Part shown: positions 1 through 32,000 of the stretch, piece after piece
How the letters are laid out: every line of letters starts with the position of its first letter
Position numbering within the stretch: the stretch's first letter is position 1
Assembly (NCBI RefSeq): GCF_000299365.1
Contig: NC_018655.1
Location: 630,001-662,000, forward strand
Direction of reading: 5' to 3'
Origin: Candidatus Nitrosopumilus koreensis AR1
GTDB taxonomy: Archaea > Thermoproteota > Nitrososphaeria > Nitrososphaerales > Nitrosopumilaceae
Length of the DNA stretch: 32,000 nt
The notes under the pieces: model-generated
What the model was told of the DNA's origin: nothing
Database searches by the model: none
Seen by the model: only the letters and a program-made list of their open reading frames with translations
Made by a program: the position numbers and the translations under genes

Positions 1-140
1 TCTTGAAATGTCTCTACTGGAATGGCAATTATTGCAATAATTGATGTTGCAACAAGAATGATTAGAATAGAAATTCCGGCAATTCCTATTTTGCTTCTAA
101 GAAACTCTTCTTTGATTTCTTGTGGGGTGATACTGCTCAT
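1..140 (-). CDS. ABC transporter permease, N-terminal fragment (DppC/OppC-like), continues past left edge
   Basis: ATG at 140..138 overlaps the stop of the preceding permease (ATGA). My translation MSSITPQEIKEEFLRSKIGIAGISILIILVATSIIAIIAIPVETFQ is a short polar head followed by one TM helix, as in the second permease of peptide/nickel ABC systems. Confidence 0.6.
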   Translation of the reverse strand, partial: MSSITPQEIKEEFLRSKIGIAGISILIILVATSIIAIIAIPVETFQ

Positions 141-1192
141 GAACCTGTTCTCACCCTTGGATCAAAGTATCCGTACAGCAAGTCTGCAATGAATATGCTC
201 ACTAGGAAAAATACTGTTAGAATGTATGTTGCTCCAATAATTACAGGCAAGTCCATGACTGTTATTGCCTCAAAGTACAATCTTCCCATTCCTGGCCAGT
301 CAAATACAGCTTCAGTAATAATTGCCCCTCCTAGAGAACCTGAAAGACTCAGAGCTAAAATCGTAACAATTGGTGGTGCTGCATTTTTTAATGCATGTGT
401 GTAGATTATCTTTTTTTGTTTAATACCAATTGTCTTTTTTGCCATTATGAAGTCTTCTTGCATTATTCCCACCATGAAGTTTCTTACAAGATATGCCCAG
501 GACCCAAATCCTATCATTACAATTGTGATTAACGGCAATGCCATGTGGTACAACAATGAACCAATGTATCCTGGATCTGATGATGGAATGTCTGGTGTTG
601 CCCTTGCTGGAAATATCTGGTATGTAAAGGCAAACAAAAATATCATTAGCATTCCTATCCACCAAACAGGAAAACTGGAACTGATAATTGCAAAACTTGA
701 TGTGATTCTGTCTATGACAGAGCCAACCTTGTTTGCAGATAATGCTCCTATGAATATCCCAATTATTGAAATTATTATTGTAGCTGTTGTAAATAGAAGA
801 ATTGTTCGTGGAAGTTTCTCAAATATGATGTCCTTTACATCTGATGATCCTTCGTCACTGGTAAGAAAAGTGGCATGACCAAAATCAAGCAATAAAATTT
901 TGTACATTGTAATTCCTATTCTTTGAGGTGAATACCACGGCTCATCTAACCCTAAAATTTTGATTCTTTGGTCGATTTGACTTTGTATGAATCCTTCAAA
1001 CTCATCAACTGATGAAAAACTTTCTGCAATGGCAGGATTCTCTGTTATCTCTGATCTGACCTGAAACACTATTCCCTGTTTGAGGATGGTGTCCATGTTT
1101 GAGCCAACTAGTGCAATTGTGATTAGCAGTGTAATCATTAAAACTCCAAACATTGTTGCCAACCGTGTTGCAACATATCTTTTCATGCTCAA
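137..1192 (-). CDS. ABC transporter permease (peptide/nickel type, DppB/OppB-like)
   Basis: 351 aa with an N-terminal TM helix, a long loop, then about 5 TM helices. Conserved DppB-type segment GGAIITEAVFDWPGMGRLYFEAI. Translationally coupled to a second permease. Confidence 0.9.
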   Translation of the reverse strand: MSMKRYVATRLATMFGVLMITLLITIALVGSNMDTILKQGIVFQVRSEITENPAIAESFSSVDEFEGFIQSQIDQRIKILGLDEPWYSPQRIGITMYKILLLDFGHATFLTSDEGSSDVKDIIFEKLPRTILLFTTATIIISIIGIFIGALSANKVGSVIDRITSSFAIISSSFPVWWIGMLMIFLFAFTYQIFPARATPDIPSSDPGYIGSLLYHMALPLITIVMIGFGSWAYLVRNFMVGIMQEDFIMAKKTIGIKQKKIIYTHALKNAAPPIVTILALSLSGSLGGAIITEAVFDWPGMGRLYFEAITVMDLPVIIGATYILTVFFLVSIFIADLLYGYFDPRVRTGS

Positions 1193-1386
1193 TAAGACAA
1201 AATACGAAAATCAGTTTATAATCATTTGAAATGAGTAAAATAGTTTGACGAGAGTGAAACGAACTCTAGGCACAATTCCGGGCAGAAAAGCAGTCTCTCG
1301 TCATTATAGTATAGTAGTAAAGTTATTTAAGAATTTATGAACATATTATTCTAAAAAATTATAATTTGGAACCCTGCTGGTAAAAT

Positions 1387-1686
1387 ATGGTAAATAGCGG
1401 CAAGAATCATTTCTTTGATCCTGATGAACTGGCACTGACAAAACCTGAAATTCTGGAATTTTGTGATAAGGTTATTAAAAAATGGAGCAAAAACCCTTCA
1501 AAAAACGCCAAGAACATCATTGCAATGAATGCAGTAAAGGCTAGCGTCTTGTGGACTGACGATGAATCTCTCAAAGCTATTTGGAGTGAAATTATTTTGT
1601 GGACATCTGAGCTTCTTTATGAGAATGCATTGGCACAAGATAACGAGTGGGCAAACATGCTAAAAAAATTAAAGAATAAAAAATGA
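1387..1686 (+). CDS. hypothetical protein
   Basis: 99-aa ORF with balanced composition and no competing ORF. No motif recognised. Confidence 0.5.
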   Translation: MVNSGKNHFFDPDELALTKPEILEFCDKVIKKWSKNPSKNAKNIIAMNAVKASVLWTDDESLKAIWSEIILWTSELLYENALAQDNEWANMLKKLKNKK

Positions 1687-1705
1687 CTTTGATCATACTA
1701 TTACA

Positions 1706-1948
1706 ATGAGCGCAAATACAATTAGAAAAGCCAAAAAACTAGTTGAAAGTGGTGGTGTTTCAAAGATTGACGATGATCTTTTTCAAATAAAATCTTCATC
1801 TGATCCCGACAAATCCTATTTTGTTACATCTGATACTTGTGAATGTCCTGGTTTCAAAAATTTTTACAAATTCCATCATGGAAAGGGACTAAAAGCAAAT
1901 TGCTCTCACTTGGAAGCAATACGAATATTCAAAAAAGAAAACTCTTAA
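1706..1948 (+). CDS. SWIM zinc-finger protein
   Basis: CxCx(n)CxH pattern in DTCECPGFKNFYKFHHGKGLKANCSHLEAI. Confidence 0.6.
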   Translation: MSANTIRKAKKLVESGGVSKIDDDLFQIKSSSDPDKSYFVTSDTCECPGFKNFYKFHHGKGLKANCSHLEAIRIFKKENS

Positions 1949-1950
1949 AA

Positions 1951-2286
1951 TTATTTTATTTTAGATGCATCAACTTTTCCAACATATGCCTTGTTTTTTG
2001 ATATGATGATTGGTCTTAAGATCAACCCTGGATGTTTGACCATCAATTTGATAATCTGAGTGTCTGTCTTTTTGTTTTTCTCCAAGTCTAGTTCTTTGTA
2101 CATCTTGTCTCGTTTTCTTAAAAGCTCATATGGCTTTTTTCCAGTCAATTTTATGATTTTTTTTAGTTCTGCCTCTGAAAATGGATCTTTGAAAAAATCT
2201 CTTTTCTCAATATCTGCACTCATCCTTTCAATTTCTGATATTGTTTTTTTGCATGTAATACACGTGGATTTGTGAAATATCTCCAT
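1951..2286 (-). CDS. ArsC/Spx-family thioredoxin-fold protein
   Basis: N-terminal STCITCKK redox motif and C-terminal HPGLILRPIII, typical of the ArsC/Spx/YffB family. 111 aa. Confidence 0.75.
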   Translation of the reverse strand: MEIFHKSTCITCKKTISEIERMSADIEKRDFFKDPFSEAELKKIIKLTGKKPYELLRKRDKMYKELDLEKNKKTDTQIIKLMVKHPGLILRPIIISKNKAYVGKVDASKIK

Positions 2287-2310
2287 TCTGAGACTAATTT
2301 ATTGATATGA

Positions 2311-2508
2311 TTAAAAATTGTTTAGAAAAAATTTGGTGCTGTTATGCACAGCAAATTGATTTTTTAAAATCTTCGGAATTTCTTTCAAAATTACATTCTT
2401 TGCACACTTGCCAACTTCTTTTTTTAACAACGAAAATGCTGATTCATAGCGAACCGAATACATTTTTCCACCACAAGTTGGACATGGTAATGGAATATCT
2501 ATTTTCAT
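2311..2508 (-). CDS. small hypothetical protein (CPTCGG motif)
   Basis: 65-aa ORF. The opposite-strand ORF 2307..2510 has a poorer Cys/Leu/Phe-rich composition. Only one clear CxxC pair. Confidence 0.4.
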   Translation of the reverse strand: MKIDIPLPCPTCGGKMYSVRYESAFSLLKKEVGKCAKNVILKEIPKILKNQFAVHNSTKFFLNNF

Positions 2509-2553
2509 AAATAATGTTGGTGAATTTGAAATATAAGGCGCACGTAGAATTTA

Positions 2554-3504
2554 TCAATCGTTCTTTTCTTCAGATGCTTCTGTTTCATCCTCAGATGCTT
2601 CTGTTTCATTTTCAGTTGTTTCTTCTACTTTGTTTTCCATCTCTTCTAATTTTTCATTATTGAATTGCTCTAATTTCTCTTTTGGAATTGTCAACATTTC
2701 CAAGTATGCCTTTTGAGCTTCTTCGTATGTTCCACCTTCTGCTAAAATTTGTATTCTTACTTTTTGAGCTTCTTCAAACAAATTCTTTGTAAAGTTTAAC
2801 TGGCTAGATACAAGATCCTTTATCTTGGGATTTAGGCTGTTTACATAGTTGTCATATTTGTATCCAGTAAATACGCCATAACCTGGCTTGAATTCTTCAA
2901 CTGCCTGCTCTTTGGCATCATCTGCAATGGCTCTTTGCTCTTCTAAATACAATTCATCTGCAATTGGCTCTAGTGATTTTTTATCTTCTAATAGTAGTTG
3001 TTTTAATAATCCATGGTAATACTTGAATAGAGTTTGACCTATTGGGTCCTTTTCAAAATCTGATTCATTTGAACTAAGATACTTTGCTGCTTGTTCTGTG
3101 TTTAGTTTTGCCTGAAGTAATGATACAGGTGAGAAATCTCCTTTGACTTGGAATTGTGTTGTTTCTAATCCTGTCATTGCATACCATGTTGCAATTGCAT
3201 TAACAGTATAAGTTCCTGGAACTTTATCAAAGTCTCTAAACTCTGCTCTAAAAACTCCCCATGGGTCAGTGAATGCTTTTGTTGTCTCAGAACCTGTTCT
3301 AAGTAGCACTTCTGCACCTTGAATGGGCTTGTATGCATGGTCTACTACCTTGCCTGTTATTACTACTGTCTCTCCTGAGACTATGGCTCCTTTCTCTACA
3401 TTGAGGTCTATGATTAACTCCCATAATTCAGCCTCAGATGTCTGGACATATGAAAATAACATCAAAAATGAAAATATTCCTACTATTCCTGCTTTTTTGT
3501 ACAC
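2554..3504 (-). CDS. secreted protein with Ig-like (carboxypeptidase-regulatory-like) domain and acidic tail
   Basis: Signal-like N-terminus MYKKAGIVGIFSFLMLFSYVQTSEA. Segment VSGETVVITGKVVDHAYKPIQGAEVLLRTG resembles a CarboxypepD_reg-type beta sandwich. C-terminus is E/T-rich with a repeated ETEASE(D/E) unit. Confidence 0.7.
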   Translation of the reverse strand: MYKKAGIVGIFSFLMLFSYVQTSEAELWELIIDLNVEKGAIVSGETVVITGKVVDHAYKPIQGAEVLLRTGSETTKAFTDPWGVFRAEFRDFDKVPGTYTVNAIATWYAMTGLETTQFQVKGDFSPVSLLQAKLNTEQAAKYLSSNESDFEKDPIGQTLFKYYHGLLKQLLLEDKKSLEPIADELYLEEQRAIADDAKEQAVEEFKPGYGVFTGYKYDNYVNSLNPKIKDLVSSQLNFTKNLFEEAQKVRIQILAEGGTYEEAQKAYLEMLTIPKEKLEQFNNEKLEEMENKVEETTENETEASEDETEASEEKND

Positions 3505-3656
3505 TTGATGTTATGATTATTTTTGTTGTTAAGACAAAGTATGAATAAAAATTCGCTAATTTTCAATTTTATTTGATTAATCTTGACCTATTTTGTATGT
3601 GTTGGACTATAGTTTCAGACTGTTCTTAAACCCCCAAATTTATCTAATCTTGAATT

Positions 3657-4316
3657 ATGGATTTAGAAAAATTCCGCAATGACGTGTATGCCATGACTGA
3701 GAAACTGTCAGCAAATCTGGAGCAAAAAGACCGCCCCAAACTAAACCATGTAAGACAGCAACTAATTGAAATGTATCAAAAAAATCTCGTTAAAATCAAT
3801 CATTCTATTTTGGAGTTAATCTGTGCCAGCAATCTCATCTCACGCGGTTATGATGTAGATGTTGAAAAAGAGATTTCAAAAATTCTAGTCTGTGATATTT
3901 TTGCAAAAAAAGGCGGAGGTAACACTGTCATTGAGATTGAAACTGGATTTACTCCACCAGAACATGCCATGGATACTATAGATTATTTTACTGCAAGAAT
4001 AATGAGTAAGATTGCAAGATATAGTCAGCACTGCTCAAAGTTTTCATTAGCTAGTCCTGCAACTGGAATCTTGCCTATTCCAAAAATTTTCTTACTTCCG
4101 CCTAATGCCAGAAAAAAAGAAGATATCCAAAAAGTAAAAGATTTGTGCGATCGATACTACAAGAATCCTCCTATAGAATACGATGATATTTTGAATGCAC
4201 ACTTGCATTCTATCTATCTTATCAACATTGACGGTGGATTTGTAACTGAATTAGATCCACAAGGATATGTTGATTTGACAACTGATCTGCTACGTAGAAG
4301 CGATATAGAATACTAG
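3657..4316 (+). CDS. hypothetical protein (possible PD-(D/E)xK-like nuclease fold)
   Basis: 219-aa ORF. VCDIFAKKGGGNTVIEIETG loosely resembles a D...ExE/K nuclease core; this is a weak call. Confidence 0.6.
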   Translation: MDLEKFRNDVYAMTEKLSANLEQKDRPKLNHVRQQLIEMYQKNLVKINHSILELICASNLISRGYDVDVEKEISKILVCDIFAKKGGGNTVIEIETGFTPPEHAMDTIDYFTARIMSKIARYSQHCSKFSLASPATGILPIPKIFLLPPNARKKEDIQKVKDLCDRYYKNPPIEYDDILNAHLHSIYLINIDGGFVTELDPQGYVDLTTDLLRRSDIEY

Positions 4317-4368
4317 GTGACAAAAATAAGAAAAAATTCAAATTCATCTGATTATTATCCCTAGTAAG

Positions 4369-4503
4369 ATGATATGTGCTGCATGTGAGACACGAAAGCA
4401 TTTTGAATGCATTGATTGCATGAATAATCACAAAACTCACCTATGCTCTTGTGATTGTCATGATGAAAACACAGAACCTCATCCTGTAGGAAATTCTCAC
4501 TAG
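4369..4503 (+). CDS. small Cys/His-rich protein (44 aa), below ORF-track threshold
   Basis: My translation is MICAACETRKHFECIDCMNNHKTHLCSCDCHDENTEPHPVGNSH, with 8 Cys and 7 His in 44 aa. It fills the gap between two convergent genes. Confidence 0.35.
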   Translation: MICAACETRKHFECIDCMNNHKTHLCSCDCHDENTEPHPVGNSH

Positions 4504-4505
4504 GA

Positions 4506-5219
4506 TTAATTTTTGAATTTTCTTTCAATTTCTTGAGCCATAATCTCCAGTCTACTTGTATCTCCAAATTTCCTGTAGGTTAGTTTCTCAAGGGTTTTGA
4601 TGATGCTGATTGCTGCCCTGTATTGGGGTATTTCAGGCTCATTTAATTCCCCATACATGCCGATCCCATGAATTCCGTTCTTTTTTGCAAATCCCAAAAT
4701 CAATCCGTTAAAACCTGTAATGATTGATTTTTGTGGCGTAATGTCCACTCCCAATCCTTTCATCTGTTTTGTTAGTTCTTGTGATGTTGTAGTGATGTAT
4801 GTCCTGGGATTGTTGTCAATCATTCTGTTTGTGTGAAATCCACCTAACGTGTAAATGAATTTGGCAGAATACTTTTTTGCCACATCTATGACGTCTTGGC
4901 ATAGTTCGTTTAGTTCACTAGTGCTTTGTGGTTGCCCTTTGCCTCCACCAAAAACAATCAGGTCTTCGGTGAACTTGTATTCCCAACTCTCATCTGGAAG
5001 ATCAATGTATCCTCCTCTATCCACTACATATGTTGGAAATGGAGTTTTTGAAATTCTAAATGTTTTTGTCCTAAGTGATTCATTGATGAAGTTTATCACA
5101 ATGTTGCCAACATTTCCCATGTCTTGCATAGCTGCAATTAGTATTGGTTTTTCAACATTTGGCTCTTCATCTTGTTTGAATTCCATGTTTTCATTACAAA
5201 TCTCATGAACTTTAAACAT
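4506..5219 (-). CDS. PAC2-family (proteasome assembly chaperone-like) protein
   Basis: N-terminal KPILIAAMQDMGNVGNIVINFI matches the PAC2 family hallmark (P-x-L-I-x-G-x-x-G-x-G-x-V-G-like). 237 aa. Confidence 0.65.
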   Translation of the reverse strand: MFKVHEICNENMEFKQDEEPNVEKPILIAAMQDMGNVGNIVINFINESLRTKTFRISKTPFPTYVVDRGGYIDLPDESWEYKFTEDLIVFGGGKGQPQSTSELNELCQDVIDVAKKYSAKFIYTLGGFHTNRMIDNNPRTYITTTSQELTKQMKGLGVDITPQKSIITGFNGLILGFAKKNGIHGIGMYGELNEPEIPQYRAAISIIKTLEKLTYRKFGDTSRLEIMAQEIERKFKN

Positions 5220-5463
5220 ATACTGATTTGAATGGGTTATTTTTTTCTGATGTGTAGATTTGCAATTTCATTAATTTTTGTATATGCCGTTTTTTTGAAA
5301 ATTTGAGTTTACGCTCAAAACTGATCAAAACTCAAACAATGATTTTTTTCTATAACCTAAAAACGCTATCATATTTTAACTATTGGAGATTATTGCCTCT
5401 CTTTTTAATGATCGAGAAAAATATGAAGATTCATAAGGCAAAAAAACTTTCTATCGACAAATT

Positions 5464-7188
5464 ATGGAAACATCCATGGAAAACATTGGTACCCTCGAGT
5501 ATGTTCTTGACAAATACTCCAAAGTTTGGTGCTGGAAGATAACTGGTGAGCGTGCTGTGAGCATGATCTCTCGATTGGTGCCTGAGGCATGGTATGGTGA
5601 AAATGTCAATGAGGTGATAGTTACTGACAACACTGAAAATGTAAAACAGATCAAACTGATCCTTGATAGGTATCCTTTAGAGATTTTATCTAAAACCACC
5701 TGGCAGCGAAAAATCATCAAAACATATGCTCCAAAGCCAACTTTGCCTCCTGTTAAGCACAAGCTAAAGAGAGCAAAAACTGGGGAGCAATTCCGAGGAA
5801 AGTTGTTAAACTTCCAAAAAGAGGGACTAGATTTTCTGATGAAATCCTCTGGTAATGCATTACTAGCTGATGAGATGGGTCTTGGAAAAACTGTTCAGAC
5901 ATTATCTTATGTTGCTACTGAAAAACAGACGTTTCCTGTATTGGTTGTCGCTCCATTAGTCACATTAAACAATTGGGAAAGGGAGATTGAAAAATTCCTC
6001 AAGAAAAAAAGCAGAAACGGAAGAATAGTTGAAAATGAATCTCCTAGCGTCACTTTGATTCGTACTGGAAAACGAAAAGAACTTCCAAAAAGTGATATCT
6101 ATGTAATAAATTATGAATTACTTTTCAAACGTTATGATGATTTGGCAAACGTCGGAATCAAGACAATTGTTTGCGATGAAGTACACAACTTGAGGTCCAA
6201 AACAACTCAGAAATACAAATCAATAAAAAAACTGGCTGCACTACCTTCTGTGTCTTACAGGATTGGTCTTTCTGGTACTCCAATTTACAATCGAGGTTCT
6301 GAAATATGGCCAATCGTTGACATTTTAAAACCTGGACTTTTGGGAAACTTTAAGGAATTTTGTGAATACTTTTGCTATGTTAATGAAAAAGGAAAAGCAA
6401 TCGTACTTGAAAACAAACGTGCATCATTGAGAAATGAGTTGCAAAAACATGTTATGCTTCGACGAAAAAAATCTGATGTACTAAAAGAACTCAAAGATAA
6501 GGTTCGCTACAAGGAAGTCATTGCTGCAGACACTGATTACTATCTTGAGGAATTAGATAAAATCTGGAAGAAACTAGAAGAAGAGCAAAAAGATGCTGAC
6601 TCTGAGTTTTCAAAATCTGCCTCATACCATCGTGCCATCCAAAGTGAAAGGCAAATTGCAGGACTGGCAAAACTTCCACACGTAATTAATTTTGTAAAAA
6701 ACATTATGGAGATAGAGGAAAGCGTTGTTGTATTTTGTCATCATAAGGTAATTCACAAGTTGCTTCATGAAAGCCTTCAAGAGTTCGCCCCAGTATCTAT
6801 TATTGGTGGGCAGTCTGATTCTGTAAGACAAGACCAGATAGACAAATTCCAAAAAGGCGAATCAAAACTAATGATTGCAGGAATTCGCGCAGGAAACGTC
6901 GGTATCAATCTTACTAAAGCAAAATACGTTATCTTTGCAGAACTTGATTGGAGCCCTGCAATACATAGACAGGCAGAAGACAGACTCCATAGAATAGGTC
7001 AAAAAAATACCGTATTTGCATATTATCTGATTGGAAATGGCACCCTAGATGATCATGTCGCAGATGTTCTAGTTGACAAAAGCTACGAAATTGATGAAAT
7101 TATGGATGAGAGCGCTGAAAACTTTGAAAACAAGGACAAGGCAAAACTCATTCTTGCACAAATACAAGACAAAATACGTGCAAAATAG
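5464..7188 (+). CDS. SNF2/SWI2-family helicase
   Basis: Motif I LLADEMGLGKT, motif II DEVHNLRS, motif III LSGTPIYN and motif VI QAEDRLHRIGQ. About 110 aa N-terminal region of unknown function. Confidence 0.9.
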   Translation: METSMENIGTLEYVLDKYSKVWCWKITGERAVSMISRLVPEAWYGENVNEVIVTDNTENVKQIKLILDRYPLEILSKTTWQRKIIKTYAPKPTLPPVKHKLKRAKTGEQFRGKLLNFQKEGLDFLMKSSGNALLADEMGLGKTVQTLSYVATEKQTFPVLVVAPLVTLNNWEREIEKFLKKKSRNGRIVENESPSVTLIRTGKRKELPKSDIYVINYELLFKRYDDLANVGIKTIVCDEVHNLRSKTTQKYKSIKKLAALPSVSYRIGLSGTPIYNRGSEIWPIVDILKPGLLGNFKEFCEYFCYVNEKGKAIVLENKRASLRNELQKHVMLRRKKSDVLKELKDKVRYKEVIAADTDYYLEELDKIWKKLEEEQKDADSEFSKSASYHRAIQSERQIAGLAKLPHVINFVKNIMEIEESVVVFCHHKVIHKLLHESLQEFAPVSIIGGQSDSVRQDQIDKFQKGESKLMIAGIRAGNVGINLTKAKYVIFAELDWSPAIHRQAEDRLHRIGQKNTVFAYYLIGNGTLDDHVADVLVDKSYEIDEIMDESAENFENKDKAKLILAQIQDKIRAK

Positions 7189-7189
7189 T

Positions 7190-7804
7190 CTAAATGTCTA
7201 ATTTCTTTTTTAGTGCTGATAACTTTTCAACAATGTTTGTTTTCTTGTCTGGTTCTATTGATGAATCCTGAATCTCTTTTACTACTTCATCTATAATACT
7301 TAGAATCTCAACTTCTTGTGCTACTTGTCCGAACTTTATTTTATCAAACCCTTCTGTCTCTGTTTTATCAATCTCTTCTATTCCCTCTGGCAGTATTTCA
7401 TACATTTTGATAATTTTTTCATCTTGTCTTTGCGGTGACATTAAGACAAATTGATTTTGTCTTAGCTTTTCTACTTGCTCTGAGATTTCACTTTCAGGCA
7501 ATCTTAGAATGTCAATAATCTGCTCCATACTGCATGATCTAATCTGTAAAAGGCGTAAAATCTTGGCCCAAATAGGAATGTCTTTTCCCCAAAGAATCTC
7601 TTTTGCAACAGGAGTAATTGAAAAAGACCCGTCACTATTTAGTGAAATGAATTTTCTGTCTTTTAGTGAACCTAGGGTATCTAGGATTTTGCCTACGCCC
7701 AGTCGTTTTAGTTCAGAGTTTTCAAGATTTGTTTCATTAAATGTGCCGTTCTCTTTTACTGCCAAATGTAAAATTTCTAAATCAATTGTTCCTAGTTTTC
7801 TCAT
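7190..7804 (-). CDS. hypothetical protein with two winged-helix-like segments
   Basis: 204 aa. GVGKILDTLGSLKDRKFISLNSDG and MEQIIDILRLPESEISEQVEKLRQNQFV look like wHTH recognition regions. Confidence 0.55.
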   Translation of the reverse strand: MRKLGTIDLEILHLAVKENGTFNETNLENSELKRLGVGKILDTLGSLKDRKFISLNSDGSFSITPVAKEILWGKDIPIWAKILRLLQIRSCSMEQIIDILRLPESEISEQVEKLRQNQFVLMSPQRQDEKIIKMYEILPEGIEEIDKTETEGFDKIKFGQVAQEVEILSIIDEVVKEIQDSSIEPDKKTNIVEKLSALKKKLDI

Positions 7805-7835
7805 AATTTTTTCACCTTTTCAACTCTTATCATCT

Positions 7836-8399
7836 TTACTGTGAAATCTCTTTTTGAATTTGCTCTAGCGACTCTTTTATTTTTTTTAGATTTGAAAAAT
7901 TTGTTTCAACCCATTTCTGATAATTCTCTATTGAACCTAGTTTAAAATCTGAATCTGTAATTTGGTTTGCTAAAAACCATGTCTCTCTGTATGCAAAGAT
8001 AATTTTTCCAACAAGCAACTCCTCTTTATTGAGAAACATCTGCATTACTTGCTTTGATTTTTCATGATATTCGTGCTCTTTTGGAATGATTCTTTGAAAC
8101 TCTTTTTGTAACTCGTGAAATCTTTGAAATATTTGGTTGCTTGTTCTTCTCATCTTTCTTATTTTCTCCTCATAGTTTTCTAAAAATTCACTTGCCCATA
8201 CTTGCGATTCATTTTTGTTTGAAAAATTCACCATCTGTGTTTTTTCTATCTCGCTAATTACTTCTGAAATGACATCCAAATGCCATTTGAAAAACTCTTG
8301 TAATGTATTTGCATTGTTTATTTTTTCAGAGACCCATGAAAAAAACAAATTTGTTTTTTTATCCTCTGAAAAAACTTGTGTTATCTTTGGATGAATCAC
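7836..8399 (-). CDS. hypothetical protein
   Basis: 187-aa ORF of helical, charged composition. No motif recognised. Confidence 0.55.
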   Translation of the reverse strand: MIHPKITQVFSEDKKTNLFFSWVSEKINNANTLQEFFKWHLDVISEVISEIEKTQMVNFSNKNESQVWASEFLENYEEKIRKMRRTSNQIFQRFHELQKEFQRIIPKEHEYHEKSKQVMQMFLNKEELLVGKIIFAYRETWFLANQITDSDFKLGSIENYQKWVETNFSNLKKIKESLEQIQKEISQ

Positions 8400-8476
8400 A
8401 CTTTAACCAAACTTGATTTTGAATAAAAACTTGGTTTTTTCTTGAAGATTATATTGTAGATGCATCTTGGTTATTC

Positions 8477-9100
8477 ATGGTTCGATATGAATTACCTAGA
8501 CTGCCTTATGATTATGATGAATTAGAGCCATACATTGATGCTCAAACAATGAAAATACATCATCAAAAACATCATCAGTCATACGTTGATGGATTGAATA
8601 AATCCCTTGAAGAAATTGGCAGTGCGTCTCATCCTCAATACATCACATCTGTTCTATCTGATCTGAGCTTGATTCCAGAGTCTGGAAGAAATAAAATTAA
8701 TTTTTTTGGAGGTGGATTTGAGAATCATAGATTGTTCTGGGAAACAATGAATCCTAATGGTGGTGGCTCTCCTGGTGGCAAAATAGAAGATGCAATAGAT
8801 GTCTATTATGATAGTTTTGAGAATTTTAAAAAACAATTTTCAGAGACTGCCATTGGAATCCAAGGTAGTGGGTGGTGTTGGCTGGTCTTTAATTCGACCT
8901 ACAACAAAATAGAGATACTCACTACTGAGAACCAAACAAGTCCTTGGACTCTGCAAAAGATGCCTCTCCTTGGACTGGATGTGTGGGAGCATGCTTACTA
9001 TCTGAAATACCAAAACAAAAGACCCGAATATGTTAAAGAATGGTGGAATGTTGTCAATTGGGATTATGTTGAGAACCGTTTCTCTGAGATTTCAGTATAA
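8477..9100 (+). CDS. sod: Fe/Mn superoxide dismutase
   Basis: HHQKHHQSYV near the N-terminus and the family signature DVWEHAYYL near the C-terminus. Confidence 0.95.
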   Translation: MVRYELPRLPYDYDELEPYIDAQTMKIHHQKHHQSYVDGLNKSLEEIGSASHPQYITSVLSDLSLIPESGRNKINFFGGGFENHRLFWETMNPNGGGSPGGKIEDAIDVYYDSFENFKKQFSETAIGIQGSGWCWLVFNSTYNKIEILTTENQTSPWTLQKMPLLGLDVWEHAYYLKYQNKRPEYVKEWWNVVNWDYVENRFSEISV

Positions 9101-9142
9101 TTTGGACAAATTCTTTTAAAGAAATTTGAGTTTTTGGCTCTA

Positions 9143-10399
9143 ATGAAAAAGAGTCTAAAGTACATTGCATTACTTGCAATCATCCCTGTGTTTACAGTTG
9201 GGATATCTACTGGTTCTTTCACAGATGCTGAAGCCCTTAAGGGTCAAGGTGTAGGTTCCTCAAAATACGGTTCTAGCACCAATATCTGTGGATTGCAACT
9301 GTGCTCTGACATTCCAGGCGGAAAATCTGCATGGATGGCAGAACAAGAAAAATCCAAACCTGTAACTCCAGTTATGGAAGAAAAAGACGACCATGATTCC
9401 AAAATGGAAGAAAAAATGACTGAAGATGACATGGGGTCTGTACTTAGATTATCAAGAGCAAACGTTCCAGCTACTATTCCGTTGCATCATGGATACTATG
9501 ATGGCGGTGATGTTTATTTCATCATTACCGATTCAAGTGATCCAACACATGCAGACCTGATTACAAATAATCAAGGTTGGAAAGTAGAGCTTGCACCATT
9601 ACTAAAGAATGCACCTGATGAAGCACTTTCAAAAACTTACATGTTTACTAACGGAATAAAAGGTGACGGTGTACATGGTTTCCAAGGAGAAGTTTTCACT
9701 AGCACTCCTGCACAATCAGATGTATACAGTGCATTGACATCACATGTTCATGTAACATGGAATGAAGGTATGACGCCAAGAATTTTAAATTCTGATGCAA
9801 TGGTCATGCAAGCTGCAGACAATGGCGAGGTCACATTGACTCCTGTTAATGTGGTTTTGAACATGCCGCAGATTGTTTGGCCTGATGGACAAATGATGGT
9901 CAAAGAGGACAAAACTTTGACTGATGAAACACCATACGGTGGTGGACAAGTTCTTGATATCGATACAGAAGAGATGACTGTAACTTTCATAGCTCATCGC
10001 GGATGGGGTCCAGACGGTAGAACTATCTATTACATTGTAACAGATGCTACTCCTAGCGGTCCTGCCGAAATGATGGGTGTTGTAAGTACACCAACCTCTG
10101 CAAGTTTAATTGCAAATTCAGCAGCAGTTGATCTATTTCAGTTCAAGAATGGTTTGACTGGTTCTGGTCCACTTGGATTTCAACCTGGAATTGCTACAGG
10201 TGCTCCTGGTGATGAAAACTATTCTCCAATGTGGAGAATTTTCGTAACTGGCTGGGCTAATCCCGAAAATGCACAATTGCTAGAAACCATTGATGATCTG
10301 AATGCATACAGAGAAGCTGGATTGATCGATATTGGAATTGCACGTCCGATGGATAGTGACCACATAGTAAACTGTCCATTCATTGACCCATTCCAATAA
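9143..10399 (+). CDS. secreted protein with an internally duplicated domain
   Basis: ATG at 9143 gives the signal peptide MKKSLKYIALLAIIPVFTVG; the track start at 9134 is TTG. There are two homologous halves (see findings). Confidence 0.7.
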   Translation: MKKSLKYIALLAIIPVFTVGISTGSFTDAEALKGQGVGSSKYGSSTNICGLQLCSDIPGGKSAWMAEQEKSKPVTPVMEEKDDHDSKMEEKMTEDDMGSVLRLSRANVPATIPLHHGYYDGGDVYFIITDSSDPTHADLITNNQGWKVELAPLLKNAPDEALSKTYMFTNGIKGDGVHGFQGEVFTSTPAQSDVYSALTSHVHVTWNEGMTPRILNSDAMVMQAADNGEVTLTPVNVVLNMPQIVWPDGQMMVKEDKTLTDETPYGGGQVLDIDTEEMTVTFIAHRGWGPDGRTIYYIVTDATPSGPAEMMGVVSTPTSASLIANSAAVDLFQFKNGLTGSGPLGFQPGIATGAPGDENYSPMWRIFVTGWANPENAQLLETIDDLNAYREAGLIDIGIARPMDSDHIVNCPFIDPFQ

Positions 10400-10512
10400 G
10401 ATCTCATTTTCTTTTTTATTTTTCAACATTTGTTTAATTTAATTAAAAAATTCTAACAAATTTTCAGAGAATTAACTACATTGTTTATCTCTAATTGTGT
10501 GTATAATACAGT

Positions 10513-10887
10513 ATGAGTATCGCAGGAATGTATATGCTAAACACTCCACAGTATCAGGAGGAAAAAATCCAACAAGCACTAAACATGCTCTATATCGATA
10601 GGAAGAATGAATTTCGAGAGCTATCTGAGATCTTACTATCTGAGAAAGCTCGCAAATCAATTCCAAACTGGAAAGAATTTGTTTTGAATTTTAGTTTGGA
10701 TGTTGAAGAGGCATTTAAGACTTGGTCAGGAAAGAATCCACTACTTTCTAGCTCTCCCCAAAAAGCACTTACTATTCTAAGGCAATTGGGACGTGGAAAA
10801 ACGTCTATGAACCAACTTGCACATCTTCTTAACATGTCGTACAACATTTCATTGGAATTCAAAGAGATCTACAGACGACTAAAGTAA
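10513..10887 (+). CDS. hypothetical protein
   Basis: 124-aa ORF. The antisense ORFs over it look spurious. Confidence 0.5.
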   Translation: MSIAGMYMLNTPQYQEEKIQQALNMLYIDRKNEFRELSEILLSEKARKSIPNWKEFVLNFSLDVEEAFKTWSGKNPLLSSSPQKALTILRQLGRGKTSMNQLAHLLNMSYNISLEFKEIYRRLK

Positions 10888-10945
10888 TCTCTTTAATTCT
10901 TTTTTTGCTAAAACCTAAATTTGATTATAATTTCGATAATTTGTA

Positions 10946-11197
10946 ATGGATTTCATGCTAGAAGAGGAACTAATTGACTTGATGACATTTTGTTTGCAAA
11001 ATCCTGAATCTTCTGAAGTTGCTGAAAAACACAAACGAATCACTGAGATTGGACACGAGCTGTATGCAGACGGCGGCATTGATGCACTTGAGAATTTCTT
11101 TTTTGTACTCAAAAATAGAATTACTGAAGAAATAGAAAAAGATCCATCCCCAATGCGTTCGCTATGGAATGGCCTTACTGATGAATGGCAGTATTGA
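10946..11197 (+). CDS. hypothetical acidic protein
   Basis: 83-aa ORF with globular-looking composition. The overlapping minus-strand ORF is Ser-rich and looks spurious. Confidence 0.5.
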   Translation: MDFMLEEELIDLMTFCLQNPESSEVAEKHKRITEIGHELYADGGIDALENFFFVLKNRITEEIEKDPSPMRSLWNGLTDEWQY

Positions 11198-11689
11198 ATT
11201 TCTGTAAGAAATCTATCCTCTGCCGATTCTGAAAATGGCTGTACTGCATGTTGGGCATGTGCCTTTGATTGCAGGTTTACCATTTTTCATTGTGTATGGT
11301 TTAGCGCCACCGATTTCTCGTTTGTCTCGGCATTTTACGCAGTATCCTATTGTCATACGTTCACTAGGCTCAAGGTTCTATTAGCAAGAACTTGTTGATT
11401 TTTTTTTACTAAGAGGCAAACCTCCGATCTTAATTATTGCGTTACTGAACAATTTTTTTCGTAACGGAGGTGATTTTCGAACAATTTCTACACATTTTTT
11501 AAATAAATGGTGTTTTTTCTAGTGATTTTACACCCTTTGTGTTTGTCATTTTTGATCAGTTGCACATCAAATACGTGTCGATTGAAATTTGCATACATGC
11601 AACTTGAATTCGTTTTTTTTGAATTTGATAAAACAAAATTAGTTTGAGATGATCATTTTTTTAAAAATTCTTTTGATGCGTTATGTAAC

Positions 11690-13135
11690 TTACAACCTTT
11701 CAAGATTTTTAATTATTGTACTTTTATTTACAATTATTTTTCCTGGGTTCAAAACATTTTTTGGATCAAACAATTTTTTTATGTCTTTGAATGTTTCATA
11801 GTTTGTTTTTCCATATTGTTTTTTGATAAATTCTGAACGTGCTAGACCGTCTCCATGTTCTGCAGTTATGGTTCCGCCCATCTTGATAATTTTATCAAAA
11901 AATTCTACAGCAATGTCTTTGATTGATGACGTTTCTATTCTCTTTGCAATCAATCTGATGTGCAGGTTTCCGTTTCCAATGTGTCCGTATATGATTGATT
12001 TTGTCTTGAATTTTTTGTTGATATTTTCTATGGTTGAGAATAGCTCTGGCAGTTTCTCTATTGGTACTGCGGCATCTTCTATTACATGTGGTATCCTGTT
12101 TTCCTTCTTGATGCTTCTAAGGCTGTAATATAGTGAGGAATCTCTGTATTTCCACCACTTGTGAATCTCTTGCTTTTTTGTCAGTTTTTTGGCCATGCTG
12201 CCTGAGATTGTCTGTTTGATTTTTCTCTCGTTTTGGATGATTTTTTCATCATACTCTACAAAAAGCAAGCATTTTGTATTTTTTTGAAAATTATGGTCTA
12301 TCTGTTGTAGTGTGGTGCGATCAACAAATTCTATTGCAGATGGATTGGTATTGTTTATTTTGATACAATCACTTGCAACGTTGCTAATTGAATCGTACTC
12401 TATGACAAAAAGAATTCTTTTTTTTGGAATGTTTTTGATTTTTAGTTTTGCAGCTGTTATGATTCCAAGTGTTCCTTCTGAACCGATAATGATTTTGTGA
12501 CTGTCTTTTGCTGTTTTTATTTTGTCAATTCTGTATCCTGAAGAGTTTTTGGAAACTTCTGGGAATTTCTCTTTGTCAATTTTTATTTTGTTTTTAATTT
12601 TGTTAGAAAATTTTTGGTTTTTTGGAAGTACTACCTTGTTGCCGTTTCCATCAATAATTGTTATCTCAATTACATTATCAATCACACTTCCATACTTTAG
12701 ACTCCTGCTTCCACTGGAGTTATTTCCAATCATTCCACCTATTGAACAAAAAGAACCAATTGATGGATTTGGTGGAAAAAATTTTTTGTTTTTCTCTAGT
12801 ATCCTGTCTAGTTTTCCTTTAACTGCACCTGGACCTACAACTGCTTGATTTTCTTCTACTTTGATTGAATCAAAATTTTTCATATCTAAAACAATTCCGT
12901 TGTTTAGTGCACTTCCAACCAGGCCTGTTCCTGCACCGCGAACAGTTACCGTAGTTTTGAATTTTTTTGCAATCTTTATTGTGTTGATGATGTCTTTTTC
13001 ATTTTTGGGAATTATTATGACCTTTGGAATAATCTGGTATGAGCTTGCATCAACTGAATAAAATTTCTTGAACTCTTTTTCTGTATGTATCTCTCCTTGA
13101 ACTACTTTGGATAGTTCTGTGCTCAAAGAACTCAT
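11690..13135 (-). CDS. FAD-binding oxidoreductase (GlcD / D-lactate dehydrogenase-like)
   Basis: FAD-binding PCMH-type motif VRGAGTGLVGSA. C-terminal TAEHGDGLARS is typical of the FAD-linked oxidase C-terminal domain. Confidence 0.85.
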   Translation of the reverse strand: MSSLSTELSKVVQGEIHTEKEFKKFYSVDASSYQIIPKVIIIPKNEKDIINTIKIAKKFKTTVTVRGAGTGLVGSALNNGIVLDMKNFDSIKVEENQAVVGPGAVKGKLDRILEKNKKFFPPNPSIGSFCSIGGMIGNNSSGSRSLKYGSVIDNVIEITIIDGNGNKVVLPKNQKFSNKIKNKIKIDKEKFPEVSKNSSGYRIDKIKTAKDSHKIIIGSEGTLGIITAAKLKIKNIPKKRILFVIEYDSISNVASDCIKINNTNPSAIEFVDRTTLQQIDHNFQKNTKCLLFVEYDEKIIQNERKIKQTISGSMAKKLTKKQEIHKWWKYRDSSLYYSLRSIKKENRIPHVIEDAAVPIEKLPELFSTIENINKKFKTKSIIYGHIGNGNLHIRLIAKRIETSSIKDIAVEFFDKIIKMGGTITAEHGDGLARSEFIKKQYGKTNYETFKDIKKLFDPKNVLNPGKIIVNKSTIIKNLERL

Positions 13136-13144
13136 TTGATAAAT

Positions 13145-13699
13145 CTAAATTCTGATTCGATAATAATCCCATCGTTCAGGATCAAACTTTGCGACAAACT
13201 CTGCCTGCTCTCTTTCAATTCTTGACTGAATGACGTCTCTGAGTGCAAAACTTGTAAGGTACTTGAATTTTTTTGCATGGGCTTGCATTACAAACATGTG
13301 GCGCATCTCGCTTCCGCCTTTTAGTCCCCAATAACCCATCTTGACTGCAATTGGTTCTAAAAATACGGTATTTCCTAGACCATAATTCTCATCTCTGACT
13401 TCTTCTCGCAGATTATAATTCTCAAGAGCTCCTCCTTTTGCATATCCTACAATCTCTCCTTTCTTGTTGTTTAATCTCAATGTGGTGATGATGGTCTCTG
13501 AATCTTTTATTGACTCTTCAAACTTGTCTAAGAACTGAAGCGGTCTAGGTAACTCTAACATGATTTCGTGCAATGAATTTATGAAATCTGGATCGTTTCT
13601 TGTGGGCATGCTTTCTATTGTTGGTACTAGTCTGAGATTTTTATACGCACAATCAGCTTGAATGGTGATTTCTTGCTGTCTGATTCTCATAAATGACAA
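13145..13699 (-). CDS. hypothetical protein (possible acetyltransferase-like fold)
   Basis: 184-aa ORF. GYWGLKGGSEMRHMF weakly resembles a GNAT motif A. Low-confidence function. Confidence 0.5.
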   Translation of the reverse strand: MSFMRIRQQEITIQADCAYKNLRLVPTIESMPTRNDPDFINSLHEIMLELPRPLQFLDKFEESIKDSETIITTLRLNNKKGEIVGYAKGGALENYNLREEVRDENYGLGNTVFLEPIAVKMGYWGLKGGSEMRHMFVMQAHAKKFKYLTSFALRDVIQSRIEREQAEFVAKFDPERWDYYRIRI

Positions 13700-13706
13700 A
13701 ACAGTG

Positions 13707-14459
13707 TCAAAAAAAGTTTTTTCTCATCTCGTTTGAAAGTACTTTGAGTACTGGCTTTACCATTTCAGTCTCTTTGTTTAGCAGTTCTTCAAAGTATGCT
13801 ACTGCACTTCTGACAATTAATGATGGCCTCCATGCAAGTGCATGTGCGTTCATCTTTGCCATTTCCATGGCTTTGGAAAAATCTCCCAGTGCATACCCGC
13901 TAATTCTGTCCACTACTGTAAGATACCATCCCATCTCCATGATGTGTTTTTGATACTCTATGTTGTTTCTTGTCAAATCTGAATTCTGAAAACACTGTTT
14001 AATTTGAGCCTCTGCATTTTTTTTCAACTCTCCGGCCCAAGGGTATGTTGTTCTTAGAATCAACACCTTGACAATTTCTAAATCAATGTTTGCATTTTTA
14101 ATTAACTGGCCAAGTTTTCTGTCTGCTGAAATAAATTTTAAAACACTTTCTTCGTGTGGTTTGTCAACACTCTTTTCAGGATCAAAGTCATGAAACAACG
14201 CTGCAACATAGAGATATTTTTTATCATCCTGTGTGAATTTTATCTCTTCTATCTTTGTAGCTAGTAATGAAAAATATGTCACTTCTAATTCGTGATTGAT
14301 GTTGTGATATCCGTAATAGTCTCTGCCAAGACCCCTGCTTTCAAACAAATCAATGGTGTAATCTAGCATCTCCACATAACAGTCGTCTTCTAGCCTGTTT
14401 TCTATTAGCAAATCCAGAATGTTACTTCGCATTACCTGGGTGTTTGCAAATAATTGCAT
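13707..14459 (-). CDS. HD-domain metal-dependent phosphohydrolase
   Basis: H...HD pattern: YHNINHELEV followed by LYVAALFHDFDPEK. Confidence 0.6.
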   Translation of the reverse strand: MQLFANTQVMRSNILDLLIENRLEDDCYVEMLDYTIDLFESRGLGRDYYGYHNINHELEVTYFSLLATKIEEIKFTQDDKKYLYVAALFHDFDPEKSVDKPHEESVLKFISADRKLGQLIKNANIDLEIVKVLILRTTYPWAGELKKNAEAQIKQCFQNSDLTRNNIEYQKHIMEMGWYLTVVDRISGYALGDFSKAMEMAKMNAHALAWRPSLIVRSAVAYFEELLNKETEMVKPVLKVLSNEMRKNFF

Positions 14460-14557
14460 TATCCCTCAATCTTTTATCTTGTTTTTAAAGTTGACCTGAC
14501 AACTCTTGAAACTTCGTGTAGAAAGGTTCAATAGAATTGTAAATTTGCTATTTTTAA

Positions 14558-14956
14558 ATGGCAGTAGACGAAGATCTCTTGAAAGTTTTAATTGATTCTG
14601 CTAGTGCTTCAGAGTTTACACTTTATCTAAAAGATTCTTCATACCCTCTTACCAATGTTTCAGTAGCTCATTCTCCAGTTCCTGTCAATGAACCTACTAC
14701 TCGTGGCGGTGTGTATTTTTCAGACAAATTTGCCTACAAGATGAAGGCAACAGTACAAGACCTCTCAGTAGTTCCATTACTTACTAAAAAGATGCTTGGC
14801 CCAAACACAGAGTTTGGCGAGCTCAAAATCACTACTAGTATGACTATTGATGGGAGTATCAAAAACTTGGAAATCTTTACAAATCTTACAAACAGCGTTC
14901 AAACGCCTGACTCTATAGAACTCAGTATGATTATTGTAAAACTAGAATCTGTCTAG
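14558..14956 (+). CDS. hypothetical protein
   Basis: 132-aa ORF. No motif recognised. Confidence 0.5.
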   Translation: MAVDEDLLKVLIDSASASEFTLYLKDSSYPLTNVSVAHSPVPVNEPTTRGGVYFSDKFAYKMKATVQDLSVVPLLTKKMLGPNTEFGELKITTSMTIDGSIKNLEIFTNLTNSVQTPDSIELSMIIVKLESV

Positions 14957-15501
14957 TCTACAAAGTACTTGTCGTATCTTTCTCTGCTTTCTTTGTCTGA
15001 AAGCACCTCGTATGCCTTGTTTAGTTTTGCCATTGTCTCTTCTGAGTCTTTTTTGGTTCTATCTGGGTGATTCTTTTTTGCAAGTTCTCTGAACTTTGTC
15101 TTTATCTCCTCTTGTGTTGCTTCTCTTGAAACTTCGAGTGTTTCATAATAGTTTGGCAGCTCGTTGTTTTTTGCAGCATCTCTGAACTCTTTGTCTTTAA
15201 CGGTGTTTCTTCTTTTTCCAATCTCTTCGTAATCATCTCCCCAGTCTGAATGATACTTTTCTTGTGTCTTGTCTTTTTTTGATTCCAGCTCTTCTTTGTC
15301 GTATGATGTTTTTCGTCTAAGAATAATGTCTCTAGCTAAAAACAAGAACAATCCAATTACTGCTATTGCAAATCCGCTAAACAGAATAATCTTGTCATTA
15401 TCTGATACTTCAAGATCCATGTCTAGCTCTTGGGTTTGCCCGTATGAGACTTGTGCTAAAAATATCATTGTTGAAATTAAAAAGATACTTGAAATTCTCA
15501 A
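14953..15501 (-). CDS. membrane-anchored J-domain (DnaJ-like) protein
   Basis: C-terminal J domain NYYETLEVSREATQEEIKTKFRELAKKNHPDR...AYEVLSD. N-terminal signal-like segment plus a TM helix. Confidence 0.8.
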   Translation of the reverse strand: MRISSIFLISTMIFLAQVSYGQTQELDMDLEVSDNDKIILFSGFAIAVIGLFLFLARDIILRRKTSYDKEELESKKDKTQEKYHSDWGDDYEEIGKRRNTVKDKEFRDAAKNNELPNYYETLEVSREATQEEIKTKFRELAKKNHPDRTKKDSEETMAKLNKAYEVLSDKESRERYDKYFVD

Positions 15502-15511
15502 CTCTTCTTCA

Positions 15512-15951
15512 CTATGTTAATCTAAAATCTTCTTTTGCCGTATTTAATACTACATGTGTGATTGTGTTTTCGACATTAGGCATTGCTCCAAGATCTTTTA
15601 CAAACTTGCTTAGTTCATTTCTTTCCTTAAACTTTGCAATGATTACTGTATCAGTTGAGCCGGTAATGTCATACACTCCACAGACATTTTCAAATTTGGA
15701 TATCTCTTCTTCAACGTCTAAGATGTCGCTTTTTGCAATGATTTCAATTATTGCAGTAAGGGAATAGCCAAGTTTTTCATGATCAATTATTGCAGAATAC
15801 CCGTGAATTATCTTTGCTTTCTCCATTTTTTTATTCTAGATAGAACCGTTACAGTTGACATTCCAAGCTTTATTGCAAGCTGTCTTGCTGATAGTCTTGC
15901 ATCTACCATCAGGTTTTTGAGAATCTTCTCATCTGTATTGTCCAAATCCAC
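15512..15951 (-). pseudogene. Lrp/AsnC-family regulator split by a 1-nt frame change at a homopolymer
   Basis: The HTH half (GTG 15951 to stop at 15808) translates as VDLDNTDEKILKNLMVDARLSARQLAIKLGMSTVTVLSRIKKWRKQR*. The ligand-binding (RAM) half is the track ORF 15512..15826. The frames switch at the T7 run 15826..15832 (A7 on the coding strand). Confidence 0.75.
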
Positions 15952-16074
15952 ACTCTCATAACGGGAAAAATTTATTTAAATTTTCACTAGATTACTGAAA
16001 ATTTGTTTAATCTGTCAGGCTCGCAATCTGTTGTGTCTTTTCAAATTTAAAACAAATAGGTTGCCATATCTCTT

Positions 16075-16302
16075 ATGGATAAAATCGATGAACTTGTTTC
16101 TCAGGGCAAGTCATTTTTGGAAGACGGGAAATACGATGATGCCTTGGGGTTTTTTGAGCAAGCACTTCTTTTGAATCAAGACAACCCTGACTTGTGGAAC
16201 TACAAGGGAATCACACTTCGAAGTCTTGGAAGATACGAAGAGGCAATGGACTGCTTTAACAAATCACTGCAAATTGACCCACGTGACCGACATTCCTCTT
16301 GA
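16075..16302 (+). CDS. TPR-repeat protein (small)
   Basis: Two TPR-like 34-mers (GKYDDALGFFEQALLLNQDNPDLW, GRYEEAMDCFNKSLQIDP). Confidence 0.75.
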   Translation: MDKIDELVSQGKSFLEDGKYDDALGFFEQALLLNQDNPDLWNYKGITLRSLGRYEEAMDCFNKSLQIDPRDRHSS

Positions 16303-16353
16303 TTTTATGTTGACAAACAGTGAATCTATATTATTAACAAAATATTATCTGAT

Positions 16354-16845
16354 GTGTTGAATGACACAGAAAGAATGATGGCAGAAGCCTACGAATGTGT
16401 TGAAGAGGGTGATTTTCATGATGCGCTTAATCTCTATGATCTTGTACTAGAAAAAGAGCCTTCAAACGTTAGTGCCCTAATTGACAAAGGAGTAACTTTG
16501 CAAAACATGGGCAGAATCAAACTTGCAATTCGCTCATACGATAAGGCATTATCAATATCTCCTACAAACATTGATGCTTTGCTTAACAAGGGAACTGCAT
16601 TGCATTCTGATCAAAAGTATGCTGAGGCAATGGAGTGCTATGATGCAGTACTGCAAATTGACAAAAAGTGTGCAATGGCACTTGCATACAAGGGACTTTC
16701 CTTGGGTGAGACTGGAAAACTGCAAGATGCCTTGAAGCATTTCAAAAAGGCATTATCCATTGACAATGAATTTGACTTGGCAAGCATCTCAAAGGATATG
16801 GCACAAAATTTGATAAAATCAATTAAAGAAACTAAAACACAGTAA
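16354..16845 (+). CDS. TPR-repeat protein
   Basis: Four tandem TPR-like units (GDFHDALNLYDLVLEKEP, GRIKLAIRSYDKALSISP, QKYAEAMECYDAVLQID, GKLQDALKHFKKALSID). The track start is GTG; an ATG lies at MMAEAY. Confidence 0.8.
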   Translation: MLNDTERMMAEAYECVEEGDFHDALNLYDLVLEKEPSNVSALIDKGVTLQNMGRIKLAIRSYDKALSISPTNIDALLNKGTALHSDQKYAEAMECYDAVLQIDKKCAMALAYKGLSLGETGKLQDALKHFKKALSIDNEFDLASISKDMAQNLIKSIKETKTQ

Positions 16846-17005
16846 CGTCGCCAGGTGCTGGTTCTCGGTTCATCTCTTTTTCGTGTGACTCGAAAAATTC
16901 TTTGTGTTCTGATTTTTGATGTTCTCTGAGTTTTTCTAAATTCTCAAACCCCTCATGACACAGATAGCATTTTGGCTTGTGTTCGTCTACTAGAGGAAGT
17001 ACCAT
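16832..17005 (-). CDS. C2H2 zinc-finger protein (57 aa), below ORF-track threshold
   Basis: My translation is MVLPLVDEHKPKCYLCHEGFENLEKLREHQKSEHKEFFESHEKEMNREPAPGDVTVF. It contains the classical C-x2-C-x12-H-x4-H finger. Confidence 0.6.
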   Translation of the reverse strand: MVLPLVDEHKPKCYLCHEGFENLEKLREHQKSEHKEFFESHEKEMNREPAPGDVTVF

Positions 17006-17060
17006 GGTATGATATCTTTGCTTGGCTACTTATTTCTTGAGCCTAACTAAGGAATATATC

Positions 17061-18179
17061 ATGAAAGAGACGCCAGACTGTATGCTAGAGCAGTTGGCAG
17101 GCGATTCTCAGGCACTAGATCGAGCCATAGCAGGAGAAGAACTGTCCTACAAAGACGGTCTTGAGCTGATGAATTATGATAACCTGCATTTACTTGGAGC
17201 AGTAGCTGATGCCCGCAGAAAAGAACTAGTTGGAGATACTGTGACTTTTGCAGCATCCTACTACATGAACTACACAAACGTCTGTGCTGCAAGCTGCCAA
17301 ATGTGTGCATTTTACAGAAAAGAAGGTGCAGAGGATGCTTACACACTAACTCCTCAAGAGATTGAGCAACGAGTTGGAATTGCAAAACAGATGGGGGCAA
17401 CTGAAGTTCACATCGTTGGAGGATTTCATCCAAAACTTCCACTAGAATACTATGAAGACATGATGAGAACCATAAAGAAAAGCCATCCACAACTAAACAT
17501 CAAAGCACTAACTGCTGCTGAGATTTTCTATCTATCAAAACTTACAAAAAATTCCACTAAAGAAATTTTGTCTCGTCTAAAAGATGCTGGACTGGATTCA
17601 ATGCCAGGTGGTGGTGCAGAACTGTTCCATCCAGACATTAGAAAAAAAATTGTTAGAGGTAAATGTACAGGACAAGAATGGCTAGATGTAATTGAAGAGG
17701 CCCATAACATGGGAATCAAAAGCAATGTGACAATGCTTTATGGACACATTGAAAAACCTGAACACATTGTTGATCATCTAATAAAAATCCGTGAACTGCA
17801 AAAAAAGACAAATGGTTTCATCACACTTATTCCTCTAAAGTTTAGCCTTGATAACACCGAACTAGAACAAGAACACTTGGTAAACAATGAGTGCTCTTCT
17901 GTTTATGACCTGAAAGTTATTGCACTGTCTAGACTAATGCTTGCAAATACACTAAACAACATCTCTGTTTATTGGGTGGCATACGGAAAGAAACTAGCTC
18001 AGGTTGCACTATCAAATGGTGGCAGTGATTTGGTTGGAACTGCATTTTCTGAGGAGATTTATCGCGCTGCAGGAAAGGCAACCAGTTCTTCTGTTGATGA
18101 GCTTGCAACTATGGTAAAAGAGATAGGACGTGTCCCTGCGCAAAGAAATACTCACTTTGATATATTGAAGACATTTTAG
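17061..18179 (+). CDS. radical SAM enzyme of the futalosine-pathway MqnC/MqnE (CofH-like) family
   Basis: CAASCQMCAF (CxxxCxxC), GGFHP, PGGGAELF and MLYGHIE are typical of the MqnC/MqnE family. ATG at 17061; the track start at 17022 is TTG. Confidence 0.85.
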   Translation: MKETPDCMLEQLAGDSQALDRAIAGEELSYKDGLELMNYDNLHLLGAVADARRKELVGDTVTFAASYYMNYTNVCAASCQMCAFYRKEGAEDAYTLTPQEIEQRVGIAKQMGATEVHIVGGFHPKLPLEYYEDMMRTIKKSHPQLNIKALTAAEIFYLSKLTKNSTKEILSRLKDAGLDSMPGGGAELFHPDIRKKIVRGKCTGQEWLDVIEEAHNMGIKSNVTMLYGHIEKPEHIVDHLIKIRELQKKTNGFITLIPLKFSLDNTELEQEHLVNNECSSVYDLKVIALSRLMLANTLNNISVYWVAYGKKLAQVALSNGGSDLVGTAFSEEIYRAAGKATSSSVDELATMVKEIGRVPAQRNTHFDILKTF

Positions 18180-18207
18180 TTTCGCAATTCTAAATTCTGT
18201 TGGTACC

Positions 18208-18306
18208 ATGGCAAAGAAAAAGACATTAAAAAAAAGAGAAAACCTTCAATGTCACTGGCATTGTCCTTGCGATGATTGCAGAGCAGCTGAAGAGCAGTCT
18301 TTTTGA
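18208..18306 (+). CDS. possible tiny Cys-rich protein (32 aa)
   Basis: My translation is MAKKKTLKKRENLQCHWHCPCDDCRAAEEQSF. It fits exactly into the gap between flanking genes. Very short, so weak. Confidence 0.25.
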   Translation: MAKKKTLKKRENLQCHWHCPCDDCRAAEEQSF

Positions 18307-18309
18307 GAA

Positions 18310-18615
18310 CTAGTCTAGATGTTTTTTAATAGAGTCTACCTTTTCTTGCATCTTTAGGTGCTTGTCTCTTCGTGAATCAATCTTGATTATGACTTCGACC
18401 CTGTCGATTCCTAGATTGTGAACAGTCTCACTCATCTGCTTTGTTGCCTTGTAAATGGTATCCATGTCATCTGACTCTAAAATTGTCCCCATCGGGTTTA
18501 TTTCGTATTTGAGGTTCTCGATTTTTTGAATCGATTCTATTGCCTTTGCAATGTAAAAACTGGCGCTGGTTGTTCTGGTAGCTATTGGATAGATGCTAAT
18601 CTCTGCATGAATCAA
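18310..18615 (-). CDS. MTH1187/YkoF-family (UPF0045) protein
   Basis: 101 aa. AEISIYPI...INPMGTILE matches the family pattern. Confidence 0.8.
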   Translation of the reverse strand: MIHAEISIYPIATRTTSASFYIAKAIESIQKIENLKYEINPMGTILESDDMDTIYKATKQMSETVHNLGIDRVEVIIKIDSRRDKHLKMQEKVDSIKKHLD

Positions 18616-18653
18616 CTTATTTTCTGTGTTTAATTGGGATTAAAAAGTTTGAA

Positions 18654-18947
18654 TCACTCTGCAGGTTTCTTTTCTGTTCTTTTTGCACTGCCTTTTCTGC
18701 GCCTTGCTCCAAAACTTATCAAAACCAACAAGAATCCTACGCCAATTAGCAATCCATACAGTAACTGTAATGCCTGATTCTCGTCTTCAGCTACCATCAA
18801 GTCAATAATCTCTTCTTCCGTCATTCCAGCTTGTCCTGTAGGTGGCTCACCTGTTGTCAATCCTATTATGATTCCTGCAGCAATCATGACAATGCCTCCT
18901 GCAAAAATTTTCTTGTCAATTAGTACCAATTTGACATTGTTTTGCAT
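18654..18947 (-). CDS. small membrane protein (2 TM)
   Basis: Two hydrophobic helices flank an acidic loop, followed by a basic tail RRRKGSAKRTEKK. Confidence 0.55.
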   Translation of the reverse strand: MQNNVKLVLIDKKIFAGGIVMIAAGIIIGLTTGEPPTGQAGMTEEEIIDLMVAEDENQALQLLYGLLIGVGFLLVLISFGARRRKGSAKRTEKKPAE

Positions 18948-18997
18948 CTATCGTATATTAGGAAATTGGTTTTTGTTTTTATTTGAAATAGTTTGAT

Positions 18998-19288
18998 CTA
19001 AAATCCTTCTGGTGGCTTTTGTACAAATACGTTGCAGACAAGTGCATCTGTTTTTTTGTCTCTGTATTGAACATTGCATGAAACAAATTTTCCTTTCAGT
19101 GCTCTTTCTAAATCCTCTTTTGTCTTTTCTTCGTATTGTGGTTGTTGTGGATCGTCAATCTTGCTCATGATTATTTTTTCTGTCTTGCCATACTCCTCTT
19201 TGTTGTCTTTTCTGACATGACTTACAAGCAACTCAAATGCGTTGTTAGTCAAAATTCCCACAACCGGACCGCCTATTCCGTCACCCAT
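18998..19288 (-). CDS. hypothetical protein
   Basis: 96-aa ORF. No motif recognised. Confidence 0.5.
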   Translation of the reverse strand: MGDGIGGPVVGILTNNAFELLVSHVRKDNKEEYGKTEKIIMSKIDDPQQPQYEEKTKEDLERALKGKFVSCNVQYRDKKTDALVCNVFVQKPPEGF

Positions 19289-19544
19289 TGATTCTAAATT
19301 TTTTTTGTTCTATAATTACTTGATGAACTGTTCCCTCTCTGTTTTATATACTGAAATTCGTTTAGTTTTTCATTTTAGAAATGTTGTTTGGCAATCTCCA
19401 GTTCAACGTCTGTCAAACAAAATTTCAGGTAGTGGTCATTTGTAATCATTCACAAGACAATATCAAAAATCAATCAAACAGGCATTAAATTTTTTAAAAA
19501 ATCAAAATTATGATAGTCTAATCTAAAAAAATAAAAAAATGGGT

Positions 19545-20303
19545 TTAGGCTATACAGAGTTCTATTACTCTATGGATAGCTATTGTTCCTGAATTTGTAA
19601 TTGATCCATTACACAAGTTGAGTATGTTTCCCCAGTTGGTGATTGTGTTACTATTAGAAAACAATCCTTCATTTAGAATTGTATCAAAATTCATAACCGG
19701 ACCACTGTTGGTGAATGTGCCTGATGTCATGATGGTGCCGCTGTTGACCAAGTTCAAAGAGTTGGTAAATGTGCCACTACTAATTAGTACGCCATCTATT
19801 CCTACTTTGATAGTACCGGATGTCGTAATTACACCAGTGCTTGTCAATTGACCTTCATTTTTTATAACACCTGTTGGGCCGTTAGTAATTGTTCCAGATG
19901 ATGTTAGTTCACCAAGGTTCTTGAAAGGACCGCTATTTGTTATTGTACCTTTAGTGCTATCAATAACACCATTATTGGTAAATTCACCAGATGTTGTAAT
20001 TACACCGCCACTTGCAATGAGGATTGTTCCATGGTTTACTATAACACCACTACTAGTGACGCTACCAATGCTAAAAGTGGTATCTGCACCGATAACTAGT
20101 TTATCAGTTGGGCCAATCACAAGAGTTCCAACTACACATGTTGAAGTAGCAGAGCTCCATGATCCGCCTATTGCTGGAGCATTACAAGATATTTTATCAT
20201 GGACAGTAGAGACTACTGCTGATGCGTCTTGACCAGTAAAGGCTAAAACAGAAACTAATGCAACTAATACAGGAAGTATTAGAATTTGCTTTGTATTTGT
20301 CAT
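19545..20303 (-). CDS. secreted hexapeptide-repeat (beta-solenoid-like) protein
   Basis: Signal peptide MTNTKQILILPVLVALVSVLAFTGQDASA, then about 25 consecutive xGxhxN-type hexamers (SGTITN, SGTFTN, SGPFKN, TGVITT ...). Cys residues bracket the array. Confidence 0.7.
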   Translation of the reverse strand: MTNTKQILILPVLVALVSVLAFTGQDASAVVSTVHDKISCNAPAIGGSWSSATSTCVVGTLVIGPTDKLVIGADTTFSIGSVTSSGVIVNHGTILIASGGVITTSGEFTNNGVIDSTKGTITNSGPFKNLGELTSSGTITNGPTGVIKNEGQLTSTGVITTSGTIKVGIDGVLISSGTFTNSLNLVNSGTIMTSGTFTNSGPVMNFDTILNEGLFSNSNTITNWGNILNLCNGSITNSGTIAIHRVIELCIA

Positions 20304-20407
20304 TGTATGTTTTATGAAATTTATTGTATTAACTCACGCTGACATGAATGTTGGTTTGATGTACATATTTGATGGTATAGCAGACAAATATGTACGTATA
20401 TTGAATG

Positions 20408-20839
20408 TTAACTAATTTTTGAAATTATTTTTGCAAAGTCTATGCCAGTACTAGTCAGAGAAATATTGATTTTGTTATCCTCAATTACAGACTCAACAAG
20501 ACCCTTTTTCTCCATCCATACAATATGTTTTGCAAGTCGTGCATAGTTTAGTTTGGTATCAAGGGCTAGCTGCGTTTTTCCTTCAGATGGATTTTCTTTC
20601 ATAAATTTTACTATGCGCATAAGAGTTTTCATGCTTGGATCAAAAGTTGGCACAAGAGATTTGGTTTTCAGAATTTCTACTACTTTAGGATTGATGGTTT
20701 TACTCAATATGTGCTCAATTATAATGCAAAACCACTGTTCATAAGTATGCCTCTTCATACAGGCAGGGACTAATTCCCTCTGCGATTTGTTTGGCAATAT
20801 CGCTTGGTTTACCGTCTTAGAATTTGTAATGCAAGACAT
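20408..20839 (-). CDS. winged-helix DNA-binding protein
   Basis: C-terminal KTQLALDTKLNYARLAKHIVWMEKKGLVESV is wHTH-like. The true start may be an internal Met. Confidence 0.55.
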   Translation of the reverse strand: MSCITNSKTVNQAILPNKSQRELVPACMKRHTYEQWFCIIIEHILSKTINPKVVEILKTKSLVPTFDPSMKTLMRIVKFMKENPSEGKTQLALDTKLNYARLAKHIVWMEKKGLVESVIEDNKINISLTSTGIDFAKIISKIS

Positions 20840-20977
20840 ACCACTATAACGTAAAATTTCTCAAATGGTATTTGATTACTAGTTACAATCGATTATCTGA
20901 CCTATCTGTTATCTAGTCACTTTTTAGATAAGAATCAATCATTTACTATCCCAAAAGTATCAAAAAGAGTTTAGAAT

Positions 20978-21103
20978 CTAGTCGTCAGATTCTTCAAATT
21001 CTTCGTCTTGTTCATACCCATCTTTTAGTTCTAGTTGATGGTCTTCTTCTTTCATTTCTTCTTGTTCAGCTTTTTTCCATTCTTTTTCTTTGTCTTCAGA
21101 CAT
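20978..21103 (-). CDS. possible small acidic protein (41 aa)
   Basis: My translation is MSEDKEKEWKKAEQEEMKEEDHQLELKDGYEQDEEFEESDD. Low complexity, below the track threshold. Confidence 0.3.
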   Translation of the reverse strand: MSEDKEKEWKKAEQEEMKEEDHQLELKDGYEQDEEFEESDD

Positions 21104-21253
21104 GAATTACAAAATACGTTTCTGGCATATTAACAAATTCTCTATTTTCAGTTTTGAGACTATAAGGATCATTGATTTTCAAAGAATTTACCATTAACCT
21201 AGTTCATTTTTAATAGTACTGATTTTTAGAGGCAATACAAGGAAATTTTGTAC

Positions 21254-22081
21254 TTATTTTGTGGCAATACTTAGCTCAAAGTCTGGAACAAGCCCCTTCT
21301 CTTTTGCCATCTCGAATACTTTTCTTATTGATTCTTCACCTGCATCGCCCATGTTGACTGTGACTTTGTTTACGTACATTTTTACAAATTTTTCAATCAA
21401 ATCCCTTGGCTTTCCTCTAGAGTATTGCATTGCATATTCTAGTGCATCATCCATATTCTCTAATCCGTACTCTATTGAGGCCTGAAGATACTTGTCAAAC
21501 TTGTGGATTGTCTCCATTCCCAAGTCTGTCTTCATTACATTGATTCCAAGTGGAACTGGGAGTCCGTTTGTGGTCTTGTCCCACCATTCCCCTACATCTA
21601 GAATCTTTACGTTTCCTTCTTGCTCATATGATAACTGTGTCTCGTGAATCACAAGCCCTGCATCGACCTTGCCTGACTTTACAGCCTCTGGAATGTCGCT
21701 AAAGTTCATCTCCACATAATCAAACTTTCCAATCATCAGTTGTAATAGCAAAAATGCTGATGTCATCTTTCCTGGAATTGCAATCTTGCATTTTTTTATC
21801 TCATCAATGCTCATCTGTTTTCTTGCAGTGACAATTGGACCGTACCCTATTCCAAAACTTCCGCCACTTCGCAAGATAGTATATCCTGGAATGTATGCAC
21901 ATGCATGAACTGAAACTGCAGTAACGTCTAGCTGTGGATCTGTAGCTTTGCGGTTTAGTTTCTCAATGTCTTCAATTACGTGATTTACTTTAAAGTCTGG
22001 TGATGGAACTTTTCCTGTAAACATACCATAAAACATGAATGCATCATCAGAATCAGGAGTATGTCCCACTGAAATTTCCAT
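21254..22081 (-). CDS. menaquinone biosynthesis MqnA/MqnD-family protein (futalosine pathway)
   Basis: N-terminus MEISVGHTPDSDDAFMFYGM is typical of the MqnA/MqnD periplasmic-binding-fold family. ATG at 22081; the track start at 22114 is TTG. Confidence 0.8.
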   Translation of the reverse strand: MEISVGHTPDSDDAFMFYGMFTGKVPSPDFKVNHVIEDIEKLNRKATDPQLDVTAVSVHACAYIPGYTILRSGGSFGIGYGPIVTARKQMSIDEIKKCKIAIPGKMTSAFLLLQLMIGKFDYVEMNFSDIPEAVKSGKVDAGLVIHETQLSYEQEGNVKILDVGEWWDKTTNGLPVPLGINVMKTDLGMETIHKFDKYLQASIEYGLENMDDALEYAMQYSRGKPRDLIEKFVKMYVNKVTVNMGDAGEESIRKVFEMAKEKGLVPDFELSIATK

Positions 22082-22164
22082 AATCCGTTCAGATACAGTC
22101 GTAATAAAAATCAAAACCTGTTGCAGAGAGATTTTCTAATATATGCCAAAAATTATTTTCTTTT

Positions 22165-23070
22165 ATGAATACAATTGATGCATTTGAAAAGGACATATTC
22201 TCTCAAGTTGATTTTCTAAAATCATTTCAAAAACAAAAACCAATCTCACAATCTCTTCAAAAAAACACAATCTTTTCTGGAAGCGGTGATTCATTGGTAT
22301 CTGCAATGCTTGCTGAATCTTTTTCTGGTGGAGTGGTAAGAGCAATTGATCCTTTGGATTTGTACAAAAACAAACTTCTTGTAAAATCAAAAAACGTCTA
22401 TTTTGTCTCTATTTCTGGAAATACCATTACTAACGTTAAAACTGCAAAGATTGCACACAAATCAACTGCAATTACTGCCAAAAACAACAGCAGATTATCA
22501 AAATCTGCAGATAATACCATCTTGCTTTGCGCGCCTACCTCTGATGTATTTACTGCAGGAAGTATCACGTTTTTAGAAAGCGCACTTACTTGCATCTCTT
22601 TGGTAAAATCAATACGTCTTCCAAATGTGTCTAAGATATTTTCAAAAGCGAATATTGACTCTAAAAAAATCAAGGTATCAAAAAGAATCTATGTCTTGGG
22701 AAATCTATTCACATTTCCTCTTGCAATGTTTTGTGCAGCAAAGTTCTATGAGGTGATGGGTTATGATGTCCACTATTGCAGAATTGAGCAATTCTCTCAC
22801 ATGGAGTTGTTTTCAGCAAAGAAAGGCGACACTGTAATTATCTTTGAGCAAAAAAATGCACACAACTGTAATCTGGCAAAAAACCTCAAAAAAATTGGCA
22901 TGCATGTGGTTCATCCAGACATACCATCTGACAAACTAGCTCAGATGCTGTACTGCACATTTTTCTCAGAACTGATTGCGCTAAATGAGGCAAAGAAGAA
23001 ACGAAAAAAAGATTGCCACTTTGTCACTGCAAAAAATATTCGAAATGTTAGCAACCAAATGATTTACTGA
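22165..23070 (+). CDS. SIS (sugar isomerase) domain protein
   Basis: FSGSGDSLVSAML and VYFVSISGNTITNVKTAKIA match SIS nucleotide/sugar-phosphate binding motifs. Confidence 0.6.
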   Translation: MNTIDAFEKDIFSQVDFLKSFQKQKPISQSLQKNTIFSGSGDSLVSAMLAESFSGGVVRAIDPLDLYKNKLLVKSKNVYFVSISGNTITNVKTAKIAHKSTAITAKNNSRLSKSADNTILLCAPTSDVFTAGSITFLESALTCISLVKSIRLPNVSKIFSKANIDSKKIKVSKRIYVLGNLFTFPLAMFCAAKFYEVMGYDVHYCRIEQFSHMELFSAKKGDTVIIFEQKNAHNCNLAKNLKKIGMHVVHPDIPSDKLAQMLYCTFFSELIALNEAKKKRKKDCHFVTAKNIRNVSNQMIY

Positions 23071-23119
23071 TCTTTTTTACAAGGAACGTTTAATAGCTGA
23101 ATCTTAGGGTTTTGGGAAT

Positions 23120-25312
23120 ATGGTAAAATTCAAGTCAACCAGTGAGGTCCTGAAAATTATCAAAAACAAGGATCAGATCCGAAACTTTGGTGTTATTGCT
23201 CACGTTGACCACGGAAAGACTACCATGAGTGACAGTCTCTTGGCTTACTCTGGAATTATCGCTCCATCAGCTGCTGGAAAGGCACTTGCAATGGACTTTG
23301 ATAAAGAAGAGCAACAAAGAGGAATTACAATTTATCAGGCAAACGTTACTTTGCTGTTTTCACAGAAAGGAAAAGAATATGTCATTAACATGATTGATAC
23401 CCCTGGACACGTAGACTTTAGTGGAAGGGTAATTCGTAGCCTTAGGGCAATTGATGGTGCAGTGGTTGTATGTGATGCTGTTGAGGGTATAATGACTCAG
23501 ACTGAAACTGTAACTAGAATGGCACTAGAGGAGAGGGTAAAACCTGTATTGTTTATCAACAAAGTAGACAGACTCATCAAGGAACTGCGATTGACTCCTG
23601 AAAAGATGCAGGCACAATTAGCAGAAGTCGTTTCAAACTTTAATCAATTAATTGACACATATGCAGAACCTGAATACAAAGAAAAGTGGAAGGTATCAAT
23701 TCAGGATGCAAGTGTCACATTTGGTTCTGCAAAGGACAGATGGGCAATTAACATAGATTTGATGAAAGAAAGAGGAATCACATTCAAAGATGTCATTGAT
23801 GCATATACAAATGAAAAAGTAGAAGAACTAGTAGAGAAAGCACCACTAGCTGATGCAGTTCTTGGAATGGTTGTAAAGCATCATCCTGCTCCACACGAGG
23901 CAGTCCAGTACAGAATTCCACAAATCTGGAAAGGTGATTTGGAGTCTGATGTTGGCAAAGCACTACTTGCATGCGATGATACTGGTCCGACAATTATGAT
24001 GATTGTAAACATGGTCTTAGATCCTGCAGCAGGTCCTGTTGCAATTGGAAGACTGTTCTCTGGAACAATCAAAGACGGACAAACTATCAACATTATAGAT
24101 GAAAAACGTGAAGGAAGAGTTCAGTCTGTAAACTTTTTCATGGGAAACCAAAGAGAGCAAGTTGGTGAGCTTGGCGCTGGAAACATTCCTGCATTATTAG
24201 GATTAACTGAAGCTAGAGCAGGAAACACATTATCATCTGTTAAGGGAATTCAAATGTTTGAAGGTGTAAAGTATGTCTCTGAACCTGTTGTTCAAGTTGC
24301 AATCGAGCCAAAACATCCTAAAGATTTACCTAAACTAGTCGAAGTTCTAAAACAACTAACAATTGAGGATCCTAACCTTATCGTAAAGATTGATGAGGAG
24401 AGCGGTGAGACAATTGTTGCAGGAATGGGTGTGTTACACCTTGATGTTGCCACTCACCGTATCCAGGATGCCAAAGTCGAGATTGTTACATCTGAACCTC
24501 TGATTAACTACAGAGAGACAGTAAAGTCTGCATGTGAGCCAATCATGGCAAAATCTCCAAACAGACACAACAAGATCTTCATGAAAGTCGAGCCACTAGA
24601 GCCTGCAATTGCAAACATGTTAAGAACAGGCGAAATCAGCGACATGAAAGACAAAAAAGTTGTTGCTGACTTGCTAAAGGGCGCTGGATGGGATACTGAT
24701 ACAATTAAGAGAGTGATGAAGTTTGATTCTCGCGGCAATGTCTTGATTAACGGAACAAAAGGTGTTCAATTTGTACAAGAGTCAACTGACTCTATTAACT
24801 CTGGATTTGAAGAAGTAATGAAAGAAGGACCTCTCTGCAGAGAGCAGATGAGGGATTGTAAATTCACGTTTACTCACTTTGTACCTCACGAGGACACTGC
24901 ACACAGGGGTTTGTCTCAACTGGGACCAGCTTCTCGTCGTGCATGCATGGGTGCATTGCTTACTGCAGGAACTGCAGTGCTAGAGCCAACTCTGGCAATT
25001 GAGGTTCGTGTGCCAACTGACTTGGTTGGAAACGTCGCCACTGTTCTTTCTGGAAAACGTGGCAAGGTCTTGGACATGTCACAAAAAGGCGCATCAAGTA
25101 TCGTTACAGGTGAGATTCCAGCCTCTGAGACATTTACATTGTCTGAAGAGATGAGAGGCCAGACTGCAGGACGTGCTACATGGAATACTTCCTTTAAGGC
25201 ATGGACTGAGGTTCCAAAATCAATGCTTGCAACAGCTGTTGCTGATATCAGAAAGAGAAAGGGACTAGCACCAGATCCTCCAAGAGCAGAAGAGTTTATT
25301 GATAAAGAGTAA
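23120..25312 (+). CDS. fusA: translation elongation factor aEF-2
   Basis: GTPase motifs AHVDHGKTT, DTPGH and NKVDR. Diphthamide loop HEDTAHRG. 730 aa. Confidence 0.97.
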   Translation: MVKFKSTSEVLKIIKNKDQIRNFGVIAHVDHGKTTMSDSLLAYSGIIAPSAAGKALAMDFDKEEQQRGITIYQANVTLLFSQKGKEYVINMIDTPGHVDFSGRVIRSLRAIDGAVVVCDAVEGIMTQTETVTRMALEERVKPVLFINKVDRLIKELRLTPEKMQAQLAEVVSNFNQLIDTYAEPEYKEKWKVSIQDASVTFGSAKDRWAINIDLMKERGITFKDVIDAYTNEKVEELVEKAPLADAVLGMVVKHHPAPHEAVQYRIPQIWKGDLESDVGKALLACDDTGPTIMMIVNMVLDPAAGPVAIGRLFSGTIKDGQTINIIDEKREGRVQSVNFFMGNQREQVGELGAGNIPALLGLTEARAGNTLSSVKGIQMFEGVKYVSEPVVQVAIEPKHPKDLPKLVEVLKQLTIEDPNLIVKIDEESGETIVAGMGVLHLDVATHRIQDAKVEIVTSEPLINYRETVKSACEPIMAKSPNRHNKIFMKVEPLEPAIANMLRTGEISDMKDKKVVADLLKGAGWDTDTIKRVMKFDSRGNVLINGTKGVQFVQESTDSINSGFEEVMKEGPLCREQMRDCKFTFTHFVPHEDTAHRGLSQLGPASRRACMGALLTAGTAVLEPTLAIEVRVPTDLVGNVATVLSGKRGKVLDMSQKGASSIVTGEIPASETFTLSEEMRGQTAGRATWNTSFKAWTEVPKSMLATAVADIRKRKGLAPDPPRAEEFIDKE

Positions 25313-25434
25313 AAATAGAATCCCCCCATTCCGTTCCTAATTCACTGCTGTTTTTCGTTATGACTAGAGAATGATTTGGATTATGATTTGTTGCAATCTT
25401 TTGAAATACTAGGTATTGAATAATTTTTTATTAA

Positions 25435-25935
25435 ATGAAACCTATTACAATTTTCAGATTTTTTTCACCAATCAGATATATTGAAATTATTGCAGTTCTT
25501 TCTGCTTTTCAAATTTTAGATATTGCTTGGCAATCAGACGTTATCATCTTCAATTTTTTCTTTCCGGTAATTATCGGAAGTGCTGCATTTGATGCAGTGT
25601 TTCACAAGGATGGTTTCAAAGCTGGTTTCAAAAGTGCAGGGATAAAATACTATACAGGAATGGGGATCCAATTTGTAGGAAGCGCTGTTTCAGCATTAGC
25701 CAGTTTCAATACAGATCCAGAAAAAATTCCAGTCATTATCATGTATACTGTGCTTCTGTTAGGAATAGGCGGAGCACTAGAAGGATTTCATTTTTTTTCT
25801 GAAAAGAAACTCAAAAACATTGTATTAACACCTGTTCAAAAAATATTGGCATTAATTGGACTTACTCTTCTGATATTTTTCTTTGGGCTTTACACAGTTC
25901 TTGAATTAGTTCCACGCACACCATGGTTTAATTGA
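25435..25935 (+). CDS. integral membrane protein (casposon cargo)
   Basis: 166 aa with about 5 hydrophobic helices. No motif recognised. Confidence 0.6.
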   Translation: MKPITIFRFFSPIRYIEIIAVLSAFQILDIAWQSDVIIFNFFFPVIIGSAAFDAVFHKDGFKAGFKSAGIKYYTGMGIQFVGSAVSALASFNTDPEKIPVIIMYTVLLLGIGGALEGFHFFSEKKLKNIVLTPVQKILALIGLTLLIFFFGLYTVLELVPRTPWFN

Positions 25936-25942
25936 TTATGTT

Positions 25943-26986
25943 TTGACACTCAAAAATCAGAAAAACCACTACAATGTAAAATTCCTTAAAGGCTACGGTC
26001 ACTCTATCTCGGTAAAAGATTCCAAAATAATTCTAAAGTCAAACCACGACCCATTTTCTCCACCAGAACAAGAAGAATGGTTTGTCAAAAACATGCCATA
26101 TGAGAAAATAGTTCTTTCAGGCAAAGGATATGTCTCAACTGAAGCATTATCATTACTTTCAGAGAACAATCGCAATGTCATTTTGTTAGACAATCACGGA
26201 AAGCCTGTTACATTCTGCAATGGCATGATGGATTCTCTCACTGCCACAAAATACAGAATGGCACAATATGATACATTCCGAAATCCTGAGAAATGTGAGT
26301 ATCTGCGTAAGCAGATTATATCTGCAAAGAAAGAATCTCAACTAAAGTTATTACGATTAATTGGAAGTGAAATTTCAGAACTTCCAGATTCAGAACACAT
26401 TTCAGCCAAAGTCTATTGGACAGAATTTGCAAAATTTATCCCTGAAAAATATCAATTTCATTCCAGAAACCAATCTCACATCACATCATCAAAAAATAAC
26501 GCAACTGACATCATCAATGCTCTGCTAAACTACGGATATTCTGTACTTGCAGGAGAAATTTCCAAGTTTGTATGTGGATTTGGTCTTGACCCGTACCTTG
26601 GATTCATGCATCGTTCTCATACAGGATTTCAGCCATTGGTGTATGATATCATAGAACCGTTCCGATGGTTAGTGGATTATACTGTTTATTCCATGGCAAA
26701 TCATAGTTCCACAAGACAGAGAATTAAACTCAAAGAGTATAGTTTTACAAAAGATGGAACTGTAGTTTTGGAATATTCTTTGATCAAGAGATTTTTGGAG
26801 ATGTTAGAAAGACAGTTTTCTCAAGAGAGAAAGTATTCGTTTAGACATGGAAAGAAGACAAAGGATGGTTTGAAATCCGTTCAAGAAATTACTGTTGTAA
26901 AGATTATAATTCAAAATTTAGTAGAATACAGTACAGGAAAACAAAAAAGTTTAGAATCTAATAATTTTGCTTTTTTCGATTTCTAA
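25943..26986 (+). CDS. cas1: Cas1-family integrase (casposase)
   Basis: Cas1 core motifs NATDIINALLNYGYSVL, GLDPYLGFMH and LVYDIIEPFRWLVDY. TTG start in the track; the first ATG is about 50 codons in. Confidence 0.9.
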   Translation: MTLKNQKNHYNVKFLKGYGHSISVKDSKIILKSNHDPFSPPEQEEWFVKNMPYEKIVLSGKGYVSTEALSLLSENNRNVILLDNHGKPVTFCNGMMDSLTATKYRMAQYDTFRNPEKCEYLRKQIISAKKESQLKLLRLIGSEISELPDSEHISAKVYWTEFAKFIPEKYQFHSRNQSHITSSKNNATDIINALLNYGYSVLAGEISKFVCGFGLDPYLGFMHRSHTGFQPLVYDIIEPFRWLVDYTVYSMANHSSTRQRIKLKEYSFTKDGTVVLEYSLIKRFLEMLERQFSQERKYSFRHGKKTKDGLKSVQEITVVKIIIQNLVEYSTGKQKSLESNNFAFFDF

Positions 26987-27359
26987 ACAATGGAAAAATA
27001 ATGACAATTACAGAAATTATTGCAAATACTATTCCATATGGAAATGGAAAAATCATTTGAAATCCAAAAAATGCTATTATGCTAGCAATGATTGCAAGTA
27101 CACGGTTTGTTGTAGTTTGTGAGGAATTTTTCATGACAGCACCGGCAATTGTTAATCCAAGACCTACAACTACAATAACTGCAGAAATGGTTTGTATCTG
27201 ATAAACTGTTTGACATCCACTGCTTATGTTTGTGGAAATTACCTGACCAAACTGTCCCACAAATGAGCCACAATTAGAAACATCAGGTTGAATCGTAAAA
27301 TACACAAAAACTCCAATAACCATCAAAATAATACCAATAATCAGAATTGGGGTGTTCAT
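26958..27359 (-). CDS. integral membrane protein (4 TM, casposon cargo)
   Basis: 133 aa with four hydrophobic helices. Preceded by repeated promoter motif copy 1. Confidence 0.6.
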   Translation of the reverse strand: MNTPILIIGIILMVIGVFVYFTIQPDVSNCGSFVGQFGQVISTNISSGCQTVYQIQTISAVIVVVGLGLTIAGAVMKNSSQTTTNRVLAIIASIIAFFGFQMIFPFPYGIVFAIISVIVIIFPLFRNRKKQNY

Positions 27360-27375
27360 AAAAATTAGAATATTA

Positions 27376-27389
27376 GTATGAACTTAAGC
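27376..27389 (-). promoter_or_regulatory. repeated promoter-like motif, copy 1 (GCTTAAGTTCATAC on minus strand)
   Basis: Exact 14-mer gtatgaacttaagc, 16 nt upstream of the ATG at 27359. Confidence 0.55.
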
Positions 27390-27402
27390 GTTTAGAAATA
27401 AT

Positions 27403-27597
27403 CTAATATTGTCTATATTTCTGAAAAGATCCTTTTCTTTTACAGTTGGCACATTTTGCATTCTTTGACCAGCCCTCAACTGACCAACCATGACCAATTC
27501 TAACTGTGATTACTCTGTCACAGTTTGTGCAGATTACTTTTACCTGATAGGATTTCTTTGGGTCAGGTTCTCCTTTTAACCACTCTTTGAGCCCCAC
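27403..27597 (-). CDS. small four-Cys zinc-ribbon protein
   Basis: CTNCDRV ... CANCKRKG in 64 aa. GTG start. Preceded by motif copy 2. Confidence 0.55.
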   Translation of the reverse strand: MGLKEWLKGEPDPKKSYQVKVICTNCDRVITVRIGHGWSVEGWSKNAKCANCKRKGSFQKYRQY

Positions 27598-27613
27598 AAT
27601 AGAATTTCATTGT

Positions 27614-27633
27614 GTATGAACTTAAGCATATTG
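27614..27633 (-). promoter_or_regulatory. repeated promoter-like motif, copy 2
   Basis: gtatgaacttaagcatattg, identical over 20 nt to copy 3. Lies 16 nt upstream of the start at 27597. Confidence 0.55.
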
Positions 27634-27643
27634 AAGTTTACAC

Positions 27644-27940
27644 TTAGGGGAAAATCTTATTCAATTCTGGGCTTTCCTCAATCTGTTTTTCTAGATTCAC
27701 ACACATATCACGATTAAAATCAGGATATTTCCAACAAAACTCTCTTGCCTCTTGGATGTATTCTAGTTCGCATTTGATCCATTCATCTCCTGATGCTCGC
27801 AAAATTTGGCATTCAGTATGACCAGTAGATAGTCTCTCTGCCCATTGTTGTTTTTGATATTCCTCATTGGCAATATATGCAATAATTGCAATTAGAAGTA
27901 TTCCTCCAACAACCCCAAGAATAACTTGAATTCGATTCAC
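27644..27940 (-). CDS. N-terminally anchored small protein
   Basis: 98 aa with the TM helix ILGVVGGILLIAIIAYI, then a Cys-containing soluble part. GTG start. Preceded by motif copy 3. Confidence 0.55.
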   Translation of the reverse strand: MNRIQVILGVVGGILLIAIIAYIANEEYQKQQWAERLSTGHTECQILRASGDEWIKCELEYIQEAREFCWKYPDFNRDMCVNLEKQIEESPELNKIFP

Positions 27941-27955
27941 AATCTCATTTGTTTA

Positions 27956-27975
27956 GTATGAACTTAAGCATATTG
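27956..27975 (-). promoter_or_regulatory. repeated promoter-like motif, copy 3 (in divergent intergenic region)
   Basis: gtatgaacttaagcatattg, 15 nt upstream of the start at 27940. Also 35 nt upstream of the plus-strand gene at 28011. Confidence 0.55.
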
Positions 27976-28010
27976 GCAAAGGAAATAAACTGGCAATCTA
28001 TGATCATATT

Positions 28011-28808
28011 ATGAAATTTGTACTATTGTTAATTTTGATAGGGATGATTACTCCTGTATTTGCACAAGAATCATCTTTTGATGAACAATTAATGAATAGT
28101 ACAGAATATTCGAAAATCATAGATAGGTTATACCTCCTTGAAAATGAAAATAAACAACTTGAAAATTTAATTCATAATTTTGATGATGGAATTTCTTCAA
28201 AATTATCTAAAATTGATGAATCTTTAATTCAATCTGGAGATGTTGCAAACAAATCCCTTTGGTTGGGACTCTATATTTCCATGGTATTTGCAGGAATTGC
28301 CATTGCAGCAACAATAATTTATTCTATAAAATTAGGATCTCAAACCAAATTAATTGAAACTGATATCAAAACACGGATCAGACCAATTTTAAGTCGAAAA
28401 GAATTACGAAAAAAAATTACTAATTCAACAGAACAACACGTAGGTGAATTACACACACTTTCTAAACAAAAAGCTCTATTTCATTTTCAGAATACAGGTA
28501 CATTGCCTGCGGTAAATATATCTCGGAATTATTATGCTGAGATTAGAGAAACACCTTCCAATGAAATCAAACTAGATCCTACAAAATATGTGGATGCCTT
28601 CAAAATGGCCTCATTGGCCCCAAATGAATACTATAGTACAGATATTTTTTGGCTTGATCCATGTTTTGATGATGCAGTGGATAAAAATACATGTTATTTT
28701 GGATTGATAATTTGGTATCATGATTCAAAAGGTACAAGATATCACTATCACATAGAAGGATATTTTGACAAAGGAGAAATGATGTTAAATCACGTAGATA
28801 TGGATTAA
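28011..28808 (+). CDS. membrane protein with signal peptide, coiled-coil-like segment and one TM helix
   Basis: N-terminus MKFVLLLILIGMITPVFAQE and mid-protein TM helix LWLGLYISMVFAGIAIAATIIY. No motif recognised. Confidence 0.6.
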   Translation: MKFVLLLILIGMITPVFAQESSFDEQLMNSTEYSKIIDRLYLLENENKQLENLIHNFDDGISSKLSKIDESLIQSGDVANKSLWLGLYISMVFAGIAIAATIIYSIKLGSQTKLIETDIKTRIRPILSRKELRKKITNSTEQHVGELHTLSKQKALFHFQNTGTLPAVNISRNYYAEIRETPSNEIKLDPTKYVDAFKMASLAPNEYYSTDIFWLDPCFDDAVDKNTCYFGLIIWYHDSKGTRYHYHIEGYFDKGEMMLNHVDMD

Positions 28809-29071
28809 ACTTCACAATAAGGGCATTCGACTTCTTCTTTGTGTGATTTAACCAAACTTACAAACTGTGACAAACATTCAGTACAAACATACTTCAGTCT
28901 TTTTCTTTTCTGAGTCTTATAATACATTGCCATAATCCAATTCACTCTTTGAGTTCTAAAATTTCCTTCCTCATCATAATAGTAGATGTGCCATCGCTTC
29001 TTTGTGGATGTTTTGTGTCTGTGGTTTCCTCGATGTGTGTATGTTTTTGACACTGAAACAACTAGTTTCAT
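28805..29071 (-). CDS. small basic four-Cys protein
   Basis: 88 aa. CTEC ... CPYC at the C-terminus, Lys/Arg/His-rich. Co-directional with and downstream of the wHTH gene. Confidence 0.55.
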   Translation of the reverse strand: MKLVVSVSKTYTHRGNHRHKTSTKKRWHIYYYDEEGNFRTQRVNWIMAMYYKTQKRKRLKYVCTECLSQFVSLVKSHKEEVECPYCEV

Positions 29072-29115
29072 GCTACCTCTATGCTACTTCAAACTAATAA
29101 GAACAGATTATGATG

Positions 29116-29730
29116 TTATTTTTTAATTTTAAATTCAGGACGGTCAACATTTAATGAAAATTCTAATTTTCTACTTGATAATATCTGCATCATGACGGGA
29201 TAAACAATTTTGTAATCTTTGTCTTTTCTAACCAAATTAATGATTTTTCTAATTCTTTTTTTGAGTTTTATTCTTTCTTTTTTCAAAGATTCCTCACTAG
29301 GGTTCTCTAATGATTCCAATAAGGACAATTGAGAAATATTTTGTAATGCTAATTGTATTTGAAACAATGCTTCACCAGTTTTTTGCATTGTAGATAATTC
29401 AGAATATCTTTTTTCCAACATTTTTGTATCGTGCTCATCAAACATTGACCACACTAAAACAGATTTTCTCAAATCGTCTGGATTGATTTGCTCTTTTCCC
29501 TCATTAAATGAATACTGTGTTTGTCTCCCAACTTTATTTACAAATATCAGTCCTCTTGAAATTAGTGATTGTATTGCTCTTTGAGCAGTCTTTTTTGCCA
29601 TGTATTTTGGAACAGAAAGATCTAAAATTCCATTATGATGAATATCGGGATTTTTTTGTATAATTTCCAGTATTTTGAACTCGTATTGAGTCATTTCAGA
29701 AGAATTTGGTCGTAATTGTGCGTAATCCAT
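29116..29730 (-). CDS. winged-helix transcription regulator
   Basis: N-terminal EFKILEIIQKNPDIHHNGILDLSVPKYMAKKTAQRAIQSLISRGLIFVNKVGRQTQYSF is a MarR/wHTH-like pattern. C-terminal helical region. Confidence 0.65.
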   Translation of the reverse strand: MDYAQLRPNSSEMTQYEFKILEIIQKNPDIHHNGILDLSVPKYMAKKTAQRAIQSLISRGLIFVNKVGRQTQYSFNEGKEQINPDDLRKSVLVWSMFDEHDTKMLEKRYSELSTMQKTGEALFQIQLALQNISQLSLLESLENPSEESLKKERIKLKKRIRKIINLVRKDKDYKIVYPVMMQILSSRKLEFSLNVDRPEFKIKK

Positions 29731-29731
29731 A

Positions 29732-29755
29732 GTAGGTTAACCTACCACTGGTAGG
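29732..29755. promoter_or_regulatory. operator-like triple half-site GTAGG-ttaa-CCTAC-cactg-GTAGG
   Basis: Perfect 14-bp palindrome gtaggttaacctac (29732..29745), overlapping a second inverted pair cctac/gtagg (29741..29755). Starts 2 nt upstream of the wHTH start codon, in the divergent promoter region. Confidence 0.5.
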
Positions 29756-29785
29756 CTATACTTGCATTATAGTGTATAGTATGTT

Positions 29786-30019
29786 ATGACTTTGAAGAAA
29801 ATCAAACCCAAAGACATGATTTTAGAACCAGTAATTACTGACTTTGGAAACAGAAAGGTATCGCAACAGAATTTTTCAAAGATTGTTGCTCTGCCAAAGA
29901 CTGCATTGGATAACTGTGGCATAACCACAGATGTCAATGTAAAACTGGTTCAGTTTGATGGAGAAAAGTTTCTGACACTTTCTCCAGTAATTGAAAAAGG
30001 AGGTGATAAAACTGAGTGA
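29786..30019 (+). CDS. AbrB/MazE/SpoVT-like DNA-binding protein
   Basis: NFSKIVALPKTALDNCGITTDVNVKLVQFDGEKFLTLSPV resembles the looped-hinge-helix pattern (compare MazE [38 protein letters not shown], from memory). Confidence 0.5.
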   Translation: MTLKKIKPKDMILEPVITDFGNRKVSQQNFSKIVALPKTALDNCGITTDVNVKLVQFDGEKFLTLSPVIEKGGDKTE

Positions 30020-30346
30020 GACCCTCTATCCTCCATTTTTAAAATGGGGGCAGTACACATCTCAAGACTCTGAGAATCCTGACACCATAGAGCTCAAGGT
30101 TGCTGAAACCAATACCTTTGAGACAGAATTCTCAATCAATGTACTAGCATTGATTAAAGAAAAAAGACATGGAAAGAATACAACGTTAAACTGAAAAACC
30201 ATGATTCAGCAAATGCTTCTTTCCTAAACCAGTGGAACAGGATTGCAAAGTCACTTCACAAAGGAGACATACTGGTTCTCAAGACGTGGCTTGGAACATC
30301 AAAGAATGGAAGAAAAATCAGGAGGTACAGTCTAGAGAAACTCTAG
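29991..30346 (+). pseudogene. hypothetical gene in two frames joined at an A6 run
   Basis: Frame of 29991..30194 (track ORF) plus the frame of 30158..30346, which is 62 open codons (RKKTWKEYNVKLKNHDSANASFLNQWNRIAKSLHKGDILVLKTWLGTSKNGRKIRRYSLEKL) with no ATG/GTG/TTG. The switch is at A6 30160..30165. Confidence 0.45.
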
Positions 30347-30378
30347 ACTCTCCTTTTTTTGACAATAGTGATGGTATT

Positions 30379-30695
30379 ATGGCAGAAGACAAAGATAAAC
30401 TTTTGAAACAGTTAGACGCACTCAAGATTTTTCCAAACAACAAACTAGTAAGAGAATTAAAGAATCAAATTAAAACAAAATTAAAAAATTAGAAATTACA
30501 AAACCCATTCCACCAAAGAAAAATCCAAACCTTACACGCTCAAACAAACTAAAGCGATATCACAACTACATCAGGCAAATCAGAAACAACTTTCCAAATC
30601 TAAAATACAACCAGATAAGAAAACAGTTTGCAAAACGAAAGCGTGGCGATGACGTATCAATTCCTGATGCAGTATGGCAGAATCCGTCCCCGTAA
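30379..30695 (+). pseudogene. hypothetical gene upstream of polB in two frames joined at an A6 run
   Basis: ATG 30379 gives MAEDKDKLLKQLDALKIFPNNKLVRELKNQIKTKLKN*. From 30474 another frame is open for 73 codons to 30695 with no ATG/GTG/TTG (…LEITKPIPPKKNPNLTRSNKLKRYHNYIRQIRNNFPNLKYNQIRKQFAKRKRGDDVSIPDAVWQNPSP). The switch is at A6 30483..30488. Confidence 0.45.
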
Positions 30696-32000
30696 CTGAC
30701 TGCAAGAATCTGAGAAGAGTATTTACAAAAAAGCCTCAGAACAGAGATCCTGCAACATCGCACAAGAGAAGAGTCTATGCAATTGATACAGAAACCTATA
30801 ACGGCAACATCTTTCTGATTGCCGACTCTGATGGGAGATTCTTGGATAAAATCACGCCAAAATCATGCCTAGACTGGCTGTTTTGCAGAAAATATGAGGG
30901 TTCGTGGTGCTTTTTTTATCATCTCGGGTATGATGCAGAAGTAATTCTGAAACTTTTAGGCTCTGAACTATTCAAGTACAAAAATACTGGAAGACTGAAA
31001 TTCTCCTTTGAAAATTACACCATAGAGTATCATCCAAACAAGTGTCTGAAAATATCAAAGGGACATCACTCTGTGATATTTTATGACATTGCGCAATTCT
31101 ATCATGCAAAACTATCTGATGCATATCAAAACAATATCAGAAAACTACCTAAAGAGTATCTTGACATAAAGTCAAAAAGGAGTCAGTTCTCAATTACATT
31201 TTACAAAAGAAACACAAGAAAAATCAGAGATTACTGCATCACAGACTGCAAACTGACAAAAGAGTTGGCAGAGCACTGGATAAAATTATTCCATGATGCA
31301 TTTGGATTCTATCCTGCAAGATGGGTATCCTCTGGATATCTGGCAGAAAAAGTCTTGATCAACAACGGAATCAATTTCCCAAAGTTTGATGATGTTCCAT
31401 ATGATGTTCAGGAGATGGCGTTTTCATGTTACTATGGAGGACGATTTGAAATTACAAAGCGTGGATTTATTGGAACTGCTTACAAGTATGATATCAACTC
31501 TGCATATCCCCATTCCCTGACAAAGATTCCTGACCTGACCAAAGGACGATGGATTAAAAGAAAGTCAATTCACAAAGATGCAAAACTTGGATTCTTTAGG
31601 ATTATTGCAGACATTCCAGACTGCAAGTATATTCCACCGTTTCCGTTTCGTACCAATGGAATTATTATTTTTCCTAGTGGAAAGTTTGAAACGTATGTTA
31701 CATTACATGAACTAAAAGTTGCAGATTCAAAACATTACAAAATTTTGGATTCATATCAGTTCATTCCAAACGGCAAGCCAGTCTATCCTTTTGAGAAATT
31801 TGTTCATTCAATGTATGATAAAAGACTGGAACTAAAGAAAGACGGAAACCCATTGCAGTTGCCAATCAAGATAATTCTCAATTCAATCTATGGAAAGACT
31901 GGTCAGAAAGTCAATAGAATAATGGGAAATCTGTTCAATCCTGTGATTTTTGCAAGTATTACAGGCATGACTCGTGCCTGCCTGTATGACTTTGTGATGC
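30674..32000 (+). CDS. polB: family B DNA polymerase, protein-primed (phi29-like) type, 3' end beyond window
   Basis: Not in the ORF track because it has no stop in the window. My translation from ATG 30674 gives ExoI YAIDTET, ExoII FFYHLGYDAEVIL, ExoIII DYCITDCKL, motif A YDINSAYP and motif B KIILNSIYGKTG. 442 codons are open to the window edge. Confidence 0.92.
   Translation, partial: MAESVPVTDCKNLRRVFTKKPQNRDPATSHKRRVYAIDTETYNGNIFLIADSDGRFLDKITPKSCLDWLFCRKYEGSWCFFYHLGYDAEVILKLLGSELFKYKNTGRLKFSFENYTIEYHPNKCLKISKGHHSVIFYDIAQFYHAKLSDAYQNNIRKLPKEYLDIKSKRSQFSITFYKRNTRKIRDYCITDCKLTKELAEHWIKLFHDAFGFYPARWVSSGYLAEKVLINNGINFPKFDDVPYDVQEMAFSCYYGGRFEITKRGFIGTAYKYDINSAYPHSLTKIPDLTKGRWIKRKSIHKDAKLGFFRIIADIPDCKYIPPFPFRTNGIIIFPSGKFETYVTLHELKVADSKHYKILDSYQFIPNGKPVYPFEKFVHSMYDKRLELKKDGNPLQLPIKIILNSIYGKTGQKVNRIMGNLFNPVIFASITGMTRACLYDFVM

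Follow-up and report, generated by a model that had tools for sequence, protein, structure and literature searches.

The casposon NitAR1-C1 of the marine archaeon Candidatus Nitrosopumilus koreensis AR1, a self-replicating transposon, was described in 2014 (Krupovic et al. 2014, BMC Biol 12:36; PMC4046053), and family 1 casposons have been reported to target EF-2 (PMC4046053; PMC6563490). The casposon class, NitAR1-C1 itself, the EF-2 target site and the biochemistry of the integrase are all already published, and the element considered here is not new. Casposons of family 2, represented by AciBoo-C1 of Aciduliprofundum boonei and by Methanosarcina mazei (structure 6OPM), have in common with NitAR1-C1 a Cas1-family integrase, TIRs, a TSD of about 13–14 bp and site-specific integration beside a “leader”, whereas the RNA-primed-type PolB, the C-terminal HTH of the casposase, the tRNA-gene target and the HNH nuclease are features of family 2 that NitAR1-C1 lacks (PMC4046053; PMC6614799). 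The CRISPR Cas1-Cas2 complex has a homologous integrase, and according to the available portion of PMC8464041 both systems use a target beside a leader, a molecular ruler and staggered attack at the borders of a repeat-sized segment. However, CRISPR adaptation inserts a spacer, whereas NitAR1-C1 inserts itself, without Cas2, array or effector genes. TIRs together with a protein-primed-type PolB (DNA_pol_B_2) are also present in Polintons/Mavericks and in linear plasmids and viruses (phi29, His1/His2), and the self-synthesising lifestyle of casposons was proposed by analogy (PMC4046053). NitAR1-C1 differs from Polintons/Mavericks in that its integrase is of the Cas1 family and not of retroviral type, and no capsid or packaging genes were detected.

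The 32 kb stretch of DNA analysed here (the window) corresponds, via a published gene coordinate, to positions 630001–662000 of Ca. N. koreensis AR1 CP003842.1, and was without mismatch to the Nitrosopumilus sp. AR contig AJVJ01000024.1 at an offset of 15942. We regard it as practically certain that the family 1 casposon NitAR1-C1, inserted within the last codons of aEF-2, contributes its left four fifths to the window as the block running from 25311 to the edge. The identification follows from proteins identical to AFS80663 and AFS80673 and from coordinates that match two publications: the casposase gene CP003842.1:655943..656986 (Beguin 2019, PMC6614799) equals window 25943..26986 plus 630000, and NC_018655 655308..663492 in Table S1 of Krupovic 2014 equals window-equivalent 25308..33492. 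In addition to Cas1 and PolB, six further products were identical to N. koreensis AR1 proteins within AFS80662–AFS80674.

The aEF-2 gene (23120..25312, plus strand) was matched by TIGR00490 with an E-value of 2e-249. Its last 16 nt are the integration target. The leader TTT (25295..25297, plus strand) lies directly 5′ of the left, 13 bp copy of the TSD, ATTGATAAAGAGT (25298..25310, plus strand), which covers the last aEF-2 codons. The insertion leaves the reading frame intact; in the stop codon TAA, the T is the final base of the TSD and both A belong to the start of the element. When the contig was extended to the right, a second copy of ATTGATAAAGAGT was found at 17548–17560 of the AR contig (window-equivalent 33490–33502), identical at 13/13 positions, and a de novo repeat search placed the direct repeat copies 8,192 bp apart. 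The minimal leader of the NitAR1-C1 casposase, 3-bp 5′-TTT-3′, and the same 13-mer TSD were defined by experiment (Wang 2021, available portion of PMC8464041), and the junction sequences at both ends agree with this TSD. The left TIR (25311..25375, plus strand), beginning with AAAAATAGAATCCCCCC, was identical to the right TIR over 65/65 nt in an ungapped comparison of the ends, and the de novo search, flanks included, returned an inverted repeat of 97 nt at 87%.

If the 13-bp TSD reported by Wang 2021 is taken to set the ends, the whole element comprises 8,179 bp, from window position 25311 to window-equivalent position 33489, in comparison to 8,185 bp and a 21-bp repeat in the 2014 table. Since each TSD copy is followed by a run of AAAAA, the precise end has an ambiguity of 5 nt. 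On the basis of the contig extension and the published coordinates, the left 6,690 bp (25311..32000, plus strand) lie in the window, and the remaining 1,489 bp comprise the remainder of the polB gene, the gene of a 314-aa SLFN_AlbA_2 protein and, at the end, the right TIR. The first-pass annotation had read this block as the left ~6.7 kb of a casposon, and the matches to profile models confirmed it, as did the bounding TIRs and TSD recovered by the rightward extension it proposed. Two of its coordinates had to be revised: the element starts at 25311, not at 25313, and the perfect left TIR spans 25311..25375, not 25313..25434.

Related casposons at EF-2 were found in N. sediminis, N. cobalaminigenes and one Nitrosarchaeum MAG. 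The elements NitAR2-C1, of N. cobalaminigenes and of the Nitrosarchaeum MAG share with NitAR1-C1 the EF-2 target, 82–85% identity in Cas1 and 64–85% in PolB, and a core order of 76 aa, 111–114 aa, 105 aa and PolB of 593–594 aa, whereas the cargo between cas1 and the core is almost completely different. In L084 (NitAR2-C1) and L087 the orientation to EF-2 is opposite to that of NitAR1-C1. The near-twin NitSJ-C1 occupies the same site and differs from NitAR1-C1 within the element by two 1-nt A-run lengths only, the SJ and AR copies being identical apart from homopolymer lengths.

The conserved block upstream of polB starts with a 77-aa protein (29786..30019, plus strand), which carries the UniRef name SpoVT-AbrB domain protein, gave no match in the Pfam scan, and has homologues of 50–67% identity at the same position in the related elements L083, L084, L086 and L087. 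The two following core genes are intact in the related family 1 casposons but split in NitAR1-C1. The first, of ca. 113 aa (30003..30343, plus strand; annotated product 63–67 aa), was recovered with intact homologues, which span 102–119 aa, as two tblastn pieces in frames 3 and 2, with the break at an A-run near 30159–30167 that is 1 nt shorter (A6 here, A7 in the SJ copy). The second, encoding a basic protein of 105 aa (30379..30695, plus strand) and overlapping the polB start by 22 nt, gave pieces in frames 1 and 3, with an A-run near 30477–30486 that is likewise 1 nt shorter. Among 372 homologues of this protein nearly all were 101–113 aa long, and the C-terminal WQNPSP was invariant. It is the terminal-protein candidate of Krupovic 2014 (PMC4046053), and its AF2 model (pLDDT 87, pTM 0.46) matched no solved fold. 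Two of the ORFans noted upstream of polB in the first reading are consequently frameshifted fragments of these conserved core genes, which explains part of the ORFan content that had been considered unexplained.

If the frameshifts are real, this copy of NitAR1-C1 may be replication-defective. It could then be a dead fossil, a casposon by descent with two inactivated core genes, one of them the terminal-protein candidate; the casposase could integrate or excise such a copy, but the copy would not replicate itself. The division of both genes over two frames when all relatives are intact speaks for such decay, as do the annotation of the AR1 products AFS80671 (63 aa) and AFS80672 (86 aa) as truncated and the two single-nucleotide deletions in NitAR1-C1 versus NitSJ-C1 noted by Krupovic 2014 (PMC4046053). 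However, over 21 kb the AR and SJ contigs differed at five positions, two of them outside the element, and all five were 1-nt changes in A/T-run length, the signature of sequencing error; moreover, TIRs (65/65) and TSD (13/13) are perfect, and Cas1 and PolB are intact. Decay of the element is therefore considered unlikely, and the shorter A-runs, to judge from the sequences compared, are most likely sequencing errors, because the AR/SJ differences are all run-length changes with zero substitutions. As to current mobility, the data gave no sign of it, the SJ and AR copies being at the same place.

Divergent from this replication module lies the gene of a 204-aa putative winged-helix DNA-binding protein (29116..29730, minus strand), for which HTH_24 and Penicillinase_R matches were sub-threshold only. 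Genes of 178–230 aa are present at its position in L083, L084, L086 and L087, and tblastn detected no homology between these and the 204-aa protein. Its homologues by tblastn, at 25–35% identity, were chromosomal genes adjoining EF-2 in some 30 genomes. Between the two divergent transcription units, an intergenic region of 55 nt contains a palindrome, TAACCTACCA-C-TGGTAGGCTA (29738..29758; 10-nt arms, 90%), a candidate operator with a sequence not conserved among the related casposons compared. The 204-aa protein, with the palindrome between both transcription units, would control expression. For the two small regulators of the first-pass annotation the evidence is weak, one having sub-threshold winged-helix matches only and the other the UniRef name but no Pfam match.

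The polymerase gene (30674..>32000, plus strand), of which 442 of 594 aa are in the window, encodes a protein-primed-type family B DNA polymerase identical to AFS80673.1. The compact family B polymerase previously placed at 30674 was verified by Pfam DNA_pol_B_2 (E-value 2e-26) and by the motifs DTE (Exo I), YDAE (Exo II), YCITD (Exo III), DINSAYP (A) and KIILNSIYG (B); motif C (FATDS), which is conserved in the family, follows past the window edge. As far as the gene content allows prediction, the element would copy itself with this polymerase, accessory replication functions would be supplied by the conserved block (the AbrB-like 77-aa protein and those of ca. 113 aa and 105 aa), and the basic 105-aa protein overlapping the polB start is the candidate terminal protein.

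The cargo starts with NKOR_03860 (25435..25935, plus strand), an element-specific hydrophobic protein of 166 aa that stops 7 nt before cas1; no Pfam, PHROG or PADLOC family and no homologue in the other casposons compared were found for it. On the minus strand follow three further element-specific ORFs, encoding a 133-aa membrane protein (26958..27359; unmatched in Pfam, PHROG and PADLOC as well as in related casposons), a 64-aa zinc-ribbon-like protein with two CxxC pairs, a GTG start and sub-threshold Zn-ribbon matches only (27403..27597), and a protein of 98 aa that has a hydrophobic segment at its N-terminus and a GTG start (27644..27940; no Pfam, PHROG or PADLOC family). A promoter-like 20-nt motif lies on the same strand 16 nt upstream of the 133-aa gene start (CTAAACGCTTAAGTTCATAC, 27376..27395), 16 nt upstream of the GTG of the 64-aa gene (CAATATGCTTAAGTTCATAC, 27614..27633) and 15 nt upstream of that of the 98-aa gene (CAATATGCTTAAGTTCATAC, 27956..27975). 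The motif emerged as a family from the repeat search; its 14-mer core was observed three times in the window, where 0.21 occurrences were expected, and each small minus-strand cargo gene would have its own motif at the archaeal TATA/BRE position for leaderless mRNA. A 265-aa protein (28011..28808, plus strand), hydrophobic in an N-terminal segment and with a TM segment further inside, had a homologue, 57% identical, in L087 only among the related casposons compared. An 88-aa basic zinc-ribbon protein (28805..29071, minus strand; sub-threshold Zn_ribbon_8) is kept in some family 1 casposons, being 77–80% identical over its full length in NitAR2-C1 and L087.

Several of these cargo genes encode small membrane or secreted-type proteins without assigned role, TIRs and a protein-primed PolB are hallmarks of viruses and linear plasmids, and the PolB was reported as sister to those of the haloviruses His1 and His2 (PMC4046053). 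An integrated replicon of this kind, a protein-primed free linear molecule and not a transposon, with Cas1 serving merely for lysogeny, is nevertheless very improbable: at E ≤0.001 none of ten cargo and core proteins matched PHROG, the two weak matches (E-values 0.003 and 0.006) were both to families of unknown function, the element is 8.2 kb only, and capsid or packaging matches were absent from the Pfam results, as were capsid homologues in Krupovic 2014 (PMC4046053).

Integration of the casposon is attributed to the casposase (25943..26986, plus strand), a Cas1-family integrase of 347 aa with a TTG start and without the HTH extension, identical to AFS80663.1 / WP_014963050.1. The earlier call of a full-length Cas1 homolog was borne out by Pfam Cas_Cas1 (E-value 8e-43) and TIGR00287 (6e-40). 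The closest solved structure was 6OPM (1e-26), the M. mazei casposase according to the available portion of PMC8464041, with the CRISPR Cas1 4N06 close behind (4e-24). The residues D110, R113, K117, K184, Y197 and Y234, mutated by Wang 2021, are as published. The identical casposase has been shown in vitro to insert TIR ends in a site-specific manner (PMC6614799; PMC8464041), and in published experiments with the identical protein the TIR 3′ ends are connected to both target strands at the 13-mer borders, the reaction being guided by the TTT leader and by an ATAA ruler that lies within the duplication. The chemistry is the same as in spacer insertion by Cas1-Cas2 (available portion of PMC8464041).

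Neither cas2 nor another cas gene was among the Pfam matches of called genes in the window and the next 5 kb to the right, and no repeat-spacer array was present in these 37 kb, which upholds and extends the initial statement for the 32 kb; furthermore, no tRNA was found in the window and no Rfam family in 25000–32000. Although the database name is “CRISPR-associated endonuclease Cas1” and the protein exceeds the TIGR00287 equivalog cut-off of 71.7 with a score of 137 bits, a Cas1 left over from a decayed CRISPR-Cas adaptation module, with PolB nearby by coincidence, is hardly conceivable, being already refuted by the enclosure of Cas1 and PolB in one TIR/TSD-bounded unit and contradicted by this lack of cas genes and array, by the recurrence of the Cas1-PolB pairing in other genomes and by the in vitro activity of the identical protein.

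In none of 80 other Nitrosopumilaceae genomes was cas1 plus polB found within 10 kb of EF-2. At nine of the 80 EF-2 loci the next chromosomal gene was just 99–291 nt past the EF-2 stop, without a TIR tip, and one locus (L029) had the exact leader and TSD followed by unrelated sequence. The comparison with relatives that had been suggested thus revealed empty EF-2 sites, and the block is not core genome. A relic TIR lies past the right TSD of NitAR1-C1, outside the window, and in other genomes EF-2 was accompanied by relics of TIRs and by small elements that are bounded by TIRs but lack cas1 and polB.

The right end of the window, read from 25313 to 32000 in the first-pass annotation as the left part of a casposon, was correctly recognised and corresponds to the published family 1 casposon NitAR1-C1. 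This element was reported at NC_018655 655308..663492 (8,185 bp, TIR 68, repeat 21, target EF-2; Krupovic et al. 2014, Table S1, PMC4046053), which translates into 25308..33492 in window coordinates, and the casposase gene at CP003842.1:655943..656986 (Beguin et al. 2019, PMC6614799), i.e. the window coordinate plus 630000. As the published coordinates match, the finding is a rediscovery of NitAR1-C1, and the casposon, its aEF-2 target and its integrase are already known from publications. By exact-sequence look-up, the Cas1 protein is AFS80663.1 / WP_014963050.1 of Candidatus Nitrosopumilus koreensis AR1, its sequence being present on two NCBI contigs, the PolB is AFS80673.1, and the remaining products are NKOR_03860 to NKOR_03920. 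The window aligned with 0 mismatches to the AR contig AJVJ01000024.1 (L001), which extends further to the right (window position = L001 + 15942). The Cas1 integrase of casposons is thought to be ancestral to the CRISPR adaptation machinery, and NitAR1-C1 is the source of the biochemically characterised family 1 casposase.

The expected pairing of a solo Cas1 with the element's own PolB was confirmed by profile searches. The Cas1 casposase (25943..26986, 347 aa, TTG start) matched Pfam Cas_Cas1 (E 8e-43) and TIGR00287 (E 6e-40), and PolB (30674 to the window edge, 442 codons open) matched Pfam DNA_pol_B_2 (E 2e-26), i.e. the organellar/viral protein-primed type that had been predicted. Residue D110 and the residues mutated in Wang 2021 (R113, K117, K184, Y197, Y234) are the same in the Cas1 of the window. 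In PolB, the motifs Exo I (DTE), Exo II (YDAE), Exo III (YCITD), A (DINSAYP) and B (KIILNSIYG) were identified; the motif C sequence FATDS is conserved across the family and is thus not a defect. To the right of the window follow the remaining part of polB (594 aa in total), a gene for a 314-aa SLFN_AlbA_2 protein and the right TIR. Elsewhere the window contains ordinary genes, e.g. those for superoxide dismutase, SNF2-type helicase, FAD oxidase, DnaJ, CofH and VitK2 biosynthesis.

The absence of cas2, other cas genes and a repeat-spacer array in the window was upheld, and the same applied to the adjacent 5 kb. Neither cas2 nor other Cas families occurred among the precomputed Pfam matches of the window and the 5 kb beyond, and when the whole window was scanned for direct repeats, there was no repeat-spacer array, the only matches being two chance pairs (2567 and 12504). 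A CRISPR-Cas adaptation module was rejected, since this Cas1 has no adjoining cas2 or repeat-spacer array. The closest solved structure to Cas1 was the casposase 6OPM (E 1e-26), with the CRISPR Cas1 4N06 near at E 4e-24. Family 1 Cas1 formed a separate clade in the tree of Krupovic 2014 (PMC4046053), the alignment of which takes in the twin element NitSJ-C1. No tRNA was found in the whole window (ARAGORN), and no Rfam family in 25000-32000 at gathering thresholds.

The TIR and TSD proposed to lie to the right of polB were both recovered on the extended contig. A repeat search returned inverted repeat arms at L001 9353-9449 and 17467-17563, and two copies of the direct repeat TTTATTGATAAAGAGTAAAAA 8,192 bp apart. 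The left TIR (window 25311-25375) is identical in 65/65 nt to the right TIR, which is located beyond the window (L001 17483-17547), and the TIR end reads 3'-TTTTTATC... on the template strand. The TSD, ATTGATAAAGAGT, is present as a left copy at window 25298-25310 and as a right copy at L001 17548-17560. Accordingly, the left junction reads ...GAGTTT, ATTGATAAAGAGT and AAAAATAGAATCCCCCC..., and the right junction ...GGGGGGATTCTATTTTT, ATTGATAAAGAGT and AAAAAGGCAG..., in this order. Due to the AAAAA run after both TSD copies, the exact element end is ambiguous by 5 nt from sequence alone. The true TSD is the 13-mer ATTGATAAAGAGT, as defined by sequenced in vitro integration products (Wang et al. 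2021, PMC8464041), and the TSD in the window is identical to it. With the 13-bp TSD, the element comprises 8,179 bp (window 25311 to window-equivalent 33489), the left 6,690 bp of which are inside the window.

The TSD spans the last four codons of the aEF-2 gene (23120..25312; TIGR00490, E 2e-249) and the first base of its stop codon. The last T of the TSD and the first AA of the element re-create this stop codon, and EF-2 is therefore unchanged. Judged from its junctions, NitAR1-C1 is a TIR- and TSD-bounded insertion that leaves EF-2 preserved. In two experimental studies, the identical protein AFS80663 integrated TIR ends site-specifically and concertedly at a leader-TSD target with a 13-bp stagger (PMC6614799; PMC8464041), and a TTT leader and an ATAA ruler guide the NitAR1-C1 casposase (Wang et al. 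2021, PMC8464041). The 3' end of aEF-2 is the commonest, not the universal, target of family 1 casposons (PMC4046053; PMC6563490).

Two of the genes upstream of polB had been taken for ORFans, a view that had to be abandoned, as they are frameshifted conserved core genes. When intact homologues of each core gene were aligned against the window by tblastn, the gene for the ~113-aa protein (30003-30343) aligned in two pieces, 30003-30167 in frame 3 and 30158-30343 in frame 2, and that for the 105-aa protein (30379-30695) likewise in two, 30379-30486 in frame 1 and 30474-30692 in frame 3. NitAR1-C1 and NitSJ-C1 are near-twins: over 21 kb, the AR contig (L001) and the SJ contig (L002) differ in homopolymer lengths alone, with five 1-nt length changes in A/T runs and zero substitutions. 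Two of these differences, at window ~30159 and ~30482, consist of an A-run that is 1 nt shorter in AR and splits each gene; the 'two single-nucleotide deletions' that Krupovic 2014 (PMC4046053) described in NitAR1-C1 are this same pair. As the two contigs differ in nothing but homopolymer lengths, the frameshifts are most likely due to sequencing error, and the truncation of both core genes in the deposited AR1 sequence is probably the result of two homopolymer errors. That the frameshifts are real and NitAR1-C1 truly defective would agree with the sequence as deposited; given the homopolymer nature of all the differences, we consider this distinctly improbable. Programmed frameshifting at the two A-runs was considered but not adopted as the main reading, given that both genes are encoded in a single frame in all relatives. 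With homopolymer errors as the preferred explanation, the SJ reading is preferable to that of AR1 for cloning of the ~113-aa and 105-aa genes.

The 105-aa gene overlaps the start of polB by 22 nt. Its family has 372 database members, nearly all of 101-113 aa, with an invariant C-terminus IPDxxWQNPSP and invariant residues Y61, H62, Y64 and S104, and the protein has been proposed as a terminal-protein candidate (Krupovic 2014, PMC4046053). The AF2 model was all-helical (pLDDT 87, pTM 0.46) and matched no solved fold, and the sequence profile gave no meaningful match against PDB sequences. The members of the ~113-aa family (P0252) are 102-119 aa in length. For this protein the AF2 model was poor (pLDDT 57), with the order strand-strand-strand-helix-strand-strand as in the OB fold, and the Foldseek list consisted mostly of OB-fold SSBs, none significant (best E 0.06, TM 0.34-0.38). 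This gives no more than a hint that the ~113-aa protein might bind single strands through an OB fold during strand-displacement replication. A profile match of the same protein to the ParM fusion protein 4XHP (E 6e-5) was regarded as spurious. Self-synthesis of casposons by protein-primed replication is a hypothesis of Krupovic 2014 (PMC4046053); NitAR1-C1 would self-replicate by protein priming, the small core genes would serve accessory roles, and the winged-helix and AbrB-like proteins would regulate expression.

More than 1,000 Cas1 relatives were found in the database at E <= 1e-10, and the best 120 shared 67-88% identity and derived, where the organism was named, from Nitrosopumilus, Nitrosarchaeum, and related Nitrosopumilales/Thaumarchaeota genomes and MAGs. 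Five related Cas1 loci were compared. The polB end adjoins EF-2 in the element NitAR2-C1 of N. sediminis AR2 (L084) and in a Nitrosarchaeum MAG (L087), the orientation is as in NitAR1-C1 in N. cobalaminigenes (L086), Cas1 adjoins EF-2 with no PolB in Nitrosopumilus sp. K4 (L085), and the fifth locus is a Logan run contig (L083) with a Cas1 88% identical to that of the window. The common core order was AbrB-like protein (63-77 aa), 110-114-aa protein, 105-109-aa protein and PolB (593-594 aa), PolB being full length in L084, L086 and L087, and cut off in L083. Homologues of the 77-, 113- and 105-aa proteins were present in matching order in L083, L084, L086 and L087, in agreement with the published family 1 gene set, in which cas1 and polB are accompanied by three or four small genes located upstream of polB (PMC4046053; PMC6563490).

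The same four loci have a divergent gene of 178-230 aa at the position equivalent to that of the 204-aa gene, a putative winged-helix gene, and tblastn detected no homology between these casposon genes and the 204-aa protein of the window. The 88-aa zinc-ribbon gene was also identified in L084 and L087, and the 265-aa gene in L087 only. The 166-, 133-, 64- and 98-aa genes had no homologue in the other casposons compared and no Pfam, PHROG or PADLOC family; the cargo proteins as a whole returned no usable PHROG or PADLOC family and only sub-threshold Pfam matches. The cargo of the Logan contig includes a 412-aa TIR_2-domain protein (L083 2782-4020) with weak ThsB-like matches, a defence-type cargo lacking in NitAR1-C1. 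In Nitrosopumilus sp. K4 (L085 9454-16288), a Cas1 of 84% identity is located behind a TIR tip, PolB and the right TIR are absent within 10 kb, and cas1 adjoins a NERD-domain gene; this locus appears to be a decayed casposon keeping an intact cas1. In N. sediminis AR2 (L084 17003-19222), EF-2 was called at 739 aa vs 730 aa with its end inside the casposon TIR, and the insertion seems to have replaced the EF-2 stop codon, adding nine codons.

For comparison of the insertion site, the EF-2 locus and its flanks of 10 kb to either side were retrieved from the genomes of the 80 closest other Nitrosopumilaceae species. The expected presence/absence polymorphism was borne out: a full cas1 and polB downstream of EF-2 occurred in 0/80 loci, and the block does not belong to the core genome. 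Nine loci have no TIR-like sequence and continue with the following chromosomal gene 99-291 nt past the EF-2 stop, and one (L029) has the exact leader and TSD with unrelated DNA behind them. None of the 80 relatives has the distal-flank genes of AR1 (158 aa, ferredoxin, 99 aa, 230 aa, methyltransferase) downstream of EF-2, which indicates that this region is variable; accordingly, no empty site matching base for base was obtained. Of 77 EF-2 ends from other genomes, at least 15 were followed by a TIR-like tip, and some of these loci contain cas1 or reversed polB fragments.

The DNA beyond the right TSD, AAAAAGGCAGTCCCCCCTCC..., starts with AAAAAGGCAGTCCCCCC (L001 17561-17600, window-equivalent 33503-33542). 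An alignment matched this stretch to the left TIR tip of the Cas1 remnant in K4 (L085) and to EF-2-adjacent tips in several genomes (L023, L067 and L025), and the oppositely oriented casposon of the Nitrosarchaeum MAG (L087) is followed by the same kind of TIR tip on the reverse strand. No inverted partner was found within L001, i.e. in the 3.5 kb to the right. The stretch looks like an old relic TIR of another casposon lineage with newer insertions on the EF-2 side, suggesting repeated insertion at the EF-2-proximal repeat beside the old relic. Tandem family 1 casposons have been published for N. adriaticus (PMC6563490).

Smaller units were also observed at the EF-2 loci. One of 3.0 kb (L065 12191-15184) has 63-nt TIRs (92%), a 13-bp duplication and, as cargo, a wHTH gene, two DUF2589 genes and a HhH protein; the other, of 1.6 kb (L017 6439-8046), has short TIR tips, a TSD and a sodium:dicarboxylate symporter. 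Both are devoid of cas1 and polB, and they are candidates for non-autonomous casposon derivatives or deletion relics. No description of non-autonomous casposons was found in a shallow literature search. In addition, about 30 of the 80 genomes have, as the chromosomal gene adjoining EF-2, a homologue of the 204-aa gene (25-35% identity, E 1e-13 to 1e-19; e.g. L003 12327-12824, L062 12421-12969). Its distance from the EF-2 stop is 99-291 nt in nine genomes; in others it is displaced by 0.8-9 kb, often accompanied by a TIR-like tip. This neighbour may either derive from a casposon gene by domestication or have given rise to the casposon regulator.

The 3' end of aEF-2 in Nitrosopumilaceae may act as a polarised landing pad, in which new casposons would time and again enter at the EF-2-proximal 13-bp repeat and older ones would be pushed outward. 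Such a landing pad would fit the relic TIR tips after the right TSD of NitAR1-C1 and after the L087 casposon, the cassettes without cas1 and polB in L065 and L017, which would be mobilised in trans, and the EF-2 neighbour homologous to the casposon wHTH gene, which could be a domesticated regulator. A polarised aEF-2 landing pad together with an OB-fold ~113-aa protein, taken as one joint reading, is doubtful. The relics and small derivatives at EF-2 of other Nitrosopumilaceae could be used for the study of casposon turnover.

The regulatory layout of NitAR1-C1 included a minus-strand 14-mer, GCTTAAGTTCATAC, of which there are exactly three copies in the window vs 0.21 expected; three minus-strand genes follow one another here, and each has one copy placed 15-16 nt before its start codon. 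The extended 20-nt motif CAAyAyGCTTAAGTTCATAC (27376-27395, 27614-27633 and 27956-27975, minus strand) did not occur among the housekeeping genes that make up 25 kb of the window. The same motif and spacing were found in other casposons (L084, L085 and L087), the distance to start codons being 15-17 nt across the window and the other loci, and the motif also occurred, again with this spacing, in variable regions of other Nitrosopumilus genomes (L030 and L044), outside any casposon identified. Its placement would be that of TATA/BRE for a leaderless archaeal mRNA; the motif is probably a promoter of leaderless mRNAs, and may be confined to mobile or variable genes. In the 55-nt region that separates the 204-aa gene from the 77-aa gene (29731-29785), the sequence of which was not conserved in an alignment of five casposons, NitAR1-C1 contains the palindrome TAACCTACCA-C-TGGTAGGCTA.

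What the first reader, a model, noticed from the sequence alone, without database searches (positions are those of the whole stretch)
25943..26986. Stand-alone Cas1 homolog with intact-looking catalytic motifs and a long C-terminal extension
The ORF carries the Cas1 core in the correct order. It has a candidate catalytic Glu in DSEHISAKVYW, then NATDIINALLNYGYSVL, the His in GLDPYLGFMH and the acidic residues in LVYDIIEPFRWLVDY. It therefore looks active rather than decayed. About 100 residues follow the core (…RIKLKEYSFTKDGTVVLEYSLIKRFLEMLERQF…), where casposases are reported to carry an extra DNA-binding domain. The longest ORF begins with TTG and the first ATG is about 50 codons in, which would remove the N-terminal beta domain. 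A non-ATG start is therefore likely.
Basis: partly seen in the sequence, partly recalled or inferred. Interest (0 to 1): 0.7.

Follow-up and report, generated by a model that had tools for sequence, protein, structure and literature searches.

The report
Known casposon integrase (NitAR1-C1 casposase)
The ORF is the Cas1-like integrase ("casposase") of the NitAR1-C1 casposon, a self-replicating transposon inserted at the end of the EF-2 gene of the marine archaeon Candidatus Nitrosopumilus koreensis AR1. This exact protein has already been purified and shown to integrate DNA in vitro, so the finding is real but already known.

Summary
The ORF at 25943-26986 (+, TTG start, 347 aa) is a genuine Cas1 homolog (Pfam Cas_Cas1, E 8e-43). 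It is 100% identical to the Ca. N. koreensis AR1 Cas1-family protein. Béguin 2019 cites that gene at CP003842.1:655943..656986, which is the window coordinates plus 630000.

It is the casposase of the family-1 casposon NitAR1-C1. In the window this comprises the 13-bp TSD (25298-25310) overlapping the EF-2 stop codon, a perfect 65-bp TIR (25311-25375) and a protein-primed PolB from 30674 that runs off the window end. The right TIR and TSD lie about 1.5 kb beyond the window.

The catalytic residues E151, H223 and E238 (plus D235) align with M. mazei casposase E162/H232/E247. They are invariant in 35 homologs. The TTG start is conserved in four related casposons.

The "long C-terminal extension" is not supported. 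Residues up to about 330 align to the very end of canonical Cas1 proteins and models, and only a non-conserved 17-residue tail remains. Published work describes family-1 casposases as lacking the HTH domain.

Verdict: already known, low interest.

The parts
23120..25312 (+). Host EF-2 gene (730 aa), the integration target. Its last codons and stop codon overlap the TSD.
   Evidence: ORF. Pfam GTP_EFTU/EFG domains recorded for the same gene. The stop codon TAA is at 25310-25312.
25295..25297 (+). TTT, the minimal 'leader' that the casposase needs upstream of the TSD.
   Evidence: Sequence. The functional assignment comes from Wang et al. 2021 (PMC8464041, abstract).
25298..25310 (+). Left copy of the 13-bp target-site duplication ATTGATAAAGAGT. 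It contains the ATAA 'ruler' at 25302-25305.
   Evidence: Exact match. The second exact copy is at L001 17548-17560, which is window coordinate 33490-33502 and lies beyond the window end. The TSD sequence was defined experimentally in PMC8464041.
25311..25375 (+). Left terminal inverted repeat of the casposon. It is a perfect 65-bp match to the right end, with weaker similarity extending to about 25391.
   Evidence: I1: 97-nt arms, 87% complementary; 65 of 65 identical at the termini. The right TIR is at L001 17483-17547, outside the window.
25435..25935 (+). 166-aa predicted membrane protein ORF inside the casposon. It ends 7 nt before the casposase start and is probably co-transcribed (inferred).
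   Evidence: no Pfam family. One search shows three TM-like segments. AR2 and NF5 casposons carry non-homologous ORFs of about 160 aa with several TM-like segments at the same position.
25943..26986 (+). Casposase (family-1 Cas1 homolog), 347 aa, TTG start. Catalytic codons are E151 at 26393-26395, H223 at 26609-26611 and E238 at 26654-26656, with D235 at 26645-26647.
   Evidence: (100% identical to the Ca. N. koreensis AR1 protein). Biochemistry is in PMC6614799 and PMC8464041.
26958..27359 (-). 133-aa hydrophobic ORF of unknown function. It overlaps the last 29 nt of the casposase gene on the opposite strand.
27403..27597 (-). 64-aa Cys-rich (zinc-ribbon-like) ORF of the casposon.
   Evidence: only weak zinc-finger hits, below cut-offs.
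27644..27940 (-). 98-aa casposon ORF of unknown function.
   Evidence: no family.
28011..28808 (+). 265-aa casposon ORF of unknown function, with an N-terminal signal- or TM-like segment.
   Evidence: no significant family.
28805..29071 (-). 88-aa ORF with a C-terminal zinc-ribbon-like CxxC...CxxC.
   Evidence: Zn_ribbon_8, E 6e-4, below cut-off.
29116..29730 (-). 204-aa ORF with a weak N-terminal winged-helix signal.
   Evidence: HTH_24 E 0.0025, Penicillinase_R E 0.006, both below cut-off. One search shows 28% identity to a 193-aa gene that lies downstream of EF-2 in other Nitrosopumilus genomes.
29786..30492 (+). Small ORFs upstream of polB (77, 67 and 86 aa as read here). Two of them are interrupted by 1-nt deletions in A-runs relative to the near-identical AJVI copy, where they read as 114 and 154 aa. 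The last one is the published candidate terminal protein.
   Evidence: deletions at about window 30160 and 30484. PMC4046053 reports two single-nucleotide deletions in NitAR1-C1 and an appropriately positioned conserved gene that could encode a terminal protein.
30674..32000 (+). [quoted passage not shown] It is cut by the window end.
   Evidence: open frame with YAIDTET, DINSAYP and KIILNSIYGKTG motifs. (PF03175 DNA_pol_B_2, E 6.8e-26, on the full gene L001 14732-16516).

Best explanation
The ORF encodes the casposase of NitAR1-C1, a family-1 casposon about 8.2 kb long (window 25311 to about 33489). The element is inserted at the 3' end of the EF-2 gene of Candidatus Nitrosopumilus koreensis AR1.

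The casposase is a Cas1-fold, metal-dependent integrase, with an N-terminal beta domain and an alpha-helical catalytic domain carrying E151, H223 and E238. By analogy with the solved M. mazei enzyme it probably acts as a tetramer, two dimers in which one subunit of each is catalytic (inferred). It uses the 3'-OH ends of the casposon TIRs to attack both strands of the target 13 bp apart. The target site is read through a short TTT leader and the TSD sequence ATTGATAAAGAGT, with an internal ATAA acting as a ruler. Gap repair then produces the 13-bp duplication, and the EF-2 reading frame is kept intact.

The linked protein-primed PolB is presumed to copy the element. The enzyme has no C-terminal HTH domain and ends like an ordinary Cas1.

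Shown here: identity of the protein, the fold family, conserved catalytic residues, TSD, TIRs, linked PolB, and absence of CRISPR or other cas genes in the window.
Shown by others for the identical protein: site-specific integration in vitro.
Inferred: tetramer geometry, in vivo mobility and the role of PolB.
For: - Family: Pfam Cas_Cas1 E 8e-43. TIGR00287 scores 137 bits, above its cut-off.
- Structures: the best solved-structure match by sequence, profile and fold is the M. mazei casposase 6OPM.
- Identity: 100% identity and full coverage to 'Cas1 family protein [Ca. N. koreensis AR1]' (P0001). Béguin 2019 gives the expressed gene as AFS80663, CP003842.1:655943..656986, which is the window coordinates plus 630000.
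- Numbering: residues mutated by Wang 2021 (D110, R113, K117, K184, Y197, Y234) fall on the same residues in this ORF.
- Catalytic residues: E151/H223/E238 align to M. mazei E162/H232/E247. They are invariant in 35 homologs of 67-85% identity to the window protein.
- Element ends: the published TSD ATTGATAAAGAGT is at 25298-25310, with a second copy 8192 bp downstream. It flanks perfect 65-bp TIRs.
- Polymerase: pPolB PF03175, E 7e-26.
- Context: no CRISPR array, cas gene or tRNA in the window.
- Published activity: PMC6614799 and PMC8464041.
Against: Nothing contradicts the identification. Four caveats apply.
- The right end of the element lies outside the window and was read from the identical contig AJVJ01000024.1.
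- The AlphaFold model is low-confidence (mean pLDDT 62.5, pTM 0.35), so structural statements rest mainly on sequence and profile alignments.
- This copy has two 1-nt deletions that break two conserved small ORFs upstream of polB. The element may therefore not be replication-competent even though its integrase is intact.
- No evidence of in vivo transposition exists in what I read.
Confidence: 0.97

Rival explanations
1. It is a family-2-like casposase whose C-terminal ~100 residues form an additional DNA-binding (HTH) domain.
For: 109 residues follow E238. The segment 290-347 is rich in basic residues, with 11 K/R against 6 D/E. The best PDB hit is a family-2 casposase.
Against: - Query residues up to 329-330 align to the last residues of canonical Cas1 proteins and models: 8D3L 337/343, TIGR04093 329/334 and TIGR03640 335/340.
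- The alignment to 6OPM stops at about chain residue 306-319 of 431, leaving the M. mazei HTH unmatched.
- The last 17 residues are not conserved, and most homologs are about 339 aa.
- The model shows only a beta-hairpin and two helices after the catalytic helix.
- The literature says family 1 has no extra domain.
Confidence: 0.02
2. It is an orphan CRISPR adaptation Cas1 left over from a degraded CRISPR-Cas locus, not a transposase.
For: It passes the generic cas1 equivalog model TIGR00287. Databases name it 'CRISPR-associated endonuclease Cas1'.
Against: - The window has no CRISPR array and no cas2, cas4 or effector genes.
- All CRISPR-subtype Cas1 models score far below their cut-offs.
- The gene lies between TIRs and TSDs together with a protein-primed PolB.
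- Homologs in other Nitrosopumilus genomes have the same casposon context.
Confidence: 0.01
3. The integrase is intact, but this copy of the casposon is a fossil that can no longer replicate or move. The gene would then persist without current function, or be used only in trans.
For: Two 1-nt deletions in A-runs, relative to the AJVI copy, interrupt two conserved small ORFs upstream of polB. One of these is the candidate terminal protein (PMC4046053). The related AR2 casposon has lost its EF-2-proximal TSD and the first 11 nt of its TIR, which shows that such elements do decay in place.
Against: The TIRs are perfect over 65 bp and both TSD copies are identical. The casposase, PolB and other ORFs are intact. 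Homopolymer length differences may be sequencing errors or tolerated. The recombinant enzyme is active (PMC6614799, PMC8464041).
Confidence: 0.25

Closest known systems
NitAR1-C1 casposase of Ca. Nitrosopumilus koreensis AR1 (AFS80663; Béguin et al. 2019, Wang et al. 2021). The casposon NitSJ-C1 is near-identical.
   Same: Identical protein: 347 aa, 100% identity. The gene coordinates are the same modulo 630000. The TSD, leader and TIR sequences match those used in the published assays.
   Different: Nothing; this is the same gene. The AJVI copy differs only by two 1-nt insertions upstream of polB.
Family-2 casposases: Methanosarcina mazei (PDB 6OPM) and Aciduliprofundum boonei
   Same: Cas1 fold and the same E/H/E active site (E162/H232/E247 in M. 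mazei against E151/H223/E238 here). They act as stand-alone integrases without Cas2, use TIR 3' ends as substrates, and produce a TSD of about 13-14 bp.
   Different: Sequence identity is only about 23-24% in the fold alignment. Family-2 enzymes carry a C-terminal HTH that is essential in M. mazei, and it is absent here. Family-2 elements have a different PolB and mostly target tRNA genes, whereas this element has a protein-primed PolB and targets the EF-2 3' end.
CRISPR-associated Cas1 (for example A. fulgidus 4N06, Synechocystis 7CR6, type I-C 8D3L)
   Same: The two-domain architecture, catalytic residues and C-terminal end are the same; the alignment reaches the last residues. The length is similar, about 340 aa.
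   Different: There is no Cas2 partner, CRISPR array or other cas genes. Subtype-specific models are not met. It integrates a kilobase-scale element rather than short spacers (PMC8464041).
Other family-1 casposases of Nitrosopumilales (NitAR2-C1, NitNF5 casposons, N. cobalaminigenes and others)
   Same: Identity is 67-85% to the window protein. They share the conserved TTG start, the same length class, linked pPolB, and an EF-2 target in several cases.
   Different: Cargo genes differ. Orientation relative to EF-2 can be reversed, as in AR2. The C-terminal tail differs.

Membership tests
Cas1 superfamily (PF01867 / TIGR00287) | Profile match above the curated threshold | tested here: met
   Pfam scores 147 bits against a cut-off of 22.3, E 8e-43. 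TIGR00287 scores 137.3 bits against 71.7.
Cas1 superfamily (PF01867 / TIGR00287) | Conserved metal-binding active site Glu / His / Asp-or-Glu | tested here: met
   E151, H223 and E238 (plus D235) align to E179/H249/E264 of chain 6OPM. Those are E162/H232/E247 in native numbering. They are invariant in 35 homologs.
Cas1 superfamily (PF01867 / TIGR00287) | N-terminal beta-strand domain plus C-terminal alpha-helical catalytic domain | tested here: met
   The AF2 secondary structure has strands at 12-82 and helices at 109-330 (low overall confidence). The profile alignment to 6OPM covers profile positions 10-284. The Foldseek top hits are all Cas1 or casposase.
Casposon (Krupovic et al. 2014 definition) | Cas1 gene not associated with a CRISPR array or other cas genes | tested here: met
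   No CRISPR-like tandem array. No cas families among window ORFs. Only the 32-kb window plus 5 kb downstream was examined.
Casposon (Krupovic et al. 2014 definition) | Linked family B DNA polymerase (self-synthesizing) | tested here: met
   pPolB at 30674 to beyond 32000, PF03175 E 6.8e-26 on the full-length gene.
Casposon (Krupovic et al. 2014 definition) | Terminal inverted repeats flanked by a target-site duplication | tested here: met
   Perfect 65-bp TIRs and an identical 13-bp TSD at both ends. The right end was read from the identical contig L001 because it lies beyond the window.
Casposon (Krupovic et al. 2014 definition) | Cas1 has integrase activity on the element ends and target | not testable with these tools
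   Published for the identical protein. Béguin 2019 shows site-specific concerted integration. Wang 2021 defines the 13-bp TSD, the TTT leader and the ATAA ruler.
Family-1 casposons | Protein-primed type PolB (not the RNA-primed type of families 2-4) | tested here: met
   The match is to PF03175 DNA_pol_B_2, the 'organellar and viral' type. [quoted passage not shown]
Family-1 casposons | Compact Cas1 without extra domains (no HTH, no zinc-binding domain) | tested here: met
   The C-terminus aligns to the end of canonical Cas1 proteins and models. Only a 17-aa non-conserved tail remains. No second Pfam domain is found.
Family-1 casposons | Thaumarchaeal host, typically inserted in the 3' end of a protein-coding gene (EF-2) | tested here: met
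   The contig is from Nitrosopumilus. The TSD overlaps the EF-2 stop codon.
Family-2 casposases | [quoted passage not shown] | tested here: not met
   No residues are available for it: the core ends at about 330 of 347. The M. mazei HTH region is unmatched.
CRISPR-subtype Cas1 (I-B, I-C, I-D, I-E, II, V, Cas4-Cas1) | Score above the subtype-specific NCBIfam cut-off and genomic linkage to cas2 and a CRISPR array | tested here: not met
   All subtype models are far below cut-off, for example I-D 96 against 385, I-C 92.5 against 385 and type II 91.7 against 120. There is no cas2 or array.

The most novel reading that the evidence does not exclude
This HTH-less enzyme is reported to be strictly dependent on its leader-TSD target, whereas the M. 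mazei casposase is inactive once its HTH is removed. Target reading in family 1 must therefore be built into the Cas1 core itself. One candidate is the family-conserved basic loop-helix at residues about 294-330 (R296, Y298, G303, K305, T306, K311, Q314). That segment would act as the leader/TSD reader and so functionally replace the HTH. My evidence does not exclude this. It also does not favour it, because the same segment is conserved in ordinary type I-C Cas1.
Probability: 0.15. Interest if true: 0.35.

Novelty: already known. Interest (0 to 1): 0.1.

Why it matters
Casposases are the presumed ancestors of the CRISPR spacer integrase Cas1. The HTH-less family-1 enzyme is the one most like CRISPR Cas1, so it is an important reference point for how a transposase became an immune-memory enzyme.

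That significance has already been realised for this locus. The casposon was described in 2014, and this exact protein was characterised biochemically in 2019 and 2021. The present check adds confirmation from raw sequence and one correction: there is no C-terminal extra domain. It also adds a few small side observations, but no new biology about the ORF itself.

Tried and rejected
- **AlphaFold2 model.** A model built on a 35-sequence alignment gave only a low-confidence result (mean pLDDT 62.5, pTM 0.35). Foldseek correctly ranked 6OPM and Cas1 structures first, but with TM of about 0.28. I therefore did not use the model for residue-level or domain-packing claims. For the C-terminus I relied on profile alignments.
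- **Right TIR and TSD.** I looked for them inside the window. They are not there because the window ends inside polB. I read them instead from the identical contig fetched by exact-protein look-up.
- **Orphan CRISPR Cas1.** Considered and rejected.
- **Extent of a second casposon downstream.** I tried to decide whether the DNA after the right TSD is host sequence or a second casposon. I searched the 158-aa and Fer4 ORFs and the usual EF-2 neighbours among 125 loci. The AR1 downstream ORFs have no homolog in any other locus, and the usual neighbours (193/75/76/141/480-aa genes) are absent within the 3.5 kb available. The extent of the second element therefore stayed unresolved.
- **L042 and L046.** I tried to relate these two loci, which come from the same contig. 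They do not overlap, so their arrangement could not be reconstructed.
- **Promoter scan.** The sigma-70 promoter and terminator scan was not used because the host is an archaeon.

Full report
**Observation**

All five peptide strings quoted are present at residues 149-159, 186-202, 214-223, 232-246 and 260-292. The upstream in-frame stop is at 25907. The only ATG/GTG/TTG codon before codon 51 is the TTG at 25943, and the first ATG is M51 at 26093. The similarity to Cas1 is far beyond chance:
- Pfam Cas_Cas1, E 8.1e-43, 147 bits against a 22.3-bit cut-off.
- NCBIfam TIGR00287 cas1, 137 bits against 71.7.
- Best solved-structure match by sequence, profile and fold is 6OPM, the Methanosarcina mazei casposase.

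**Identity**

An exact-sequence look-up places the protein on two Nitrosopumilus draft contigs. The window is base-for-base identical to one of them, AJVJ01000024.1, over the 16,058 nt they share. The homology search returns a 100%-identical, full-length protein named [quoted passage not shown], found on a 1.64-Mb contig.

Béguin et al. 2019 state that they expressed the Ca. N. koreensis AR1 casposase AFS80663, "coded_by CP003842.1: 655943..656986". That is the window coordinates plus exactly 630,000. The window is therefore, by inference, CP003842.1:630001-662000. The residues mutated by Wang et al. 2021 (D110, R113, K117, K184, Y197, Y234) are the same residues at the same numbers in this ORF. 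The finding is thus the casposase of casposon NitAR1-C1. That casposon was described in 2014 (PMC4046053), and the protein was characterised in vitro in 2019 and 2021.

**Anatomy of the element**

- **TSD.** The experimentally defined 13-bp TSD ATTGATAAAGAGT occurs at 25298-25310. Its last T is the first base of the EF-2 stop codon TAA (25310-25312), and it is preceded by the TTT minimal leader. A second exact copy lies 8192 bp downstream at L001 17548-17560, equivalent to window 33490-33502 and so 1.5 kb beyond the window.
- **TIRs.** Immediately inside the two TSD copies are inverted repeats that are perfect for 65 bp (AAAAATAGAATCCCCCCATTCCG...) and recognisable for about 80-97 bp.
- **Extent.** The element therefore spans window 25311 to about 33489, or 8179 bp.
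- **Gene content.** In order: a 166-aa membrane-protein ORF, the casposase, several small ORFs of unknown function (two zinc-ribbon-like, one weakly winged-helix-like), three small ORFs upstream of polB, a protein-primed PolB (PF03175, E 7e-26; starts at 30674 and runs off the window), and an AlbA_2/Schlafen-domain protein beyond the window.
- **Context.** The window has no CRISPR-like array, no other cas gene and no tRNA, so "stand-alone" is correct.

**Catalytic residues**

In both the pairwise and the profile alignment to 6OPM, query E151, H223 and E238 pair with chain residues E179, H249 and E264. The deposited chain has a 17-residue offset, so these are E162, H232 and E247. Hickman et al. 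2020 name those three as the conserved active-site residues. D235 sits three residues before E238 and is also conserved. All four are invariant in an alignment of 35 homologs of 67-85% identity to the window protein.

**Start codon**

The homologous genes of N. sediminis AR2, N. adriaticus NF5 and N. cobalaminigenes all begin with TTG at the same aligned position (TTG ACx CTx/CAA AAA...). Residues 2-25 are strongly conserved across the family. The N-terminal beta domain aligns to 6OPM from about residue 10. Starting at M51 would delete most of that domain. The published active recombinant protein uses the 347-residue numbering. The non-ATG start is well supported.

**C-terminus**

- The Pfam model ends at query residue 289, but canonical full-length Cas1 proteins continue, and so does the alignment. 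The family profile aligns through position 329 to residue 337 of the 343-residue type I-C Cas1 8D3L.
- The NCBIfam type I-D and I-C models are matched to 329/334 and 335/340 at query residues 329-330.
- The quoted stretch RIKLKEYSFTKDGTVVLEYSLIKRFLEMLERQF aligns column by column with ordinary Cas1 sequence.
- What remains is a 17-residue tail (331-347). It is not conserved among homologs, most of which are 339 aa. It also overlaps an antisense ORF by 29 nt.
- The AlphaFold model, although of low overall confidence, predicts only a beta-hairpin (266-276) and two helices (278-293, 310-330) after the catalytic helix.
- M. mazei casposase keeps its HTH after residue 341 of its core, and that part has no counterpart here.
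- Three papers state explicitly that family-1 casposases are compact and lack the HTH.

**Mechanism**

[quoted passage not shown] The target needs a 3-bp TTT leader and the 13-bp TSD, and an internal ATAA motif sets the second cut 9 bp downstream.
- *Inferred from the M. mazei structure.* A tetramer of two Cas1-like dimers forms, with one catalytic subunit per dimer, and carries out metal-dependent transesterification by the TIR 3'-OH.
- *Inferred from gene content.* The protein-primed PolB replicates the element, perhaps using the small upstream ORF as terminal protein.

**Comparison and novelty**

The protein meets every tested defining feature of the Cas1 superfamily, of casposons and of family 1. 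It fails the defining feature of family-2 casposases (the C-terminal HTH) and the subtype-specific CRISPR Cas1 models. It is not merely a member of a known family; it is the published reference enzyme of that family. The finding is correct, apart from the C-terminal domain, and it is already known.

**Side observations**

1. The sequence directly after the right TSD, outside the window, is not host DNA. It is an approximately 80-nt terminus of a different family-1 TIR type (AAAAAGGCAGTCCCCCCTCCTTACGTACGAAAACA...GATTTGTTGG). It is alignable to casposon termini that follow EF-2 in other genomes, and it is absent from empty EF-2 sites. This suggests a second, possibly decayed, casposon in tandem. 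The 2019 survey said tandem family-1 insertions had been seen only in N. adriaticus NF5.
2. This copy carries two 1-nt deletions in A-runs that break two conserved ORFs upstream of polB, as noted in 2014.
3. The AR2 casposon has lost its EF-2-proximal TSD and 11 nt of TIR, which changes the EF-2 C-terminus.
4. Many thaumarchaeal loci carry a 26-nt copy of the EF-2 3' end next to a casposon TIR, without EF-2 or a TIR upstream. I could not explain this.

Noticed in passing
L001 17561-17640 (equivalent to window 33503-33582, beyond the window end); possible other terminus at L001 19096-19110: Directly after the right TSD of NitAR1-C1 the sequence is AAAAAGGCAGTCCCCCCTCCTTACGTACGAAAACATGCG...GATTTGTTGG. 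This aligns over about 80 nt with the TIR termini of other family-1 casposons (the 'AGGCAAAGCCCCCC' type in L070, L117, L122, L100 and NitNF5). Empty EF-2 sites lack it. It looks like the end of a second, different casposon (or its remnant) inserted in tandem. I did not see this mentioned for AR1 in the papers read. The usual EF-2 downstream neighbours are absent for at least 3.5 kb.
   Followed up: partly
window ~30160 and ~30484 (A-runs); ORFs 29991-30194 and 30232-30492: Compared with the otherwise identical AJVI contig, the window copy has two single-A deletions (A6 against A7). These split two conserved small genes upstream of polB: 114 aa becomes 67 aa, and 154 aa becomes 86 aa. The 154-aa gene is the published candidate terminal protein. 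The difference could be real inactivation, homopolymer sequencing error or slippage-prone sites.
   Followed up: partly
window 25943 (and L003, L004, L005 position 10001): The casposase start codon is TTG in all four family-1 casposons examined (AR1, AR2, NF5, N. cobalaminigenes), despite only 82-84% protein identity to the AR1 protein. A conserved weak start may throttle transposase translation (speculation).
   Followed up: partly
window 25435-25935; L003 9506-10000; L004 9528-10004: Three casposons carry an ORF of about 160 aa with several TM-like segments immediately upstream of, and abutting, the casposase gene. The three proteins show no detectable sequence similarity to each other. N. 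cobalaminigenes has a soluble 301-aa protein at that position instead.
   Followed up: partly
L003 ~17000-17050 (N. sediminis AR2, EF-2 / casposon junction): In AR2 the EF-2-proximal end of the casposon lacks the TSD and the first 11 nt of the TIR (GAATTT|CCCCCCATTTCG). EF-2 therefore reads on into the TIR and has an altered, longer C-terminus (739 aa against 730 aa). That casposon is probably immobilised.
   Followed up: no
L046, L055, L067, L080, L087, L100, L116, L064, L094, L052, L011 (pattern-scan loci): Many thaumarchaeal loci contain a 26-nt copy of the EF-2 3' end ((A)ACGAG TTTATCGATAAAGAGTAAAA) followed by a casposon TIR. The sequence upstream of it is neither EF-2 nor a TIR. The copy is longer than the 13-bp TSD plus 3-bp leader. 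In Nitrosopumilus sp. b1 such a copy (L046) and the genuine EF-2 junction (L042) lie on opposite strands of one contig. This is unexplained.
   Followed up: partly
window 29116-29730 (-) against L003 7387-7968 and homologs in L004, L017, L034, L097: The casposon's 204-aa weakly winged-helix ORF is 28% identical (E 8e-16) to a 193-aa gene. That gene belongs to the conserved cluster found downstream of EF-2 in several Nitrosopumilus genomes, including ones with an empty site. This hints that the 'host' cluster may itself be old mobile-element DNA.
   Followed up: no
window 25295-25320: Leader TTT and spacer-side AAAAA are mirrored by the TIR ends (AAAAATAGAA... / ...TTCTATTTTT). Sequence alone gives a 21-bp direct repeat and cannot place the junctions. 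The 13-bp TSD rests on the published in vitro mapping. The genomic TIR carries five extra A/T beyond the TTCTA motif that the papers call the TIR 3' end.
   Followed up: no

What the first reader, a model, noticed from the sequence alone, without database searches (positions are those of the whole stretch)
30674..32000. Unlisted open-ended ORF is a phi29-like family B DNA polymerase
The six-frame track omits this ORF because it runs off the window. Translation from ATG 30674 gives 442 uninterrupted codons with ExoI D38/E40 (YAIDTET), ExoII D87 (GYDAEV), ExoIII Y187/D191 (YCITD), motif A D273 (YDINSAYP) and motif B K399 (KIILNSIYGKTG). These residue numbers are my own count. The short N-terminus and the spacing of the motifs parallel phi29-type protein-primed polymerases rather than the large replicative archaeal PolBs. 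Motif C (YxDTD) should lie just beyond position 32000.
Basis: partly seen in the sequence, partly recalled or inferred. Interest (0 to 1): 0.7.

Follow-up and report, generated by a model that had tools for sequence, protein, structure and literature searches.

The report
Casposon protein-primed DNA polymerase gene
The open-ended ORF is the first three quarters of the phi29-type DNA polymerase gene of a known self-replicating transposon (casposon NitAR1-C1), inserted behind the elongation factor 2 gene of the ammonia-oxidising archaeon Nitrosopumilus koreensis AR1; it is real and correctly read, but already published.

Summary
It matches Pfam DNA_pol_B_2 (E 2e-26). It is the N-terminal 74% of a 594-aa protein that NCBI already names "type B DNA polymerase [Ca. 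Nitrosopumilus koreensis AR1]". An AlphaFold model of the full protein matches phi29 DNA polymerase best (E 2.5e-16, TM up to 0.62), ahead of RNA-primed archaeal PolBs (E about 1e-10, TM about 0.36-0.41).

The gene belongs to an 8.2-kb family 1 casposon. Upstream are aEF-2, a 13-bp target-site duplication, a 66-nt terminal inverted repeat and a solo Cas1. The right end lies beyond the window. This is NitAR1-C1 (Krupovic 2014). Its casposase and target-site duplication were characterised biochemically in 2021.

Three details differ from the prediction:
- Motif C lies just past the window end but reads FATDS, not YxDTD. This is invariant in the family.
- TPR1 is present, but TPR2 is almost absent.
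- Two single-A deletions (30160, 30483) truncate two conserved genes upstream, including the candidate terminal protein.

Protein priming itself has not been tested for any family 1 casposon. Verdict: already known, low interest.

The parts
23120..25312 (+). aEF-2 (translation elongation factor 2) gene, the host target gene. The casposon sits at its 3' end. The T of its TAA stop is the last base of the TSD, and the casposon supplies the AA.
   Evidence: Pfam GTP_EFTU, EFG_III, EFG_IV and EFG_C. The literature names ef-2 as the family 1 target (PMC4046053, PMC6563490).
25298..25310 (.). Left copy of the 13-bp target-site duplication ATTGATAAAGAGT, preceded by the TTT leader. The right copy lies at window-equivalent 33490-33502, outside the window.
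   Evidence: There are exactly two exact copies in the extended sequence. They match the experimentally defined TSD: 13 bp, A1, T2=T3, ATAA at 5-8, A11, T13, TTT leader (PMC8464041).
25311..25405 (.). Left terminal inverted repeat. It is perfect for 66 nt counted from 25310 and degenerate to about 25405. It contains the conserved terminal core TAGAATCCCCCC (25316-25327). The right arm ends at window-equivalent 33489/33490.
   Evidence: Inverted blastn match of window 25310-25405 to L007 15482-15386. The same core occurs at both ends of casposons in L001, L002 and L004.
25435..25935 (+). 166-aa hydrophobic ORF with no family match, the first gene inside the element.
   Evidence: ORF list. No Pfam hit. 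Called as a gene in L007, L013 and L014.
25943..26986 (+). Cas1-solo casposase, 347 aa, without an HTH domain.
   Evidence: Pfam Cas_Cas1 E 8e-43. TIGR00287 at 137 bits against a cut-off of 71.7. The length and residues R113, K117, K184, Y197 and Y234 match the enzyme studied in PMC8464041. There is no CRISPR array in the window.
26958..29730 (.). Element-specific cargo: small ORFs 26958-27359(-), 27403-27597(-, weak zinc-ribbon hits), 27644-27940(-), 28011-28808(+), 28805-29071(-, weak zinc-ribbon hit), 29116-29730(-, weak winged-HTH hits). Also three copies of a 20-nt motif at 27376, 27614 and 27956.
   Evidence: All these Pfam hits are below the curated cut-offs.
29786..30019 (+). orfA (77 aa), the first of the three conserved small genes upstream of the polymerase.
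   Evidence: Conserved and syntenic in L001, L003, L005 and L006.
29991..30194 (+). orfB, truncated here to 67 aa by a single-A deletion at 30160 (A7 to A6). The intact form is 118 aa.
   Evidence: Base-by-base comparison. ORF comparison. The intact frame is conserved in L001 and L003-L006.
30232..30695 (+). orfC, the candidate terminal protein. It is truncated here to 86 aa (30232-30492) by a single-A deletion at 30483. The conserved C-terminal half (...RSxKLKRYHxY...IPDAVWQNPSP) is encoded in 30484-30695 in a different frame. In the intact form the stop overlaps the polymerase ATG by 22 nt.
   Evidence: The terminal-protein proposal for the gene at this position comes from PMC4046053. No homology to a known terminal protein was found.
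30674..32000 (+). Polymerase gene, codons 1-442 of 594. This covers the exonuclease domain (ExoI-III), palm motif A, the TPR1-like insertion (about residues 285-372), motif B in the fingers and the vestigial TPR2 loop. Motif C (FATDS, residues 453-457), the thumb and the stop (window-equivalent 32458) lie beyond the window.

Best explanation
The ORF is the 5' three quarters of the polymerase gene of casposon NitAR1-C1. This is an 8.2-kb family 1 self-synthesizing transposon inserted at the 3' end of the aEF-2 gene of Candidatus Nitrosopumilus koreensis AR1.

Shown here:
- The protein belongs to the protein-primed branch of family B polymerases.
- Its 3'-5' exonuclease motifs and polymerase motifs A and B are intact.
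- It has a phi29-like fold.
- The gene lies inside an element bounded by a terminal inverted repeat and a 13-bp target-site duplication, next to a solo Cas1.

Shown by others: this Cas1 integrates TIR-ended DNA sequence-specifically into exactly this target in vitro.

Inferred, not shown: after excision the polymerase copies the element, starting at the inverted-repeat ends from a hydroxyl group of a terminal protein. The terminal protein is probably the product of the conserved gene (orfC) whose stop overlaps the polymerase start. Cas1 then inserts the new copy behind ef-2.

Two caveats on the mechanism:
- The enzyme lacks most of TPR2, the phi29 subdomain that gives processivity and strand displacement. 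It may therefore need a partner for those properties.
- In the sequence as given, orfC and its neighbour orfB are frameshifted. Either this copy is defective or the two homopolymer runs were miscalled.

The confidence given applies to the identity and family assignment. The protein-priming step on its own I would put at about 0.7.
For: - Identity: the fragment is 100% identical to P0001, a 594-aa protein named by NCBI for Ca. N. koreensis AR1 and found on a 1.64-Mb contig. Window 24674-32000 is 100% identical to GCA_000328925.1.
- Match to the published element: the window differs from GCA_000328945.1 inside the element by exactly two single-base deletions. PMC4046053 states the same for NitAR1-C1 against NitSJ-C1.
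- Family: DNA_pol_B_2 E 2e-26; PHROG 11768 DNA polymerase E 2e-50.
- Fold: model pLDDT 82 and pTM 0.76. The top nine PDB matches are all phi29 DNA polymerase, E 2.5e-16 to 2.7e-15 and TM 0.52-0.62. RNA-primed PolBs follow at E about 1e-10 and TM 0.35-0.41.
- Catalytic residues: D38, E40, D87, Y187, D191, D273, K399, Y406, G407 and D456 are invariant in 40 homologues.
- Element: Cas1, 66-nt perfect TIR, exact 13-bp TSD equal to the experimentally defined one, ef-2 target.
- Conservation elsewhere: orfA-orfB-orfC-PolB synteny with Cas1 in six distant thaumarchaeal loci. The TIR core TAGAATCCCCCC is conserved at both element ends in L001, L002 and L004.
- Nearest viral relatives are polymerases of linear-genome viruses: His1, His2, ABV and tectiviruses.
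Against: - No experiment on any family 1 casposon polymerase or terminal protein was found in the searchable literature. Protein priming is therefore inferred by homology only.
- Motif C lacks the first Asp (FATDS), and the KxY lysine aligns with Asn (QNGFY).
- The TPR2 segment is 20 residues, against 40 in phi29. It is only 4 residues longer than in E. coli Pol II, which has no TPR2.
- orfC has no detectable similarity to known terminal proteins. It is truncated in the window.
- The right TIR, the right TSD copy, motif C and the thumb lie outside the window. They are known only from identical public assemblies.
Confidence: 0.9

Rival explanations
1. The identity is the same, but the polymerase does not use a terminal protein. 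It would start DNA synthesis de novo, like the primer-independent PolBs of pipolins, or extend primers made by host enzymes. orfC would then have another role.
For: The first Asp of motif C is lost, as in piPolB (SxTTDG), which is active and primer-independent (PMC5695915). The KxY lysine is replaced. TPR2 is vestigial. orfC has no terminal-protein homology. No biochemistry exists for this enzyme.
Against: The piPolB signatures (TTD, KTRG) are not present. Here the motifs read ATD and QNGFY. The same ATD/LTD/ETD variants occur in His1, His2, ABV and tectiviruses, which have linear genomes. A conserved small gene overlaps the polymerase start by 22 nt in all loci, the typical position of terminal-protein genes (PMC4046053). 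A TPR1-sized insertion is present, and in phi29 TPR1 contacts the terminal protein. The element has long perfect TIRs.
Confidence: 0.12
2. The copy in this genome is a decaying, non-autonomous casposon. The polymerase gene is still intact, but two conserved accessory genes, including the candidate terminal protein, are inactivated by frameshifts. The polymerase would then be a relic here.
For: Single-A deletions at 30160 and 30483 cut orfB from 118 to 67 aa and orfC from 154 to 86 aa. The intact frames are the ones conserved in six distant loci. The same deletions are present in assembly GCA_000328925.1 and are reported in PMC4046053. Losing orfC translation could also uncouple polymerase translation, because the two genes overlap by 22 nt.
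Against: All four differences between the two assemblies over 13.8 kb are length changes in A or T homopolymer runs, with no substitutions. That pattern is typical of homopolymer sequencing errors. The shared 14 kb holds 18 runs of 7 or more A/T. The polymerase, Cas1, TIRs and TSD are all intact. The two records carrying the deletions may derive from the same reads.
Confidence: 0.3
3. The polymerase belongs to an integrated virus, for example a His1-like or Nitrosopumilus spindle-shaped provirus, rather than to a transposon.
For: The closest viral polymerases belong to the archaeal viruses His1, His2 and ABV. Several element ORFs have no known function.
Against: The element is only 8.2 kb. It is bounded by a TIR and a TSD and carries Cas1 as its only integrase. 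No capsid, packaging or tyrosine-integrase match was found for any ORF. The architecture is exactly that of published family 1 casposons.
Confidence: 0.02
4. It is a cellular RNA-primed replicative or repair PolB of the archaeon.
For: It is a family B polymerase with intact exonuclease and polymerase motifs. The loop after motif B is as short as in RNA-primed PolBs.
Against: The only Pfam match is DNA_pol_B_2, the organellar and viral type. The fold match to phi29 is six orders of magnitude better in E-value and about 0.2 higher in TM than to archaeal PolBs. The protein is 594 aa against more than 750 aa for those PolBs, and has no N-terminal domain. The gene lies inside a mobile element.
Confidence: 0.01

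Closest known systems
pPolB of casposon NitAR1-C1 / NitSJ-C1 (family 1 casposons; Krupovic et al. [quoted passage not shown]
   Same: It is the same gene. The fragment is 100% identical to the AR1 protein. The host gene target, Cas1, TIR and TSD are the same, as are the two single-nucleotide deletions relative to the sister element.
   Different: Nothing differs. The window holds only residues 1-442 of 594 and only the left end of the element.
pPolBs of haloarchaeal viruses His1 (Halspiviridae) and His2 (Pleolipoviridae)
   Same: They are the best viral matches (E 1e-29 and 2e-28, 25-28% identity). Their motif C has the same Ala in place of the first Asp (LATDC, FATDC). The xGxY variant of KxY and a small gene directly upstream of the polymerase are also shared. 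The literature places casposon pPolBs as their sister group.
   Different: His1 and His2 polymerases are about 720 aa. They carry a 58-64-residue segment where the casposon enzyme has 20, so their TPR2 region is long. They belong to viruses with capsids and no Cas1.
Bacteriophage phi29 DNA polymerase (PDB 1XHX, 2PYJ, 2EX3)
   Same: It is the best structural match (E 2.5e-16, TM up to 0.62). Its size is similar (575 against 594 aa). ExoI-III and motifs A, B and C align residue for residue, and there is a TPR1-sized insertion between motifs A and B.
   Different: Sequence identity is only 13-15%. Sequence-only searches do not connect the two. Motif C is FATDS against YCDTDS. The KxY lysine is Asn. 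The TPR2 segment is 20 residues against 40. The phi29 activities (terminal-protein priming, processivity, strand displacement) are untested here.
Acidianus bottle-shaped virus (ABV) pPolB
   Same: It also has a short segment after motif B (19 residues, so TPR2 is nearly absent) and a motif C without the first Asp (LTDS). E-value to the query is 6e-20.
   Different: It comes from a crenarchaeal virus and is 653 aa with a longer N-terminus. It is a more distant relative than His1 and His2.
Primer-independent PolB (piPolB) of pipolins (Redrejo-Rodriguez et al. 2017, PMC5695915)
   Same: It is a self-replicating integrated element with a pPolB-related polymerase. The first Asp of motif C is lost, yet the enzyme is active.
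   Different: piPolB has TTD and KTRG signatures and both TPR1 and TPR2. Pipolins use tyrosine integrases and are bacterial or mitochondrial. Here the motifs are ATD and QNGFY, TPR2 is vestigial, the integrase is Cas1 and the host is archaeal.
Family 2 casposons (e.g. AciBoo-C1)
   Same: They share a Cas1 casposase, TIRs, a TSD of about 14 bp and a self-encoded PolB.
   Different: Their PolB is of the RNA-primed type. Their Cas1 carries a C-terminal HTH. Most insert at tRNA genes.

Membership tests
Pfam DNA_pol_B_2 (PF03175), organellar/viral family B polymerases | Score above the curated gathering cut-off | tested here: met
   93.2 bits against a cut-off of 25.8, E 2.2e-26, for the 442-aa fragment alone. 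PF03175 is precomputed for all 120 listed homologues.
Protein-primed PolB (phi29 type) | 3'-5' exonuclease motifs ExoI (DxE), ExoII (D) and ExoIII (YxxxD) | tested here: met
   D38/E40, D87 and Y187/D191 are invariant in 40 sequences. They align with phi29 D12/E14, D66 and Y165/D169.
Protein-primed PolB (phi29 type) | Polymerase motif A (DxxSLYP) and motif B (KxxxNSxYG) | tested here: met
   YDINSAYP (D273) and KIILNSIYGK (K399) are invariant. They align with phi29 D249 and K383.
Protein-primed PolB (phi29 type) | Canonical motif C YxDTDS with both aspartates | tested here: not met
   The motif is F453-A454-T455-D456-S457, invariant in 40 sequences. A454 aligns with phi29 D456 and D456 with phi29 D458. 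Only the second, metal-binding Asp is kept. The same loss occurs in His1, His2, ABV and tectiviruses and in the active piPolB. It lies outside the window, at window-equivalent nt 32030-32044.
Protein-primed PolB (phi29 type) | KxY motif in the palm/thumb | tested here: not met
   phi29 K498-T-Y500 aligns with N488-G-F490(Y491). Q487, N488 and G489 are invariant. The alignment in this region is of moderate reliability.
Protein-primed PolB (phi29 type) | TPR1 insertion between motif A and the fingers | tested here: met
   There are 126 residues between D273 and K399, against 134 in phi29. hhalign pairs query 285-372 with phi29 261-358 with few gaps. The model shows a beta-rich block at 291-365. 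Interaction with a terminal protein was not tested.
Protein-primed PolB (phi29 type) | TPR2 insertion after motif B | tested here: not met
   The segment from YGK to ITxxxR is 20 residues in four casposon enzymes. It is 40 in phi29, 58 in His1, 64 in His2 and 19 in ABV. It is only 4 residues longer than in E. coli Pol II. The model shows a minimal hairpin at 411-418 with pLDDT 54-67.
Protein-primed PolB (phi29 type) | Overall fold closest to phi29 DNA polymerase rather than to RNA-primed PolBs | tested here: met
   In the Foldseek search of PDB, ranks 1-9 are all phi29 DNA polymerase (E 2.5e-16 to 2.7e-15, TM 0.52-0.62). Thermococcales PolBs follow from E 1.3e-10 with TM 0.35-0.41.
Protein-primed PolB (phi29 type) | A terminal protein encoded next to the polymerase, and covalent protein priming | tested here: inconclusive
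   The conserved orfC overlaps the polymerase start by 22 nt in all loci. It has no detectable terminal-protein homology and is frameshifted in the window. The priming chemistry cannot be tested with these tools.
Family 1 casposon | Cas1-solo casposase without an HTH domain; no CRISPR array or other cas genes nearby | tested here: met
   The protein is 347 aa with Cas_Cas1 as its only domain. Its residues match the studied AR1 casposase. No array-like repeats occur in the window. None of the 10 element-side ORFs scanned with Pfam matched another cas family.
Family 1 casposon | A protein-primed-type PolB, the feature that defines family 1 against families 2-4 | tested here: met
   The definition is in PMC4046053.
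Family 1 casposon | Terminal inverted repeats flanked by a target-site duplication | tested here: met
   66-nt perfect TIR. Exact 13-bp TSD copies at 25298-25310 and window-equivalent 33490-33502. The right-hand copies lie outside the window and were read from the identical assembly L013.
Family 1 casposon | Insertion at the 3' end of ef-2 in a thaumarchaeon (common but not universal) | tested here: met
   aEF-2 ends at 25312, on the TSD/TIR junction. L001 has the same arrangement. The protein is named for Ca. N. koreensis AR1.
Family 1 casposon | Three conserved small genes immediately upstream of polB | tested here: met
   orfA, orfB and orfC are syntenic in L001-L006. In the window itself orfB and orfC are interrupted by single-base deletions.

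The most novel reading that the evidence does not exclude
Family 1 casposon polymerases, like that of ABV, may be a natural TPR2-less form of protein-primed PolB, combined with an ATD motif C and a lysine-less KxY motif. If so, they would not be processive, strand-displacing, phi29-style replicases on their own. They might depend on a partner, such as the conserved orfA/orfB/orfC products or a host clamp or helicase, or start synthesis in another way. I found no paper that comments on the missing TPR2 in casposon enzymes.
Probability: 0.15. Interest if true: 0.55.

Novelty: already known. Interest (0 to 1): 0.18.

Why it matters
Casposons are thought to be the ancestors of the CRISPR adaptation module, and family 1 is the only family with a protein-primed-type polymerase. 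This element, NitAR1-C1, is the family's reference member. It was described in 2014, and its casposase was dissected biochemically in 2021. Finding it again adds no new biology, but it shows that the first-stage reading was accurate.

What remains open is how the element replicates, since nobody has tested the polymerase or the proposed terminal protein. Three details seen here bear on any such experiment: motif C reads ATDS, TPR2 is nearly absent, and orfB and orfC are frameshifted in the AR1 sequence. In particular, the SJ version of orfC should be used rather than the AR1 version.

Tried and rejected
- **Sequence searches against PDB.** phmmer with the fragment and hmmsearch with a 40-sequence profile found no significant polymerase match. 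The only polymerase hit was a weak one to E. coli Pol II over motif B. The link to phi29 needed a predicted structure. hhalign against a single phi29 sequence gave a low probability (6%, E 0.006), but it aligned motifs A, B and C correctly.
- **NCBIfam.** No model matches the polymerase.
- **Small conserved ORFs.** Pfam on orfA, orfB and orfC gave only sub-threshold, implausible hits (NAL1_N, Vasohibin). The precomputed weak DUF1340 hit for orfC did not reappear. I rejected all of these as annotations.
- **RNA genes and CRISPR.** The window has no tRNA, no Rfam family and no CRISPR-like array. This rules out a tRNA target site and a canonical CRISPR-Cas locus.
- **Species-representative genomes.** The genome-contig scan did not contain this genome; the best match was 69% identical. 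An exact-protein look-up recovered it instead.
- **Repeats within the window.** These could not show the TIR, because the right arm lies outside the window.
- **Readings considered and rejected.** A provirus (no capsid, packaging or tyrosine-integrase hits, and Cas1/TIR/TSD present); a cellular RNA-primed PolB (profile, fold and size all disagree); and a fusion of orfC to the polymerase caused by the frameshift (the displaced orfC tail is in a different frame from the polymerase).
- **Phylogeny.** I did not build a new tree, because published trees already place these enzymes next to His1 and His2 and the tblastn ranking agrees.
Full report
**1. The observation**

Translating window 30674-32000(+) gives 442 codons with no stop. 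From the window's base composition, about 6.8% of random codons are stops. An open run of this length therefore has a probability of about 3e-14. The frame has several stops just upstream, the last one 4 codons before ATG 30674, and that ATG is the first start codon.

The ORF is absent from the ORF list only because it runs off the window.

**2. What the protein is**

- The fragment matches Pfam DNA_pol_B_2, the organellar and viral family B polymerases, at 93 bits against a cut-off of 25.8.
- It matches PHROG 11768, a DNA polymerase family, at E 1.6e-50.
- A search of 5.8 billion proteins found 693 relatives at E <= 1e-5. Every hit that carries an organism name is thaumarchaeal.
- The top hit, P0001, is 100% identical over the fragment. 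It is 594 aa long and NCBI names it [quoted passage not shown].
- In an alignment of 40 full-length members, all catalytic residues are invariant: D38, E40, D87, Y187, D191, D273, K399, Y406, G407.

An AlphaFold2 model of P0001 built on that alignment has mean pLDDT 82 and pTM 0.76. In a Foldseek search of PDB, its nine best matches are all phi29 DNA polymerase (E 2.5e-16 to 2.7e-15, TM 0.52-0.62). RNA-primed archaeal PolBs follow at E about 1e-10 and TM 0.35-0.41. Sequence-only searches of PDB do not reach phi29.

**3. Where it sits**

The window is chromosomal DNA of a low-GC archaeon (about 35% GC). Reading towards the polymerase gene:

| Window coordinates | Feature | Evidence |
|---|---|---|
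| 23120-25312 | aEF-2 gene | |
| 25435-25935 | 166-aa hydrophobic ORF | |
| 25943-26986 | 347-aa Cas1 (Pfam E 8e-43; TIGR00287 at 137 bits) | |
| 26958-29730 | several small ORFs without family matches | |
| 29786-30695 | three small ORFs (orfA, orfB, orfC) | |
| 30674-32000 | polymerase gene, cut by the window end | |

An exact-protein look-up recovered the same locus from two public assemblies.

- GCA_000328925.1 (L013) is 100% identical to window 24674-32000 and extends it.
- GCA_000328945.1 (L007/L014) differs only in the lengths of A or T homopolymer runs.

In the extended sequence the polymerase gene runs to window-equivalent 32458, giving 594 aa. A 314-aa SLFN_AlbA_2-domain gene follows it.

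Window 25310-25405 is the inverted repeat of window-equivalent 33490-33394. The first 66 nt match perfectly. The 13-mer ATTGATAAAGAGT occurs exactly twice, at 25298-25310 and at 33490-33502, flanking the repeats. The element is therefore 8,179 bp long (25311-33489). The last base of the left duplication is the T of the ef-2 stop codon TAA, and the element supplies the AA.

**4. It is a known element**

Krupovic et al. 2014 (PMC4046053) defined family 1 casposons by four features: Cas1-solo plus a protein-primed-type PolB, TIRs and a TSD, insertion in the 3' end of aEF-2 in Nitrosopumilus, and conserved small genes upstream of polB. [quoted passage not shown] That is exactly the difference between L014 and the window inside the element.

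Wang et al. 2021 (PMC8464041) purified the 347-residue AR1 casposase. They showed sequence-specific integration and defined the true TSD as 13 bp inside a putative 22-bp repeat. Their TSD has a TTT leader, A1, ATAA at positions 5-8, A11 and T13. The window's sequence fits at every one of these positions. The residues they mutated (R113, K117, K184, Y197, Y234) are all present at those positions in the window's Cas1.

The window therefore carries the left 82% of NitAR1-C1.

Six more distant thaumarchaeal loci show the same orfA-orfB-orfC-PolB block:

- Cas1 lies nearby in five of the six.
- ef-2 lies directly upstream in L001.
- The TIR core TAGAATCCCCCC sits at both element ends in L001 and L002, and a TGCAATCCCCCC variant does so in L004.

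**5. How the polymerase departs from the phi29 template**

I checked my typed phi29 sequence against PDB 1XHX. It matches over all 575 residues apart from the crystal construct's D12A and D66A exonuclease mutations. I then aligned it to the family by profile and by MAFFT together with His1, His2, ABV and two tectivirus polymerases.

- **Motif C.** It reads F-A-T-D-S and is invariant in the family. Alanine takes the place of the first Asp, and the second Asp (D456, matching phi29 D458) is kept. The neighbours show ATDC (His1, His2), LTDS (ABV) and ETDG/ETDA (tectiviruses). Redrejo-Rodriguez et al. 2017 had already noted this variation in archaeal pPolBs. They also showed with piPolB that only the second carboxylate is needed.
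- **KxY motif.** The lysine aligns with N488, within the invariant Q487-N488-G489.
- **TPR1.** A TPR1-sized, beta-rich insertion is present at about residues 285-372.
- **TPR2.** The segment is nearly absent. From YGK to ITxxxR there are 20 residues in four casposon enzymes and 19 in ABV. There are 25-29 in tectiviruses, 40 in phi29 and 58-64 in His1 and His2. The loop is only 4 residues longer than in E. coli Pol II. The model shows a minimal, low-confidence hairpin there.

In phi29, TPR2 gives processivity and strand displacement (as summarised in PMC5695915). I found no paper that notes its absence in casposon enzymes.

**6. The genes upstream**

In L014, orfB is 118 aa and orfC is 154 aa. 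The stop of orfC overlaps the polymerase ATG by 22 nt. These intact frames are the ones conserved in all six distant loci. Conservation is strongest in the C-terminal half of orfC (...RSxKLKRYHxY...IPDAVWQNPSP), and the overlap with polB is conserved too. Krupovic et al. proposed the gene at this position as the terminal protein. I found no homology that supports or refutes this.

In the window, A7 has become A6 at 30160 and again at 30483. These changes cut orfB to 67 aa and orfC to 86 aa. The two assemblies differ at four sites over 13.8 kb. All four are homopolymer length changes, and there are no substitutions. I cannot tell real frameshifts from sequencing errors.

**7. Mechanism**

- Shown here: the fold, the intact exonuclease and polymerase motifs, and the element's architecture.
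- Shown by others: Cas1-mediated, sequence-specific integration that produces the 13-bp duplication.
- Inferred from homology and gene position: the polymerase replicates the excised element from its TIR ends, using the orfC product as primer.
- Open: whether an enzyme without TPR2 can do this alone, and whether the AR1 copy is functional.

**8. Verdict**

The finding is real and correctly interpreted. However, the gene, the protein, the element and its integrase are all published, so the novelty is "already known" and the interest is low. The one detail I could not find in the literature searched here is the vestigial TPR2. The motif C variant and the two deletions are already published. All three bear on any future biochemistry of this enzyme.

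Noticed in passing
window 30160 and 30483 (also 21207): Compared with assembly GCA_000328945.1, the window has single-base deletions in homopolymer runs. Those at 30160 and 30483 are A7 to A6; the one at 21207 is in a T run. The first two truncate the conserved casposon genes orfB (118 to 67 aa) and orfC (154 to 86 aa; the candidate terminal protein). The third is intergenic. There are no substitutions in 13.8-14 kb, so these may be real frameshifts or homopolymer sequencing errors.
   Followed up: yes
window 27376-27395, 27614-27633, 27956-27975: A 20-nt motif, GTATGAACTTAAGCATATTG, occurs three times (two exact copies and one with 3 mismatches) against 0 expected by chance. Each copy begins exactly 16 nt upstream of the start codon of one of three consecutive minus-strand small genes, whose starts are at 27359, 27597 and 27940. 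It may be a shared promoter or operator inside the casposon. It occurs nowhere else in the window.
   Followed up: partly
window-equivalent 33503-33522 (L013 8830-8849), just beyond the right TSD: The host sequence after the right TSD, AAAAAGGCAGTCCCCCCTCC, resembles the start of the casposon TIR, AAAAATAGAATCCCCCCATTCC. It could be a remnant of an older insertion or a feature of the target site. This is unexplained.
   Followed up: no
window 30674-30695; L001 8543-8561, L002 10001-10019, L003 2568-2586, L004 10001-10019, L006 7648-7666: The stop of orfC overlaps the polymerase ATG by 22 nt (ATGGCAGAATCCGTCCCCGTAA), and both reading frames are conserved across distant casposons. This suggests translational coupling of the two genes.
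   Followed up: partly
L001 (8543-10306 and 14643-16418), L003 (2568-4352 and 9482-11266), L004 (2421-2882 and 10001-11788): Three of the six related loci carry two pPolB genes, 46-68% identical to the query. In L001 and L003 the second copy has its own orfC next to it, and in L001 also orfA and orfB. These look like tandem or neighbouring casposons, as reported for Ca. N. adriaticus NF5.
   Followed up: no
L001 5559 / 11031; L002 7905 / 12475; L004 4439 / 13274; window 25316-25327: The terminal TIR core TAGAATCCCCCC (TGCAATCCCCCC in L004) is conserved at both ends of family 1 casposons whose polymerases are only 57-69% identical to the query. The implied element sizes are about 4.6 to 8.8 kb.
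   Followed up: partly
window-equivalent 32475-33419 (L013 7802-8746), outside the window: The last gene of the element encodes a 314-aa protein with a Schlafen/AlbA_2 domain (Pfam E 1e-20). Its 3' end runs into the right TIR. Its role is unknown.
   Followed up: no
window 27403-27597(-) and 28805-29071(-): Two small casposon ORFs (64 and 88 aa) give weak zinc-ribbon hits. The ORF at 29116-29730(-) gives weak winged-helix hits. All are below the Pfam cut-offs. They may be DNA-binding regulators of the element.
   Followed up: no
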